A stretch of 64,000 nucleotides of DNA from Nitrosotalea sp. (GCA_025451075.1 JANWLA010000041.1:68315-132314), one strand, 5' to 3'; shown: positions 1 to 64,000, counted from the stretch's first letter. Translations and numbers: made by a program. The notes: generated from the letters alone by a model not told the origin.

Positions 1-131
1 CATCTTCAACTGATAAAAAATACATGGAGACAAATCCTGTACCATGGATTATTTTTTCAAATCTAAATAACGAGTTTAAGGCATACATCTACGATTCAGG
101 TCTACTCCCAGTCCCAGTCAAGATCTTGTAA
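1..131 (+). CDS. C-terminal fragment of a JAMM/MPN+ (M67) metallopeptidase, truncated by the window edge
   Basis: Manual translation from base 3: SSTDKKYMETNPVPWIIFSNLNNEFKAYIYDSGLLPVPVKIL*. SxxD then WIIFS fits the tail of the JAMM motif. Confidence 0.6.
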   Translation, partial: SSTDKKYMETNPVPWIIFSNLNNEFKAYIYDSGLLPVPVKIL

Positions 132-133
132 TG

Positions 134-238
134 CTACTTTTTGTGAACGTGTTTGTGTCGTTCAAGATGATCTTTGTCTGTAAAAGTTGTATCACAATCT
201 TTACATTTGAATTCGGCTTTAGCGCCCCACATCGTCAT
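134..238 (-). CDS. C2H2 zinc-finger microprotein (34 aa)
   Basis: Manual translation MTMWGAKAEFKCKDCDTTFTDKDHLERHKHVHKK*; F-x-C-x2-C-x3-F-x5-L-x2-H-x3-H; stop abuts the neighbouring gene's stop. Confidence 0.7.
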   Translation of the reverse strand: MTMWGAKAEFKCKDCDTTFTDKDHLERHKHVHKK

Positions 239-517
239 TTTATATCCAAACTAACGTAAAAGGCTTTAGCAAGATGATCCAAGATTTGTATTTTTATTAT
301 CAAGATTTGTTGAAATTTTTATATATTTTTATATAATTTTTCCAATTATGATATATTGTATAACCAGCGTCATCACACCACCATATGGAGATGTAATCCT
401 GCATGTATGCAAAGCCAAATTTAGATCGCATCATAATCTTTGTGAATTCTATGTCAATATTACATTGGCACCAGCTCACCTACAAACTCTAAATATCCCT
501 ATTCTAGAACAACAAAT

Positions 518-775
518 ATGGAAATTCACGTATACGACACATATGTAGAGGCAAAGGACGGCCATACAATGCATTTTGACGTCATTACTAGCCAGAAGGA
601 TCACCAAAAGGCAATCCAGTATGCAAAAGAATGGCTCAAGACCATTGGAGAGGCAGAGTCAAAGGTTTCAACGGAAGAATGTCAGTTCTGCCACTCACAA
701 GGTGCACCAGAACCCATTGCCAATGAAATCCAAAAGAAAGGCTACTTCATCCAAAAGATGGAAGGCTGCCCATAA
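518..775 (+). CDS. DUF2024 family protein
   Basis: VYDTYV..DGHTMHFDV and CQFCH motifs. Confidence 0.8.
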   Translation: MEIHVYDTYVEAKDGHTMHFDVITSQKDHQKAIQYAKEWLKTIGEAESKVSTEECQFCHSQGAPEPIANEIQKKGYFIQKMEGCP

Positions 776-847
776 AAATACTATAATTTTTTAATTCAAT
801 TATTATTTTTAAAAACTCTAATAGCGTCATGCTTGACATATCATTTC

Positions 848-1042
848 ATGATAAAGAAGAGCGAGTATAACAGACTAACAGTAGAAGGCGACATTCAAAC
901 AAAATGGATATGCGGCTGTTTTGAGACAGTTGATGGTTTTTTCAAGTTCTGTTCACAGCACAACGAGTCCATGAAGCATACAATAGAATCCCAGATAGAC
1001 AAGCTTGACATGACTACAGTAGTAGAAGAAAAACAGACCTAG
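848..1042 (+). CDS. Hypothetical protein
   Basis: ORF fills the gap with its stop abutting the next gene; ATG at 848 within track ORF 833..1042. Confidence 0.5.
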   Translation: MIKKSEYNRLTVEGDIQTKWICGCFETVDGFFKFCSQHNESMKHTIESQIDKLDMTTVVEEKQT

Positions 1043-1044
1043 AC

Positions 1045-1404
1045 TTACCTTTTGGCATACGGCTTGAATGTCCAGCCAGCCAGTCCGCGTCGCACCATTT
1101 TATTAAATCTCCTCCCGTGGCTCAGATACGGAAAACGCATGTGAATCAACTCGTGCACGATCGTGTTTTCCAGTGTCTTTTCATCTGGGATTTTTCTGAC
1201 ATTTATGAAGACAACATTATCCTGAATGTATGATACCCCAAGATACTTGTAGGCAGATGTTCTTCTGCCCTCAGTTACTTGTTTTGGCATCTCCAAGACC
1301 TCCTTTGTAGTCAACAATATTTTTGGCTCTAAAATGCTAAATCTTGCACAATAGACTCCAACTTTTTCTAGTATTTTAAAACGCAGATCAGAGTCTAGCT
1401 TCAC
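1045..1404 (-). CDS. SprT-like/zincin metalloprotease domain protein
   Basis: HELIH (HExxH) followed by YLSHGRRF. Confidence 0.7.
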   Translation of the reverse strand: MKLDSDLRFKILEKVGVYCARFSILEPKILLTTKEVLEMPKQVTEGRRTSAYKYLGVSYIQDNVVFINVRKIPDEKTLENTIVHELIHMRFPYLSHGRRFNKMVRRGLAGWTFKPYAKR

Positions 1405-1561
1405 AAAATCAAAGATTCAAATCCCAAGTTTAATGCATGTTGTCAAAATTCATGGTAACACTGGTGGATTTTTTTATTTCAACTACTAAAGTGGTTAAGT
1501 GGGGTCAGAAATTTCGTTAGGTTAATCATAAATCATACAGCCACCGTCTCCTCATTCCCCA

Positions 1562-2056
1562 TTAACTCATAGAATCCATTAGGGATTTAGCCCTATTTCT
1601 TACCTCTTCTGTCAGGTGTACAATGACTAGCCCCTCATTTGGTTGACCATACAAGATTACAGAATTATCAGGAGCATGAACTGCAACAGGCAGTACAAGC
1701 AAGTCCTCTTCCCCATCCACAATAATTCTCACTGGAAAAGTCATGGACAATGCCTTGCGAATTACAGAAATGCTTTGCTCAGTTATTTCAGCCGCAGGAT
1801 TTGTACAGGTTAGTACCGTTTCTGTTTGCCCAACTGGCAAGTCTCGCTTGTTTCTTTTTTCCAGCGCATCCACTATCTGAAGTGATGGGACAAACCCAAG
1901 TGCCAGCATCTTTTCAGTGGTAGCATCACCCACGGTTATCACAAGAGCATCTTTAGGAATGCTACTTTCGATACTAGATTTAGTTACATCAGAATCAGGT
2001 ACAAGAATTCCTAGTGGTTTTTTTAGATGAGATCGTAAGTGTTCTGGCAGTCGCAC
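1562..2056 (-). CDS. GTP-dependent dephospho-CoA kinase (DUF359)
   Basis: LKKPLG, VGDATT, NPAAEIT, VDGEEDLLVLP, YGQPNEG. Confidence 0.9.
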   Translation of the reverse strand: MRLPEHLRSHLKKPLGILVPDSDVTKSSIESSIPKDALVITVGDATTEKMLALGFVPSLQIVDALEKRNKRDLPVGQTETVLTCTNPAAEITEQSISVIRKALSMTFPVRIIVDGEEDLLVLPVAVHAPDNSVILYGQPNEGLVIVHLTEEVRNRAKSLMDSMS

Positions 2057-2082
2057 AAGGTAATCTTTGTTTTCAACTATTT

Positions 2083-3165
2083 TTATGTAGCTGCATCATC
2101 TTTCATCTCATCACTTAACTGAGATGCAAGAACACTACACCTTGCTGCAACATTTTTCGCCACAGTCATAAATGACTGGGACATTGTAGAATTTGGATCA
2201 GAGACAAGCACTGGTCGTCCACTGTCAGAGCCTTCCATTATACCAGGGTTCAGAGGAATCCCTCCCAAGAATTGTAATTCGTGTTTTTCACTCATTCTTT
2301 TTGCGCCATCTTTTCCAAAGATGTAATGTTTTTCAGAGCATTTTGGACATGTAAAATAACTCATGTTTTCTATCACGCCCATAATTGGTATGTTTAGTTT
2401 TTGAAACATTCCAAATGCCTTGACTGCAATATTGCTTGCAACATCTTGCGGAGTTGTAACAACAACTATTCCAGTGATTGGTATGGTTTGGGCAAGTGTT
2501 AGAGGAATATCACCTGTGCCAGGTGGAAGGTCTACTATGAGATAATCAAGATCAGACCAGTTTGTATCAACAAGAAATTGTTTTAAGATTCCAGAAATTA
2601 TTGGACCCCTGTAAATTGCGGCCTGGTGTGCTTGCTCTGCAAAGAAACCAAATGACACCACTTTGATCCCGTGTGAATCTACTGGCTGTAATTTATTATT
2701 GTCAACTTCCATTGAGGCTTTATCCATTCCAAGCATCAGTGGAACACTTGGTCCATAAATATCAGCATCAAGCAGGCCAACTCTTGCACCAGTCTTTGCC
2801 AATGCAAGTGCCAAGTTTACAGATACTGTTGTTTTTCCTACACCTCCTTTTCCACTTGCAACACCGATGATATTTTTTACAGTCGGCAGCATCTGGTCAA
2901 CGCTAAGGGATCTTCCTTCCATGACTTTAGCAGTTACCTTGAGATCAAGTTTTGATACTTCCTTGATTGATGCGATTGCTTTTCTCACATCTTGCTCTAT
3001 CTCATCATTGAATGGACAAGCAGGAGTAGTAAGTTCAAGTGTAAATTTTAATTCGCTTCCGTTTATCTCAATGTCTTTTATCATACCCATTGAGACGATG
3101 CTCTTTTTGAGATCTGGATCGATTACCATATTTAGAGTGGAAAGTACTTGATCAACTGAGACCAT
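2083..3165 (-). CDS. mrp: Mrp/NBP35 (ApbC) Fe-S cluster carrier ATPase
   Basis: N-terminal DUF59-like LTTPACP, SGKGGVGKTT, DADIYGPS, DLPPGTGD, ENMS..CPKC. Confidence 0.95.
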   Translation of the reverse strand: MVSVDQVLSTLNMVIDPDLKKSIVSMGMIKDIEINGSELKFTLELTTPACPFNDEIEQDVRKAIASIKEVSKLDLKVTAKVMEGRSLSVDQMLPTVKNIIGVASGKGGVGKTTVSVNLALALAKTGARVGLLDADIYGPSVPLMLGMDKASMEVDNNKLQPVDSHGIKVVSFGFFAEQAHQAAIYRGPIISGILKQFLVDTNWSDLDYLIVDLPPGTGDIPLTLAQTIPITGIVVVTTPQDVASNIAVKAFGMFQKLNIPIMGVIENMSYFTCPKCSEKHYIFGKDGAKRMSEKHELQFLGGIPLNPGIMEGSDSGRPVLVSDPNSTMSQSFMTVAKNVAARCSVLASQLSDEMKDDAAT

Positions 3166-3266
3166 AAAGTAAAAAATCCGGAATACGATATTTAAACATA
3201 GGCAAAAATAATATCCAAGTCATCCAAAGATTCATAAATTCAAATTTTTAGAGTTTTCTTAGGTTC

Positions 3267-3890
3267 ATGTTTTCTATATCGACCCTTACTGATGTAGTTA
3301 GAATACCGCCTAAACTATTTGGGGAATCTCTCAAAAAGGCAGCAATTACAATTCTTAGAGAAAAATATGAGAGTATGATAAATCCTGAGCTTGGCTATGT
3401 CATCATGATACTTGAGACCAAGGTAGAAAAAATGGGCAAGGTCATTGCAGGAGATGGCGGCACTTATCATAGAGTAGAATTTACAGCATTAACATTTTCA
3501 CCAAAACTCCAGGAAATTGTCCGTGGAGAAATTGTCGAGATTACAGACTTTGGAGCATTTGTCAGAATTGGCGCAACAGATGCATTACTACACTTGTCAC
3601 AGATTATGGACGACTATCTCAAAAGCGATGTCAAGTCTGGCATGATCCTTGCAAACCAGAGTGGAAGAACAATGAAGATTGGAACAACACTTCGCGCAAG
3701 AATCACAGCTGTATCAATTGGCAAGACAGCAGCAATGAAAGTCGGAATTACATGCAGGCAGCCATTCTTGGGTGCAGACGAATGGATTGAAGAAGAGATA
3801 AAAAAAGCCAAGGCACCTGCAGCTGCTACAACACCAGACAAGGCAAAGAAACCAGAAGCGGTAGAGAAAGGAAAAAAGCCAGACAAGTGA
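3267..3890 (+). CDS. rpoE1: RNA polymerase subunit E' (Rpo7)
   Basis: VRIPP..FG, GDGGTYHRVEF, S1 domain FGAFVRIG..DALLHLSQIMDD; adjacent to spt4. Confidence 0.95.
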   Translation: MFSISTLTDVVRIPPKLFGESLKKAAITILREKYESMINPELGYVIMILETKVEKMGKVIAGDGGTYHRVEFTALTFSPKLQEIVRGEIVEITDFGAFVRIGATDALLHLSQIMDDYLKSDVKSGMILANQSGRTMKIGTTLRARITAVSIGKTAAMKVGITCRQPFLGADEWIEEEIKKAKAPAAATTPDKAKKPEAVEKGKKPDK

Positions 3891-3896
3891 TGATAC

Positions 3897-4085
3897 ATGG
3901 TTAGAGAACTGGCTTGTCGTAAATGTAAATTTGTAACAGTTGGAAAGGTATGCCCAATATGCAAATCATCTGACTTGAGTCCTGATTGGAGTAGTTCAGT
4001 TCTTGTTGTAGACCCAACAAATTCTCTTGTTGCCAAGTCTCTTGGAATAAAAGAGAAAGGCAAGTATGCTCTCAAGGTAACATAG
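3897..4085 (+). CDS. spt4: Transcription elongation factor Spt4 (RpoE2)
   Basis: ACRKCK..CPIC..LSPDW..GKYALKV directly after rpoE1. Confidence 0.95.
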   Translation: MVRELACRKCKFVTVGKVCPICKSSDLSPDWSSSVLVVDPTNSLVAKSLGIKEKGKYALKVT

Positions 4086-4086
4086 G

Positions 4087-4914
4087 TTGCAATCAAGTGC
4101 AAAAAAACAACTAGAAAGATTTCTTGCCGAAGACATTAAGAGCGGAGACATTACAAGCAGACTACTTTCAAGGAAAAAAATTACTGCAAGTATAATATCT
4201 CGTGAAAAAAGCCTAGTTGCCGGAGTTGCATATGCAAAAGAGATTTTCTTGTCAAGAAAATGTCAAGTTACAATACACAAAAAAGATGGCCAGTCTGTTA
4301 CTCCCAACCAAAAAATAATGACAATTGTTGGCGATACATATTCCATATTATCATGTGAGAGAACTGCATTAAATTTAATGTCAAGAATGAGTGGCATTGC
4401 AAACCAGACAAATGCATACGTGAAAAAAATTCATGCTGCCAACCCAAAGGTCGGACTATACTCTACAAGAAAGACAGCCCCCGGTCTTCGAATCTTTGAC
4501 AAGGATGCCATAGCCATCGGAGGAGGACACAGACACAGAATGTCACTTGACCAGATGGTGATGATAAAAGACAATCACATTGCTGCATCAGATTCATTTT
4601 TGGGCCTAGTCAGGCGTGCAAAAATAAAACACAGGAAAATTGAGGTAGAGGTAGAAAACTTGGATGATGCAATCACTGCTGCAAGAGAGGGTGCGTACAT
4701 CATCATGCTGGATAACATGAATCCTGCAAAGATCAAGGAGGTAATAAAAAAACTAGAGCAACTCCATCTTAGAGACAAGGTAAGGATAGAGGTGTCAGGC
4801 GGAATAAATCATTCAAACGTTGTACAATATGCAAGATCAGGTGTAGACATGATATCTATTGGAAGATTGACAAGCTCAGTTTCAGGTCTTGATCTTAGCC
4901 TAGAAGTTAATTGA
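4087..4914 (+). CDS. nadC: Quinolinate phosphoribosyltransferase
   Basis: GDITS, ERTALN, TRKTAPG, IKDNH, EVEVE, IMLDN, EVSGGI. Confidence 0.95.
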   Translation: MQSSAKKQLERFLAEDIKSGDITSRLLSRKKITASIISREKSLVAGVAYAKEIFLSRKCQVTIHKKDGQSVTPNQKIMTIVGDTYSILSCERTALNLMSRMSGIANQTNAYVKKIHAANPKVGLYSTRKTAPGLRIFDKDAIAIGGGHRHRMSLDQMVMIKDNHIAASDSFLGLVRRAKIKHRKIEVEVENLDDAITAAREGAYIIMLDNMNPAKIKEVIKKLEQLHLRDKVRIEVSGGINHSNVVQYARSGVDMISIGRLTSSVSGLDLSLEVN

Positions 4915-5845
4915 TTGCAAGCATCCGCTCTATTGCAAGCTGTGCCTTGTCTGCTATATTTTTTGGAACTTTAACTTGATACTTGTTCTCTTGCAGGGAC
5001 GCATACACTTTTTCAAGTGTTATCATCTTCATGTACTTGCATATTGCATTTTCAGACATTGGAATAAATGTCTTGCCTGGGTTTTGTTTTCGCATCCTGT
5101 ATAGTATACCAGTTTCTGTTGCAACAACAAATTGCTTTGATGGAGAATTTTTGGCATGGTTCATCATCCCTTCTGTGGATAAGACCTGGACTTGCCTTGA
5201 GCCATAATCACCTGATGCGATATCGTACATTACTGAAGAAGTGCAACTACATTCGGGGTGGACCAAGAATTCTGCATTTGCATGTTCTCGGAGTTTTTCC
5301 TGCACATCCTGTGATCGTATACCTGCATGCACATGGCATTCGCCTGCCCAGATGAACATGTTGCTTCTGTTTGTCACCTTTGCAACATAGGAACCCAGGA
5401 ACATGTCTGGCAAGAAGAGAACCTCCTTGTCTTCTGGAATTGATTTTACAACATTTACAGCATTAGATGAAGTACAGCAATAATCAAGCTCTGCTTTTAC
5501 TTCGGCAGATGTGTTGACATAGCCTACCGTAACTGCTTTTGGATGCTCTGACTTCCATTTTCTAAGCTCATCAGCATTAATGGTATCAGCAAGCGAGCAT
5601 CCAGCTCCAAGGTCTGGAATTAGAACTGTCTTGTCAGGACATGTGATTGCGGCAGTCTCTGCCATAAAGTGGACACCACAGAAAAGTATAGTCTTTTGAT
5701 CAGTCTTTGCAGCCTGTCTTGAGAGCCCTAATGAATCCCCTACGTAATCTGCAACATCTTGTACGTCAGGCAGTTGGTAATTATGAGCCAAAATGAGAAC
5801 ATCCTTTTCTTTTTTGAGTTTTAGTATCTCAGACTTGATATCCAT
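4907..5845 (-). CDS. nadA: Quinolinate synthase
   Basis: LAHNYQ, GDSL, CGVHFMAE, YVNTS, CHVH, HPEC, CKYMK. Confidence 0.95.
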   Translation of the reverse strand: MDIKSEILKLKKEKDVLILAHNYQLPDVQDVADYVGDSLGLSRQAAKTDQKTILFCGVHFMAETAAITCPDKTVLIPDLGAGCSLADTINADELRKWKSEHPKAVTVGYVNTSAEVKAELDYCCTSSNAVNVVKSIPEDKEVLFLPDMFLGSYVAKVTNRSNMFIWAGECHVHAGIRSQDVQEKLREHANAEFLVHPECSCTSSVMYDIASGDYGSRQVQVLSTEGMMNHAKNSPSKQFVVATETGILYRMRKQNPGKTFIPMSENAICKYMKMITLEKVYASLQENKYQVKVPKNIADKAQLAIERMLAIN

Positions 5846-5937
5846 GTACGAAACATCATAGCATTAGTTGACCTTTAAAGCGTCATGATGTTGACAAATT
5901 TATTGCCACAACCATTCCAAATGGCAAAATTTACCAT

Positions 5938-6756
5938 TTACGTACCGATGTTAAGCGAGGTGCCACAAATCTTTCTCAGGCACTCTATTGCAGCAAGTGT
6001 TGCAAGCCTGCTAGTCTTTGGATTGCTGGGACTGGGCACATTTTCTACTTTTATTGAAAATTTGCCAAATTTTCCTTCGGCCTGGATTTCATGAGTGTTC
6101 TTGTCAGTGCCTGGGTCTGCAACTATCTTTACCCTAGTCTTTTCGCTTCCGATTCCTGCAAGGCTGAGAAGTGCTGCAACGTTGATGTTTGCTGGAAATA
6201 GCCTTACTGCTTCCTGTGCACTTCCCTCATAGAGTATGGTAGGTTGAGTGATTCCATCAGGATCAATTATTGATGTCTCAAAGAATTTTGCGCCCTTCAG
6301 TGCTTTTGGGTTTTTTGTTGTAACTAGAGTTACAGAATCAAGCTCGTCTTGTACGGCGCGGATTCCATCAAGCCCAATTATTGCGCCAGATGGGAGGTAT
6401 ACGCGCTTGTTAAAGTCCCTGCATCCATCCATGACAATGTCAAATATTGATTCATCCAAGAGGGCACCCATACTCATTATCATGACATCTTTTCTATTTT
6501 GCAATATGCTCAATATGTCATCTCTTACTGCATCCTGTGAAGCTGCCTCAATTATCATGTCAACAGGAGAAGCTGCAAGCAGACCAACATTTTCTGTCAC
6601 CATAGGTTTGTTTTGCAGCTTGTCAGATAGATTCTTTGATCTTTCTTTTGAGAAATCATAAATGTGAGTAAGTTTTGCAGCGATTTTGCCAGAGTCTATT
6701 GCAAGTGCTATCTCTGATCCTATTGCACCGCATCCAAGTAATCCCACTCGCTTCAA
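5938..6756 (-). CDS. nadX: L-aspartate dehydrogenase
   Basis: GCGAIG, PSGAIIGLD, FPANINVAA, NPKTS; next to nadA. Confidence 0.92.
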   Translation of the reverse strand: MKRVGLLGCGAIGSEIALAIDSGKIAAKLTHIYDFSKERSKNLSDKLQNKPMVTENVGLLAASPVDMIIEAASQDAVRDDILSILQNRKDVMIMSMGALLDESIFDIVMDGCRDFNKRVYLPSGAIIGLDGIRAVQDELDSVTLVTTKNPKALKGAKFFETSIIDPDGITQPTILYEGSAQEAVRLFPANINVAALLSLAGIGSEKTRVKIVADPGTDKNTHEIQAEGKFGKFSIKVENVPSPSNPKTSRLATLAAIECLRKICGTSLNIGT

Positions 6757-7011
6757 TGTGATTTCTCTAGCATTTGGCCTTGTTAAATCTGTTACAGATT
6801 TTGCAAGATTTGGAACGGATCATTTTGGACAATATGCTTGTCCTTTAACTGTATTTTGAGAAGTAATGCCAACTCTTCTGGTTTTAGCGAGTACGCAAGT
6901 TAGTATACTGCTATAGTATACGATTTTAGTACATTTTTCTATCACTCTTAAAAATAAAGAATGTCATATAGACTGGGGGACACTTGAAGACAATTCAGAT
7001 GCAATAATTTT

Positions 7012-7407
7012 ATGAAAAATGTGCCACACCGTAAAAAAATAATGGTAGTAGAAGAAGAGCGCAACATGGCATTATCCATAAAACTGGCACTGGAAGCAAA
7101 CCAGTTTTCAGTAGACATGTTCATTGATCCAATTGTAGCGCTAGAAGAGTTCAAAAGAAATTCTCAGGACTATAGCCTGGTAATCATAGACATGAAGATG
7201 ATTCGCATGTCTGCATTTGAATTCATGAAAGAGACGAAAATAAAAAATGACGATGTCAAAGTGCTTTTAATTACAACGTTTGAGATAAAACCAGTAGAAT
7301 TCAACACTGTACTGCCATCAGTGAAGATAGAAGGATCGATTGAAAAACCGTTTTTATTAAATAAAATCATACCATCAGTAAACGAGATACTTGGCCGCAA
7401 TAGATAG
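7012..7407 (+). CDS. Single-domain response regulator (receiver)
   Basis: VVEEE, IIDMKM (phospho-Asp), LLITT, EKPF. Confidence 0.85.
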   Translation: MKNVPHRKKIMVVEEERNMALSIKLALEANQFSVDMFIDPIVALEEFKRNSQDYSLVIIDMKMIRMSAFEFMKETKIKNDDVKVLLITTFEIKPVEFNTVLPSVKIEGSIEKPFLLNKIIPSVNEILGRNR

Positions 7408-7508
7408 AATTTAAGCGCATAGAAAATTGCACGTTCAGTGAAATGGTACACACATGACACTAGTGGATTAAAATATCTTTTAAACAAATATAGTAGAAGT
7501 GACAAAAG

Positions 7509-8384
7509 TTGGAAAAAAGCGAATCAACATTAATTGAAAAAGTCCTGTTCAAGGTGGCAAAACAGTGGATAGCCGGAGATACAATGGAAGATGCCCTCAA
7601 GTCTGCGCGCCAGGCAAACAGTAACGGCATGAGTGCCATTTTAAATAAACTAGGCGAGCACATGGCATCAAAACAAAAAGTTGACCAAACAGTTTCAGAC
7701 TATCTCACACTTGTCTCCAACTTGCGAAGATCAAAAATTACCGGAGGCTTGTCCATAAAACCAACGCAAGTTGGACTGTCCATCAGTCCAAAAGAGTGTC
7801 ATGTAAATTTGGATATCATAATAGAAAAAGCACTACAGTTCCAGTCTTTTGTTTGGATAGACATGGAGTCATCAGAGTTTACAGATGACACATTCAAGAT
7901 TTACCTGAACCTCTTTGAAAAATATGAAAGACTGGGCGTGGTTATACAAGCAAATCTCAAGCGTACCCAGAATGATCTTGGCATGTTACTAGAAAAGGGC
8001 GCCAAAATTCGCCTTGTCAAAGGGGCATATCATGAAAATTCAAAGAATGCATACAGGACAAGACATGAGGTAGATGAAAACTATACAAAACTGATGGATG
8101 TTTTGTTTGAGCGCGGAAATGAGTTTGCAGTTGCAACACACGACTCCAAGTTAATCGATATGGCAATCAATCTATCAAAAAAACATGAGCGAAAATTTGA
8201 GTTTCAGATGCTAAAAGGAATACGCGATGAGCTAAAACCTGTTTTGATAAAAAGTGGGTTTGCTGTCTCAGAGTATATCCCATATGGAACAAATTGGCTA
8301 CCTTATTCAATCAGAAGACTAAAGGAGAGAAAACGAAACATATTGCTTCTTGGAAGTTCCTTTATTCATTCACATCGAGTCTGA
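7509..8384 (+). CDS. Proline dehydrogenase (monofunctional)
   Basis: LNKLGEH, SIKPTQVG, WIDMESS, RLVKGAY, VATHD, FQMLKG, YIPYG..RRLKE. Confidence 0.92.
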   Translation: MEKSESTLIEKVLFKVAKQWIAGDTMEDALKSARQANSNGMSAILNKLGEHMASKQKVDQTVSDYLTLVSNLRRSKITGGLSIKPTQVGLSISPKECHVNLDIIIEKALQFQSFVWIDMESSEFTDDTFKIYLNLFEKYERLGVVIQANLKRTQNDLGMLLEKGAKIRLVKGAYHENSKNAYRTRHEVDENYTKLMDVLFERGNEFAVATHDSKLIDMAINLSKKHERKFEFQMLKGIRDELKPVLIKSGFAVSEYIPYGTNWLPYSIRRLKERKRNILLLGSSFIHSHRV

Positions 8385-9931
8385 GTCTGCTCTCTTAGGA
8401 ATTGTAAAAGATAGTATGCCCCTCCAGCACCCTTGCCAGAGATTCCAGATTCCTTCCACCCTACAAATGGCTGTGCCCCAACCATTGCACCAGTGGTGGC
8501 ACTGGCTGCCCTGTTGGCATATGTAACGCCTGCCTCAATTTTTTCAAAAAATTTCTCAATCTCATTTTTGTCTTGGCTGAAGACTCCGGCAGTTAATCCA
8601 TAATTGCTCTTGTTTGCCAAGGCAAGTGCATCATCAAAGTTTTCAAATTCCTCGATGCAAAGAAACGGCAAAAACAATTCTTCTCGTATCAATTCATGAT
8701 CTCGTGGAAGGTTTGCAACAATTGTGGGCATGACAAAATTTCCATCCTTGTTGGTACCATCAGTGACAAGAGAGCCACCACATAGTACCTTGCCATCTTT
8801 TTTTGCAACATCAGATGCTTTTTGAAACTTTTTTACCGCTGCATCATTTATGACAGGCCCGATGTAGGTGTCTTTCTCCCATGGTTTTCCAATTTTTAAT
8901 GCCACAGTCTTTGCAACTAGTCTTTCCAAGAACTTGGTTGCAATTGATTTTTGTACATAGACCCGCGAGCAGGCACTACATTTTTGTCCGCTAAAGCCAA
9001 ATGCCGCTCGCAGTACACCATCAGTTGCCTTTTCAATGTCAGATGAAGCAGAAACTATTGCTGGGTTTTTTCCGCCCATCTCAGAGATAAACGGCCTAGG
9101 CCTGCTTGCTACAAATGCAGAATATCCAGTCATTCCCACCTCTTTTGAGCCAGTAAATGCAATGCCGTCAACTAGCTTGCTGTCAAGTATTGTTTTTCCA
9201 ACTATGCTTCCAGCACCTGTTACAAAGTTTACGGCAGCTGGCGGTAGCTCGTGATATATCGATTCAACAAACTTGAATCCAGAGAGTGGGGCATCACTTG
9301 AGGGTTTGAGTATAGCAGTGTTTCCAGTGATCAGAGCCCCTGACGTCATCCCAATTGCAATTGCAGATGGAAAATTAAATGGGGATATGATTCCCCAGAC
9401 CCCATATGGTTTTAGGGTACTTTTTGTCTTTTCATTCGGAGAAGCGCTTTTTGTATCCTTTGAGAATCCTTCGTTTATCTCAAGCTGTTCAGCATAAAAT
9501 CGCATAAAGTCTACTGACTCGTCCAGATCACCCATCGCTTCAAGCCTGTTCTTTCCGTTTTCAAAGCTCATGATTGCAGCAAGACTGAATTTATTTTGAG
9601 AAAAAATATCAGCAACCTCTCGAAATATCTGGACTCTTTTTTGGTATGGTACAAGAGACCATTTGTAAAACGAGTCTCGTGCGGTATCAATTGCATGCAG
9701 TGTATCTTCTTTTGTGGCAAGTGGAAAGCTTCCAAGTATCAGATTTTTGTCAGCAGGAGATCTGACTTGAAACTCGGTACCAGAGAAGATCTCTTTTCCT
9801 CCAATTATCATAGGATATTTTTTGCCAAAGTCTTTTTGCACTTGGTCTACAGCACTATCAAATTTTTTGTGAAATTCATCAGTGGAATTATTTTCTACAA
9901 ATCGTGCCCATGTTCTTTCATTCTCGAACAT
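8366..9931 (-). CDS. 1-pyrroline-5-carboxylate dehydrogenase (ALDH family)
   Basis: ISPFNFP, FTGS, EMGGKN, GQKCSACSR, EELF, YGLTAG, QPFVGWKESG; convergent with proline dehydrogenase. Confidence 0.88.
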   Translation of the reverse strand: MFENERTWARFVENNSTDEFHKKFDSAVDQVQKDFGKKYPMIIGGKEIFSGTEFQVRSPADKNLILGSFPLATKEDTLHAIDTARDSFYKWSLVPYQKRVQIFREVADIFSQNKFSLAAIMSFENGKNRLEAMGDLDESVDFMRFYAEQLEINEGFSKDTKSASPNEKTKSTLKPYGVWGIISPFNFPSAIAIGMTSGALITGNTAILKPSSDAPLSGFKFVESIYHELPPAAVNFVTGAGSIVGKTILDSKLVDGIAFTGSKEVGMTGYSAFVASRPRPFISEMGGKNPAIVSASSDIEKATDGVLRAAFGFSGQKCSACSRVYVQKSIATKFLERLVAKTVALKIGKPWEKDTYIGPVINDAAVKKFQKASDVAKKDGKVLCGGSLVTDGTNKDGNFVMPTIVANLPRDHELIREELFLPFLCIEEFENFDDALALANKSNYGLTAGVFSQDKNEIEKFFEKIEAGVTYANRAASATTGAMVGAQPFVGWKESGISGKGAGGAYYLLQFLREQTQTRCE

Positions 9932-10045
9932 GATTCACTATGGCATGCTTCATTATTTAGTCCTACTAGTGTTGATTTTTCGTTAACACTTGGACAAATT
10001 CCTTTCAAACGAGAAACATTTTATCTCTGCAGGCAAAGGTGTTTT

Positions 10046-10885
10046 ATGCTCAATACCGTATATCGCGATGCCATAAAGAAGCGTGAGGAGGCACGGTCCA
10101 TCTTCAAGGGAGAAAAGTTTGATCAAATAATCAAATCAGCCAGGGAACACTGGATTGGGTACAACCCTCAGAAAAAAGACGCCGAGATTGCAGGGATAGA
10201 TAGTAGCTACAACAGCACAAAATTCCAAGGGCTAGAATTATGGGTAGTAACAGGCATATCTGTAAAATCAGACGGCAAGATAATCACTGAAAGCCACAAC
10301 CAGGGACTAGGACAACCCACGCCTGAACTTGAGACACAGGCAAGCAAGATGGAAGTTGACGCATGCATCAACTCCATTGACAAGGCAGACGTGGTTATAC
10401 TAGATGGCTCGCTTTATTCACAGTTTCTTACGAGGCAGACATCACTTGGCAATTCCATCACATCTGCAATAAAAAAGAGAAACAATGTAATTTTCATATC
10501 AAAGACATCATCAGCAAGAAAACAATTTGAAAAATTTGGTTCCATGGCAGGAGATATTTTCTATTACAATCATGCAGTAAAGACACCAGGCTTTAGCAAG
10601 ATACTTGTTGACACAAGTCTTGGACCAGGAAAAGTTGTATCATATGTTTATGCAAGGCTTAGAGATTCCACGCCTTTGATCAAAATCGAACTTTTAGGTT
10701 CAGACCATAGTGAAGATGAAATAAAATTACTTCTTGACATGATAACAAAAAATAGTGTAGGGGGATATCCATACTCATTGAAACTTGCTCATGAAAACTG
10801 CAAGATATCAAATTCGGATCTTGCAAGACTTGTTAGTCTATATGGACTTGGAAACGAGATTGGTTCAAGAGAGGTATTGAGTTGA
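10046..10885 (+). CDS. nurA: NurA 5'-3' nuclease
   Basis: AGIDSS, ILDGSL, ISKTS, GGYPYSLKLAH; start at MLNTVY (ATG 10046); first gene of nurA-herA-mre11-rad50. Confidence 0.9.
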   Translation: MLNTVYRDAIKKREEARSIFKGEKFDQIIKSAREHWIGYNPQKKDAEIAGIDSSYNSTKFQGLELWVVTGISVKSDGKIITESHNQGLGQPTPELETQASKMEVDACINSIDKADVVILDGSLYSQFLTRQTSLGNSITSAIKKRNNVIFISKTSSARKQFEKFGSMAGDIFYYNHAVKTPGFSKILVDTSLGPGKVVSYVYARLRDSTPLIKIELLGSDHSEDEIKLLLDMITKNSVGGYPYSLKLAHENCKISNSDLARLVSLYGLGNEIGSREVLS

Positions 10886-12402
10886 CAATAGGTGTAGTAA
10901 TTGGAGAATCAAGACCAACTGATGTCACTGCCCAATCATCAAAACCGCTTTCAGTTGGAGAATATGTAATAATTGATTCCCAGGATGGACAAATTCTAGG
11001 CCTTGTTGAAAAATCCATCATATCAAGTGAGGCATTAACAGATGTCAGAAATTTTGATGAAGCAGTTGAAAGCAAGGAAGTTGCAGACATTAATTCAAGA
11101 GATAAAAATTACAAGGTAAAAATTGGGATACTGGGCTTTTTGGACAAACTGCAAAAAGGCCAAATGATCTTGCCTGCAGTGCCACCGCTCCCCGGAACTT
11201 CAATCCTGGAAGCCACACAAAAAGATCTGGGTGTGATATTTGGACCTGTAACAGAAGAATGGGTCAGGATTGGCTCGCTGTTGAGAAATTCAAGTATTGA
11301 AGCCAAGATAAATGTAAACAAGATTGTATCAAGGCACCTGGCCATACTTGCAATGACAGGCATGGGAAAAAGCAATCTTGTGTCTTTAATTGCAAGACAT
11401 GTTGCATCACTGAACGGCACACTGATTATTTTTGATTACCACAATGACTATGAGAATCTTGATGTTCCAAAAATGAACTATATGCTAGCAAAGATAAATC
11501 CTAGACTATTGCCTGCTGACAAGTTGGCAGAAGTAATCGAACTCAGAGAGAATGCAGACAAACAGCAAAGAGCATTGCGTGAATCATTTACAGAGTCAGT
11601 CAAACAGTCAAAGGATTTCTGGCAAGCCCTTGAAGAGAGTGCCGCATCCTTTGGGCACACCACCAAGGGCTATGCAGACAGTGCAAGTAGGGTACTGGAC
11701 AAAATAGATGATGCAAAACATAGATTCTCAGACATACTGGACCCAGATTGCGGAGACCCAGTAGATCTCATCAAGGAAGGTAGAGTTAATGTATTGAACA
11801 TATCAGAGCTCAGTGAAAGGCAGGCAAATGCTGGACTGGCATATTACTTGCAAGAATTATTACAGCATAGAAAAGATGCAGTCTGGGAAAGAAAAGGAAA
11901 ATCATCAGGCAAAAAAAGCAATAGATTCCTTGCACCAATATTTGTAATAATAGAAGAGGCCCATGTCTTTATTCCAAAAGGGGAACACACTGATACCAAG
12001 TACTGGGCATCAAAGGTAGCACGAGAAGGCCGCAAGTTTGGAATCGGCCTTGGCGTTGTTTCACAGAGACCAAGAAATATCGATCCCAATGTACTAAGCC
12101 AGATGGGCTCGCTTGCAATAATGAAGATAGTCCAAGACGATGATCAGCAACAGATTGCATCTGCTGCAGAGTCACTAAGCAAGGATCTTCTCTCACAGCT
12201 TTCGTCTCTGAACATTGGTGACGCTGTCTTGATTGGACAGTGGGTAAACCTGCCGTCAATTGTTCACGTCGATGAAGTCAAGAGCAAGAAATCAGGCTCT
12301 GATCTAAATGCAGTATCGGAATGGAACCAGGCCGATAAATTCAAAGAAGTTGCAAGAGAATCAACCAAGTCAATGATTCAAAAAGACTTGTTGCTTGATT
12401 GA
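10882..12402 (+). CDS. herA: HerA helicase/translocase
   Basis: HAS-barrel N-terminus, RHLAILAMTGMGKS, IIEEAH, REGRKFG, SQRP. Confidence 0.92.
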   Translation: MTIGVVIGESRPTDVTAQSSKPLSVGEYVIIDSQDGQILGLVEKSIISSEALTDVRNFDEAVESKEVADINSRDKNYKVKIGILGFLDKLQKGQMILPAVPPLPGTSILEATQKDLGVIFGPVTEEWVRIGSLLRNSSIEAKINVNKIVSRHLAILAMTGMGKSNLVSLIARHVASLNGTLIIFDYHNDYENLDVPKMNYMLAKINPRLLPADKLAEVIELRENADKQQRALRESFTESVKQSKDFWQALEESAASFGHTTKGYADSASRVLDKIDDAKHRFSDILDPDCGDPVDLIKEGRVNVLNISELSERQANAGLAYYLQELLQHRKDAVWERKGKSSGKKSNRFLAPIFVIIEEAHVFIPKGEHTDTKYWASKVAREGRKFGIGLGVVSQRPRNIDPNVLSQMGSLAIMKIVQDDDQQQIASAAESLSKDLLSQLSSLNIGDAVLIGQWVNLPSIVHVDEVKSKKSGSDLNAVSEWNQADKFKEVARESTKSMIQKDLLLD

Positions 12403-12403
12403 G

Positions 12404-13558
12404 ATGATCTTTTCACATATTTCTGACACTCATTTGGGTTTTGTACAATACCACTCAGAAGAGCGTGAAAATGATGTGTACACTGCATTTGACCAGGCAA
12501 TTGACATATCCATAAAAGACCATGTTGATTTTGTCATATTTGCCGGAGACATATTCCATGTGCCAAATCCAAGCGGAAAGGCAATTGTTGTTTTAGCAAA
12601 CGCCCTAAAACGCCTAAAGCAAAGCAGTATTGATTCTTTTTTCATTCTAGGAGAACATGATATCAGCAGAATGAGGGCAACACCTGTTCCCTTTGTATAC
12701 AACAATCTAGAGTTTTCAAAATATATTGGAAACGGCAAGCCATTTGTGTACAGAGATGTTTTAATCACAGGTTTTGACAAACGCAGAAAGGCAGAGATTG
12801 AATCATTTGAAGAAGATTTTGCAAGAGTAGATGCAGAAGTCAAAAAACACCAGGGACACAAGATACTAGTTTTGCACCAGGGGATTACGGAAATCAACAA
12901 GTTTGCAGGAGAGTTGAATTCAGTGGATCTGCCAAAGAATTTCACATATTATGCAATGGGTCACCTTCACGAGCAAGAGCTAAAACAATTTTCCCACCTG
13001 GGAGGCCCGTTGGTATATCCTGGGTCAATTGAGCTAACATCAAGCGAGGGAATAAAAGAAACGCAAAAGGGGTTTTACCAAGTAGACATTTCAAGGTCAG
13101 AGCCATCCCCAACATGGGCAAAACTTGACACGCGTCCCCAGTTTTCTATCAAGACCTCCATGGGTGACATTTCAAGCGAGGTAGATAAAATTGCTGAAAA
13201 GATAAAATCTCTTGCAAGAAAACCTGTGATCGAACTAAAAATTACAGGCGAGATTCCAGAGCCAGGGCTGATACAAACACAAGTTTCCAAGTTGTCAGAC
13301 CTAGCATTGCGTTGCTTTTGGAGACATGTCTCCAATGATCAGTCAAGCGGATCTGTCTTTATGGACAGACCAGTAAAGATTGAAGACGAGATGTATAAAA
13401 TTGCAAAAGAGATACTTGGCTCAAACGACATGGCAAATTTTGCAATAAACGAACTCTTACCGTTATTATCAAGAGGCCACACAGATGAGGCAAGCCAGGC
13501 AGTTGCTGACAATTTTATAAAATTCAAAAAAGGAGTAGAACATGCTACAATCAGTTGA
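12404..13558 (+). CDS. mre11: Mre11 nuclease
   Basis: HISDTHLG, AGDIFH, GEHD, LHQG, YAMGHLH, YPGS. Confidence 0.92.
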   Translation: MIFSHISDTHLGFVQYHSEERENDVYTAFDQAIDISIKDHVDFVIFAGDIFHVPNPSGKAIVVLANALKRLKQSSIDSFFILGEHDISRMRATPVPFVYNNLEFSKYIGNGKPFVYRDVLITGFDKRRKAEIESFEEDFARVDAEVKKHQGHKILVLHQGITEINKFAGELNSVDLPKNFTYYAMGHLHEQELKQFSHLGGPLVYPGSIELTSSEGIKETQKGFYQVDISRSEPSPTWAKLDTRPQFSIKTSMGDISSEVDKIAEKIKSLARKPVIELKITGEIPEPGLIQTQVSKLSDLALRCFWRHVSNDQSSGSVFMDRPVKIEDEMYKIAKEILGSNDMANFAINELLPLLSRGHTDEASQAVADNFIKFKKGVEHATIS

Positions 13559-15617
13559 ACTTGAAAATTTCCTTTCCCACAAGAATACTAAACTAACATT
13601 TGACAGGGGAGTTACAGTATTTGTAGGACAAAACGGTGCTGGAAAATCAAGCATCATAGATGCAATAACATTTGCATTGTTTGGAGAGCATCTCAGAAAA
13701 TCAACAAAGGGACTTTTGCGCAGAGGGAGTAACCAGGCATATGCCAAAGTAGAGTTTTCCATACAAAACAGGCAGTTTGAGGCCGTGCGCAAGATAGACT
13801 CCAAGGGAACAGTGGGGGCAGTGCTGCATGAAAAGATCAATGGCGAACTAATCCCACTTGCTGCCGGAGAACGAAAACAGTTTGGCGAGTCCATGACAAA
13901 GACAATAGAATCCCTAATAGGGCTAGACTTTGAAAAACTAAAAGTTGCATCCATTGTACAGCAAGGGGAACTGCAGACAATAATTGAAGCAGATCCCAAG
14001 AAATTCAAAGAACTAGTCAATGCAATAATTGGCATTGACAAGCTTGACATGGCTTTTGAGTCAATGAAAAAAACAATAGACTATTTCAGAGCCACGGTAC
14101 GAACTAGACTGGATTATGATGATACCAATATGGACACATTACAAAACAGAGTTGGCACACTCTCAAAAGAGATTTCATCCTTAGAGCCACAAAAAAAGAA
14201 GCTCGAGTCAGATAAGGTATCACAAGAGCAAGAATTTGTGTTGCTGCAAAAAAACATTGAATCTGAGACGCCAAAGGAAGCAAAGATAAAAGAGCTTGAA
14301 AATAAAAAGGACGATCTTCTCAGATATCTTAGAAATTCCATAGTTTCAATGAAGCGGGAACTCTCAGAAAAAGAGAGAAAGTTTGCAGAGTGCACAAACA
14401 GTTTGTCGATTTTATCTCTCAAATCACAGGTTGAGTCAGACATGAGACAGGCGCAATCAGATATTGACAGAATCAACGCCGAGTCAAAAAAGACTGGAGA
14501 GATGATAGCAACCATACGAGGCCAACAAGATATTGCAAACAAACTGCACCTAGTAGATGGTAAATGCCCCGTCTGTGACTCTAAAGTTGACAAGCTCAAT
14601 CCATTGTTTGATGAAAAGCACATCACATCAGAACTTGAATCATTAAAGAAAAAAACAGAACTGTTGGCAAAAGACAACATTACAATTCAAAGCAAGAAAA
14701 AAGAACTAGATATGAAGATATCACAAATCACAAAAGCCGAAGGAGTCCTGTCTTTGAACAACATCAAAAGCCAGAATGACTTGGTAAATCTAGGAGAGGA
14801 GATATCAAAATTACAGGTCAGTACCAAAGACATACCTCTTGAGATAAGTTCAGGAAACCTGGTGCAATATGCAATTGACGAGTATTCCACAGATATAATA
14901 AAATCAATATCCACACTGGTTCAAGAGACCCAGGGTTTTGATGTCAATAACTTTAGAAATTTGAAACTAAAACTAGATCAACAAAGAAGAACCCTCAGCA
15001 CATTAGACCAAGACATTGGTTCAGTAAATACAAAATTAAATCTATACAAAGACGAGTCTGCAAAAATCTCTTCAATTTTATCAGAACTGCAAGATGTAAA
15101 ACAATACGTCTCAAGCCTTGAGACAATACGCAGTCAAATTTACAACAGGGATGGACCTGTTGCCACAAGCCTTCGTTCTTGGGCCTTGGGCATGATATCA
15201 CAAAAGGCCTCAGAATATCTTTCCACGTTTAATGTAAAGATTCAGAGAATAACACTAGAAGACAAGTCAAGAGATATTACAATTACGTGCCACGCTGGAA
15301 ATTTAGAACTTGATCTAGAGTCACTAAGCGGTGGAGAAAAAGTCAGTGTGGCACTAGCACTGCGTCTTGGGATGGCCCATTTCATGGGATCATCAAATCT
15401 GAATTTTATCATACTTGACGAGCCAACTACTCACTTGGACCAAGAGAGAAGAAAATCCCTTGTAAACGTGCTTGTACAGGCATTTGAGTCAAACATTGAT
15501 GCCATTTCTCAATTTATCATCATAACACATGATTCGGAGATATTTGAAAATTCAAACATTGATGCAATCTATGACTTCAAGTCAACCCCAGAAGGAACTG
15601 TCGTTACACCAATCTAG
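13542..15617 (+). CDS. rad50: Rad50 ATPase
   Basis: GQNGAGKSS, Q-loop, CPVC zinc hook, LSGGE, ILDEPT..LD, IITHD. Confidence 0.93.
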   Translation: MLQSVELENFLSHKNTKLTFDRGVTVFVGQNGAGKSSIIDAITFALFGEHLRKSTKGLLRRGSNQAYAKVEFSIQNRQFEAVRKIDSKGTVGAVLHEKINGELIPLAAGERKQFGESMTKTIESLIGLDFEKLKVASIVQQGELQTIIEADPKKFKELVNAIIGIDKLDMAFESMKKTIDYFRATVRTRLDYDDTNMDTLQNRVGTLSKEISSLEPQKKKLESDKVSQEQEFVLLQKNIESETPKEAKIKELENKKDDLLRYLRNSIVSMKRELSEKERKFAECTNSLSILSLKSQVESDMRQAQSDIDRINAESKKTGEMIATIRGQQDIANKLHLVDGKCPVCDSKVDKLNPLFDEKHITSELESLKKKTELLAKDNITIQSKKKELDMKISQITKAEGVLSLNNIKSQNDLVNLGEEISKLQVSTKDIPLEISSGNLVQYAIDEYSTDIIKSISTLVQETQGFDVNNFRNLKLKLDQQRRTLSTLDQDIGSVNTKLNLYKDESAKISSILSELQDVKQYVSSLETIRSQIYNRDGPVATSLRSWALGMISQKASEYLSTFNVKIQRITLEDKSRDITITCHAGNLELDLESLSGGEKVSVALALRLGMAHFMGSSNLNFIILDEPTTHLDQERRKSLVNVLVQAFESNIDAISQFIIITHDSEIFENSNIDAIYDFKSTPEGTVVTPI

Positions 15618-16108
15618 CCGCCAGTCATCTTGGCAAACTTTTCATTCTTGCACAAGCTTTCCATGAATTTCAGGTTTGACAGTGCTACTACTGCAGAATC
15701 TCTTACTTGCTCACTTGAATCTTCAAGTGCTTTTTGCAGTGTTTCTTTGGCATCTTGCGAGCCGATGACTCCTAGTGCAACTGCTGCCTCATGTCTTACA
15801 AACAAACTAGGATCGTTTCTTGTTGCATCCTCTAGCGGTTTTATTCCGCTTCGAAGGCACATCTGTCCAAGCGAGAATGCAGCCTCATGTCTTACCAACT
15901 CATTAGAATCATTTTTCAGCACACTTGCAACATGCGGAACAACATCTTCTCCACCCATATCTACAAGAATGCAGACTGCTCTGCATCTTATCACAAAATC
16001 GTTATCAGTCAACAGGCCAACAAAGTATTCCTTGTCTTTTTTCTCATACTTTTCTTCCATTTCAGATAAAAGTTCGAGACGATTTGTTGGAATGACTTCC
16101 ATGCCCAT
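15614..16108 (-). CDS. HEAT/PBS-lyase repeat protein
   Basis: Repeated VRHEAA.xLG motifs. Confidence 0.85.
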   Translation of the reverse strand: MGMEVIPTNRLELLSEMEEKYEKKDKEYFVGLLTDNDFVIRCRAVCILVDMGGEDVVPHVASVLKNDSNELVRHEAAFSLGQMCLRSGIKPLEDATRNDPSLFVRHEAAVALGVIGSQDAKETLQKALEDSSEQVRDSAVVALSNLKFMESLCKNEKFAKMTGG

Positions 16109-16171
16109 GATTTTATCATCGAATATTTAGTCGTTATCAACTAGATTTACTACAAAATATTTGGTAATTTT

Positions 16172-16621
16172 TTACAGGACTGGATTTGGTTTAACTAGTC
16201 TTGATTGCAAGACCAGTTTATTTTTTTGGAAATGATCTCTTACTGCATCTTCTGATACAAGCAACTTGTCAGTGTATAGATAGACATCACCTGTGAACCT
16301 AAAAATATGCATATCTGGCATTTCTGTTTCAAGAGTTTTAGAGTCAGTCTCGCTAGTTTTTTGTAATTCTAGCAGAAATTTTTCTACCATGTCAGGAATC
16401 TTGACATATTCACTGCTCAACTCTGCGATTGCAACTGCAATATGCTGATACTTTTCAGCATCATTTTGGATTGCAATCATTCGAAATTTCTTTGTATTTT
16501 TTACTTGGCCAGTTTTCTTGTCTGTGAGAACAAATTCCCAGTCAGCATGAACTGTAGAGCACCAGGAAAACTCGTTTCTTACCTTAGACATTGCAACCTC
16601 AAAGACATCTATTTTTTTCAA
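16172..16621 (-). CDS. Hypothetical protein
   Basis: 149-aa ORF filling the gap; no recognised motif. Confidence 0.65.
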   Translation of the reverse strand: MKKIDVFEVAMSKVRNEFSWCSTVHADWEFVLTDKKTGQVKNTKKFRMIAIQNDAEKYQHIAVAIAELSSEYVKIPDMVEKFLLELQKTSETDSKTLETEMPDMHIFRFTGDVYLYTDKLLVSEDAVRDHFQKNKLVLQSRLVKPNPVL

Positions 16622-16710
16622 TTATACCCAAAAATAGTAACAAAAAATGAGGCCTTTATGTCTAGTGCTTGGACATACTGAAATGATTCCCTTAGAAAAA
16701 ATGCGGTCTG

Positions 16711-18135
16711 TCAGTATATCACGTGTTCTTTTTGTGAACGGTTCATCATGGCAGGTATTATTGATACAAGAAGCACAAATGTGGATATGTAAAATATCAA
16801 GTGCATTGAACTTGTAAAATTGGCAATTGTTGCTTCAGATGCTGTTTGGCTAGAAGAGCCCAAGAAAATGGATTCTAGTTCTGATATCGGGACAGTGCTT
16901 GCAATCAAGGCAAATGATATTCCAAGGCTCATTATATTTCCAAGCGTTACAAGTGTAGTGCTCATTCCGGCTGCAACCCCTCGTCTTTGAGGTGGAACAG
17001 AATTCATAATCGAAGATCTGTTTGGTGATGCAAAAATTCCCATACCTGCACCCACTAGTGAAAGCGGCAAGACCAGATCATTAAAACTTGTTCTAGACCC
17101 AATCTGGGAGAGTATCAAAAATCCAACAGCTGACAGTAGCAATCCAACAACAGTAAGCAGTTTTGAGCCATACTTGTCTGAAAGCCATCCACTTATCGGC
17201 CCAAATGTTGCAATTGTAAATGACACTGGAATCAAGTAAATGCCAGCTGTGAAAGGACTCAGATGCATCGAAGGTCCTTGGAGGTAAAATGCCATTATCA
17301 GCACTAATGCACCCCTTGCCAATGCATTTAGAAATATTGTAACATTGCCCGCAGAAAAAAATCTTATTTTAAAAAGAGACATGTCAAACATTGGCTCCTT
17401 TATTTTGGATTCAACATACGCAAACAATGCCAATAGCAAAAATCCTCCAGATATGAGAAGTATTGCGTCAAAAGAATTTACCACCTGTAGCGAACCAAAT
17501 GTGATTCCAAGCATCATCAATGTAAGACCTACAACTAGAATCAAATTTCCAATCCAGTCTATCTTGCCTTTTACAATAGAGCCCAGTTCTCGAAGTTTTG
17601 CCCTAGACCATATAATTGCAAAAATTCCAATTGGTATATTGACCCAAAAGATTGCTCTCCAACCAAGTGTTTCAGTAAGTATTCCTCCAAGCACCAAACC
17701 CAATGCAGAACCAATTACAATAGAAACCTGGTTTAGCCCAAGGGCTTTGCCCCTTTCTTTGGCATCAAAGGCATCTGTTAGTATGGCAGCGCTGTTAGAG
17801 AACAAGAATGCGGCACCAAGGGCCTGGATTATCCTAAACATTATCAGTTCTGGTCCAGTTTGAGCAAGGCTACAAAGAAACGATGCAATCGTGAAAAGTA
17901 CTAGCCCAAAGTTGTACAGTTTTACCCTGCCAAACATATCTGCCAATCTGCCAAAGCTAAGAAGGACTGATGTTGTGACAAGGCCATATGAGAGAATTAT
18001 CCATATTGTCTCAATGAGGGAAGCATGTAGATCAGGGACAAGCCTTGGAAGTGCAATGATTAGGATATTGGCATCAAGTGATGCCATCAATATGCATATT
18101 GTAGTATTAGTTAGCGCTATCCACTTGTATTGCAT
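16711..18135 (-). CDS. MFS transporter, DHA2 (14-TM) efflux type
   Basis: GRLADMFGR motif A, ERGKALG, GWRAIFWVNIPIG. Confidence 0.9.
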   Translation of the reverse strand: MQYKWIALTNTTICILMASLDANILIIALPRLVPDLHASLIETIWIILSYGLVTTSVLLSFGRLADMFGRVKLYNFGLVLFTIASFLCSLAQTGPELIMFRIIQALGAAFLFSNSAAILTDAFDAKERGKALGLNQVSIVIGSALGLVLGGILTETLGWRAIFWVNIPIGIFAIIWSRAKLRELGSIVKGKIDWIGNLILVVGLTLMMLGITFGSLQVVNSFDAILLISGGFLLLALFAYVESKIKEPMFDMSLFKIRFFSAGNVTIFLNALARGALVLIMAFYLQGPSMHLSPFTAGIYLIPVSFTIATFGPISGWLSDKYGSKLLTVVGLLLSAVGFLILSQIGSRTSFNDLVLPLSLVGAGMGIFASPNRSSIMNSVPPQRRGVAAGMSTTLVTLGNIMSLGISFALIASTVPISELESIFLGSSSQTASEATIANFTSSMHLIFYISTFVLLVSIIPAMMNRSQKEHVIY

Positions 18136-18205
18136 TATTTTGGCTTGAATAAATTGCTATAAATCTCATGTTGATTTCATCTAGCACCAGAGTTTTAGAA
18201 AAAAT

Positions 18206-18934
18206 CTAGTCGTTGACTAGATATTTCTGGGGCAGATCGATTAGAATCAGTTCAGTTGGAGCATCTGCACGTATTATAATATCATCTTCTTTTGATATCA
18301 TTGCAGCATCCCTTGTCTGCAGCATATGATTGCCCAGTTTTATTTTTCCATCAATTACAAACAAGTACGATTGCCGTCCAGAACCTAACTTGTGTTCTAC
18401 CTGATTGTTGGCAGAAATAGTTGCAAGATAAAATGCGGCATCTTGGTGAATGTGCAATGCATCAGGGGCAGATGTGTTTTCAGATACAACCACTGGTACA
18501 AGCTTGTTCATCCTTTCTTGTTTTGTGAATTTTTTCTGCTCCCAAGATGGTGCCAGTCCTTTTTTATTTGCAAACACCCACATTTGTAATAGTCTTAATG
18601 GTTTTTCTTTTGAAGGGTTTGATTCTGCATGCATTATTCCAGAACCTGCAGTCATTCGTTGAACTTCACCAGGATATATCACGCCATGATTTCCTTGGTT
18701 GTCCTTGTGTTCTAGTTCCCCGTCTATGACATAGGTTATGATCTCCATGTCTCGGTGATGGTGAAAGTCAAATCCCGTGCCGGGCCGTATTTCATCATCA
18801 TTGAATACACGCAACGGTCCAAAGTTCATCTTGTCTGGATTTTGATAATCTGCAAACGAAAAGTGGTGGTACGTGGTAAGCCAGTCAGTCTTGTTTTGAT
18901 AGTGCTCGTTTGCTCGGATGATTCTAGCACTCAT
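18206..18934 (-). CDS. Pirin family protein (YhhW-like)
   Basis: HHFSFADY, FGPLRVFNDD, HHHRDMEI, MTAGSGIMHAE. Confidence 0.92.
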   Translation of the reverse strand: MSARIIRANEHYQNKTDWLTTYHHFSFADYQNPDKMNFGPLRVFNDDEIRPGTGFDFHHHRDMEIITYVIDGELEHKDNQGNHGVIYPGEVQRMTAGSGIMHAESNPSKEKPLRLLQMWVFANKKGLAPSWEQKKFTKQERMNKLVPVVVSENTSAPDALHIHQDAAFYLATISANNQVEHKLGSGRQSYLFVIDGKIKLGNHMLQTRDAAMISKEDDIIIRADAPTELILIDLPQKYLVND

Positions 18935-19869
18935 TTTGACATCTCTAGACTTTTTCTTATCACTTTGGCAACATTTCGTATTGTCACGCTGCTTATGCCA
19001 GACGCTTTGGCAATTTGGTCTTGGGTGGCTTTTTCTCCATTAAGTATTGCAGATAGGAATAGTGCAGTAGCCGCAAGCGACACTGGATTCTTCCCATCTA
19101 CAATTCCTTTTTGCTTGGATTTTTCTATGATATCAAGCGCATCTCTTTTTGCCTTTTCACTTAGACCCACAGATGTCCCAATCTTTGATACAAACTCTGA
19201 TGGGTTCAACGAATCTACGCGCAGTTCCAATGCCTTGACAAATACCCTATAGTGTCTTGACAGATTCTTAAACGAGATATTTCCTGCATCGGAAACGTCC
19301 TGCAAGGTTCGTGGCACGCCAGATTCTCTGCATGCTATGTATAGTGCAGAGAGGATCATTCCAGATATTGTTCGTCCTCGAATAATATTTTTTGTCAACG
19401 CCTTTCTATACAGGTAAGCGGCTCGTTCAACTACAGCATCTGAAACATCAAGCTTTGGCTGGATTGTACCCATTATTACAAATGCAGAACGCAAGTTTCT
19501 TTCAGCAGAACTTGATTTGCTTCTGCTGTCCCATGTTCGCAGTCTGTTAAACGTATACTTCATGTATGTTGATATAGAATTTCCCGATGCATCCTTGTCA
19601 GTGTGTCCTATTATGGTAGACAATCCCTTGTCATGAATTGACAGGGCAGAGCCAAGTCCTGTTCTTGTGCTGTTGGCATAATCATCTGGTGTAAATGATC
19701 TTTGTTCAGATCCAGAATCTTCTGTCTTGTCTGTAATTACTGCACCACAGCTAGCACATAGAATTTCCCCACGAACACTGTCTGTTATCAGCGGTCCATG
19801 CAAGTTACCGCTATGTGCGCATATGTTCTTATTTTCAAATACGAGTTTTTGTTTTTTATCAGATATCAT
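18931..19869 (-). CDS. tfb: Transcription initiation factor IIB paralog
   Basis: RGEILCASCG ribbon, HDKGLST, RLRTWD, ERNL, LYIACRE..PRTL, GKNP, VTIRN. Confidence 0.92.
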   Translation of the reverse strand: MISDKKQKLVFENKNICAHSGNLHGPLITDSVRGEILCASCGAVITDKTEDSGSEQRSFTPDDYANSTRTGLGSALSIHDKGLSTIIGHTDKDASGNSISTYMKYTFNRLRTWDSRSKSSSAERNLRSAFVIMGTIQPKLDVSDAVVERAAYLYRKALTKNIIRGRTISGMILSALYIACRESGVPRTLQDVSDAGNISFKNLSRHYRVFVKALELRVDSLNPSEFVSKIGTSVGLSEKAKRDALDIIEKSKQKGIVDGKNPVSLAATALFLSAILNGEKATQDQIAKASGISSVTIRNVAKVIRKSLEMSK

Positions 19870-19870
19870 T

Positions 19871-19887
19871 TGTATAGTTACTATACA
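19871..19887. promoter_or_regulatory. Palindrome TGTATAGT-T-ACTATACA, putative operator between the tfb TATA box and start codon
   Basis: Perfect 8-bp arms; minus-strand TATA-like CTTAAATAA at 19896-19904. Confidence 0.6.
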
Positions 19888-19973
19888 CTTGTATGTTATT
19901 TAAGATGGTAAGTGAGGATATGTGTATCAGATTAACTCAAGGTAAGCGCCCATGACTGGACAATATACCATAC

Positions 19974-20381
19974 CTAGGCAGCTTCTGGTGGTTTTGCGTA
20001 GATCTCTTTTAAGATTCGGGGTTTGCCATCTTTGAATATATCCTTGGCGCAGTACTGCATGGAAAAGGCAGCCATGGATTCAAGAATGGGGTTTAGTGCA
20101 AGCCCCTTTTTTGTTATCACATATTCAATTTTAACAGGAGTTCCGGCATAGATTCGCTTCTCAATTATGCCATTTTTCTCCATTTCCCTCAGTCGTGCTG
20201 AGAGAGTTTTTGGGTTTATCCCCTCTACAGAATCCAAGAACTGGTTGAATCTTGTCTGGCCAAGCTTTGTCATGTTACGCAAAATATGCACGGTGAATTT
20301 TTTTCCAATAATTTTAAAAGTATTATCAATAGGGCACGCCTTGAGAGATTCAAGCAAATGTTTGCATTCTTCTTCTTTCAA
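19974..20381 (-). CDS. HxlR/DUF24-family winged-helix regulator
   Basis: ACPIDNTFKIIGKKF, RFNQF, INPKTLSARLREME, PVKIEY..TKKG. Confidence 0.9.
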   Translation of the reverse strand: MKEEECKHLLESLKACPIDNTFKIIGKKFTVHILRNMTKLGQTRFNQFLDSVEGINPKTLSARLREMEKNGIIEKRIYAGTPVKIEYVITKKGLALNPILESMAAFSMQYCAKDIFKDGKPRILKEIYAKPPEAA

Positions 20382-20463
20382 CTTACCATTTCCTCAGTCG
20401 ATATATCTAATATCACTTTCTAATTTATATGCTTACCTTTGTATATCTAATATAAGAAACAAC

Positions 20464-20550
20464 ATGACAACTCATACACAACACACGCACCAGTGGACTG
20501 TCACATCAAATCACTGGCAATGCAGCACATGTGGAAAGACATACGGCTAA
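20464..20550 (+). CDS. Putative 28-aa HxH/CxxC microprotein
   Basis: MTTHTQHTHQWTVTSNHWQCSTCGKTYG*; TATA-like TTTATAT at 20424-20430. Confidence 0.45.
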   Translation: MTTHTQHTHQWTVTSNHWQCSTCGKTYG

Positions 20551-20578
20551 GCCCACCAACTTTCCAACTTTTTTGTAT

Positions 20579-20701
20579 TCAATCAAGCGGTTTTGATTTG
20601 TAACAGTCAGTACACACTTCAACAGTCTTGCCATATTTTTTAGAGTAATATGCCCCAAGTTCTCGGTGCAGTTGGCACATAAAGCAGAGGCCAAAATTCA
20701 T
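20579..20701 (-). CDS. Putative 40-aa double-CxxC microprotein
   Basis: Manual translation MNFGLCFMCQLHRELGAYYSKKYGKTVEVCTDCYKSKPLD*. Confidence 0.5.
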   Translation of the reverse strand: MNFGLCFMCQLHRELGAYYSKKYGKTVEVCTDCYKSKPLD

Positions 20702-20726
20702 GAAAACAGTTACGCTGATGTTTGTA

Positions 20727-21197
20727 TTAGATTTTGTGTGCAGTTACAAGTGGAATTTTTTTAAATTGTCCCAAGAAAGCAAAAAGGCCAACAATTAGAA
20801 CAAATGATACTCCAAAGAGCGGCATTGCAAGTGGACCAAATTCTGGAACTGTCGCAGTTATTGTTTTTGTTTGAGTTACAACAAACCCGTTTATTCTTGC
20901 ACTGGCAATTATGCTAAAATCACCAGATGTTGCACTAGAGGGAATCTTGAACAAGAGTGCAAAGTTTCCATTCTGATCAGATTGGACAGTCCTAATGAGT
21001 ATCAAGTTTCCTGACGAGTCTTTTATTTACAAGGCAACAAGTGAGTTTGGCTGTCCTGTTACAGTACCACTCAACTGGACCATATCACCTGGAATGTAGT
21101 GACCCTTGCTTGTGGCAAGCATAATCGATTGTTCCTCCTGGGCAAAAGAACTGGCGACTCCAGGCAATGCGATTAACATGACTGCAGCAAGAGACAT
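20727..21197 (-). pseudogene. PEFG-CTERM surface protein with one in-frame stop
   Basis: Signal peptide MSLAAVMLIALPG; frame continues PNSLVAL*IKDSSGNLILIR across TAA 21027-21029; ends VPEFG + TM + basic tail. Confidence 0.75.
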
Positions 21198-21216
21198 GAA
21201 TCGGTTTTTATTTTTC

Positions 21217-24200
21217 CTAGGAAAGACCGACAAAATATGATAGTTCATTTGATTGTGATGTTCCTCCCTTGTTTGGCCAGTCAGTAAATACATTGGCATA
21301 GACGCTAGCAAGACCGGTTCCAGACTGGGCCGGAACATAGTACGGGAGTACAACTTCAGATTGTCCAGGGCTTATGGAGTATTGTACAGATGCAGTGCCA
21401 AGACTGCTTATGTTAGAGTCAAAGAGGTTCACAGTTACAAGTGATTGCTCTGATACGTTAGAGTCAATTACCACTTTGATGTATCCCGTTTGGCCCCTAG
21501 TTATCATTGAAATTGGATTTCCTTGCTGGTCAGTTGGTTGTACAGATACTATTGATATTCCATTTGGCCCTGTAGCGTTATTTTCAATGTTTTGAATACA
21601 TGGGTTTACTCCATTTACGACAGTGAGTTGTCCTTTGTTGTCAAAGCATGATTGTACTCTGCTGTCTGCAAGACCATATGCAACATTTAGTTCACTGTTT
21701 AGGCTGACCATTTGTACATGATTAATTGTGGCATACTTGTTAAACGTGTCAAGTGCTTGACCTAAACTTCCTCCACCATCAAGAACTGACTGCATTGCAG
21801 TATTTGCAACTGTCACTCTTTGTTTCATAAAATTAAATTCGTCCTGGAATACAGAGTATGTTCTGTTGTCACCAACTGTTGTAAGGAAATTTTGGTATGC
21901 AACATCAGATGTGGTAGGAGCACTAGCAGTTGCAAGCGTGGTAAGATCCTGCTTGAGTTGACTGGCAGCAGCCTGTCTTTGCTGCAAGACTAGTTGTTGG
22001 TCAAGTGTTTCAGCAGTCTGATTTCCTAGAATGTTTGCCACCTGTCTCTTGGAAGCTTGAATCTCTTGCAATATTTTCATCGCCATTGGATTATTTTGCA
22101 GATTAGGGCCTGCCAGAGTTGTAAACTGGGCAGGTCCAACACTTGTTACATTTCCAGTCTCATTCAAACTATTGAGACTTACATTTACTGTACCAATAGA
22201 ATTGATCTTGTCATTTTGGGCAGTGCCATTTGCATAAGAAAGTGCAAGCAGATGTGCCTCAGTTGGACTCATAAATGTCATGGAATCATTTTGTATCGAG
22301 ACCCCAAGTGTTACTTCGGCTTTGTTGCTTGTCAGTGCAGTAGGCAACAAGTTTCCAGTTCCTGAAGACATTGCATTAGAGGTACTAGTGCAAGCATGCG
22401 GCGGTTGTGGTACATATGATGCTGGGAGTACTGAAGTGTCTTGTAGATCTGCTGCAAGACAAGACTCTGCAGTTAGAGGTGTTCCACCATTATTTGGCCA
22501 ATCAGAGTATACATCAGTGAAAACATTTGCCTGTCCCACTTGAACATTTGATGGAATGAAAAATGATAGAGTCATCTGAGAGGTTCCAGGGTTTACAGTT
22601 GACTTGATAGAAGTTGTTCCAAGGCTACTTTGGTTTGCATCAAAGAGGTTCAGTGTCAAAAGTGTAGGCATCTTCTCTCCAGATGAGATAGAAACCTTGA
22701 CAAACCCATTCTGGCCCTTTGGCAAAATTGAAACAGGATTTCCCTGTTGGTTTGTAATTTGTACCGAGTCAATTGAAACCCCATGAGATTTTATCACGTT
22801 AAACTCGGTTGAGTTGGTATAGTTTTTTCCATCAACTAGTGCGGTTACAATGTCTTGGTATACACCAGTTTGATAAGTATCAGGTATTTTGAATTGTAAG
22901 GATGCAGTACCATTTTCGTCAGTTGTGATTGTTCTTGATATTATATTGTCACCAGTTGGATTTGATACACCCACTGCAATACCTTGAAGACTCTGACCTG
23001 GGAGATTCACAGATAATGTTACAACATCACCATATGCATAATACAATTGGTCAGTGTTTAGCATGATAGATGATGGAAGTACAATTATTGTAGCTACAGA
23101 TGTTCCAGAGCTACTAGAGTGTTCACTGTCTCCACCATATGTTGCAGTAATTGTTACAGTATTTGTGGAATATGCTGATGGAGTGTATGATACAGTACAC
23201 ATGTCAGATGAAAGATAGCATGAGGATGGACTGAATGTACCTCCTGCATTACCATCAGTCCAGGTTACATCCCCAGTGACAGTAGTTTGAGAATTGGAGG
23301 CATCTGCTAATGTGGCAGTTAGCTGAACTTGAGATCCTTTGACAACTGATACTGGATTTGGTGTAACAGATGTCACAGTAGCATGCTGCAAGTTTATGGT
23401 CAAAGCAGATGTGCCGGTACTCACAGAATGCGCACTGTCTCCACCATATGAGGCAGTGATTGTTACCGAAGTTGGAGGACTAGAAGATGGAGTGTACAAG
23501 ACAGAACATGTACTAGAGGTGAGGTTGCAGGATGATGGATTAAACGTGCCACCTGTATTACCGTCAGTCCAAGTTACAATGCCAGACGGAGCAGTTGGCA
23601 AGCTTGACGTATCTGTAACTGATGCAGTAAATTGTACCTGGGATCCTTGGTTTATTGCAACAGCACTTGGTGTAACAGTTGTTGTAGTACTTGGTAATAG
23701 ATTCACAGATAATGTGAATGTTCCAGCGTTTGATTTGGCATTATGAAGACTGTCACCACTATACGTGGTAGATATCATTATGTTTCCGTTATAACTTGGA
23801 GGCGGAGTGTATGAAACGATACAGCTTCCAGATGATATACTACACGATGACGGATTGAATGTACCACCGACACCATTGTCACTCCAAGATATTGTACCAG
23901 TAGGAATGGTTGGTGAATTGAATGTATCCGTAATAGCAGCAGTAAGTTGTACTTGAGCGCCCGGCGATATAGTACTAGTACTTGATGTAATTTCAACTGC
24001 AACATTAGATGCAATGTTTGATGTCAAAGTAGCTGTGCCGGTACTTCCAGAATGTGTACTATCACCCCCATATCTTGAAGTGACAAGTATGCTTCCGCGG
24101 TAATTTGTATTAGGAGTATACGTTACTATACAATCACCAGATGAAAGACTACAAGATGACGGATTGAATGTACCACCGACATTACCATCAGTCCATGTTA

Positions 24201-24705
24201 CAATACCAGATGGAGTGTTCTGAGAGCTAGTTGTATCAAATGTTCGTACCGTGAATTGTATTTGTGATCCTTGTGTCACAGTGGAAGTGCTCGGTGCAAC
24301 AGCACTTGATGTGGAATCAAGTTGAACAATCTTTGTTGTAGTAGCATTGTTAGTAGGAGTTACAGGTGTGTTCAGGCTTGTGTTATTTTTGCTTGCAGTA
24401 TTCAAGCTCGTATTATTTGTGATTATAGAATGTGAAGAAACTGGACTGTTAGACGTAGAATTGATCACAGTTGAAGAACTATTCGCATTAGAGGTTAGAG
24501 CATTTGGTGAAGTATTGGATAAGTTTCCAGCATCAGATATGCCAGTATCTAGAGTTTCTTGTGCAGAAGTAGACACTACAGTAGAGTTTGATTCACCAAA
24601 TGCTATTGCGCTAGAATTATCTTGTGTGGGACCGATGGAAAAAGCATATTGTGGAAAAACCAATACTGTAGCAACTGAGACAAAGAGCAGAACCCTTAGA
24701 TCCAT
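21217..24705 (-). CDS. Large secreted Ser/Thr-rich protein with four Ig-like repeats and a duplicated C-terminal domain
   Basis: Signal peptide, many NxS/T sequons, 4x W.D.G..GGTF.PSSC..C.V.YTP..Y.GDS.H. Confidence 0.88.
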   Translation of the reverse strand: MDLRVLLFVSVATVLVFPQYAFSIGPTQDNSSAIAFGESNSTVVSTSAQETLDTGISDAGNLSNTSPNALTSNANSSSTVINSTSNSPVSSHSIITNNTSLNTASKNNTSLNTPVTPTNNATTTKIVQLDSTSSAVAPSTSTVTQGSQIQFTVRTFDTTSSQNTPSGIVTWTDGNVGGTFNPSSCSLSSGDCIVTYTPNTNYRGSILVTSRYGGDSTHSGSTGTATLTSNIASNVAVEITSSTSTISPGAQVQLTAAITDTFNSPTIPTGTISWSDNGVGGTFNPSSCSISSGSCIVSYTPPPSYNGNIMISTTYSGDSLHNAKSNAGTFTLSVNLLPSTTTTVTPSAVAINQGSQVQFTASVTDTSSLPTAPSGIVTWTDGNTGGTFNPSSCNLTSSTCSVLYTPSSSPPTSVTITASYGGDSAHSVSTGTSALTINLQHATVTSVTPNPVSVVKGSQVQLTATLADASNSQTTVTGDVTWTDGNAGGTFSPSSCYLSSDMCTVSYTPSAYSTNTVTITATYGGDSEHSSSSGTSVATIIVLPSSIMLNTDQLYYAYGDVVTLSVNLPGQSLQGIAVGVSNPTGDNIISRTITTDENGTASLQFKIPDTYQTGVYQDIVTALVDGKNYTNSTEFNVIKSHGVSIDSVQITNQQGNPVSILPKGQNGFVKVSISSGEKMPTLLTLNLFDANQSSLGTTSIKSTVNPGTSQMTLSFFIPSNVQVGQANVFTDVYSDWPNNGGTPLTAESCLAADLQDTSVLPASYVPQPPHACTSTSNAMSSGTGNLLPTALTSNKAEVTLGVSIQNDSMTFMSPTEAHLLALSYANGTAQNDKINSIGTVNVSLNSLNETGNVTSVGPAQFTTLAGPNLQNNPMAMKILQEIQASKRQVANILGNQTAETLDQQLVLQQRQAAASQLKQDLTTLATASAPTTSDVAYQNFLTTVGDNRTYSVFQDEFNFMKQRVTVANTAMQSVLDGGGSLGQALDTFNKYATINHVQMVSLNSELNVAYGLADSRVQSCFDNKGQLTVVNGVNPCIQNIENNATGPNGISIVSVQPTDQQGNPISMITRGQTGYIKVVIDSNVSEQSLVTVNLFDSNISSLGTASVQYSISPGQSEVVLPYYVPAQSGTGLASVYANVFTDWPNKGGTSQSNELSYFVGLS
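23090..24320 (-). repeat. Four tandem ~310-bp intragenic Ig-like repeats
   Basis: Protein repeats; identical 27-mer GATGACGGATTGAATGTACCACCGACA at 23846 and 24155. Outer limits approximate. Confidence 0.8.
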
Positions 24706-24746
24706 TTCGTTCTATATTCCAAATTCGGCAAATAAAGAATTGTTAC

Positions 24747-24766
24747 ACATTGTTCAGGAACAATGT
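24747..24766. promoter_or_regulatory. Inverted repeat ACATTGTTC-AG-GAACAATGT upstream of the surface-protein gene
   Basis: Perfect 9-bp arms just upstream of a minus-strand TATA-like TTCTTTATT (24731-24739). Confidence 0.5.
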
Positions 24767-24959
24767 TACTGATGACAAGACCGTGTGCTTCGACCATAAC
24801 CAAGTACAGAGATTTCATGTCCTTGAGGTGTACGGTACCACACTTGTTTAAAAGACTGACGCATCTTTTCTTCTAGTTACAACCACCAAGTAGTATGTTA
24901 ATCATGATTTTTGTTAAATCATTTAAATTGCATTATAATTTTTTGAAACAATTTTGTAA

Positions 24960-26426
24960 TTATTTCATTTTTACTTCGACATGTTGGCCATCAAGATTCA
25001 TTTTTATGCTAGAATATGGATATCTGGACATGTCATACTTTGAGAGATCTTCATTAAATGTGACTATTGTCTTTGAATCATTATAGGCTTGCTGTAGTTG
25101 TCTTCCCCTTCCAAGATCTATCAAAAAATGAGGATCTGCAACAAGCAGTATTTTGTGGGTTGTTACAGGATTGAACAGTATGAACGAGTAGTCATTTGGT
25201 ATGTTTTGTTTGTGAAATACATAGTGTAGAATCCATGAATATGCAGGACTTGCAAGTACTGTAGTATCATTATCATGTACATTTTGCAAAACAAACGACT
25301 CGGTCTGAAACTCGGTGCTGGTTACATTAACACTGATGACTAGCATGGTACTTGCCAGTCCAAATACGGCAATTCCCACAACTGCAACAAAAGGCAGAAC
25401 TTGATTCAGGTTTTTCTTGCGGATACGCTCCAGGAGATTCACCATGAACAATGATGCAGATATGCAAAACACCGGAAGCACTGGAATCCAGTAAAAGTAC
25501 TGGTTGTATCCAATCATGAACAGAAATATTACAAACGGGATAAACCAAAACAAAATAAAATAGTCCCTTCTAAGGATTGCAAAAATTGTTCCAGCAATTC
25601 CAAGAACAAACAAAACAGGATCAAGTTTGAGGAAAACTAGCGATATGTATGGCAAACCCATACTATGCCTTTGTGTCTGCCACAAAACATCTTGTAGCCA
25701 CAAACTAAATTGGTTTGTTTCTACTGCTTGAAGCGGCCATATGAGAGGGATCAGAATTACTGGGAGCATCCAAAGAACAAGCATTTTTGGATTTTTTCCA
25801 GTGTTAAAAAATATCAGGCCTGCAATTAATGGAATCATTGTAAAAACGGGAATCTTTGTAAATATTGCAGTGCCAAGCAGCATACCAGAAAACAGAACTA
25901 GAATGAGTTTATTTTTAGAATTTTTTGTCTTGAGCGCAAGTAGTATAGATGACAATAGAAATGGTAGCAATATAGAATCCAAAAGTATTCTTCTCATAAC
26001 CCACGTAAATGGCATAACTGCAAACAAAAGAGATGATGCTAGTGCAATTTTCTTGCCATATTTTGTATCAGCAATCAAATAGACAAGTAGTGTGTCAAGT
26101 ACTGCCAATAGCCCCATGATCATTCTGGGTACAAGATAAAGTGTAGATATTGAAGATGGATCCGTGGAGGGATGTAATGAATTTGGAAATCCAACCAAGC
26201 CCAGAGATGCAGCAAGAAAGATTTGCCCAAAATATGGATGGTCATGAAAATACCGGTCTTGCAACCCAAGGCCATTCAGTACATGCATTGCCCTTTCCAT
26301 GTACACGCCCTCATCGTAGAAAATATCTGGAAATCCTACAGCATTCCACAGATGTGTAAATCCAGACAGGGCAAGAATTATTCCCAGAATGTAAATTGCT
26401 TTAATGTGTGGAATTGTTTTACTCAA
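24960..26426 (-). CDS. GT-C fold glycosyltransferase (GT39/ArnT/PMT-like)
   Basis: FYDEGVY, DHPYFG, multiple TM helices, ILLDS, AIFTK. Confidence 0.82.
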   Translation of the reverse strand: MSKTIPHIKAIYILGIILALSGFTHLWNAVGFPDIFYDEGVYMERAMHVLNGLGLQDRYFHDHPYFGQIFLAASLGLVGFPNSLHPSTDPSSISTLYLVPRMIMGLLAVLDTLLVYLIADTKYGKKIALASSLLFAVMPFTWVMRRILLDSILLPFLLSSILLALKTKNSKNKLILVLFSGMLLGTAIFTKIPVFTMIPLIAGLIFFNTGKNPKMLVLWMLPVILIPLIWPLQAVETNQFSLWLQDVLWQTQRHSMGLPYISLVFLKLDPVLFVLGIAGTIFAILRRDYFILFWFIPFVIFLFMIGYNQYFYWIPVLPVFCISASLFMVNLLERIRKKNLNQVLPFVAVVGIAVFGLASTMLVISVNVTSTEFQTESFVLQNVHDNDTTVLASPAYSWILHYVFHKQNIPNDYSFILFNPVTTHKILLVADPHFLIDLGRGRQLQQAYNDSKTIVTFNEDLSKYDMSRYPYSSIKMNLDGQHVEVKMK

Positions 26427-26432
26427 TGCAAT

Positions 26433-26858
26433 CTATTTCCAATGGTTTGTGTGTTCTAGAAAGACTTGTCCATATTGCTGTGCGATACCTACTTCTGTTT
26501 CCCACGATACAATTCCTTTTTTTAACATGACACTCACTTGATAAAAATAATTTTCTAGATCAGGTGGACTGATTATCAATACCTCTCCACCACTGTTACC
26601 AGTAGTAAATTTATGAGGAGTGTCCTTTGGAATAATTATTACATCACCAGCCACAGCAGATACAGATTCTTTTCCAAGTACAAACTTGTAATCACCTTTG
26701 ACGACGTAAAAACACTCATTGCCCCTTGGATGCATGTGTAACGAAGGACCAACATTTGGAGGATGTACTGCATAAAGCAATGTGTAGGCGCCCTGAGTTT
26801 CAGAAGTCAGCGACTTGATTGTCATCAAGGAGCCATGAAAGTCAAATGTTCTATCCAT
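26433..26858 (-). CDS. Cupin domain protein
   Basis: GPSLHMHPRGNECFYVVKG, GDVIIIPKDTPH. Confidence 0.88.
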   Translation of the reverse strand: MDRTFDFHGSLMTIKSLTSETQGAYTLLYAVHPPNVGPSLHMHPRGNECFYVVKGDYKFVLGKESVSAVAGDVIIIPKDTPHKFTTGNSGGEVLIISPPDLENYFYQVSVMLKKGIVSWETEVGIAQQYGQVFLEHTNHWK

Positions 26859-27084
26859 GGTAGATTACGATTTCAGAACATGTAACGTTATAAAAAAGAG
26901 ATGACATGTGTTAGGCAGATCTGAACTGGCAAATAGGTCCAGGAAAATACGTTTGGAAAATAGACTCGTCCAGATTTTAATTAAAGATTATCAAAACTAG
27001 TTTTTTTGTATCGTAACACACGTTACACCGTAGTTTGTGTCTAGTAAGGCTCATTAACGGTGAATTTCATCGATTGACTAGAAC

Positions 27085-27543
27085 ATGAGTCGCTTGAGAT
27101 ATTGGAAACTTACAGTAGATGATGTCAGAAAGGCAGAGTATGACCCAAAAAAAGTATTGATTTGGGAGATAAAATGTCCAAAAGACGACAAGGGCGCAGT
27201 CTTTGGCGTATTCTCATATAGAAATGGAACCCCTTGGGATTATGATCTAATCAAAGGCATTGTATTTTATCACAACATGATAGAAAAGGAGGAAGTAGAC
27301 AGACTAACCAAATTCCTCAAGGACAAATTCGGTGGAGAGCCTGCAGAAAAAAGTTCAAGAATATTCCTAAAAGGCTCACGTGAGATTTTCACTCCAAAGG
27401 AGATTTCAGAACTTGCAGTCCAGTTAGGCGATAATTTTGAGGTTAGTACAGAACTCACAATAGAGCTTGAGAACTTTAGTGTTCCAGAACAAGAAAAGAG
27501 TAACTTGCCAGCAAGCAAGATACTTCCAATTCCTGGACTATAG
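27085..27543 (+). CDS. Conserved hypothetical protein
   Basis: 152-aa ORF with ATG upstream of tatC. Confidence 0.75.
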   Translation: MSRLRYWKLTVDDVRKAEYDPKKVLIWEIKCPKDDKGAVFGVFSYRNGTPWDYDLIKGIVFYHNMIEKEEVDRLTKFLKDKFGGEPAEKSSRIFLKGSREIFTPKEISELAVQLGDNFEVSTELTIELENFSVPEQEKSNLPASKILPIPGL

Positions 27544-27599
27544 TTACACAGCAAATAGAAAAAATACTATTAATACGGATTAACCTATTTTAATCTGCA

Positions 27600-28397
27600 A
27601 TGGATAAACCGATGACCATTAGCCAGCACCTTGAAGACTTGCGAAAAAGAGTGTTCAGATCAGTCATTGCAATAGGTGCAATCTCATTTTTCATTTTGAG
27701 TTTTCACCTTACACCATTTGTCTACAACGGCATCAAGCTGTACTATCCAATGTTCAGTCCATTTGACAACATGGCAGCGCAAGTAACAGTATCAATGAAA
27801 CATCACTTGCTGCCAACAACTGTACAGCTTATCCAGACTGCCCCAGGTCAGGCATTTTTTTCCCAGTTTTACATTGCAATACTGCTTGGAATGGTATTTG
27901 CAATGCCGGTCATAGTAAAAGAGTTTGTAGGATTTTTGGCACCAGCACTTCACAGAAAAGAGATCCGGATAATTAGAAACATAACAATTCCCGCAATTGT
28001 TCTTTTTGCAATAGGAGGTTTGTTTTCATATCTTTTTGTTACACCGTACATCCTACAATTTCTTTACAAGTATGGCCAGTCTGCAGACTTGCTTACGTTT
28101 CTTAATATCATGGATTTTATCACATTTGTGCTCCAGTTTGTTCTTGCATTTGGAGTATCATTCCAGTTACCGCTGATAATGTACGCACTTACGGCATCAG
28201 GATTAATCGAACCAAAGTTCTGGAGAAACAATATACGCTATGCAATAATTGCGATGGTCATACTTGGTGCAGCCATAACACCAGATGGAAGCGGAGTTAC
28301 CATGTGGTTTGTCGCAGGCCCAATGATTGTGCTATATCTAATAGGCATGGCAATATCAGAAAAACAGGCAAAAAATATTGCAACACTTAAATCTTGA
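27600..28397 (+). CDS. tatC: Twin-arginine translocase TatC
   Basis: HLEDLRKR, FLAPAL..KE, FGVSFQLP, AAITPD. Confidence 0.93.
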   Translation: MDKPMTISQHLEDLRKRVFRSVIAIGAISFFILSFHLTPFVYNGIKLYYPMFSPFDNMAAQVTVSMKHHLLPTTVQLIQTAPGQAFFSQFYIAILLGMVFAMPVIVKEFVGFLAPALHRKEIRIIRNITIPAIVLFAIGGLFSYLFVTPYILQFLYKYGQSADLLTFLNIMDFITFVLQFVLAFGVSFQLPLIMYALTASGLIEPKFWRNNIRYAIIAMVILGAAITPDGSGVTMWFVAGPMIVLYLIGMAISEKQAKNIATLKS

Positions 28398-28418
28398 TCT
28401 GCCGCATTTAAGCCACTA

Positions 28419-28595
28419 ATGGCATACGAGAATGTAATAATTGCAGTAGTAATCATAGGGGTTTTAATTTTCGGTGCAAAAAAGATCCCTGAACTTGCAA
28501 AAACATTTGGAAAAGCAAAAGGCGAGTTTGAGAAAGGCAGAATTGAATCAGAAAAAGAGCTCAAGGAATTCAAAGACAAAGAAGATCTCAAATAA
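28419..28595 (+). CDS. tatA: Twin-arginine translocase TatA (not in ORF track)
   Basis: Manual translation MAYENVIIAVVIIGVLIFGAKKIPELAKTFGKAKGEFEKG... (58 aa) after tatC. Confidence 0.92.
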   Translation: MAYENVIIAVVIIGVLIFGAKKIPELAKTFGKAKGEFEKGRIESEKELKEFKDKEDLK

Positions 28596-28717
28596 CTCCC
28601 TCTGCTAAAATCAACCCTAGTTTCAAATCATTGTATGAATATACATTCCTACAGGATACAATGAAAATCAGGTTTGCTTTAGATAACGCTTTTTTACCCA
28701 AGTAAAATAGATACGGC

Positions 28718-29809
28718 GTGATAAAAAAATCTGAGATTGTAGACATTGTAAGTAAGTATTCAGAGCCTGTCATTGGCACACTAGGAAGTCATTCAGCCTT
28801 GGAGATAATGGACGGTGCAAAAGATGAAAATTTCAAGACAATAGTGGTTTGCCAAAGGGGAAGAGAAGTTCCATACACGAGGTTTTCAAGGCTAGCTGAC
28901 GAGATCATCATGGTAAAAAAATTCCAAGACATGCTGTCACCCAAGATTCAGGCAAGACTAAGAGATTCTAGCACCATTGTTGTGCCACATAGAGCGCTCA
29001 CGGCATATCTTGGATATGACGGAGTTGAAAACAAGTTCAAGGTGCCATTGTTTGGAAACAGGGCATTATTCCAGGCAGAGGAACGAGCCAACAAGAAAAA
29101 TCAATACTATTTGTTGCAAAAAGCAAAGATACGATTTCCAAGACTGTTTAAGAATCCAAAAGACATTGACAGACCAGTAATAGTAAAAGTTCAGGAAAAA
29201 AAGCGCAAACTAGAGCGAGCTTTTTTCAACGTATCATCATATGCAGAATACAAGGACAAGACAGAGACAAAAATCAGACAAGGATTAATCTCAAGGGACG
29301 CACTCAAGACTGCAAGCATTGAGGAGTTTGTAATAGGTACTTATTTTAATTTCAATTATTTCCATACCCCAATATCAAAAGAAGTGGATTTTCTGGGCAT
29401 AGAAAGAAGACTGCAAACAAATCTACATGATTTTGTTTCATTGCCTGCAAAGCAACAACTTGAGACAAACATTGAACTACAAAATATTGAGGTGGGCCAC
29501 ACTCCTGCAAGCATCAGAGAATCACTACTTGAGAAAGTCATTGACATAGGGGACAAGTTTGTCAGTGCAGTAAAAAAAGAGTATGCTCCAGGAATCATTG
29601 GTCCATTTTCTCTGCAGAGTGTCATAACTCGTGAGCTGGACATAGTAGTGTATGATGTATCGCTACGAGTCCCAGGAAATCCAATTCTTGCCACAACCAG
29701 TCCATATACAAAATACAAGTATGGGGAAACTTTTGGAGTGGGACGCAGAATTGCCATGGAGTTAAGGATAGCCCAGCAAGAAGGAAAACTAGATCAAGTA
29801 CTGACCTAG
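28718..29809 (+). CDS. purP: PurP-family formate--AICAR ligase (ATP-grasp)
   Basis: GSHSALEIMDGAKDE, ERAFF, GHTPASIRESLLE, PGIIGPFSLQ, GRRIAME. Confidence 0.85.
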   Translation: MIKKSEIVDIVSKYSEPVIGTLGSHSALEIMDGAKDENFKTIVVCQRGREVPYTRFSRLADEIIMVKKFQDMLSPKIQARLRDSSTIVVPHRALTAYLGYDGVENKFKVPLFGNRALFQAEERANKKNQYYLLQKAKIRFPRLFKNPKDIDRPVIVKVQEKKRKLERAFFNVSSYAEYKDKTETKIRQGLISRDALKTASIEEFVIGTYFNFNYFHTPISKEVDFLGIERRLQTNLHDFVSLPAKQQLETNIELQNIEVGHTPASIRESLLEKVIDIGDKFVSAVKKEYAPGIIGPFSLQSVITRELDIVVYDVSLRVPGNPILATTSPYTKYKYGETFGVGRRIAMELRIAQQEGKLDQVLT

Positions 29810-30231
29810 GCTTCCATTTTCTCTTTTAGTAGGTTTTTTCGAACCAAGATTGGAATATTATAAAATGTTGCCAGCGCTATTGCATCAGATGCCCTATAGT
29901 TACGCATTACCAAATCATGTTTGCCAGTAAAGTAGACATTGGCACGCAAGACACTTCCACTTTCATATACCTTGATTTTTACAAGGACAAGTTCGTTGAG
30001 TTCTGCAATCTCTTCTACCATATTGTATATTGTTGGAATAGCTCCTCGCTGGCCCTCAGTAAAGTTAGTGATGTGCCTTGCAACCTCGCCTGAAAATGCA
30101 CGCATGTGAAACTCCTTGCCATCGCCTGATCTTAATATCAAAAGCCCTTCAACGCCATATGGGTCCACAAAACCCACATACGTTATCTTTGTCTCAGCAT
30201 AGTCAGAATCTTGAGGCTCATCAATCTTCAT
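29806..30231 (-). CDS. Bifunctional nuclease family (DUF151)
   Basis: RASDAIALA..IPILV. Confidence 0.8.
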   Translation of the reverse strand: MKIDEPQDSDYAETKITYVGFVDPYGVEGLLILRSGDGKEFHMRAFSGEVARHITNFTEGQRGAIPTIYNMVEEIAELNELVLVKIKVYESGSVLRANVYFTGKHDLVMRNYRASDAIALATFYNIPILVRKNLLKEKMEA

Positions 30232-30318
30232 GATTAGAACAAATATGTGATTACCTAAGATAAACACTTTGGAGAAAATATGAGATAGAATTTAATGTCA
30301 GAGTGAAGAAGTGGCAAA

Positions 30319-31158
30319 GTGGAAAAACAAAAAACATTGGGACGTTCACATCTTGCACTCATACTAGTTGGGTTTTTAGCTATTACAGTATCATTTTTGG
30401 CATACGCAAAAAATAACAACTTGATAATCACTCCTTCGGCCATGCCTGCCTTGCAGAATCTTGCAGTTGCAACATATCTTGTATTGCTTGCATCTTTTGC
30501 ATCAATTGGTTGGGGACTGTACAAGATGTACAAGACAAAGATCACTCATTCAGACTCGACTATTTCATCAATCATTGCAAATGCAATACACAACAAGAGA
30601 TCAAAGCAGATTTTTATCATCAGCGCAATAGGATACGGAATATTTTTTGCGTTTACGTCAGGAATAATAATTTACAAACCTGATATCAATGCAACAGATT
30701 ATGGATTCCCAACACCTCCTCACATAGAGCTCTCACCGTGCTGTGATCTGCCAGGCTACATGCCAATGATTTTTGCATTTTTCACAGAACATGTCGGATT
30801 GCAAATTATTCCAATAAATTTACTGTTACTGGTCACGGTATCATTTTTGGTTGGCTTGAATTTTGCAGTATCATCAACTGTATTTACGATTGCAAAAAGC
30901 GGGGGAAGACTTGGTGCGTTTGGTGCAGTTACAGGACTTTTTGTGGGATGCCCCACATGTGCAGGAACGGTTTTTACAATGCTCTTTGGTTTTGGTGCAG
31001 GCGCTACAACATTTACGCTATTTCTGACAAGCTTTGAGGCTCAGATTCAGACAATCTTTATTGCAATATCAATTCCGATTCTTCTTGTGACGCCAGTAAT
31101 AATGGCAAAGAAGATAAGATCACAGAATGGAAGCTGTGCAGTAGAACCTAAGCAATAG
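30319..31158 (+). CDS. Membrane protein with CC and CPTC motifs
   Basis: About six hydrophobic segments; SPCCDLPG, GCPTCAG. Confidence 0.75.
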   Translation: MEKQKTLGRSHLALILVGFLAITVSFLAYAKNNNLIITPSAMPALQNLAVATYLVLLASFASIGWGLYKMYKTKITHSDSTISSIIANAIHNKRSKQIFIISAIGYGIFFAFTSGIIIYKPDINATDYGFPTPPHIELSPCCDLPGYMPMIFAFFTEHVGLQIIPINLLLLVTVSFLVGLNFAVSSTVFTIAKSGGRLGAFGAVTGLFVGCPTCAGTVFTMLFGFGAGATTFTLFLTSFEAQIQTIFIAISIPILLVTPVIMAKKIRSQNGSCAVEPKQ

Positions 31159-31402
31159 TCTTTGCTACGCGCGGTCTTTTCCAATCCCCAATATCATAAC
31201 CATCTTGTCTTAGATATTTCAGGGTGAGTTTGTACACAAGTTCATCATGTGCTGCACTCTCCAGGATAAAATCCCAGCCCACCTGGCCATCTTGGTTTAT
31301 TTTTAATTCCAGTTCAGAAGACAAGGTCTTTGCAATATCCCTACATTGATCAAAAGTCTTGCCGTTCTTGTATGCCCTGGTTCTGGAATCGCATTTTTCC
31401 AT
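31148..31402 (-). CDS. Hypothetical protein
   Basis: ORF from MEKCDSR with convergent overlap. Confidence 0.65.
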   Translation of the reverse strand: MEKCDSRTRAYKNGKTFDQCRDIAKTLSSELELKINQDGQVGWDFILESAAHDELVYKLTLKYLRQDGYDIGDWKRPRVAKTIA

Positions 31403-31500
31403 GATACTAGTTATTTTAATGGACAATAAAAAGATCAGTTGTTCTTAAAACCATACCAGAATTCATATCTTAATAGAACCGTGCTTGATAATTTTTCATA

Positions 31501-32349
31501 TTGAATAACCCCAATCCCATTGATGTAATTTTATGGACTGTGCGACGCAGTGAAGGCGATGTCGTAAATCTCTACAATTACCTTGCAGGACTGATGCAGG
31601 TTTCAACCGGAGGAAATTTTCTCAACTTTGGGTATTGGGATAAGACCACAAAAGGTCCAGTAGATGCACAGACAAACCTTTGCGATATGGTAAAAAACAT
31701 GGCACACTTTGATGAGGCAGAACACATCCTAGATGTTGGAAGTGGTTTTTCAGAACCTGCATTTTTTTGGAAAAAAACCCACCCAAATGTTATCATTACA
31801 TGTGTAAACATAAACTCTAGTCAACTCAAACATGCAAACACACAGGCATGCATCCATGGAATAAACTTGCTAAATTCTACTGCAGTAAAGATTCCAATAT
31901 CAGACGAGTCATGTGACAGAATAATAGCATTGGAATCGGCGCAGCATTTTAGACCAATTGAGGATTTCATATCAGAGGCAAGACGAATTCTAAAAAAAGA
32001 TGGATTGGCAATACTTGCAATACCTGTTCTCTCAAAACCATCAAAGATGAACATCACCAAGATAGGCATACTCAAGTTTACGTGGTCCTCAGAGCACTAT
32101 GATATTGAGACAATCAAGAAAACTATCCAAAATGTAGGCCTCAAAATAACAGAAATCAAATTCATTGGATCAAACGTATACTTGCCCCTGACAGATTATT
32201 ATATTCAAAATCGCCAATTTTTGAGATCGGAGATCCTAAAAAGATATCCGTCGTACGTAGAAAAAATATTATTCAGATCAATGCTAAAGATGAAACAAGC
32301 CGCGATGGATCACACAATAGAATATGCCTTGGTCAAGTGCACAAAGTAA
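31501..32349 (+). CDS. Class I SAM-dependent methyltransferase
   Basis: LNFGYW, ILDVGSG, ALESAQHF. Confidence 0.88.
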   Translation: MNNPNPIDVILWTVRRSEGDVVNLYNYLAGLMQVSTGGNFLNFGYWDKTTKGPVDAQTNLCDMVKNMAHFDEAEHILDVGSGFSEPAFFWKKTHPNVIITCVNINSSQLKHANTQACIHGINLLNSTAVKIPISDESCDRIIALESAQHFRPIEDFISEARRILKKDGLAILAIPVLSKPSKMNITKIGILKFTWSSEHYDIETIKKTIQNVGLKITEIKFIGSNVYLPLTDYYIQNRQFLRSEILKRYPSYVEKILFRSMLKMKQAAMDHTIEYALVKCTK

Positions 32350-32512
32350 ACCTTATCAATATAACAAATCCATAACTTTTCATAGCATACCAAATTCCGT
32401 CTGGATGCTATTCTGCGTAGGTTCTCTCTACGCAGAGCCTTTTCAATTTTTACAGTTAGGTATTGTATAGTTTTTCCGTAAGAAATATTATCTCAAAATA
32501 ATAATGTGGGGC

Positions 32513-32680
32513 ATGGGACTTTTCAAGAAGAAAGAGGAACCAATAGGAACAAAGTGTAAAGAATGTGGTCTTGAACTACATGATCCAGTAAGGCTTGATA
32601 GACACATGAAAAAGGCACACAAGCATGTATCACAGAAAAACTTTGATGAGCCTGGAACCAGTAGTGGCGGAATGTGGTAA
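32513..32680 (+). CDS. C2H2 zinc-finger microprotein (55 aa)
   Basis: Manual translation MGLFKKKEEPIGTKCKECGLELHDPVRLDRHMKKAHKHVSQKNFDEPGTSSGGMW*. Confidence 0.75.
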   Translation: MGLFKKKEEPIGTKCKECGLELHDPVRLDRHMKKAHKHVSQKNFDEPGTSSGGMW

Positions 32681-32722
32681 AGGTACAAGTCTTGCAACAA
32701 AAAAATGAGGTAAACTGACAAA

Positions 32723-33346
32723 ATGGTTGCTCTAGACATCATAAGTAATTTAGCAAATTTTGTAATCCAGACAATATCAAATGCAGGATATCTTGGCATA
32801 TTTGCCCTAATGGTAGCAGAGAGTGCGCTCATACCCATTCCAAGCGAGATAATCATGCCATTTTCAGGATATTTGGCGTCCACTGGAAAACTCAATCCAG
32901 TTTTAATAATACTGGCAGGCTCGATTGGAAATCTCGTAGGTTCGCTTGTGGCATACTTCATAGGAGTAAAACTTGGTCGGGAATTTATTGTAAAATATGG
33001 AAAATACATTCTCCTGAAAAAGTCTCATCTAGATTGGACCGAGTCATACTTTAAGAAATATGGTGACAGGTCCACATTTGTAAGTAGACTATTGCCTGCC
33101 ATTCGAACATACATTTCATTGCCGGCAGGAGTTGCAAAGATGAACCTGAAAAAATTTGTAGCGTACACATTTGCAGGCTCTATAATATGGAGTACAATGC
33201 TAACCTATGTCGGCATTACACTGGGAGATCAGTGGACCAAGATAAGACACTATTCAGATTATGTTGATGGTGCAGTAATAGTAGGAACAATTATCATAAT
33301 AATCATCATAGCCAAAAAAAGAATTGGCAAGACAGAAAACAGTTAG
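32723..33346 (+). CDS. DedA family membrane protein
   Basis: ESALIPIPSEIIMPFSG, FKKYG, RLLPAIRTYISLPAG. Confidence 0.92.
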   Translation: MVALDIISNLANFVIQTISNAGYLGIFALMVAESALIPIPSEIIMPFSGYLASTGKLNPVLIILAGSIGNLVGSLVAYFIGVKLGREFIVKYGKYILLKKSHLDWTESYFKKYGDRSTFVSRLLPAIRTYISLPAGVAKMNLKKFVAYTFAGSIIWSTMLTYVGITLGDQWTKIRHYSDYVDGAVIVGTIIIIIIIAKKRIGKTENS

Positions 33347-33624
33347 CGTTCTTTATACTTGCTTAGCTCTTCCAAGATTATTTGAAATATTGTTTCGCTA
33401 TCAAGTAGTACACATCTGATGTCATTTTCCTTGCACGCATTTCCAATCTCCACGTCTTCTGTTACAACAATCATTCCGTTTTCATCAGCATACTTTATCA
33501 CAGAATAATCACTTGCTAGCTTTTTTCCTTCGGCAATTAGTTTTTTTACGCTAAATGCGTCATATCCAAACTCCTTGAGTTTTGTATCAAACCCATCATA
33601 CATCTCGTCAACTAGAACTTTCAT
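33343..33624 (-). CDS. PIN-like (Mut7-C/DUF5615-type) protein
   Basis: MKVLVDEM, GYDA, SDYSV, IVVTED. Confidence 0.75.
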   Translation of the reverse strand: MKVLVDEMYDGFDTKLKEFGYDAFSVKKLIAEGKKLASDYSVIKYADENGMIVVTEDVEIGNACKENDIRCVLLDSETIFQIILEELSKYKER

Positions 33625-33693
33625 GAGATATTCCGTTTGGAGCTCATATTATTATGTTAGGATATGAAATGGCCACATATTGTCATTAAAAAT

Positions 33694-34689
33694 CTAGTAA
33701 TCTTTTATCGCTTGAAGTAACGGGATGTTAGACGCCAGATGATTCTCAGGATAACAATCAAGCATTATTCCATTTGTTACATTATAAAACTTCCAGTCAG
33801 TGCATTGTATATCATACTCAAATTGAGAATTGTCAAACTTCCAGTCAAAGCCATTGCGTATTTTCAAGTCAGGGTAACCATGGCCACGAACAAGCGTCAT
33901 TGTATTAAAATCATAATTTGTAACTATTTTGCCGTAAAGTGCATTTGGGTAAAGGTAAACCACATGTGGATGTGTTGTAATAGCATCAAATTCTCGTTGT
34001 GTCACATATTCATTGTGAAGTATAATCACTTTATCATACTGTAACAAAACACTTGGGTTTTTGTCCACATCAATATCCGTAAGGGTGTAGTATCCAAGTG
34101 ATTCCAATATACTGGTAGCTTTTCCGCTTGCAGTAAATCCCAGAGGTATCTGGGTGTAAATGATTGACGTAAGACATTGTGTACCACACTGACCTCCATA
34201 ATATGAATAAAATTTGTTTTCAGTATATGCAGCTGCAGTAAAGACAGGAATAATTACTACGAATTTTTTTGTTTCTCCCCGTACTGAGACTTGATCTAGT
34301 CTTTCTTGTATGACTTTTGACACAAAATTATCATCTAGTTCTATTACGCCATTTTTGATCAAATATTCAATTCCACGAATAAATTCGGCATCGGGTACAC
34401 TTCCTTGGGCCCAAGAATATGCAATTTTTTTCACAGAGTCTGGCATGCCCAAACTGTCCACTGATTCTGTCAGGTCTTCCACTGGAATGATCCTGTTTTC
34501 TACAAGCCATTTCATGCCATTGATAAAATCGCTATCAGAGATCTCACCCTGAGACCACCATAGTGCATTCTGTCGTACCCACTGTGGCACAAGATTTGTT
34601 TTGGAATCAGCATGAGCATAGTTAACCGAAATAGATGATACAGATACAAGAAAAATTACAGTAACTGCAAGTTGTGCGACATGTTTCAC
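33694..34689 (-). CDS. Secreted protein with thaumarchaeal PxW..NAxWW repeats
   Basis: Signal peptide; VPQWVRQNALWWSQGEISDSDF plus a second degenerate copy; C-terminal HNEY..YPNALY domain. Confidence 0.78.
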   Translation of the reverse strand: MKHVAQLAVTVIFLVSVSSISVNYAHADSKTNLVPQWVRQNALWWSQGEISDSDFINGMKWLVENRIIPVEDLTESVDSLGMPDSVKKIAYSWAQGSVPDAEFIRGIEYLIKNGVIELDDNFVSKVIQERLDQVSVRGETKKFVVIIPVFTAAAYTENKFYSYYGGQCGTQCLTSIIYTQIPLGFTASGKATSILESLGYYTLTDIDVDKNPSVLLQYDKVIILHNEYVTQREFDAITTHPHVVYLYPNALYGKIVTNYDFNTMTLVRGHGYPDLKIRNGFDWKFDNSQFEYDIQCTDWKFYNVTNGIMLDCYPENHLASNIPLLQAIKDY

Positions 34690-34884
34690 AACAAGTTTTG
34701 GTCATGAACTAGTTTTAGACATTGTTAATCAAATCTACTATGCATGTAATGATTTGAGTCGATCATATTTTGATCATTTCATTCAACAAACTTTTCTTAC
34801 AGATCACACTATAGATTATGAAAAATATTAGGTAAGTTTTTGTTCACGAATAAGTGTATATAAGTCCAAATTTTTACCCATGGC

Positions 34885-35928
34885 ATGATCAAGTCGATTA
34901 GCATTGCAGGGTTGGAAGAAGGCGTAGCATTCAAGAAACCAACAGTAGAACTTGACGAACTTCCTGGAATGATATCTTCTGATCATCTTATTTGGGTTGA
35001 GTGTGTAGCAGATAACATCATTGAGGATTCTCCAAAAATTCTAGAAAAATTGAGCATTACCATGGATCCTTCCGTACTATTATCAGGATACGTATCAAGT
35101 TACGAAGACAGGGGTGAGACATTAGGCCTTATGATACCTTTTGTTGTACCAGGAAATAACAAAACTTTGACTGCGCCAATATTGATTTTTATGAAAAAAG
35201 ATCTAATTGTAACCATCCATGACGATTACGGTGGAAAGATAACACGGTTGTATACTTATGCACCCACACTATTTAGAAAACTTCCAAAAGAGGCCAGTAG
35301 TTGGGCAGACAGACAAACAATACTGCTTGCAAGAATCATAGATGAAATTTGTGAAGCCAATTTCTCGATATTACGCCTCATAGTTGAAAGAGCAGAACAA
35401 TTTGAAATCGATATCGCGGGTTCAAGACAAGTTACAAGAGACATTTCACTAGAACTGTCAAATGTACGAACATCACTTTTGACTTTTTTGAATTCAACAT
35501 GGGCTACGTATGATACGGTTCACAACCTAAAGTATGGTGATGCCGAGATGGTATCTGATGACGAAGTGATTCTTGCAAAGTTTGAAGTAATTCTCGGAAG
35601 ACTGGATAGACAAATCCAAATGTCAGAAAACATAATGCAGATGGTAGCTACAGGAGTCAACGTAGTACAGACTGAAGTTACAAACAAAGTCACCATTCTT
35701 ATCATCTGGTGGACAGTGGCTGGAACGGCTGAGCTTGTACCAAACACCATCGCAACAGTCTTTGGATTATATCCAAACCACGAGTCAGTGTTTTGGCCCA
35801 TTGTTACCACCGTAATGATGTCTGCAGGATTAGCTACCGCAGTTGCCTATTTCTATGTGAGAAAATTCTTTGGAAAATCACTAGGATTAGAGAAACTGAA
35901 AAAGTTTGGAAGAAGATCTAACAAATAG
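34885..35928 (+). CDS. CorA-like divalent cation transporter
   Basis: Large soluble funnel domain then two C-terminal TMs; GLY in place of the GMN signature. Confidence 0.7.
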   Translation: MIKSISIAGLEEGVAFKKPTVELDELPGMISSDHLIWVECVADNIIEDSPKILEKLSITMDPSVLLSGYVSSYEDRGETLGLMIPFVVPGNNKTLTAPILIFMKKDLIVTIHDDYGGKITRLYTYAPTLFRKLPKEASSWADRQTILLARIIDEICEANFSILRLIVERAEQFEIDIAGSRQVTRDISLELSNVRTSLLTFLNSTWATYDTVHNLKYGDAEMVSDDEVILAKFEVILGRLDRQIQMSENIMQMVATGVNVVQTEVTNKVTILIIWWTVAGTAELVPNTIATVFGLYPNHESVFWPIVTTVMMSAGLATAVAYFYVRKFFGKSLGLEKLKKFGRRSNK

Positions 35929-36090
35929 TATTTTTAGATATTTGCCCATTTACGCATCAATTTACTGTAAAAACTGTTTGTTTTCTTTTAAAAATTATCT
36001 AAAGACTGCCTAAAGCAAGAAAACTGCGATCAGCGGCACAAAGTAAAAGATTCATAAATCGAGTTTACCAATGTCGAAGAATTATAGCTT

Positions 36091-38430
36091 ATGAAAGAAT
36101 TTGGCACCCTTGAATATGTCTTGGATACATACTCAAAGAACTGGACTTGGAAACTGACAGGCCCCAGAGCAGTAAGTATGGTGGCACGTGTCATACCCCA
36201 CGCATGGTATGGCAATGGCCCAGAAGAGGCCATAGTTCCAGACACTGTCCAAAATGTAGAGAAGATAAAATGGATAATGGATAGATATCCACTTGAGATA
36301 AGATCAAAATCAATATGGCATAGAAAAGTTCGCAAAGTCATCGTCCCGCAAAAAAAATGGACCCGCATAGAAAAGCTCCGCAAGGCAACCCCAGGACCAC
36401 AATTCCGTGGTAATTTACTTGACTTTCAAAGAGAGGGCTTGGATTTTCTTTTAAAATCATATGGAAACGCACTGTTAGCAGACGAAATGGGTTTGGGCAA
36501 ATGTCTGAAAGGTGACACACTGATCAGTACAACAAACGGAACCACTGCAATCAAAGAAATCTGGGAACAGTCAGAAATTATCGAGCAAGATAACAACGAA
36601 GAATGGGCCAAACTGAAAACTCCCATAAATATACAAACTTTTGATGGAAAGGACATAACATCCAAGCAAGTAAGCAGAATATTCAGACAAAAAATTGATG
36701 AACATATAACAAAGATAATTCTCAAGGACGGTTTAGAAATAGAATGTACCAAGCGTCACAGGTTTCTTACTCCAGAAGGATGGAAGAGGGCTGGCGAACT
36801 AAGCATCAACGACAAAGTTGCAGTACCAGCAAAGACAATTGTCCAAAAGATTGCCGAGTCTGGAGTATCGTTGCGTTCTCTTAACTTGTACACCCCATAC
36901 AAATACACCCAAGGCATGAGCAAGCAACTTGCGCTTCAGGTTTCTGACAAGACAGAGGCATCACATCATGATTTAGCACGACAGTTACAAGAAATATCTT
37001 TAGAATCAATCAATTGGTGCCAAATCAAATCAGTGGAAGAAAATCTATTTCAGGGTCATGTTTACGATTTATCAGTACCTGAAACACACAACTATATCGC
37101 AAATGGAATCATAACCCACAACACAGTCCAGACCCTTGCATACATGGCAACAGAAAAGCAGACATTTCCAGTATTGATTGTAGCCCCCCTTGTAACACTG
37201 AACAACTGGCAGAGAGAGACTCAGAAATTCCTCAAAAAACGTAGCCGCAATGGAAAAATTTCAGAAAATGAATATCCTTCATCTGTTTTGATAAGAACTG
37301 GTAAGGCCCAAGAGATTGGAAAATATGATGTGTACATCATAAACTATGACTTGTTGCACAAGAGAATAGACGATCTTTCAAAACTAAATATCAAGACAAT
37401 TGTTTGTGACGAAGTGCAACATCTTCGCTCAAAGACAACCAAAAAGTATACAGCGGTAAAAAAACTTGCAGCACTTGATTCTGTAAAATATAGGGTTGGC
37501 CTATCCGGAACTCCAATTTACAACAGAGGCTCTGAAATATGGCCAATTGTAGACATACTAAGACCTGGCCTCCTTGGAACCTTTGACGAGTTTTGTGAAT
37601 ACTTTTGCTATGTAAACGAAAAAGGAAAGGCAATTGTTCTTGAGAACAAGCGTGCAAGCTTGGGAGAAGAGTTGCGCAAGCATGTTATGCTGAGACGCAA
37701 GAAATCAGATGTCCTAAAAGAGCTAAAGGATAAAGTTCGATACAAGGAGCTTATTGATTCAGATATTAATTATTACCAAGCAGAACTTGGCAAAATTTGG
37801 GAAAGATTAGAATCAGAGCAAAAGAATGCAACAAGTGCGTTTGATAAATTCTCGTCATACAAGAGGGCAATACAAAGTGAGAGACAAGCAGCAGGTGTTG
37901 CAAAAGTTCCGCATGTCATAGAATTTGTCAAAAACATCATGGAGATAGAGGAAAGTGTCGTAGTGTTTTGTCACCACAAGGCAATCCACGAATTGCTCCA
38001 CCGAAGTCTCTCAGAGTACACCCCTGCATCAATAATTGGAGGTCAGAGTGACAAGGAAAGACAGGATGGAATAGATAGATTCCAAAACGGTGAGACCAAG
38101 CTGATAATTGCAGGTCTAAGAGCTGGAAACGTTGGCATAAACTTGAGCAGGGCAAGGTATGTCATATTTGCAGAACTTGACTGGAGTCCTGCAATACACA
38201 GACAGGCAGAAGACAGACTTCACAGAATAGGACAGAAAAATACAGTCTTTGCATATTATCTAATGGGCAATGGTACACTTGATGATCACGTGGCAAACGT
38301 TCTAGTGGACAAGAGCTATGAGATTGACGCAATCATGGATGAGAAAGCAGAGACTTTTGAGAACAAGGAAAAAGCAGAGCTCATTTTAGCACAGATTCAT
38401 GACAAGCTTACACACCACTTGACAAGATAA
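36091..38430 (+). CDS. SNF2-family helicase, intein-containing precursor
   Basis: LLADEMGLGK|TVQ, DEVQH, LSGTP, LRRKK, GINL, QAEDRLHRIGQ. Confidence 0.92.
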   Translation: MKEFGTLEYVLDTYSKNWTWKLTGPRAVSMVARVIPHAWYGNGPEEAIVPDTVQNVEKIKWIMDRYPLEIRSKSIWHRKVRKVIVPQKKWTRIEKLRKATPGPQFRGNLLDFQREGLDFLLKSYGNALLADEMGLGKCLKGDTLISTTNGTTAIKEIWEQSEIIEQDNNEEWAKLKTPINIQTFDGKDITSKQVSRIFRQKIDEHITKIILKDGLEIECTKRHRFLTPEGWKRAGELSINDKVAVPAKTIVQKIAESGVSLRSLNLYTPYKYTQGMSKQLALQVSDKTEASHHDLARQLQEISLESINWCQIKSVEENLFQGHVYDLSVPETHNYIANGIITHNTVQTLAYMATEKQTFPVLIVAPLVTLNNWQRETQKFLKKRSRNGKISENEYPSSVLIRTGKAQEIGKYDVYIINYDLLHKRIDDLSKLNIKTIVCDEVQHLRSKTTKKYTAVKKLAALDSVKYRVGLSGTPIYNRGSEIWPIVDILRPGLLGTFDEFCEYFCYVNEKGKAIVLENKRASLGEELRKHVMLRRKKSDVLKELKDKVRYKELIDSDINYYQAELGKIWERLESEQKNATSAFDKFSSYKRAIQSERQAAGVAKVPHVIEFVKNIMEIEESVVVFCHHKAIHELLHRSLSEYTPASIIGGQSDKERQDGIDRFQNGETKLIIAGLRAGNVGINLSRARYVIFAELDWSPAIHRQAEDRLHRIGQKNTVFAYYLMGNGTLDDHVANVLVDKSYEIDAIMDEKAETFENKEKAELILAQIHDKLTHHLTR
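36502..37122 (+). mobile_element. Mini-intein (207 aa) in the Walker A motif of SNF2
   Basis: Block A CLKGDTLI, block B CTKRHRF, block F VYDLSVPETHNYIANG, block G ITHN|T; no LAGLIDADG motif seen. Confidence 0.93.
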
Positions 38431-38433
38431 GTT

Positions 38434-38631
38434 TTAGATTTCTCGTACTTTATACTGGTCAAAGAAATCCTGACCCTCACCTAGTTTTTGCGTTAAAAAT
38501 GATTCTAGTTTTTTTATAACTTCGGCCCTTTCCATTTTCCCTTCTATTGTATCATAATGAGTTGCATGAGACTCGCGAAATTTCTTGTAGCTCATTGCCT
38601 TCATGGTATGAAATACAATATGGTATAACAA
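38434..38631 (-). CDS. Hypothetical protein
   Basis: Short ORF with stop abutting the SNF2 stop; start uncertain. Confidence 0.55.
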   Translation of the reverse strand: MLYHIVFHTMKAMSYKKFRESHATHYDTIEGKMERAEVIKKLESFLTQKLGEGQDFFDQYKVREI

Positions 38632-38668
38632 GTAGTTTTGTGTTGTTATATAGCAAGAGAATATGTGC

Positions 38669-38950
38669 CTATAATCTGGAGGCTATAACTAGCGTGGTTG
38701 TAGCATGCACGTTTTGGATCTTGCGAACATTATTTTCTATTATTTCCTTCAGAGATTCGACGGTATTTGACTCTATTATAGCCAATATGTCATATGGTCC
38801 AGTAGTTAGAATACATTCCTTTACACCTGCTATTTCACGTATCTCATCAATTATCATTCCCTCAGAGCCTGACTCACAATTTATCATGACGCATGTGGTT
38901 TCAGTATTTTTGCGCAGTTGTGATGCTTGAAGCATTATGTACATTGTCAC
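38669..38950 (-). CDS. Stand-alone Lrp/AsnC ligand-binding (RAM) domain
   Basis: INCESG.E, GVKE, TTGPYDILA, VRKIQNV..TTTL. Confidence 0.85.
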   Translation of the reverse strand: MTMYIMLQASQLRKNTETTCVMINCESGSEGMIIDEIREIAGVKECILTTGPYDILAIIESNTVESLKEIIENNVRKIQNVHATTTLVIASRL

Positions 38951-39129
38951 AATTTTCGCATATTACACATACTCAACAATACAGCTGATTTATCATAAAA
39001 ACAGCTTATCGATCAGAGATATTACAATAGGATACATTTTTAACAAATCAGAGCGTGGAATATTTTTAACAACATGTGTATAAAATTCGGTCCCAAGAAT
39101 CAAATTGAAAAATAAGACCGATTAAAAAA

Positions 39130-39294
39130 ATGTCAAATCAAACATTAAGTGAGCTTGTAAAGACAGCTGACAAGATAACAATAGACGAGATCAAGGGCAA
39201 GAAAGTTACGCTCAAGGTAAGCTGGTTTGATCTAAAAGGAGTAAGAAAATCAAAAAAGTTTCTTCTCAATGAAAAAGACAAGATAGAGTTTTAG
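39130..39294 (+). CDS. Small basic hypothetical protein (54 aa)
   Basis: Manual translation MSNQTLSELVKTADKITIDEIKGKKVTLKVSWFDLKGVRKSKKFLLNEKDKIEF*. Confidence 0.65.
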   Translation: MSNQTLSELVKTADKITIDEIKGKKVTLKVSWFDLKGVRKSKKFLLNEKDKIEF

Positions 39295-39620
39295 ATCCTC
39301 ACATCTTGCTTTTTATGTTACAAATCCCCAAAAACTCTCTTTTTCTATTTTTGCAGACCCTAAAATCACACCAGATGATGAAAATCAAGTATTGGTTTAA
39401 CAAGAACCTGTATACATGAGGTTTGAATGTCAAAAAACATGTTTGACAGCAATGCAGTATGACTTTTGTAATATACGAGAAAAATCCAAGTTTGTATAGA
39501 AAGCTGTTTGTGCTATATTCTTTTGATTACGAATCTATTGACGATGATGAAGATGACGAATAACAGTACAAACTATACCAGCGCACCAACTAAATAGCAG
39601 AATACAAGAACCACAATAAA

Positions 39621-39815
39621 TTGGATAATGTACCTTCAAGAGACAAGATCAAGATAGGGTCTAGCGTATCCATAGTACAAAAACAAGACCAACGAACAGG
39701 CAAATTAACAGATGGTACAGTAAAGCGAATTCTTACCTCAAGCAGTTTTCACCCTCATGGGATTAAAGTGGAATTGCATGATGGAAAAGTAGGCAGAGTA
39801 CAAAAGATGGCCTAG
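39621..39815 (+). CDS. YwbE (DUF2196) family protein
   Basis: KQDQRTGKLT.G.V..ILT.S..HPHGIKV.L..GKVGRVQ. Confidence 0.88.
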   Translation: MDNVPSRDKIKIGSSVSIVQKQDQRTGKLTDGTVKRILTSSSFHPHGIKVELHDGKVGRVQKMA

Positions 39816-39819
39816 TTTT

Positions 39820-40041
39820 TTATTGCTTTTTTCTTTTTGGCAAAAATAAAAGTACATTTCCAAGGACAATCAAGATGCCAACTAGTACAGTATACATCAA
39901 TACCAATGGCAGTAATTTTATGTAATTAGTTTGAACATTTGAAATTAGAAAATTTCCACCCGCAGTGAGTACCCATATCAGGAAAAAACATCCGATTAAT
40001 GCAGATACGTCAATAATCACAATTTTTTGAAATGGTCTCAT
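39820..40041 (-). CDS. Small two-TM membrane protein
   Basis: Two hydrophobic segments, basic tail. Confidence 0.6.
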   Translation of the reverse strand: MRPFQKIVIIDVSALIGCFFLIWVLTAGGNFLISNVQTNYIKLLPLVLMYTVLVGILIVLGNVLLFLPKRKKQ

Positions 40042-40266
40042 AGAATTATCACAGATACCACATTGTTAAACAATTGCAATAACAAGATTAAGAGGTTTGA
40101 ATTGCTACACAAAACATTGATGAGTAATGCTTAAGATAATTTGCCAATACTTTAATTTCAATTGCGTCAGATTAGTTTTGTTATTCTTTTTGTTCTGCCA
40201 TTTTGAGCGAATGAACTTTTAAAAAATTACTTATAGGAATTTAGGTTCCAACTATGTCAAACTGTG

Positions 40267-40806
40267 TCAGAGATAATCTTTGTGAGAAAATTCAAAAACA
40301 ACTATTCCGTCATGGAGTGAGTCATTTATTACTGCGATCTTTAATGATTCCAAAATAGTTTTAACATATTGCAGCACAAAGGTTGCCCATTTAGGACTAC
40401 TTCCAGCACAAAAGACTAGCCGGTAGTTATTCCCAGATATCTTGTACGAGAATTCAAACCAGTTACAATATTTGGACAAGGTCGTAATGTAATTATGAAT
40501 TACGTGGTCAATGTCATACGGAACTCCCATTATATCAAAAAGCTTTTTTACAACATTTGGTCCGCTTTTTACAATTTCATTCAGATCTGGTTCATCTATT
40601 TTTGTGATAATATTGAAAAATAGATCATATGGAACCACCATATTTGGAATTACGTTTACTGTTTCATCGTACGTGACGTTTTTGTTCAAAATATTAGTGA
40701 TCATTGCATTTAACGTCAGATCTTTTTTGTCTGCACTTTGTTTGAGGACTTCAAGAAGATCACTTTGTAGTCTCAAAGTGAGCCTGTTGGTTGACACTCG
40801 CTTCAA
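40267..40806 (-). CDS. RHH-like N-terminal domain protein, paralog 1
   Basis: RLTLRLQSDL..LK..A.KKDLTLNAMI; C-terminal KYCNWF domain shared with paralogs. Confidence 0.75.
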   Translation of the reverse strand: MKRVSTNRLTLRLQSDLLEVLKQSADKKDLTLNAMITNILNKNVTYDETVNVIPNMVVPYDLFFNIITKIDEPDLNEIVKSGPNVVKKLFDIMGVPYDIDHVIHNYITTLSKYCNWFEFSYKISGNNYRLVFCAGSSPKWATFVLQYVKTILESLKIAVINDSLHDGIVVFEFSHKDYL

Positions 40807-41121
40807 GACTTCTATGTCACAAACAACTCCACAAAAAGACTTGCGCTAAATCAAATAATACAACAGAACTACAAATAGGATTAGCGTGCGCTAATTGCAA
40901 ATGCCCATCATTCCCACCACCTCTGGAACAACCATTTTTAAAGGTGCTATGCGTCAACCTGCGTCTATCTGCGTCAAATGACATTGTTTGTACCCTAGAA
41001 AACAGAAATAAAATAACAAAATGTCCCATCTTGGAGTTTCAGCCTGTTTTTCAGTATTAAAAATTGCGTAGGAATAAGATGTACGAATCACATGTATGAA
41101 GAATACCTTTTCAAAATGCAA

Positions 41122-41679
41122 TCAGGTTGTAAACTTGAAGATTACAACATTTTCATGCACTAGCTTGGAGTTGATCTTAATTTTTAGAGATTCTAGTATG
41201 TTTGTCACATACATCATGAGAAAATCAATCCATTTTGTACCTAGTTGTGTCTCAAAAACTAGCCGATGATTTGCGCCATTTCCAGTATTGTTAAAACTGT
41301 ACCAGCCACAGTATTTTCCCATTATGATAAAATGTTTATCCATGACTTCTTTGAGCGTGTACTCTATGCCCTGGATTGCAAAAATCTTTTTTATTATATC
41401 TGGGCCTTCCTTTGCAATCTCCTCCAAATCATTAGCATCTAATTTGTCAATTATTCTTGAGAATAAAACATCAGATACAGTAACTGCAGGTAACGTGTTT
41501 ATTTGCATGTCATAAGATACGTTTTTGAAAAGAATCTTTGTAATCAAAGCATTTAACGGAAGATCTCTCTTGTCTGCTTCTTTTTTTAATACATTTGAAA
41601 TTGAATTAGGTATCCTTAGCGTCATACGCTGCGTTCCTGACACACTATCAAACTCTTCCATATTCCTAGTCCTACTCAT
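41122..41679 (-). CDS. RHH-like N-terminal domain protein, paralog 2
   Basis: RMTLRIP..LKKEADKRDLPLNALI; KYCGWY. Confidence 0.75.
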   Translation of the reverse strand: MSRTRNMEEFDSVSGTQRMTLRIPNSISNVLKKEADKRDLPLNALITKILFKNVSYDMQINTLPAVTVSDVLFSRIIDKLDANDLEEIAKEGPDIIKKIFAIQGIEYTLKEVMDKHFIIMGKYCGWYSFNNTGNGANHRLVFETQLGTKWIDFLMMYVTNILESLKIKINSKLVHENVVIFKFTT

Positions 41680-41765
41680 CAGCAGAAGATTTTCTATTTA
41701 AATTCGTGTCATAGTACAATGAGCTACACACTCGTACAATGATTTCTAATACAAATCATATAAGT

Positions 41766-42248
41766 TTACGATGGAGCCAGTTGTTCAAGAATAACATTAT
41801 AATAAAAATTGTCCAGTTTGAATTCCATTGTAGACGTATTTGTGGTAAAATTTACACCAAAGTTTGTGTCGTTTGTTTGTGTTTCAGGCAACTGTTCTGC
41901 CTTGTCCCCTGCCAGCTGGAGTATAGAATCATAATCACTTTGACTGATATCAGTTGTAAATGTGTGAACGCCGTGTAGAGGGGGCGGTACATATCTTCCA
42001 AAAGCCTGATCTATTGCATTTTTGAGTACGGGAATTTTATCAAGCGTGGTATTATCAAGAATTTTTGTATTGCTGTCAATGTCTGCAAGTTGTTGTAACG
42101 TATGGATTTTTTCATTTCCAGGACTTGTTTCAGCAGTTACACTTAACCTGATTAAAGCACTTGAAGTAGGTTTAGAGACCTCTAGAAATAATATAATTCC
42201 AGATACTGCAATCCCAATTGCAATCAGTGCAATTGCCATAGTCTTCAT
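41766..42248 (-). CDS. Membrane-anchored hypothetical protein
   Basis: N-terminal hydrophobic helix, 160 aa. Confidence 0.65.
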   Translation of the reverse strand: MKTMAIALIAIGIAVSGIILFLEVSKPTSSALIRLSVTAETSPGNEKIHTLQQLADIDSNTKILDNTTLDKIPVLKNAIDQAFGRYVPPPLHGVHTFTTDISQSDYDSILQLAGDKAEQLPETQTNDTNFGVNFTTNTSTMEFKLDNFYYNVILEQLAPS

Positions 42249-42346
42249 GATATATTCTAAATCACATCTTGTTAGAATTTAACTGATGCTCATCATGATA
42301 AAATAATAGATTTCAGAATATTGTAAAATTGTACAGATGTAAATGG

Positions 42347-42529
42347 TTAGTCCATTAGCTTATCTTTGTAATCAAGTATGGCTTTTTTAATTTCAGTGTA
42401 GCTGTCGGACAGGTTTCCAGTCTTTTCAAAGTCTGTCAATGTGTGTTCCAATTTTTGCACAAAGTCTAGTGCGTCATCGTTGTTCTTTTTTAGTTTCTTT
42501 TTTAGTCCAATGATTTGTCCTTGGTCCAT
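42347..42529 (-). CDS. Hypothetical protein
   Basis: 60-aa helical ORF with ATG. Confidence 0.55.
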   Translation of the reverse strand: MDQGQIIGLKKKLKKNNDDALDFVQKLEHTLTDFEKTGNLSDSYTEIKKAILDYKDKLMD

Positions 42530-42620
42530 GTTTTTTACATATGACAGAATCTAGTATAAACATTGTTTTCAGTGTCATTCGTGTAATAGAAATTTACAGG
42601 TATTTTTGCAGTTTATTTTA

Positions 42621-42887
42621 TCATCTTTTATGACGGTTTGATGCATCATACTGCTTTGCCCTTGTTTCGTTATAGTTTATCTGGAGCATGACATGTCTGA
42701 GTTTTTTTCGTTTGTTCTCATCAGGAAAATGGACAAGCATAAACTCGTCAAGCTCTTCTATTCCCCGCTCGTCAAGTATTTCTAATGCAATCCTTCCCGC
42801 TTCTTTGGAATTATCCATTCCACATTTGCTGCACATTGTTCCTCGTACAATTTTTCCCCGACATCTAGAACTGATACAGTGCATCAT
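42621..42887 (-). CDS. Zinc-ribbon hypothetical protein
   Basis: CISSRC..MCSKCG N-terminus. Confidence 0.55.
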   Translation of the reverse strand: MMHCISSRCRGKIVRGTMCSKCGMDNSKEAGRIALEILDERGIEELDEFMLVHFPDENKRKKLRHVMLQINYNETRAKQYDASNRHKR

Positions 42888-43013
42888 GAAATCAAATCAT
42901 CATACGATCTATAAAAACAGCCCGAACACATCATAAAGCAAGTAGGACATAAAATTAATTGAACAGACAATTCATCAAAAGCATTAATTTTGTAGGTGTA
43001 CCAAACAAAGAAA

Positions 43014-43151
43014 ATGGGCGAACAAGAATGCTTGGAATGCATGTCAAAGAACACTGGTGAGTACATGGATCCAGTTGAGAAAAGCGATGGAATGCACTAT
43101 TATTTCCTGTGTGAAGATTGCAAATACGAATGGAAAATCATAAGAAAATAA
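43014..43151 (+). CDS. TFS/TFIIS C-terminal-ribbon-like microprotein (45 aa)
   Basis: Manual translation MGEQECLECMSKNTGEYMDPVEKSDGMHYYFLCEDCKYEWKIIRK*. Confidence 0.65.
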   Translation: MGEQECLECMSKNTGEYMDPVEKSDGMHYYFLCEDCKYEWKIIRK

Positions 43152-43222
43152 GTTTGGGACATATTTACAATCAACATATCCAAACAGAAATCGCTAAATT
43201 ACAAGTCCGGCGTGAAATAGCA

Positions 43223-43420
43223 ATGAGTTTTGAAGGAATAGACATCCAGATTGAGCGATACACAAAGAAAATCAATGAAAAAAACGAACAGTTGAAAAAC
43301 CCAGATTTGACCCAAGAGGCAAAAAAGAGGCTAGAGTCAGAGATCAAAAGCGCAACACTTGAGCGAAACAAGTGGAAGATGCGAAAAAACAACTTGTTTA
43401 CTACAAGACACAAGAAATAA
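43223..43420 (+). CDS. Small coiled-coil protein
   Basis: ORF from MSFEGIDIQ within track ORF 43118..43420. Confidence 0.6.
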   Translation: MSFEGIDIQIERYTKKINEKNEQLKNPDLTQEAKKRLESEIKSATLERNKWKMRKNNLFTTRHKK

Positions 43421-43432
43421 GAAAGACAGTCT

Positions 43433-43585
43433 TTAGTGCGATTTTATCGATTTTGTGACAGGTCTCATTCCGCTGTGAATGTCATTTTTACAATTGTCAC
43501 ACATGAATTTGTCAATAGTTCCTTTTCCATAATGACCACACCTGCAACTTGTACAAGAGCACAATACTCTATCAAATTCTGTCAT
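43433..43585 (-). CDS. Cys/His-rich microprotein (50 aa)
   Basis: Manual translation MTEFDRVLCSCTSCRCGHYGKGTIDKFMCDNCKNDIHSGMRPVTKSIKSH*. Confidence 0.55.
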   Translation of the reverse strand: MTEFDRVLCSCTSCRCGHYGKGTIDKFMCDNCKNDIHSGMRPVTKSIKSH

Positions 43586-43611
43586 TATACCATCAAATAA
43601 TATAATCAATA

Positions 43612-44043
43612 TTAATATCTGCTTTCTGCAGGCCTTAGGTCGTCTACTAGCACCTGGACTGACCTGAAAACAGATTTTACTGCAGTGTTTACCTCTCGCA
43701 GGTCCCTGCCAGTATTTCCAATCACATCCATCATGTTTTTGGCTGATCTGGCAAATTCCTTTGCCTCATTTATCACACCTGTCTCTTCCATCAGTTTTAT
43801 GGTACTCTGCATCTTTTCAGAGGCCTCGTTGATGTTTTGTGTAATCAATCGGAAATTTTCTATGTTCTTGACCATTTCTGGGGTTTTCAGTGCCTCGATT
43901 ATATCCTTGGCCACTTCGCCCATGTCCATAATTTTTCCAAGTGATTCCTGCATTCCAGGTGTTCTAATCTGACGCATTACCTCAACTGCACAAGATACCG
44001 TTTCCTTTATTTCATGAATCCTGCCGATTTTTTCTACTGCCAT
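43612..44043 (-). CDS. Helical/coiled-coil hypothetical protein
   Basis: ORF from MAVEKIG; internal repeat ..RTPGM / ..KTPEM. Confidence 0.65.
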   Translation of the reverse strand: MAVEKIGRIHEIKETVSCAVEVMRQIRTPGMQESLGKIMDMGEVAKDIIEALKTPEMVKNIENFRLITQNINEASEKMQSTIKLMEETGVINEAKEFARSAKNMMDVIGNTGRDLREVNTAVKSVFRSVQVLVDDLRPAESRY

Positions 44044-44362
44044 TTTACGGACCTCCGAGAAATAGCATGCAGAGAAATACTTTGCCCATTGCCAACAAGT
44101 GTTCTTTTCCATCCACCCATTGCATTATTTGGACTGCATAGTCTAGGCACTTTGTGATTGTTGCCGAGTCGGTCATGAGAGTTTTGCTCCCTGTGTTTTT
44201 TTGACTGTCTTTATTTTTGTCATGATGGTATAGTGTCAGAAAAATTATTTATCAATTCAATACAATTTTGCAACAAAAATGTTGGATTGTGCCTGATAGC
44301 ATGCCTGAGCTTCAAGCATGGTTTTGGTATGGTTAATTAAAACGCATAAAAAATCACAAAAC

Positions 44363-44647
44363 ATGGGTGACGGAATAGGCGGACCGGTAATTGCCTGTCT
44401 ATCAGGAAATACTTTTGACATGTCAGTTACGCACTTTCGCAAAGACAACAAGGAAGAATATGGCAACGTTGAAAGGATTATGATTGCCAAGGTGGACAAT
44501 CCCGATGATCCTCAATATGAGGAAAAAACAATCGCAGATCTTGAGCGTGCACTCAAGGGAAAATTTGTTACATGCAATGTACAGTATCGCGACTCAAAGA
44601 CTGACTGGTTGATTTGCAACGTATTTGTCCAAAATCCTCCAGAATAG
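44363..44647 (+). CDS. Thermonuclease (SNase)-like OB-fold protein, degenerate
   Basis: SGNTF, ERIMIAKVDNP, LKGKFV, RD; spacing mirrors DGDT/RL.GIDAPE/RD.YGR. Confidence 0.5.
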   Translation: MGDGIGGPVIACLSGNTFDMSVTHFRKDNKEEYGNVERIMIAKVDNPDDPQYEEKTIADLERALKGKFVTCNVQYRDSKTDWLICNVFVQNPPE

Positions 44648-44738
44648 ATACTGGCAAAAAAACTATTCAAGCGTAGGAATAACGATAAAAAAACTCTCAC
44701 AGGTCCTAGTCCTGTAATTATTTTTCATACAAGAAGTT

Positions 44739-45284
44739 CTATAGTAGATCTTTGCACGCAAATTCAAAAATAACTATACCATCTTGTACTGAATCATTCA
44801 TGGATGTGATTTTCAGAGAGTTTAGGATGTTTTTCACGTATGCATGTACAAATGTACTCCATTTTTGATCTTTTCCAGTACAGAAAACAAATCGATAATC
44901 TCCAAATTGTTTCTTGTGTGAGAATTCAAACCACCCACAATATTTTCCCAGTATGACAAAATAGTTCTCAATTACATGCTCAAGGTCATACGGGATTCCA
45001 ATGAGACTAAATAATTTCTGGACTATACGTGGCCCGCCTTTTCCAATTTCATTTATACTGTTTTGAGACATCTGATTTATCATTTCAAGAAAAAGTTCAT
45101 GAGGCATGGTAACACATTGTACCACACTCACATTGTTATCATAAGACATGTTTTTGCTGAGAATTTTATTTATCAGAGCATTCATTGTTAGATCTCTTTT
45201 ATGAGCTTCTTCTATCAGAGCATCATGTAAATCAGATTGAAGCCTTAGTGCAACCCTGGTAGGTATATGTTTTACAACTTGCAT
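44739..45284 (-). CDS. RHH-like N-terminal domain protein, paralog 3
   Basis: RVALRLQSDL..EEAHKRDLTMNALI; KYCGWFEFS. Confidence 0.75.
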   Translation of the reverse strand: MQVVKHIPTRVALRLQSDLHDALIEEAHKRDLTMNALINKILSKNMSYDNNVSVVQCVTMPHELFLEMINQMSQNSINEIGKGGPRIVQKLFSLIGIPYDLEHVIENYFVILGKYCGWFEFSHKKQFGDYRFVFCTGKDQKWSTFVHAYVKNILNSLKITSMNDSVQDGIVIFEFACKDLL

Positions 45285-45610
45285 TTTTTACTCCTCTCTA
45301 AAATGTTATTTGAAATTTGTTTATTTTTCATTTTAATGTTCATACTCGGTTTTGATTATAAAACTTGTGTAGGATTACTTCGAATTGGTAAAAAAATTTT
45401 TGTACCGGAAAACAAAAAACAATATTTTTAATCGTTTAATGAGAAAAATTTAACAATTGAAATTTTTAATGTAGATTTTAATTCAACTGGACTAGTCAAA
45501 GAATTTCATTATGCAACCGCGAATGTTACAGTGTCACTGCAAGTTATAATTACAAAACTTCTGTGCCTTAATTTTTTATGATAAACAATTACAATCCAGC
45601 GAAAAAAAGG

Positions 45611-45784
45611 CTATAATTTCGAAATATCCCTTTCTATTTTTTTACCTTCTTTATCAATAAAGAAGTAGGTATCATGACCATTATTTTCAAAGTGTAATCG
45701 GAAACTCTCATCTAATTCTTCTATGGTATTTCCCCTAACTTGAAATTCACATATGATGCAAATTCCTCTCATGTCGCTAGTCAT
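45611..45784 (-). CDS. CxxC..H..H zinc-binding microprotein (57 aa)
   Basis: Manual translation MTSDMRGICIICEFQVRGNTIEELDESFRLHFENNGHDTYFFIDKEGKKIERDISKL*. Confidence 0.6.
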   Translation of the reverse strand: MTSDMRGICIICEFQVRGNTIEELDESFRLHFENNGHDTYFFIDKEGKKIERDISKL

Positions 45785-46015
45785 ATTACTTTTTTATTTT
45801 ATCATTTCTTATTATTAAACAAGATCTAGGTTTTCAGCATTGATAGCAATATGGGATTACAAACCAGTCAAAGTGTGATTATAATTTCTGAATCATAGGT
45901 GTGGGACCGGGGGACCCGGGTTACCATCTTGATTATTTCTGAGCCCACTTGTATAGAAATGTTAAGATTTGTTTTCATCTATTGTGGAAATTTCATTGTT
46001 GAAAAAGATTAGAAA

Positions 46016-46099
46016 CTAGTTGTCATGAGCGAGATCATCCAAAAGTTTAGAGTATTTCTCAATAAGTTCATCGTTTATTTTCTTATCTTTACGGCTCAC
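46016..46099 (-). CDS. Putative 27-aa antitoxin-like peptide
   Basis: GTG start overlaps the Fic gene's end; MSRKDKKINDELIEKYSKLLDDLAHDN*. Confidence 0.5.
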   Translation of the reverse strand: MSRKDKKINDELIEKYSKLLDDLAHDN

Positions 46100-46538
46100 G
46101 TTTTCTCATTCTTTTCAAAATATAAAAAGACATCTGTTCCATGACTTCTGGGTTCAAGGTTAACAGTTGGTCCTTGATTTTTCTTAACATCGATCTTAAT
46201 TCTGAATTCGTCTCTTCGGGATCAATATCTAAATCATATCCATTATCACGTAGAAATTTACCTGCAGCGATAATTCCAGTTCTCCTATTACCATCCATGA
46301 ATGGTTGTTTCAAAGTAATTACCCCTAGGACATGAGTAGTTATTTCAAGTAAATCCTGTTCTTTATTTCCAGAATTTCCAACATTATTTATCATGGAAAG
46401 CACTTCATCCATATTTTTTTGAATTACCCCAATATGTACTGGTTCACCAGTTCTTTTCTTATGTCTTAGGAGAATCTGTTCATTAGTCTCAGTTAGGTAT
46501 CGTTCATGAATTTTCATCACCATATTGTTTGAGACCAC
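46089..46538 (-). CDS. Fic/Doc family protein
   Basis: QPFMDGNRRTG..FLRDNG (Fic motif with H-to-Q); N-terminal KIHE. Confidence 0.85.
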   Translation of the reverse strand: MVSNNMVMKIHERYLTETNEQILLRHKKRTGEPVHIGVIQKNMDEVLSMINNVGNSGNKEQDLLEITTHVLGVITLKQPFMDGNRRTGIIAAGKFLRDNGYDLDIDPEETNSELRSMLRKIKDQLLTLNPEVMEQMSFYILKRMRKREP

Positions 46539-46928
46539 GACATGCCTCCTCAGATGATTAGATTTAAGGCTTGAATTTTATTGGGAACAGTTACGGAGTC
46601 ATTAGGAGTTCAAAGTTTACAATATCTAAATTGTGAGGTTCACATTTTTTGCATCGATCTGAGATCCTTTTTCACAGTGAACAGGTTACATTCCAATTTC
46701 TTTGTAATTTCCATTTATGAAACTTCAAAAAACAAACAATAGGTATGAGACCTGTAAGACTCGCTACTATTTTTGTTTCATACGATACCATTTCCTAATT
46801 ATACAGAACATATTTTTTGGTTTGACATAATTAGATGAACATCAATTCACTAATTCTCTGCAAAGGTTGGCACATATTGATGAATTATAATTTACATTGA
46901 GTGTTGACTCCGTCAGGTGTAGGATCTG

Positions 46929-47180
46929 TTAATGGAGGTTGTGAATTATATGATGACGCCCTGCTGCTCCCCATGCGATGGCAAATGCAACTATGCTTGC
47001 CACTAGTACGGCGCCAACCATGTGTGCTTGATCTAGTGGAAGGCATCCTACGTTGTATACGTAAGCTTGCTCTCCACATGGTGATGATTGTTGTGCAGAT
47101 GCTAAGTTAGTACCTGCCATTGCAAGTATACCTAACGTCATCACGAGTCCAGCTAGTTTTGCTGTACCTAAGCTAACCAT
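46929..47180 (-). CDS. Small secreted/membrane protein
   Basis: Signal peptide, Cys pair, C-terminal TM, His-rich tail. Confidence 0.6.
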   Translation of the reverse strand: MVSLGTAKLAGLVMTLGILAMAGTNLASAQQSSPCGEQAYVYNVGCLPLDQAHMVGAVLVASIVAFAIAWGAAGRHHIIHNLH

Positions 47181-47246
47181 GTGACATATACGGCATCGCG
47201 ATATTTACGGCTAGCGAGAACTTGTCAGTTTTTCATTAAAACAAGT

Positions 47247-48869
47247 CTATTTCTTTTCCAGGTTATGACTTGGTTTTGAAGTATCTTCACTAATAAGGTG
47301 GGAAACATGTGGAGGATCTTTTCCTATGTGAAATGAGATGGCGCGTTGTTCTATGGCAATATCTGCTTTTGTCATGCGTTCGTGTTGGCGTAAATGTTCA
47401 GTCCAAGACTCTGAAGTAAACATCATAACATAGCGACTGGGGTTTTCAACATCATGGAACAATTCCCAATTGATTGCTCCATCACGCAATATTAGAGAAC
47501 GTACATCGTTCATTGCAGATTCAAACTCACGTGAACGTGTTGGATCAATTTGAAATTCCATCTCTACCAATACAGATCCATCCGCGTGCTCATCAATGTC
47601 AATCATTGCACGTGGCATAGCCCAATGCATTGAGGGAGTCATGTCTACATCAGTGAGTGGTTTTAGTTTGTAACGTGTTGCGGTAACAAGACCAATTACT
47701 AACCCAATGGATGCGACAAGTAATGCAGTTTGAATTCCCCAGATTTCTCCAACAATTCCCCATACGATACTACCAGTAGCCACCCCGCCCCAATACATCA
47801 TCTGATGAACCGAAACTACTCGTGTTCTTACCCATGAAGATACAGAATTATACGCAATAAAATTCAAGCTAGATGTTACAATAATCAAGGCAATTCCAAC
47901 TGCAAATATTCCAATAAACAAGGTAATGATGCCATGCTGCAATGATATGACCACCATTGCAATTGCATACAGGATTGTCGCACTTGTTACACGCTTTTCT
48001 ATTGACAATTGTTTTATCTTGGGTACAATCAGTAGACCACTGATCAATCCACCTATGCCAAATGCGCCCACTAGAATTCCAAAAAGAATTGAATTTGAAC
48101 CTGATTCGTTACGGGCCAAAAGAGGCAAAAGCGATATCACGGCACTGCCGCAAATTGTAAATGCAAAGTCTCGAACAAAGAGTGCGCGTACATGCAATGA
48201 ATAACGCATGTACTGCAACCCCGTACGAATAGCAACAACTACTTGTTCAGGAGGAAGAAGTTTACGTTCGGATGGTTTATGCCACCTGTGAAGAAAAACT
48301 ATAATGCCAACAAAGGAAAGTGCGTTTACCATAAAGACTGCCCATGGTCCTACTGCTGCAACTATCAAACCACCAAGAAGAGGGCCAACTGCAAATCCTA
48401 TGTAAATTGCTACACTAAACAAAGTCAATGCGACAAGAGCTGTTTTCTTTGATACAAGCTCAGTTTGGATTACAATATTTACAGGTAAGCTCATTGCATT
48501 ACCCAAGCCAAGCAATAAAGTGAACACAACAAGAATTGAAGATGTTGTAAAACCGCCAAAGGTGAGAACGCTTAAGATCAAAGCTACTGCAAGGGAGAAA
48601 TATTGTGTAGCAAGGAAGAGTTTGCGCCTGTCAACAATATCTGCAAAAGCCCCTGCCGGAAGTGCAAGTAAGAATATAGACAAGCTTGTCATCACCTGTA
48701 AAAGCGCTACAACAAAGGGAGATGTGGCTAGCGATGTCATCAGCCAGCCAGAACCAACACTTTGCATGGAGGCGCCTATGTCTGATGCAAACATTGTAAT
48801 CCATAGAAATCGATATAGTGTATTTTTTAGAGGGTGGCCATCTGACTCAGAATTTGTGCTACTGTTCAT
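47247..48869 (-). CDS. MFS transporter (MFS_3/DUF894-type) with C-terminal soluble domain
   Basis: LPAGAFADIVDRRK; C-terminal RDGA.NW..DVENP..ESWTEHLRQHER. Confidence 0.88.
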   Translation of the reverse strand: MNSSTNSESDGHPLKNTLYRFLWITMFASDIGASMQSVGSGWLMTSLATSPFVVALLQVMTSLSIFLLALPAGAFADIVDRRKLFLATQYFSLAVALILSVLTFGGFTTSSILVVFTLLLGLGNAMSLPVNIVIQTELVSKKTALVALTLFSVAIYIGFAVGPLLGGLIVAAVGPWAVFMVNALSFVGIIVFLHRWHKPSERKLLPPEQVVVAIRTGLQYMRYSLHVRALFVRDFAFTICGSAVISLLPLLARNESGSNSILFGILVGAFGIGGLISGLLIVPKIKQLSIEKRVTSATILYAIAMVVISLQHGIITLFIGIFAVGIALIIVTSSLNFIAYNSVSSWVRTRVVSVHQMMYWGGVATGSIVWGIVGEIWGIQTALLVASIGLVIGLVTATRYKLKPLTDVDMTPSMHWAMPRAMIDIDEHADGSVLVEMEFQIDPTRSREFESAMNDVRSLILRDGAINWELFHDVENPSRYVMMFTSESWTEHLRQHERMTKADIAIEQRAISFHIGKDPPHVSHLISEDTSKPSHNLEKK

Positions 48870-48942
48870 GCAATATCACACACAGACAATATTTCATCAA
48901 TCAAATGTATAAATTAGTTCATTCCAAGTTTTTATTTCCAAG

Positions 48943-49365
48943 TCATACTTTGGACTCTAGTACATTCCAGCAATTTTTGCACAAGTATCCTTTGAGGTTC
49001 CATTCTTTTTTTGCATGACGTGGCATAAATCCAAGTTTGACATTACACAGGATGCAGTTTTTTTTCAGTTCATTGTCTGAGTTTTGCCACTCGTTAAAAC
49101 AAGGCTCGCAAAGCCACCCTTTTAGGTCCCACTCTTTTTTTGGCTTCCACAGGTTCAATCCACCGGGCTCATCTCCGCATGCAATACATACGTCATTGCT
49201 CTTTTTTTTGGCAATTGGTTTTTTCATAAAATCCACGTAGCATTTTGCACACAGTTGACCTTTGATATTCCACTCTTTCTTTGGTTTACTGGTACGCGGT
49301 GTGCGCTTTTCGCATACAGAACAAAATTCCTCTTTTTTTCCGCCAAACAAGCCCATCACATCCAC
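48943..49365 (-). CDS. Triple zinc-finger repeat protein
   Basis: 3x CxxC..KKEWxxKGxLCxxC; likely start MGLFGGKKEE. Confidence 0.75.
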   Translation of the reverse strand: MDVMGLFGGKKEEFCSVCEKRTPRTSKPKKEWNIKGQLCAKCYVDFMKKPIAKKKSNDVCIACGDEPGGLNLWKPKKEWDLKGWLCEPCFNEWQNSDNELKKNCILCNVKLGFMPRHAKKEWNLKGYLCKNCWNVLESKV

Positions 49366-49565
49366 ACGGATGTCATATTAGAAAAGGATTTGACCACAGT
49401 GCGTCTAATCGGTCAAAGGATTGCCATACTAACATCATCCCGTTAGAGTCCTGATGGTCTATTGTACAGCATACAAAGATATGATAAATTGTTTGCGGGC
49501 ATAGTATGATCTTTGTTCCAGGTAGAAATTGCTAAATTTACCAGCATAATAAAAGGAATTGTAAA

Positions 49566-49763
49566 TTGAAAATAAATTCATTGTTTCTAGTATCAGTAAT
49601 TACGTTTGGTCTTTCGGCATCATCGTTTCTTGTGATGCGTGCTTACCAGTCCCATATTGCAGGATGGTGTGCAGCAGGCTTTGGTTTTATTGCAATCATA
49701 ACCATGATCTTTCCAGGACTGCAAAAACTACGTAGTGGTAAGATTACAAAACCCAAAGCCTAG
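49566..49763 (+). CDS. Small two-TM membrane protein
   Basis: Two hydrophobic segments, basic tail. Confidence 0.55.
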   Translation: MKINSLFLVSVITFGLSASSFLVMRAYQSHIAGWCAAGFGFIAIITMIFPGLQKLRSGKITKPKA

Positions 49764-49987
49764 GTATCTTCTTTTTTTGGGGCAGGCTTTCTGCGGAAAT
49801 ATACCGTGAATCCACCTCCAACTACAACCAGAATAATGAGTATAATCCAGAACTGGGTAGGATCTACATAATTCCACATCACAGGATCATTGCCAGGATC
49901 AACCTGGGCTTGAACATGGTGTATTGTTAATGAAAACAATACCAAGACAGCAATCAATCCAGTGTAACGGTTCATTAAAAGTATCAT
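49760..49987 (-). CDS. Small signal-peptide plus TM protein
   Basis: Signal peptide ending VQA, TM, RRK tail. Confidence 0.6.
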   Translation of the reverse strand: MILLMNRYTGLIAVLVLFSLTIHHVQAQVDPGNDPVMWNYVDPTQFWIILIILVVVGGGFTVYFRRKPAPKKEDT

Positions 49988-50161
49988 TTGGAATTGGCTA
50001 TAAAGAATTATGGATTATTATCCTATTTTGTTTTCTTGGGACAAATGATAATCATACCTAATGCATGTGCAAATCCAAGAGTTGAACGGTTACAAAATCT
50101 AGGCAAAGACAAAAGAGTGTCACAAAGATTTAGGACGGGTAGATAATGGGTATGTGTAAAC

Positions 50162-50494
50162 ATGTCAAAGATTAAAAATGTTGAAATCTTTCTAGTCAGA
50201 AACGCAACAAGAAAGATTGGAAAGTTTGATCGTAAATCAATCATAGTGCTGATTCTATTGCTATCTCCATATGCTGTAGGTGTCTTGACTCGTCAGTCAG
50301 CCTCTATCAGCGACCAAATTCCAAAAAGATTTCCCGCCTGTGACAGCTTTATTCATGGGCTATGCATTCCAACAATGTACATCCCCGTACCTTTAGGAGT
50401 TGGATTTTTAGTTATCAACTTGACTTCGTTTCTTTTGAGTGCATCATTGTTTATCACAGGTTTCTTTATAGTCAAAAAGAGATCAAATCGATAA
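50162..50494 (+). CDS. Membrane hypothetical protein
   Basis: Two hydrophobic segments with a Cys pair in the loop. Confidence 0.5.
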   Translation: MSKIKNVEIFLVRNATRKIGKFDRKSIIVLILLLSPYAVGVLTRQSASISDQIPKRFPACDSFIHGLCIPTMYIPVPLGVGFLVINLTSFLLSASLFITGFFIVKKRSNR

Positions 50495-50564
50495 TCTAGC
50501 TAGACATTGTTTCATACATTGAAAATATTTTAACAAATCCAGTATGTGAAAAATATAGATTGCC

Positions 50565-50852
50565 CTAATACAAAGATTCTACAGATTTCAAGACATCCCA
50601 TACGGGACTTACATGACCAAATTCATCAAAAGCAATTTGGCGTGCCTCTCGTATCTTTTTCTTGTTATCAGGATCATCTCTTAGCAAAACTACTAGATCT
50701 TCTAATCTATTTGCAAGTTTTGTTTGGTCTTCGCGGTCTACATTTTGGACAGATTTTACCTCATCACCTGTTAGAATTGTCAAGGGACTTTTTGATTTAG
50801 ACAGTGTTTTTATTATTTCATCAATTTTTAGTATAGTTTTATCTTTGTCCAA
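50565..50852 (-). CDS. Hypothetical protein
   Basis: 95-aa ORF with protein-like composition. Confidence 0.65.
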   Translation of the reverse strand: MDKDKTILKIDEIIKTLSKSKSPLTILTGDEVKSVQNVDREDQTKLANRLEDLVVLLRDDPDNKKKIREARQIAFDEFGHVSPVWDVLKSVESLY

Positions 50853-51238
50853 TAGATTTCATGGTAAAAAATCCATTATTTAAAGTGAGTTCTAATTTTC
50901 AAGGTAATTTCGGTAGTGTGCATTTTGGAGTAGCCTTCAATGTAGATGTCGTATACTTGCGGTGTTTGGCATTTGAAGTGGTGTAGTTGTACTTGTCTTT
51001 ACGGGTTGAGGTTCACGTGCTTGATGTGCTACAACTCCTGCAAAGCTGCTTCCACCATTTTGTACATAAGTTACCTATACCTTGTAGTTAGAATTCTGTG
51101 GCGATTGGTTATCAGATTTAGTTGGTACTAATGGGGACATTTTGACACATTATTATCTGGTACAAGTTAACCATTAGGACATTTCATTGTAGATGGTACA
51201 GTAAATGTAGTCTTTGCAGTATACTTTCAAATCTCAGA

Positions 51239-51273
51239 AAATTCTTTAATCGTTATAACTTTACAAATTTTCC
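51239..51273. repeat. 35-bp imperfect direct repeat, copy 1
   Basis: AAATTCTTTAATCGTTATAACTTTACAAATTTTCC; 31/35 identical to 51640-51674. Confidence 0.75.
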
Positions 51274-51319
51274 TGAATTATTATCACATCTTGTTTTCTT
51301 TATTCCCCAAGATGAGATT

Positions 51320-51535
51320 TCAAAACCATCCATGGCATTTAACATGCATCACCTTTAGATTTGTAAGGTTGTAGTTTGATGCATTTCCATCAACGTGATG
51401 AATGTTATACTCATCGTCATCGGTAATTGGTCGTTTACAGCGATAACACATGAAATTCTGACCTCGTGCAACTTGGATTTTGGTAGGACGCCTGAGCCTT
51501 TTTCGTGTCTTATTATTTCCAGAAAAGTTTGACAA
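51320..51535 (-). CDS. Minimal HNH endonuclease
   Basis: CYRC..IHHVDGNASNYNLTNLKVMHVKCH. Confidence 0.75.
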   Translation of the reverse strand: MSNFSGNNKTRKRLRRPTKIQVARGQNFMCYRCKRPITDDDEYNIHHVDGNASNYNLTNLKVMHVKCHGWF

Positions 51536-51639
51536 CTATACAGTTATGACATTTTTACAATATAGGTCTAGTTATTGTTTAAATGTCATTTTCAAATGAT
51601 TGCCTATTACTCCAAATCAAATCCTAGGCAATTTCCAGC

Positions 51640-51674
51640 AAATTCTTTTATTGTGATAACTTTGCAAATTTTCC
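51640..51674. repeat. 35-bp imperfect direct repeat, copy 2
   Basis: AAATTCTTTTATTGTGATAACTTTGCAAATTTTCC. Confidence 0.75.
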
Positions 51675-51833
51675 ACTGTAATTCTGAATGATCGATAAAT
51701 TTCTGCCTACAAATAGGACATTTAGTTTTCTCAAGCATTGATGTTTTTAGGCACAGGATGTTAAAAATCATTTTTGTGATCATTTAGAAAATCAGATGGT
51801 AATAGGGTAAATCTCAACACAAACAGGAAACGA

Positions 51834-52142
51834 ATGTGTTATAGTATAGCATCAATGGATACATGCGTGAAGTCAGACAGTAATTTAGCACCATGGAACA
51901 AGAAACATTTTGCCATCGTTACACTTGTTACTGTTGCATCGGTTGTTAGCATATTTGTTGCAAATAGTGTAATCTTCAAGAATCATTCTTCTGCCATCTT
52001 TTGGATAATACCATTTTTGATATGGATGGTCTTTAACTCAAAGAAAGGAACATTTGGAAAAAAATACTATGGTCCTATACCATGGTCAGCTGCAGTAGTG
52101 ATTAGTGCAATAGCTATAATATTTGCTAGCAGTACGAGATGA
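51834..52142 (+). CDS. Small membrane protein
   Basis: Three hydrophobic segments. Confidence 0.6.
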   Translation: MCYSIASMDTCVKSDSNLAPWNKKHFAIVTLVTVASVVSIFVANSVIFKNHSSAIFWIIPFLIWMVFNSKKGTFGKKYYGPIPWSAAVVISAIAIIFASSTR

Positions 52143-52280
52143 CAGTTTTCTAGATACATTCAATGTTAAATTACAAACAAAATAATTAGATCCTAATTAC
52201 ATTCTGATCTTAATTTCTTGGGTTCCAGAGTTTTATTATGCATGGTATGATTTAACTAGGAACTAGACATAGCAGAAATC

Positions 52281-52622
52281 ATGGAGAAGAAAGCATCTGG
52301 AATAGAAAGGTTTCTTGCCCCTTCGATAAATAAGATAGAGGAAGAAGTAAAGTCAATTCATTCTGAGATTAATACAGTAAAGACAAAAATAGATGAGACT
52401 GACAATAGGTTGACAAAGTTAGAAGAAGCGCACAAACGTTTTACAATCAAGATGGACAGGACTGATGATGGAATGACAACTGAATCCAAAGTCTTGTTTG
52501 ACAGTGTAAATGAGATGGGAAAGCAGAATAGTGATGAGATTGACGTTCTAAAACGCGCCATTGATGTTGCACAAAGAAGACTAGTTACCTTAGAGGCCAA
52601 AATGAAAGAGCTTGGCCAGTGA
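52281..52622 (+). CDS. Coiled-coil protein
   Basis: Heptad-rich 113-aa ORF. Confidence 0.65.
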   Translation: MEKKASGIERFLAPSINKIEEEVKSIHSEINTVKTKIDETDNRLTKLEEAHKRFTIKMDRTDDGMTTESKVLFDSVNEMGKQNSDEIDVLKRAIDVAQRRLVTLEAKMKELGQ

Positions 52623-52666
52623 CTTGATATCATAAAGGTTAAGATTAATCAAGACTATATCGTAGT

Positions 52667-52804
52667 ATGGATAGTAAGGAAAAAGAATTCAAGTGTAAGG
52701 AATGTGGTATGATATTCAATGATCGTGCACATTTTGATAGACATGTCCAAGTACACAAAACAAAACATAGTGGATTTGTACAAAAATGGTATTGGGAAAA
52801 CTGA
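52667..52804 (+). CDS. C2H2 zinc-finger microprotein (45 aa)
   Basis: Manual translation MDSKEKEFKCKECGMIFNDRAHFDRHVQVHKTKHSGFVQKWYWEN*. Confidence 0.75.
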   Translation: MDSKEKEFKCKECGMIFNDRAHFDRHVQVHKTKHSGFVQKWYWEN

Positions 52805-52861
52805 TCATATTTGAAAAACATAAAATGACTCTTATATGACAACATTAGGTAGAATAATTTA

Positions 52862-53044
52862 GTGCAAATACCGTTTGGGCTTTTAATTTTAGTTGGGTGC
52901 CTCTTAATTGGAATCTACGTGATGGCAGACTATCTCTTACCAGACGTGATTTGTAAAGTCATTCCTCGTGGTAATGTTAAATCTTATCTGGGGCAATACA
53001 ATTCAAATGTGCTCAGCGACATTTGTGCTGGAATAACTAGATAA
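52862..53044 (+). CDS. Small membrane-anchored protein
   Basis: N-terminal TM, Cys pair. Confidence 0.45.
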   Translation: MQIPFGLLILVGCLLIGIYVMADYLLPDVICKVIPRGNVKSYLGQYNSNVLSDICAGITR

Positions 53045-53336
53045 CTTTTCAAAAATACATTGCAAGAATAGACATACCAAGCAAAATAATATTTTACAAA
53101 AGAGTTGGAGTGCATATACTTTTTTGTCGACAGCGAGTAAAAATAAAATCCCCCGATTTCATGCCTGAATAGTTAGCGATTCACAGCATACTGAACAGTA
53201 TGATAAATAAAACAAAAAATAAAAGCAGATTACGTTAGGACGATGAGCAAATCATTGACTGTAGACTTGTGCAATCATAGTGACGGGAAACAAGTATGGT
53301 ATTGGTCTTGGCTATTTTTTTGCAGATAAATTATAG

Positions 53337-54083
53337 TTAAACGGCTGGTTTACCTTCTTTTAACGCGGTTTTCTTTTTTCTAAATCGGTTCCCCCATTTT
53401 GCATATACTACGACAAGGATAACGCCTGCAATAGGAAGTCCAATAAATGCCAGTTGATCCCAAGAGCTAAAGATGGGATTTGTTGCAGGTTGAATTACAG
53501 ATATTGTTGGCTGGATTCCAGAGGGGTTATCATATACAATAGTAGAATATTGTGTGGAATAGTCCTTGCCTCCAATCTTTTCAAATTCAAATTGTACAGG
53601 TCCTGCTTGCTTGAATACAAAATACTTGTAGTCTCCTCCCTGTTGAGTGGCTCCATCTATACTAAAAATCTCATTTCCGTTTTGTAATATTACAAAATGA
53701 TATGCAGTTGGAGGCATTGTAAGCGAGGTATTAGGATCGTAAAACTGGAAAATAAAAGTAGTCTTTTCACCTGTAAGAATAACACCAGGCGACCATGTAA
53801 GGTCTGATTCAACCTCTTTACCAGGCGTAGTCTGCACTAACGGAAAGTTGACTAATTTAGCTCCAAGTGCATCAGTGGGATAATCTGGAATCTTTTGGCT
53901 AACTATTGCGTCTCCCACGGTTTTAGATGTTACAGAGGATTGACTAGCTGTAGATGGTGTGTTACTGGATTGAGAAAAGACTGGTTGCGAAGCAATTAGA
54001 ATAATTGTCAGTACAAAGATGCCCAATATGGCCCCCATTGTTGACTTCATTGTTAGTTTGTTGGGGTCAATTGTATTAAACAA
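53337..54083 (-). CDS. Secreted, C-terminally anchored surface protein
   Basis: Signal peptide, beta-rich domain (FIFQFYDP..YHFVILQNG), TM and basic tail. Confidence 0.75.
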   Translation of the reverse strand: MFNTIDPNKLTMKSTMGAILGIFVLTIILIASQPVFSQSSNTPSTASQSSVTSKTVGDAIVSQKIPDYPTDALGAKLVNFPLVQTTPGKEVESDLTWSPGVILTGEKTTFIFQFYDPNTSLTMPPTAYHFVILQNGNEIFSIDGATQQGGDYKYFVFKQAGPVQFEFEKIGGKDYSTQYSTIVYDNPSGIQPTISVIQPATNPIFSSWDQLAFIGLPIAGVILVVVYAKWGNRFRKKKTALKEGKPAV

Positions 54084-54198
54084 CGCTCACATTTTTGTCT
54101 GCTTTACATACAAATTTGTTAGTATCATCTTGATGCGTAAAAAATCTGTTAGGACGTGCAGTGTGATGATTCAAAAATAAAAAAGAATGTTTGGTGTA

Positions 54199-54951
54199 TT
54201 ATGATCGTATGTCGCCAGAATTTCCACCATCGGCAAAATTGTAGTTACACCAGTGATTGACAGATGTACTTGATTGGAATTCTGAATCCAGTGTGTATGA
54301 CCATCCCCAATGTGGTTCAGCAAAATTATTGAACCCACTAAAGTAGGCGGTTGTCCAATCAAATGTTGGGACAGCACCTGTTTGACCATTTCCATATGTC
54401 TTAAGGAGAATATCGCTCATGGTCCCACCAAAGTTGAATATTCCAATATTCCCACTTGTTGGTTGGCTACCAGGTGCAAATGTTCCTGTAAATGTTCCCA
54501 CATATCCTCCCTCTATACCACCAAATGCTGATTCTACCTGGAGGCTAGTTGCATTTGGGCTTGGACCACTAGTTGGTGCCGCAAATATGCCATCATATGT
54601 TTTTAATGCATAAAATGAGCCATCTGCTAATTTCCACACCTTTAGATGTTCATTGAAATGGTCAAGAGCCCAATATCCACCAATGCCAGAATCTTCATCA
54701 TTTTTTACAATAAATGTTATGTCCAAAATTTTTGTAGTGCCTTTTAGAGACGGTTGTTTCAAAAAGCCTTGACTTGGACATATGTTTTTCTTGTCAAAAT
54801 CATGATGATGGTCACTTTTAATTGGTCTTGATTTCTCGTCTTTATCAGATAATGCATTTGCGGTGTAACCTGTTCCTGATAGTCCGGTTGATGTCATTAA
54901 AGACAATATCAGAATACTTGCTAATGCTGTGATGTATAGTATTTTAGTCAT
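54199..54951 (-). CDS. Secreted hypothetical protein
   Basis: Signal peptide; NDEDSG..YWALD domain. Confidence 0.72.
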   Translation of the reverse strand: MTKILYITALASILILSLMTSTGLSGTGYTANALSDKDEKSRPIKSDHHHDFDKKNICPSQGFLKQPSLKGTTKILDITFIVKNDEDSGIGGYWALDHFNEHLKVWKLADGSFYALKTYDGIFAAPTSGPSPNATSLQVESAFGGIEGGYVGTFTGTFAPGSQPTSGNIGIFNFGGTMSDILLKTYGNGQTGAVPTFDWTTAYFSGFNNFAEPHWGWSYTLDSEFQSSTSVNHWCNYNFADGGNSGDIRS

Positions 54952-55127
54952 TACAGTTTATTTTTAGTACATCTATTAAGTCTCGTGTACATTTGTGTCT
55001 GGTTTGCATACAAGTTTGTTAATATTATGGATAGACCGAAATAAAAAAATAAAATTTTTTGCCTTGATTGAGAATCCATAACCTTTGATGAATTTTACGC
55101 TGTAATGATTTTGTTTTCCCCTGAGAG

Positions 55128-55748
55128 TCAATCCAATCCCATTTGACTTCTTCTACTTTTGTAGGTGTGACAATTAGGACATAGCATCTGACAATTATGT
55201 GGACTATCATCAGATCTATCCCCATTTTTATGATCTGCATCCCATGTTTTTGAAAATTCACCACACATTGCACATTTTACACCTTGTCGCATCAAAGTTT
55301 GATGTTGTACATCTTTGGAAAAACTTCTTCTTGGCAAAGGCACTCTAACGTATTCTCCAGTAGTTTGAGATGTAGTCCTACCTTTTGGAATTACTTTTAC
55401 CAATACAAAAACCACAATTAGAATTACAATTCCTACCCAGATGTATGGGCTATTTGGAGTGGAATTGCTGGGCGATGAATTGTTTTGAACATTGGAGGAA
55501 GGAGAACTGCTAGAATGCGAAGTCGTTGGAGGTATAACATTTGTCTTAGGAGCTGGCACGGCATTAATTTGTGGAGGAGAATTATTAGGAGAATATGGCT
55601 GAGAAGTTGCGGGAGGAGATCCTGACTGTTCAAAATTACGATAATTATTCAGTATTTTTTCACTTTCTTGGGTTAATGCAAAAGTTTGTGGAAGAATTAT
55701 CCCTATGAGTAAGATCGATATCGAAAACATGATGGAAGTTTTCAACAA
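55128..55748 (-). CDS. Membrane-anchored HNH endonuclease domain protein
   Basis: Signal peptide, P/S-rich linker, TM (IWVGIVILIVVFVLV), CAMC..DADHKNG..NCQMLCPNCH. Confidence 0.8.
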   Translation of the reverse strand: MLKTSIMFSISILLIGIILPQTFALTQESEKILNNYRNFEQSGSPPATSQPYSPNNSPPQINAVPAPKTNVIPPTTSHSSSSPSSNVQNNSSPSNSTPNSPYIWVGIVILIVVFVLVKVIPKGRTTSQTTGEYVRVPLPRRSFSKDVQHQTLMRQGVKCAMCGEFSKTWDADHKNGDRSDDSPHNCQMLCPNCHTYKSRRSQMGLD

Positions 55749-55854
55749 ATAAAGAAAATACTTGCATCACTTAAATAATTTCCAACAAATCATACTGACA
55801 TCATAATTCTAGTCATAACGGATTTTTCAAACGTGAAAAGGGGGGATTGTCTTT

Positions 55855-58047
55855 TTATTCGCTGTCGACGTACTCGTCTGGAGTTGGTACTTCTGGTGCC
55901 AATCCCTTTCTCTTTCGGATATCACCAATTACTTTGGTCAAAATAGAGTTTGGAACTGGAGTCCATGCCTTGAAGTGAGTGTTCCACATGGCACGACCTG
56001 CAGTCTGTCCACGCATTATCTCGGACAAGTCAAATGTTTCAGATGCTGGAAGCTCACCTGATATGATATGTATGACACCTTTTTGTTCCATGTTTAGCAC
56101 CTTGCCCCTCTTGCCAGATATTACACCTGCTACGTTACCAATCATTTCCTGCGGTACACGAACTTCGATTCCAAGCATTGGCTCGAGCAATACAGGATTA
56201 GACAAAAGCATGACACCGGTACAGGCTCTTCTTGAAGCAGGTCCCAACTGGGACAAGCCTCTGTGAGCTGGATCCTCGTGTGGAACGAAATGATGGAATG
56301 TAAACTTGCATCCCCTTACCTGTTCTCTTGCAAGTGGACCCTCCTTTACAGAATCTTCAAAGCCAGATAGTATAGAATCAGTAGATTCCCCTACAAACTG
56401 GACACCTTTGGTTCCATCTACTACGACATTACCTCTAATATCAAATCTCATAACACGTTTTGCCTCATCGCCATCCCAACCCGCAGCCTTGAGTATAGTA
56501 GCAACTTCTTTTTTGTCCTTGTATTCGTTTAGTGTTCCGTTTCGTATCATCTCAGCAATCTTTTCATCCAATGGTTCTACCTTCATGAAGATCTTGTTGT
56601 GTCGGTTTGGTGATTTTGACATGATAGGTCCTGCAGAACTGCGAATTGTCTCTCTATAGTTGATCAATGGTTGTGATGTAATAATTTCTACTTTGGCATC
56701 TGCAATCAGTGCAGTTGCAATTTCAAGGTGTAGCACACCCATGCCAGCAATTACAGTCTCACCTGATTCTTCATTGATTTTTACAACCAGGTTAGGATCT
56801 TCTATTGTAATACGGTTTAACGCTTCAACTAGTTTTGGCAAGTCCTTTGGATGTTTTGGTTCTACTGCAATTTGTACAACAGGTTCTGATACATAATGAA
56901 TTCCTTCAAATGCCTGGATACCTGCAATGGATGACAAAGTCTGACCTGCTCTTGCGTGTTCCAGTCCAAGCAAAGCTGGAATGTTTCCTGCTGCGAGCTC
57001 TCCGACCATTTCTCTTTGGTTGCCCATGAAAAAGTTGACAGATTGTACCCTGCCTTCTCGTTTTGTATCAATCAAATGTATTCTATCACCGTCTTTTATT
57101 TTTCCAGAGAACAGACGCCCTATTGCAACAGGACCTGCCGCTGGGTCTACTGTCATGTTCACAATCATCATTACAGTGGGACCGTTGTCATCGCAGTTTA
57201 GAAGTGCTTTACCAATATCAGATTCCAAATCTCCCTTCCAGATCTTCGGAATCCTATATTTTTGTGCAACATCAGGAGATGGATGATGTTTTACAACCAT
57301 TCCAAGTACTGCATCATACAATGGAGCTTTTTCTGCCAATTTTTTGACATCGCCACCCTCAGAATATGCTTCGTAAATATCCTTAAACGAAATTCCTTTT
57401 TTCTTCATTACATCTGCGTTAAATCCCCACTTGTCCTTTGCAGAACCAAATGAGACACTTCCGTCCTGGATGCTTACCTTCCATTTTTCCTTGTACTCAG
57501 GTTCTGCGTAAATGTCAATTAATCTATTAAAGTTGGTAATAATTTCAAGCAACCATTCTTGCATCTTCTCTGGTGGCAATCGTAATTCCTTGATAAGACG
57601 ATCAATTTTATTAATATACAAAACAGGCTTTACTCTTTCTTCTAATGCCTGGCGAGTTACAGTCTCTGTTTGTGTCATGATACCTTCAACAGAATCTGAT
57701 ACGACTACTGCACCGTCAATTGCTCTAAGACTTCGAGTTACTCTACCAGTAAAGTCAATGTGTCCTGGAGTATCTATCATGTTGATTACATATTCCTGTC
57801 CGTTTTGTTCATAAAGTAAAGTAACGTTTGCCTGGACGATTGTCATCTGTCTGTCTTGTTCAAGTTTCATGGAATCAAGTGCAAGGGCTTGGCCTGCAAC
57901 AGATGGACTGATAATTCCACTTGAAGCTAAAAGGCTGTCACTCATGGTTGTCTTGCCGTGGTCTACGTGAGCAATGACTCCAAAGTTACGAATGTTCTTT
58001 TTGTTACCAATAATGCTCAAAATTTGATCTGTCGCCTTGAATTTCAT
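55855..58047 (-). CDS. fusA: Translation elongation factor EF-2
   Basis: AHVDHGKTT, DTPGH, NKID, HEDPAHRG diphthamide loop. Confidence 0.98.
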   Translation of the reverse strand: MKFKATDQILSIIGNKKNIRNFGVIAHVDHGKTTMSDSLLASSGIISPSVAGQALALDSMKLEQDRQMTIVQANVTLLYEQNGQEYVINMIDTPGHIDFTGRVTRSLRAIDGAVVVSDSVEGIMTQTETVTRQALEERVKPVLYINKIDRLIKELRLPPEKMQEWLLEIITNFNRLIDIYAEPEYKEKWKVSIQDGSVSFGSAKDKWGFNADVMKKKGISFKDIYEAYSEGGDVKKLAEKAPLYDAVLGMVVKHHPSPDVAQKYRIPKIWKGDLESDIGKALLNCDDNGPTVMMIVNMTVDPAAGPVAIGRLFSGKIKDGDRIHLIDTKREGRVQSVNFFMGNQREMVGELAAGNIPALLGLEHARAGQTLSSIAGIQAFEGIHYVSEPVVQIAVEPKHPKDLPKLVEALNRITIEDPNLVVKINEESGETVIAGMGVLHLEIATALIADAKVEIITSQPLINYRETIRSSAGPIMSKSPNRHNKIFMKVEPLDEKIAEMIRNGTLNEYKDKKEVATILKAAGWDGDEAKRVMRFDIRGNVVVDGTKGVQFVGESTDSILSGFEDSVKEGPLAREQVRGCKFTFHHFVPHEDPAHRGLSQLGPASRRACTGVMLLSNPVLLEPMLGIEVRVPQEMIGNVAGVISGKRGKVLNMEQKGVIHIISGELPASETFDLSEIMRGQTAGRAMWNTHFKAWTPVPNSILTKVIGDIRKRKGLAPEVPTPDEYVDSE

Positions 58048-58299
58048 GGTTTAGCTAAATCCTTTTCTAGCCGCTATTAAACGTTTAGAAGAATTATAAA
58101 AAAAATCAATGGATCATGGAAGATCTAGATCCTTAGATTTTTCCACCAAGATCATGTTTTGATTTTATCACACCAAGATGACAAGATTTTCAGACATTAA
58201 AAAAATAGCAATGGTGTAGATCTCATTTTATGATAGTTGAAAATTTCAAGTAACATTTGGAAACTTGATTTTTATTATAGGGCACGAAAACCAACTCTT

Positions 58300-59121
58300 G
58301 TGGATATTACAATAGGGCACACACCTGATGCTGATGATGCTTTTATGTTCTATGGGATGTTGAGTGGTAAAGTCACCTCTCCTCACTTTAACGTAAAACA
58401 TGTTGTAGAGGATATTGAGACTTTGAACAAACTTTCCTTGAAGCACGAGCTTGATGTTACAGCAGTATCGGCCCATGCATGTGCATATCTTGACAAGTAT
58501 ACCATACTGCGAAGTGGCGGAAGCTTTGGCAAGGGTTATGGCCCAATCGTAGTTGCAAAACAAGACCTAGATATAGAAAAATTACGAAAATCCAAGATTG
58601 CAATTCCAGGAAAACTTACTTCGGCATTTCTTCTTTTAGAGTTGATGATTGGCAAGTTTGATTATACAGAAATGAAATTCAGCGACATCCCAGATGCAGT
58701 TGCAAGCGGCGAAGTAGATGCTGGCCTTGTAATACATGAGGGGCAGATTACATATGATCAAAAAAATCTAGTAAAGCTACTTGATGTCGGTTCGTGGTGG
58801 AGAGACAGCACAGGAGGCTTGCCTGTTCCGCTTGGGGTCAATGTCATGAGCAATCATTTTGGAGTTGAAACAATCAAAAAATTTGATGAATTCTTTAGAG
58901 AGTCAATCGTATACGGGATGGCAAGGCCTGCTGAAGCACTAGACTATGCAATGCAGTATGGTAGGGGGCAGTCAAAGGAAACAATTGATAGATTTGTTCG
59001 AATGTATGTCAACGACGTAACAATAGAGATGGGAATACTCGGAGAGCAAGCAATCAGAAACTTGTTCAAGTTTGGAATAGAAAAGGGTCTTGTTCCAGAA
59101 TTTGAGCTTCGCATAGCTTAA
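58300..59121 (+). CDS. mqnD: 1,4-dihydroxy-6-naphthoate synthase (futalosine pathway)
   Basis: GHTPDADDAFMF, DIETLN, GYGP, IHEGQ, LPVPLG, MYVN; GTG start at 58300. Confidence 0.88.
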   Translation: MDITIGHTPDADDAFMFYGMLSGKVTSPHFNVKHVVEDIETLNKLSLKHELDVTAVSAHACAYLDKYTILRSGGSFGKGYGPIVVAKQDLDIEKLRKSKIAIPGKLTSAFLLLELMIGKFDYTEMKFSDIPDAVASGEVDAGLVIHEGQITYDQKNLVKLLDVGSWWRDSTGGLPVPLGVNVMSNHFGVETIKKFDEFFRESIVYGMARPAEALDYAMQYGRGQSKETIDRFVRMYVNDVTIEMGILGEQAIRNLFKFGIEKGLVPEFELRIA

Positions 59122-59123
59122 GT

Positions 59124-59275
59124 GGTTCTGTCAACTTGATGGTTCATGCTTGAACCTCAACTAACTTGCTTCCATCTACTCGAAGGATTAGTGGCTGTAA
59201 GTATTCCACGTTCCCATTCATCGCTTCAACTAAAAGCCCTCCAGGATGGCAAAACCTACTCCACCCCTTGTAAGC
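59124..59275 (-). ncRNA. Putative omega/reRNA scaffold overlapping the tnpB 3' end
   Basis: Inferred from TnpB biology: post-RuvC tail and element end ..GTTGACAGAACC; boundaries approximate. Confidence 0.5.
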
Positions 59276-60310
59276 AATATTCATGGATGCAATTACATCT
59301 CTATCCATTGATCTCTTACAATTAATGCACAACAATTTTCGTCGGTGAAACCTGTCCTCTTGGAGTCTCCCTCCGCATATTGGACAGAGTTGGCTTGTGC
59401 GTTTAGGATCTACAAATCTAACAGGAATTCCTTCCCATTCTGCCTTGTATGTAATCTGTCTTTGCAGTTCGTAGAACGACCATGAGTTTAATTTCCTTCT
59501 ATACCTATTCCCTTGACCATTTCCCTTTCTGTAGAGTTTGCGGATTCCTTTTAGATCTTCTAATACAATCATCGATTTAGATTCTTTAGCTCTTTGTACG
59601 ATATCTTTTGAGATCTTATGCAGATGTTGCTGTATCCTTCTTGCACGCCTGTTTCCCAGCCTTTGCTGGAAATGCCTCTTTACTCTTACGTCAAATCTCT
59701 TGAAAGATGACATCACATGAGATGTGTTTTCCTTTATCGAGAGTATCTTGTTGGTCTTGTACATAATTGATTCATTTGAAGTTGATATTGTAATATTTCT
59801 CAGGTTCCTATCAATTCCAATCACATTTTCAGGAATGATTTGTTCTACTTCCTTTCTCACTGAAATTGAGACAGAGTTTGGTGTTATTGTAAATGATCGT
59901 GGTTCTGCATTTTCCAGTTGTGATATGGCGCGCTCATGTAGTTTGACCAAAAACTTGTCATCATTTGAGATCGGAAATGACAAAAGCATACCAGATATCT
60001 TGAAACCATAGCAAGAAACTAGATATGGTTTTGCTATGTATGGAGATTTTTGGGTTCGTCCCTTCTTCATATCTCTTTTTCTTTGAGCTAATCTTCCCAT
60101 TGCCTGCGACATGGCCGTAAGCTTGTATTTGGATTGTATATCAAACTGGGACAAATCCTTGTAATGTAGCGATGAGAATTTTTTTAGAGTTGATATGTTC
60201 TCTTGTAATCCTATTTTTATGCAAAAATTTACCATTTCTTTGAATGTCTCCATCAATGATGAGATACAATCAGGAAATACGTAGTCTTGCTTTATTGATT
60301 TGACTGCCAT
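59144..60310 (-). CDS. tnpB: TnpB RNA-guided endonuclease
   Basis: RuvC-I IGIDRN, RuvC-II IVLEDL, TSQLCPICG..CINC, RuvC-III DRDVIASMNI; start MAVKS with TATA-like CTTAAATA ~25 nt upstream. Confidence 0.92.
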   Translation of the reverse strand: MAVKSIKQDYVFPDCISSLMETFKEMVNFCIKIGLQENISTLKKFSSLHYKDLSQFDIQSKYKLTAMSQAMGRLAQRKRDMKKGRTQKSPYIAKPYLVSCYGFKISGMLLSFPISNDDKFLVKLHERAISQLENAEPRSFTITPNSVSISVRKEVEQIIPENVIGIDRNLRNITISTSNESIMYKTNKILSIKENTSHVMSSFKRFDVRVKRHFQQRLGNRRARRIQQHLHKISKDIVQRAKESKSMIVLEDLKGIRKLYRKGNGQGNRYRRKLNSWSFYELQRQITYKAEWEGIPVRFVDPKRTSQLCPICGGRLQEDRFHRRKLLCINCKRSMDRDVIASMNIAYKGWSRFCHPGGLLVEAMNGNVEYLQPLILRVDGSKLVEVQA

Positions 60311-60416
60311 TTGGATATTGACTTTTTTAATATTTAAGATGTAGGTATTATCAAGATTTTTCATGAACCATAAGTTGACAGAGATTTATTTACCGCACTT
60401 TAGAAATTAGATCTCA

Positions 60417-60695
60417 ATGGACAAACGCGTCTTTGCACTTGGCATTGCAATGCTAGTTGTAGGTTTCTCAGTTTATGGGTATCTAAATGAGAATGTGCCA
60501 ACTGGAAAGGCAGACATGACAGATGACGAGATAAACGCATTGCACGAGGCAGAGGTTGTCAATACGGGATTGAGCAACATTGCAGGAATGATGGGAGGAT
60601 TGGGGTTTTTCATTTTACTCATAAGCATCGGTCTGAAGCGTAGAAAGAAAGGCGGCGAAGGAAAATCAATTACGCAAAAGCCGGCTGAAATTTAG
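60417..60695 (+). CDS. Two-TM membrane protein
   Basis: Two hydrophobic segments, KRRKK tail. Confidence 0.7.
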   Translation: MDKRVFALGIAMLVVGFSVYGYLNENVPTGKADMTDDEINALHEAEVVNTGLSNIAGMMGGLGFFILLISIGLKRRKKGGEGKSITQKPAEI

Positions 60696-60783
60696 AACTA
60701 TATCACATTTTAACGATCAAATAAAGTTATAGAACATTCTTCCAAATTATTTTATAATAACTTCCTCATTATCATTTATCACT

Positions 60784-61239
60784 ATGAAAGATACTCCAGT
60801 CATAGAATTTGACAAATTATGCAACAACATACTAGACATTAACAACAACATCCAGTCTGTATCTGTCATCAACAAGCACGGAAGAGCAATAGAGAGGAAA
60901 ACTGGCGAGGTTGAACCCCAAGTAACTGGACAAAAAATTGAGATGTTTTTCATGCAATGTGTACTGACAATATCAATGGGAAGAGACTTTGATGTTGAGT
61001 TTGGCGAAATTGGCTATGTCCACGTAGACAGGAAAAACCTGTCAATGTTTTCATTTCCACTATTTGACCACATTGTTCTTGTCACAAGCAAAGCAGCAAT
61101 TAGTCCCATAACACTTGCTAAAAAAATATCAATAGTCATAAAAAAATACAAAAATCAAGAACACCCAGACATCCATACTCTTGAAAATGATGATCAGATA
61201 ACTCACAAAAGAGAATTAATTCAACTATCATCTGCCTAA
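60784..61239 (+). CDS. Roadblock/profilin-like (DUF6659-type) protein
   Basis: VINKHGR, DFDVEFGEI.Y...R; similar to 63535..63960. Confidence 0.7.
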   Translation: MKDTPVIEFDKLCNNILDINNNIQSVSVINKHGRAIERKTGEVEPQVTGQKIEMFFMQCVLTISMGRDFDVEFGEIGYVHVDRKNLSMFSFPLFDHIVLVTSKAAISPITLAKKISIVIKKYKNQEHPDIHTLENDDQITHKRELIQLSSA

Positions 61240-61265
61240 ACATACCATCAGGAAAATTGAAAATC

Positions 61266-62363
61266 CTAGAATTTTTTTAAAACTTTGAAGAACGTGTCCC
61301 TTTGAGCAGGTTCACGTCCAATTTCTTTTATCATGTTTGCAAGCTCGATTGTCGAAGAGTTTGTTCCCTTGCCTGCTGCCTTGTAGATTTCCTCAGAAAA
61401 TGCAGTACCTACCAAGTCGTTTCCACCATATGTGAGAGCAACCTGGGCAAGCTTTTTTCCTAGTGCAACCCAGTATACCGAAATGTTGTCAAGACTATTT
61501 GCAAGCATCAGTCGGGATATGGCAGTAACTCTGAGATCATACGTAGATGCGCTCTCAGATGTAACCAGTCCCGTTTTTTCAAGCTCTGTATTATCAAGAC
61601 TAAACTTTAACGGTATCAACGTAAGAAATCCCTTGGTCCTCTTTTGGACTTCGCGTATCTTTACCAAGTGATCAATGATATGCTCAGGCTTTTCAATGTG
61701 TCCAAATAACATTGTAACATTGCTTTTGATTCCAAGGTTATGCGCCTGCTCTATAGTATCAAGCCACTCTTGTCCAGAGCACTTGCCACGAACTATTTTA
61801 TTTCTAACATCAGGATGAAAGAGTTCAGCACCCCCACCAGGCATTGTATCAAGGCCAGCTGTCTTCAATCTAATCAGAACCTCCTTTACAGAATTTTTTG
61901 TTAGTCGTGCAATGAAAAAGACTTCGGCTGCAGTGAGCGCCTTGATGTGCATTTCAGGATGACTTTTTTTTATAGCCTTGAACATGTCTTCATAATATTC
62001 CAGTGGAAGCTCAGGATGAAAGCCGCCAACAATGTGTACTTCGGTTGCACCCAAGTTCTTGGCCATTGCAACACGGCCCTCAATGTCTTTTGCAGATAAT
62101 GTATACGCATCAGATTCAGTTCCCTTTCTGTAAAAGGCACACATTTGGCAGCTTGCGGCGCAAACATTTGTGTAATTCAGGTAGTATGAAGCTGCAAAGG
62201 TAACTTGCTGCCCAACGCTTTTTTGCCTAATCAAGTCCGCTGCAGCACCTAACATGTAGAGGTTATCGTAAGACATTAGCTCCAATCCGTCATCATAGGT
62301 AAGCTCCTCGCCTGCAATTGCTTTCTCAAGTGCTTTTGAGTCCTTGACTAGTTTTTCCAGCAT
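61266..62363 (-). CDS. mqnE: Radical SAM enzyme of the CofH/MqnC/MqnE family, likely aminofutalosine synthase
   Basis: NYTNVCAASCQMCAF, EVHIVGG.HP, MPGGGAE, TMLFGHIE; near mqnD. Confidence 0.8.
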   Translation of the reverse strand: MLEKLVKDSKALEKAIAGEELTYDDGLELMSYDNLYMLGAAADLIRQKSVGQQVTFAASYYLNYTNVCAASCQMCAFYRKGTESDAYTLSAKDIEGRVAMAKNLGATEVHIVGGFHPELPLEYYEDMFKAIKKSHPEMHIKALTAAEVFFIARLTKNSVKEVLIRLKTAGLDTMPGGGAELFHPDVRNKIVRGKCSGQEWLDTIEQAHNLGIKSNVTMLFGHIEKPEHIIDHLVKIREVQKRTKGFLTLIPLKFSLDNTELEKTGLVTSESASTYDLRVTAISRLMLANSLDNISVYWVALGKKLAQVALTYGGNDLVGTAFSEEIYKAAGKGTNSSTIELANMIKEIGREPAQRDTFFKVLKKF

Positions 62364-62421
62364 GATACCACTTGGATTTGATATCAATATAAAATTAACA
62401 CGCGTATAGTTAGATTATTGT

Positions 62422-62865
62422 ATGTCAGCAAAGACCATTATTTTCATGAAGTTACACCACATTGGCATTGTAGTAAACAGCATACAGCAGTCTTTGGGTG
62501 AGCTCAAAAACTATCTCAACTTTGAGACAATTAGTACCATAATGCCAGTTGGTAGTCAAAAAGTCAACATCTGTCTCTTAAAAATAGGTGAACCATCCCT
62601 AGAATTGATAGAGCCGGCTTCACAAGATTCGGCAATAAGCGAGTTTGCCAAGTCAGGTGGGGGAATACATCACTTGTGTTTTGAGGTAAAAGATATAGAA
62701 TCAGAACTGGAATCATTTGCAAAAAAAGGCGCAATCATTTTGGTAAATCCTGTAAAAGGTTTTGACGAGCGTCGCATTGCTTTTGTGGATCTAAATACAA
62801 AGAACACAAAATGCGGCCTTGTGGAACTCTTGGAGATAAAAAATAATCAATTAATATCAAAATGA
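62422..62865 (+). CDS. VOC family protein, methylmalonyl-CoA epimerase-like
   Basis: LHHIGIVV, QKV, LELIEP, GGIHHLCFEV, LVELLE. Confidence 0.82.
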   Translation: MSAKTIIFMKLHHIGIVVNSIQQSLGELKNYLNFETISTIMPVGSQKVNICLLKIGEPSLELIEPASQDSAISEFAKSGGGIHHLCFEVKDIESELESFAKKGAIILVNPVKGFDERRIAFVDLNTKNTKCGLVELLEIKNNQLISK

Positions 62866-62970
62866 TATTTGAAAGCTAGTAACAGACTAGTCCATAATGT
62901 TTACAAATGCGTATTGAAATCAGACACAAATGTAAACGTGGCATAAATAATTTGACTCCAAGTTATTAAT

Positions 62971-63474
62971 ATGCCAATTGACGTGGAATTTCCAAAAAAC
63001 CATAATGTGATAGGAAAACACAAGCATGCTGACAAGGAACATTTCCATTTTGTATGGGGACCAGGAAAGGATGATGTCGAGTCTTCAACTGATGAAAATG
63101 TCCAAAATGCATACAAGAAACGAGGTGAAGAATATGTTCCGCTTGGCATACATGGAACTTTTGTTGCAGTCGACTGGGACTCTTGTATATCTGATGGCGG
63201 ATGCATTGAGATATGTCCCGTTCAAGTTTACCAATGGTATAGAACAGAAAATGATGTTCCCGCAATACAAATGGTAAATGCCGTCAGTGCCGGAATCGGA
63301 GAATCTCACCAAAAGGAGGGACGTAAAGACTACACTGACAAGTCAGACCCAATTCGAGAACAAGATTGCATCTGGTGCATGGCATGTGTTGCTGTCTGCC
63401 CTACCCAAGCTATCAAGATAGAGCAATCAAATCAAAAAATCCATGAAGAGATGATAGAAAAACATGCAAAATGA
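62971..63474 (+). CDS. Ferredoxin (7Fe-type) with His-rich N-terminal extension
   Basis: [12 protein letters not shown] and [12 protein letters not shown]. Confidence 0.9.
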
Positions 63475-63534
63475 GAATAAAATAATGGAAATTTACGATC
63501 GAAATCCAATCAGACTTAATTTTCACAATATAGT

Positions 63535-63960
63535 GTGGATGACATGACTGAAGTCATCATAGAAAATGAATTTGATTTCCTTTATGATAAATCAATATTA
63601 GAAGAGGTAGAGTTCATCGGATTGATTAACAAACAGGGCAAGATGGAAAACATTATCTTCAAAAATGAAATAAATTTAACAAAGGAAAGAAAAGAGATGT
63701 TTTCTATGGCACACAGATTGCAAAACTCCATGCAGAATGATTTTGATTATGAATTTGGTCTAGTACGTTATACCATAATAGACAGAGAAAATGCAAGATT
63801 TGTTTCAATGCCCACACATTTAGGGATTTTATTGGCAAAATTGAAGAAAACAGTAGATCCATTTGTATTTATAAATAAAATCACTCGTATGATGAATTCT
63901 TCCAAAGTATTGTTCAAAGTAGTAGAGTGTGCATATTTGTCAGATAAGGAATTGACATAA
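63535..63960 (+). CDS. Roadblock/profilin-like (DUF6659-type) protein
   Basis: GLINKQGK, DFDYEFGLVRY...R. Confidence 0.68.
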   Translation: MDDMTEVIIENEFDFLYDKSILEEVEFIGLINKQGKMENIIFKNEINLTKERKEMFSMAHRLQNSMQNDFDYEFGLVRYTIIDRENARFVSMPTHLGILLAKLKKTVDPFVFINKITRMMNSSKVLFKVVECAYLSDKELT

Positions 63961-64000
63961 GTGGATAAAGACAAACTGTGTAAACAAGTCTTAGAGCTAG

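Follow-up and report, generated by a model that had tools for sequence, protein, structure and literature searches.

How does a tnpB gene move when it stands alone, with no tnpA beside it, between inverted repeats of a kind that the usual TnpB elements do not have? This question is raised by a locus in a Nitrosotalea-like ammonia-oxidising archaeon (assembly 85% complete), within a 64,000-nucleotide stretch of DNA that we refer to throughout as the window. Elements of the IS200/IS605 type lack terminal inverted repeats, produce no target duplications, insert directly 3′ of the TAM and depend on a Y1 TnpA (PMC13565253). TnpB itself has been explained in print as restoring IS200/IS605 and IS607 elements after their scarless excision (PMC13565253). 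A preliminary description of the window proposed a different arrangement, in which a TnpB/omegaRNA module had been captured by an IS6-like DDE transposon and was mobilised in trans. We examined the element, its copies in this and related genomes, the unoccupied insertion sites and the transposase-bearing elements that share its ends. The reading that best explains these observations as a whole, to which we assign a probability of about 0.85, is that the locus carries a tnpB/omegaRNA cargo on the ends of an IS6-like DDE transposon, with the transposase most likely supplied in trans and with empty sites most likely cut by TnpB at a TAM.

Results

A repeat-bounded tnpB insertion next to mqnD

The element sits between the host gene mqnD and a gene for a 92-aa membrane protein (Table 1). 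Its repeat arms pair at 11 of 11 positions between 59127-59137 and 60372-60382 and at 10 of 10 positions between 59139-59148 and 60362-60371, with a single indel separating the two blocks (21/22 overall), exactly the 21 matches and one indel that the preliminary description had reported. Read from 59124, the right end is GGTTCTGTCAACTT; it begins 2 bp past the mqnD TAA (59119-21) and contains the tnpB TGA (59144-46), and the coordinates thus bear out both the close abutment on mqnD and the overlap with the tnpB stop codon. The inverted repeat is far beyond chance, and two paralogues in this genome, along with dozens of relatives, have the same ends.

The unoccupied site is present in at least 12 genomes of the same genus, where it reads ...GCTTAAGT^TATTTACC..., with position 59123 joined directly to 60386/60387. 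Because these sites read uninterrupted at this point, the insert comprises 59124-60385 together with one ambiguous T (60386), either an extra or a junction base, and alignment of the copies with the empty mqnD site has thereby fixed both of its ends. The left arm opens with ATCTC where the right arm has GGTTC, three of the five tip bases being unlike, and the empty sites show that this odd left tip is nonetheless part of the insert. Allowing offsets of up to ±3, we found no 8-bp target duplication at the window copy, in agreement with the earlier remark that no clean duplication was visible; several other tnpB copies likewise lack one. A simple deletion model for the missing duplication gave no clean fit. 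Given the degenerate left tip and the absence of a duplication, the window copy is probably stranded and no longer mobilisable, despite its intact nuclease gene.

Among the 58 genus genomes that contain the mqnD locus, the element is present in this genome alone. The mqnD reading frame is unaffected by the insertion, and the same stop codon is found in the empty sites. In relatives, only about 33 nt lie between the mqnD stop and the ATG of the 92-aa membrane-protein gene (window 60386-60417), a gap that suggests co-transcription of the two genes. With the 1.26-kb insertion now between the two genes, expression of the downstream one may rely on transcription out of the left end of the element.

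Table 1 Features of the tnpB element and its flanks, in window coordinates.
Feature	Position	Strand	Basis or remark
Whole tnpB-only, non-autonomous IS6-like element	59124..60385	-	1262 bp; empty sites and span of homology with L002
Right-end terminal inverted repeat GGTTCTGTCAACTTGATGGTTCATG, 3′ of tnpB	59124..59148	.	Holds the tnpB stop codon
Left-end inverted repeat	60362..60385	.	Tip degenerate; 1-nt deletion relative to right arm
mqnD, flanking host gene (menaquinone biosynthesis, futalosine pathway)	58237..59121	+	Pfam VitK2_biosynth, 1.2e-71
tnpB ORF from probable start M19, 388 aa	59144..60310	-	Comparison with L002; starts of homologue alignments
tnpB open frame from upstream ATG, 406 aa	59144-60364	-	Read from sequence
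TATA-like A/T-rich box, about 13-27 nt upstream of M19	60323..60337	-	Read from sequence; kept in L002
Predicted omegaRNA scaffold over tnpB 3′ end	59124..59270	-	RNAalifold; weaker stems to about 59385
Terminal hairpin of predicted omegaRNA	59130..59165	-	dG -13.5; 5′ arm, last tnpB codons; 3′ arm, inner repeat
Predicted guide, read-through past right end	59104..59123	-	Predicted from known TnpB architecture
Left-flank bases directly 5′ of guide-matching sequence in empty site	60387..60389	-	ATA on tnpB strand; fits D-T-R

The nuclease gene is intact

The RuvC D-E-D triad of the window TnpB is intact, and the protein has a zinc ribbon. Its open frame scored 147 bits against the NCBIfam model guided_TnpB (NF040570; cut-off 100) and matched Pfam Cas12f1-like_TNB at 4.6e-21, and the nearest solved structures were Cas12f and TnpB chains. 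Across 33 homologues at 37-100% identity, the triad residues D185, E269 and D356 and the zinc cysteines C327, C346 and C349 were unchanged, which upholds the initial description of the gene as catalytically intact. The true start of tnpB is probably M19 (60310), since the closest copy in this genome (L002) has ATA in place of the upstream ATG and homologues align only from residues 17-20. The A/T-rich box upstream of M19 is a putative internal promoter, from which tnpB would be transcribed as a leaderless mRNA.

Homologous copies carry paired ends and 8-bp target duplications

This genome contains four tnpB matches. The closest, L002 on contig C23, shares 89% DNA identity with the window element over exactly the same span; its ends match at 20 of 24 positions, and a perfect 8-bp direct repeat, ATTAACTG, lies on both flanks. 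Within the right-end repeat of this copy (L002 2685-2745), the tnpB stop codon has changed from TGA to CGA, and the frame stays open for 19 more codons, across the right end and into the flank. A second copy, L003 on contig C11, is a 644-bp internal-deletion derivative with the complete tip GGTTCTGTCAAGTTTAyGrCTCAT at both ends, and L004, a paralogue with 39% identity, likewise ends in ...AACTTGACAGCCCC. The IS6-type GGTTCTGT tip is accordingly intact in L003, in relatives and at the right end of the window copy, and degenerate at the left end of the window copy.

Across the genus, 31 of 61 genomes carry tnpB genes of the window lineage, and one genome has as many as 14 copies. The complete genome G094 holds three copies at about 97% identity, each with its own duplication (CTAGATAA, TGAATCAA and TTTTGGA, the last matching at 7 of 8 positions). 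Altogether, 14 independent tnpB-only insertions in Nitrosotalea-like and Nitrosotenuis genomes are flanked by duplications matching at 7-8 of 8 positions. Inverted repeats of 21-25 nt are found at the window copy and at its homologues, which keep the upstream repeat rather than losing it. The two subfamilies among the copies of this genome differ at identical repeat positions in both arms (CAACTTGA versus CAAGTTTA), and the two arms therefore co-vary.

One insertion site, with the duplication TAAACCAT, is shared by copies in two genomes (L027/L064 in G151 and L063 in G217) with a 2-3 nt offset at the left end. The TnpBs at this site differ, showing 56% and 60% identity to the query, and the site represents either an old orthologous insertion or a single site used twice.

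IS6-like DDE elements share the ends

A search for transposases flanked by these ends recovered IS6-type DDE elements with 8-bp duplications. The terminal motif GGTTCTGTCAAsTT gave 67 exact matches in 44 of 201 Nitrosopumilaceae genomes and 13 of 27 genera, compared with about 7 for a reversed control, and it bounds both tnpB-only elements and IS6-family DDE elements of 2-4 kb. In genome G038, for example, a DDE_Tnp_IS240 protein is encoded by two elements, one of 3.87 kb whose 30-nt repeats are perfect and whose duplication is AAGTATTC, the other of 1.45 kb. Within the genus of the window, L082 (2478 bp, duplication TGACACTG) and L081 (2336 bp) encode the same type of transposase. Perfect 8-bp duplications together with GGTTCTGT-type repeats were found at 15 of the 30 DDE loci that we fetched.

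Transposases in elements bounded by GGTTCTGTmAAsTT scored 131 and 124.9 bits on the NCBIfam IS6 equivalog (NF033587), for which the cut-off is 125; the next-best family for this partner transposase was IS1, at about 65 bits. The partner is 380-455 aa long with an N-terminal zinc domain, and transposases of this type occur in 69 of the 201 family genomes. The likeness of the ends to those of the IS6 family, noted in the preliminary description with IS257 as an example, is supported by the published IS257 end, GGTTCTGTTGCAAAGTT (PMC4856351).

The resemblance between the two kinds of element extends beyond the terminal tip. The right end of the window copy matches the IRL of one DDE element (L128) at 22 of 24 positions and the IRR of two others (L081 and L140) at 21 of 24. 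When we compared only the inner repeat positions 9-24, tnpB-element repeats matched DDE-element ends at a mean of 12.05 of 16 positions, against 7.03 ± 0.32 for shuffles.

Several further properties of this group of elements were observed. For four DDE elements (L116, L122, L127 and L133), and probably also L128 and L129, the distance to the end of a neighbouring element is exactly 8 bp (AGAACC-N8-GGTTCT). These amount to four to six of the 15 with duplications, a pattern that suggests strong targeting of IS6-like insertion to ends already present in resident copies. The DDE elements also carry passenger ORFs (L037 1030-4896 in G038; L082 2869-3894; L081 2528-3415), including a homologue of ClpP/SDH-type serine proteases (PF01972, 1.2e-13) and proteins of 295-341 aa with hydrophobic N-termini and no family match. 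We considered whether these 295-341 aa products of ORF2 are diverged TnpBs and rejected the idea, having found neither similarity to TnpB nor a Pfam or NCBIfam match. Finally, an 861-bp miniature in G200 (L028 1501-2361) has the same ends and a perfect duplication, TCATAAAA, with no tnpB or DDE gene, and resembles a MITE-like derivative.

The transposase would act in trans

A tnpB and a DDE gene within one pair of ends were never seen in the genomes searched, and the two genes were never adjacent in the five genomes compared in detail; mobilisation would therefore occur in trans. The preliminary description had also noted the absence of tnpA, and no Y1 TnpA (PF01797) was found in this 85%-complete genome. 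Y1 TnpA is present in 5 of the 61 genus genomes, in none of the tnpB-rich ones, and where it is present its partner TnpBs belong to a different lineage at 32-35% identity (L184 in G220:C290, L185 and L186). One of these loci, L186, also holds a 35-aa C-terminal stub of an IS6-type TnpB together with its right end. Neither a Y1 nor a serine TnpA accompanies the tnpB copies studied here.

These data bear on the most conventional account of the locus, namely an ordinary tnpB-only element of the IS200/IS605 (IS1341) group, moved by a Y1 TnpA through peel-and-paste, with a repeat that is incidental or related to a hairpin. In keeping with such an account, the protein falls in the general guided_TnpB family, the window copy has no target duplication, and a few genus genomes do carry Y1 TnpA. 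Yet 14 homologous copies combine paired inverted ends with exact 8-bp duplications, neither of which Y1 elements make; Y1 TnpA was not found here or in tnpB-rich relatives and elsewhere pairs with TnpBs of only 32-35% identity; and the conserved flank motif described below lies 8 bp from the left end rather than abutting it. We consider this account highly improbable.

The preferred reading, an element carried on IS6-like ends, calls for a DDE transposase with matching ends, and we looked for an element encoding one in the 85%-complete assembly and found none. Two IS6-like DDE genes are present in the genome (G000 C64:1803-2927 and C69:12249-13370; L006 and L005), encoding proteins of 390-395 aa with 84% mutual identity and about 41% identity to the partner type, their homology being confined to the ORF. 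No inverted ends were detected around these two genes or around distant DDE paralogues of G094, and the C64 and C69 genes may be immobile or domesticated transposase genes. The sequence GGTTCTGTCAATGT beside them was considered as a shared end and set aside, as it lies inside their ORFs at about residue 107; about 7 occurrences of a 12-mer with one mismatch are expected per genome, and we treated it as chance. In G094, the sole bounded DDE element agrees with the recently active tnpB copies at only 14 of 23 end positions. The proposal of a TnpB module captured by an IS6-like transposon and moved in trans is thus supported in its shared ends and duplications, and lacks a counterpart in this assembly in the form of a transposase with matching ends; that a DDE transposon "captured" the module is something we infer about its history. 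Mechanistically, an IS6-like transposase supplied in trans would bind the repeats and insert the element by staggered 8-bp strand transfer.

The right-end repeat forms the last stem of a predicted omegaRNA

To characterise the RNA component, we aligned the last 280 nt of 26 elements and folded the alignment with RNAalifold. Nucleotides in this region are near-invariant where the proteins differ. The consensus contains 36 pairs, with 98% of cells paired compared with 33-50% in slid controls, and compensatory changes occur in 13 pairs compared with 1-5 in controls. In about 24 of the 26 copies a hairpin forms in the segment that follows GATGGAAGCAA, with arm sequences that differ between copies; its 3′ arm is the inner right repeat, leaving AGAACC single-stranded before the flank. 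An Rfam scan of 58900-60600 found no omegaRNA family and returned one sub-threshold chance match.

From this fold, the omegaRNA would end in a hairpin built partly from the right-end repeat, followed by AGAACC, and would read on into the flank. Beyond ...ACAGAACC the transcript would run into the predicted guide, which lies antisense to the final codons of mqnD and its stop. The suggestion that the terminal repeat doubles as the scaffold-guide boundary is supported by these results, given that the repeat forms the last stem before the predicted guide in nearly all copies.

The fold also raises the possibility that the inverted repeat is purely structural, serving transcript-end pairing or termination at the RNA or DNA level, and that its likeness to IS6 ends is coincidental. 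The inner right arm does join a conserved hairpin, as this explanation would have it. In the hairpin, however, the partner of the right arm is a stretch of tnpB codons, not the left arm; DDE elements and the 861-bp miniature, both with 8-bp duplications, are bounded by these same termini of 14-24 nt; and the match at inner positions is far above that of shuffles. A purely structural origin is scarcely credible on these grounds.

A one-sided flank motif is consistent with a TAM

We assembled the 14 duplication-bearing tnpB sites and the true empty site of the window, several of them from the same genomes. At all 15 of these independent sites the left flank has T at position -2; at position -1, 12 have A and 3 have G, and C does not occur at position -3. 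Other positions from -12 to +20 did not depart from background, and the far side shows nothing. The T-R dinucleotide at tnpB sites is unexpected from base composition (binomial 7e-13), and IS6-like elements without tnpB show it on just 4 of 30 sides (Fisher 1.1e-8).

The guide would consist of the target duplication and the right flank, and if so the end of the left flank is where the TAM lies in the empty allele. We hold with moderate confidence that the T-R motif is the footprint of the TnpB TAM, about D-T-R. In the unoccupied allele, T-A/G directly precedes the guide-matching sequence at all tnpB insertions that could be traced. On this basis TnpB most likely acts by cutting sites that are empty or have reverted, and such cutting would favour retention or copying of the insertion. 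More specifically, we tentatively propose, at somewhat less than even odds, that TnpB serves a non-excising IS6-type transposon: the guide would combine the fresh 8-bp duplication with the right flank, the D-T-R TAM would be placed 8 bp outside the element, in its left flank, and only insertions that chance to fall next to a TAM would be kept or driven into empty alleles.

The motif might alternatively be a target preference of the moving transposase, or an artefact of sampling or relatedness, with TnpB irrelevant to persistence. Each tnpB subfamily may be moved by a cognate transposase with a preference of its own, the motif spans just 2-3 nt, and several of the 15 sites share a genome. Against this, a DDE transposase normally has a symmetric target preference, and the motif is confined to the left side; it is rare (4/30 sides) beside elements that share the ends and carry no tnpB; and it falls exactly where a TAM must lie for a right-flank guide, also at the empty site of the window. 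On balance, preference or artefact seems a rather unlikely source of the motif.

A different role for the window copy would be that of an immobilised or domesticated TnpB that serves the host, for example through a guide antisense to the 3′ end of mqnD, with either mqnD or the 92-aa gene as its target. The ORF is intact even though the left tip is degenerate and the duplication missing, the predicted guide overlaps the mqnD stop region, and the downstream gene is separated from mqnD by 1.26 kb. Against such a role, the insertion is private to this genome among the 58 with the locus, the element is multi-copy and closely like mobile copies, its catalytic residues are intact, unlike those of known domesticated, nuclease-dead TnpB repressors, and the occupied site does not present the TAM-plus-target arrangement. 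We therefore regard domestication as very unlikely, and favour a stranded member of a mobile family.

Discussion

The element described here is a variant of the DDE-linked TnpB that has been in print since 2023, and it is new by the IS6 family of its partner and by the mechanistic consequences of that partnership. Altae-Tran et al. (2023) described six DDE-associated TnpB branches (DDE-1 to DDE-6) with inverted terminal repeats, and solo TnpBs that share ends with transposase-bearing elements, implying mobilisation in trans (PMC10691335). Our elements resemble these in their symmetric inverted ends, which are shared with DDE-bearing elements, and in the position of the tnpB 3′ end near one transposon end, and differ in that no single element was found to hold both tnpB and the DDE gene. 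According to a 2026 review, TnpB has DDE partners of the ISL2, IS630 and IS1031 types (PMC13565253), whereas the partner here is IS6-like and makes 8-bp duplications. A literature search for TnpB paired with IS6-type elements found no such paper.

Comparison with other systems sharpens this placement. Like members of the IS6 family (IS26, IS257/IS431 and ISS1), the elements have ends that begin GGTTCTGT, and 8-bp duplications flank 15 DDE elements and 14 tnpB-only relatives, the window copy itself having none. A classical IS6 element measures about 0.8 kb, encodes a transposase of about 230 aa and transposes by replicative cointegrate formation (copy-in). The archaeal partner elements, in contrast, span 2-4 kb with extra ORFs and encode transposases of 380-455 aa, and the window element has no transposase. 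With the IS1341 group of IS200/IS605, the element shares tnpB as its sole gene, a predicted omegaRNA over the tnpB 3′ end and a predicted guide drawn from the right flank; it departs from IS200/IS605, whose elements have subterminal hairpins at both ends, in terminal repeats, in duplications (at homologous copies), in predicted TAM spacing and in Y1 dependence. Fanzor in TIR/DDE transposons offers a further parallel, as a TnpB-type nuclease cargo with target duplications and a guide RNA running into the transposon end. Fanzor differs in occurring in eukaryotes and viruses, in its rearranged catalytic glutamate, and in having a TAM that includes the duplication itself (TA, TTAA), whereas the elements studied here have a motif upstream of a duplication that varies.

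These distinctions matter for annotation, because tnpB genes of this kind should not be filed under IS200/IS605. Compact archaeal TnpB-omegaRNA pairs, for which a very short TAM is predicted, are also available from this family, which illustrates, as far as the predicted fold goes, how one set of bases can serve both as guide-RNA scaffold and as transposase binding site. If the proposed role in a non-excising transposon is correct, the right-end repeat would be at once a transposase binding site, the mirror of the left end and the 3′ arm of the last omegaRNA stem.

The broader question is what a guided nuclease does for a transposon that stays in place. The 2026 review discusses why TnpB should help only transposons that excise and leaves open its role for DDE transposons (PMC13565253). 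An IS6-type host is not expected to excise, and the one-sided motif at tnpB insertions is absent from tnpB-less sisters; together, these points lead to the prediction that TnpB selects the insertions that persist by cutting empty alleles. Should this hold, the insertion sites of these archaea would provide natural-history evidence for TnpB homing without transposon excision.
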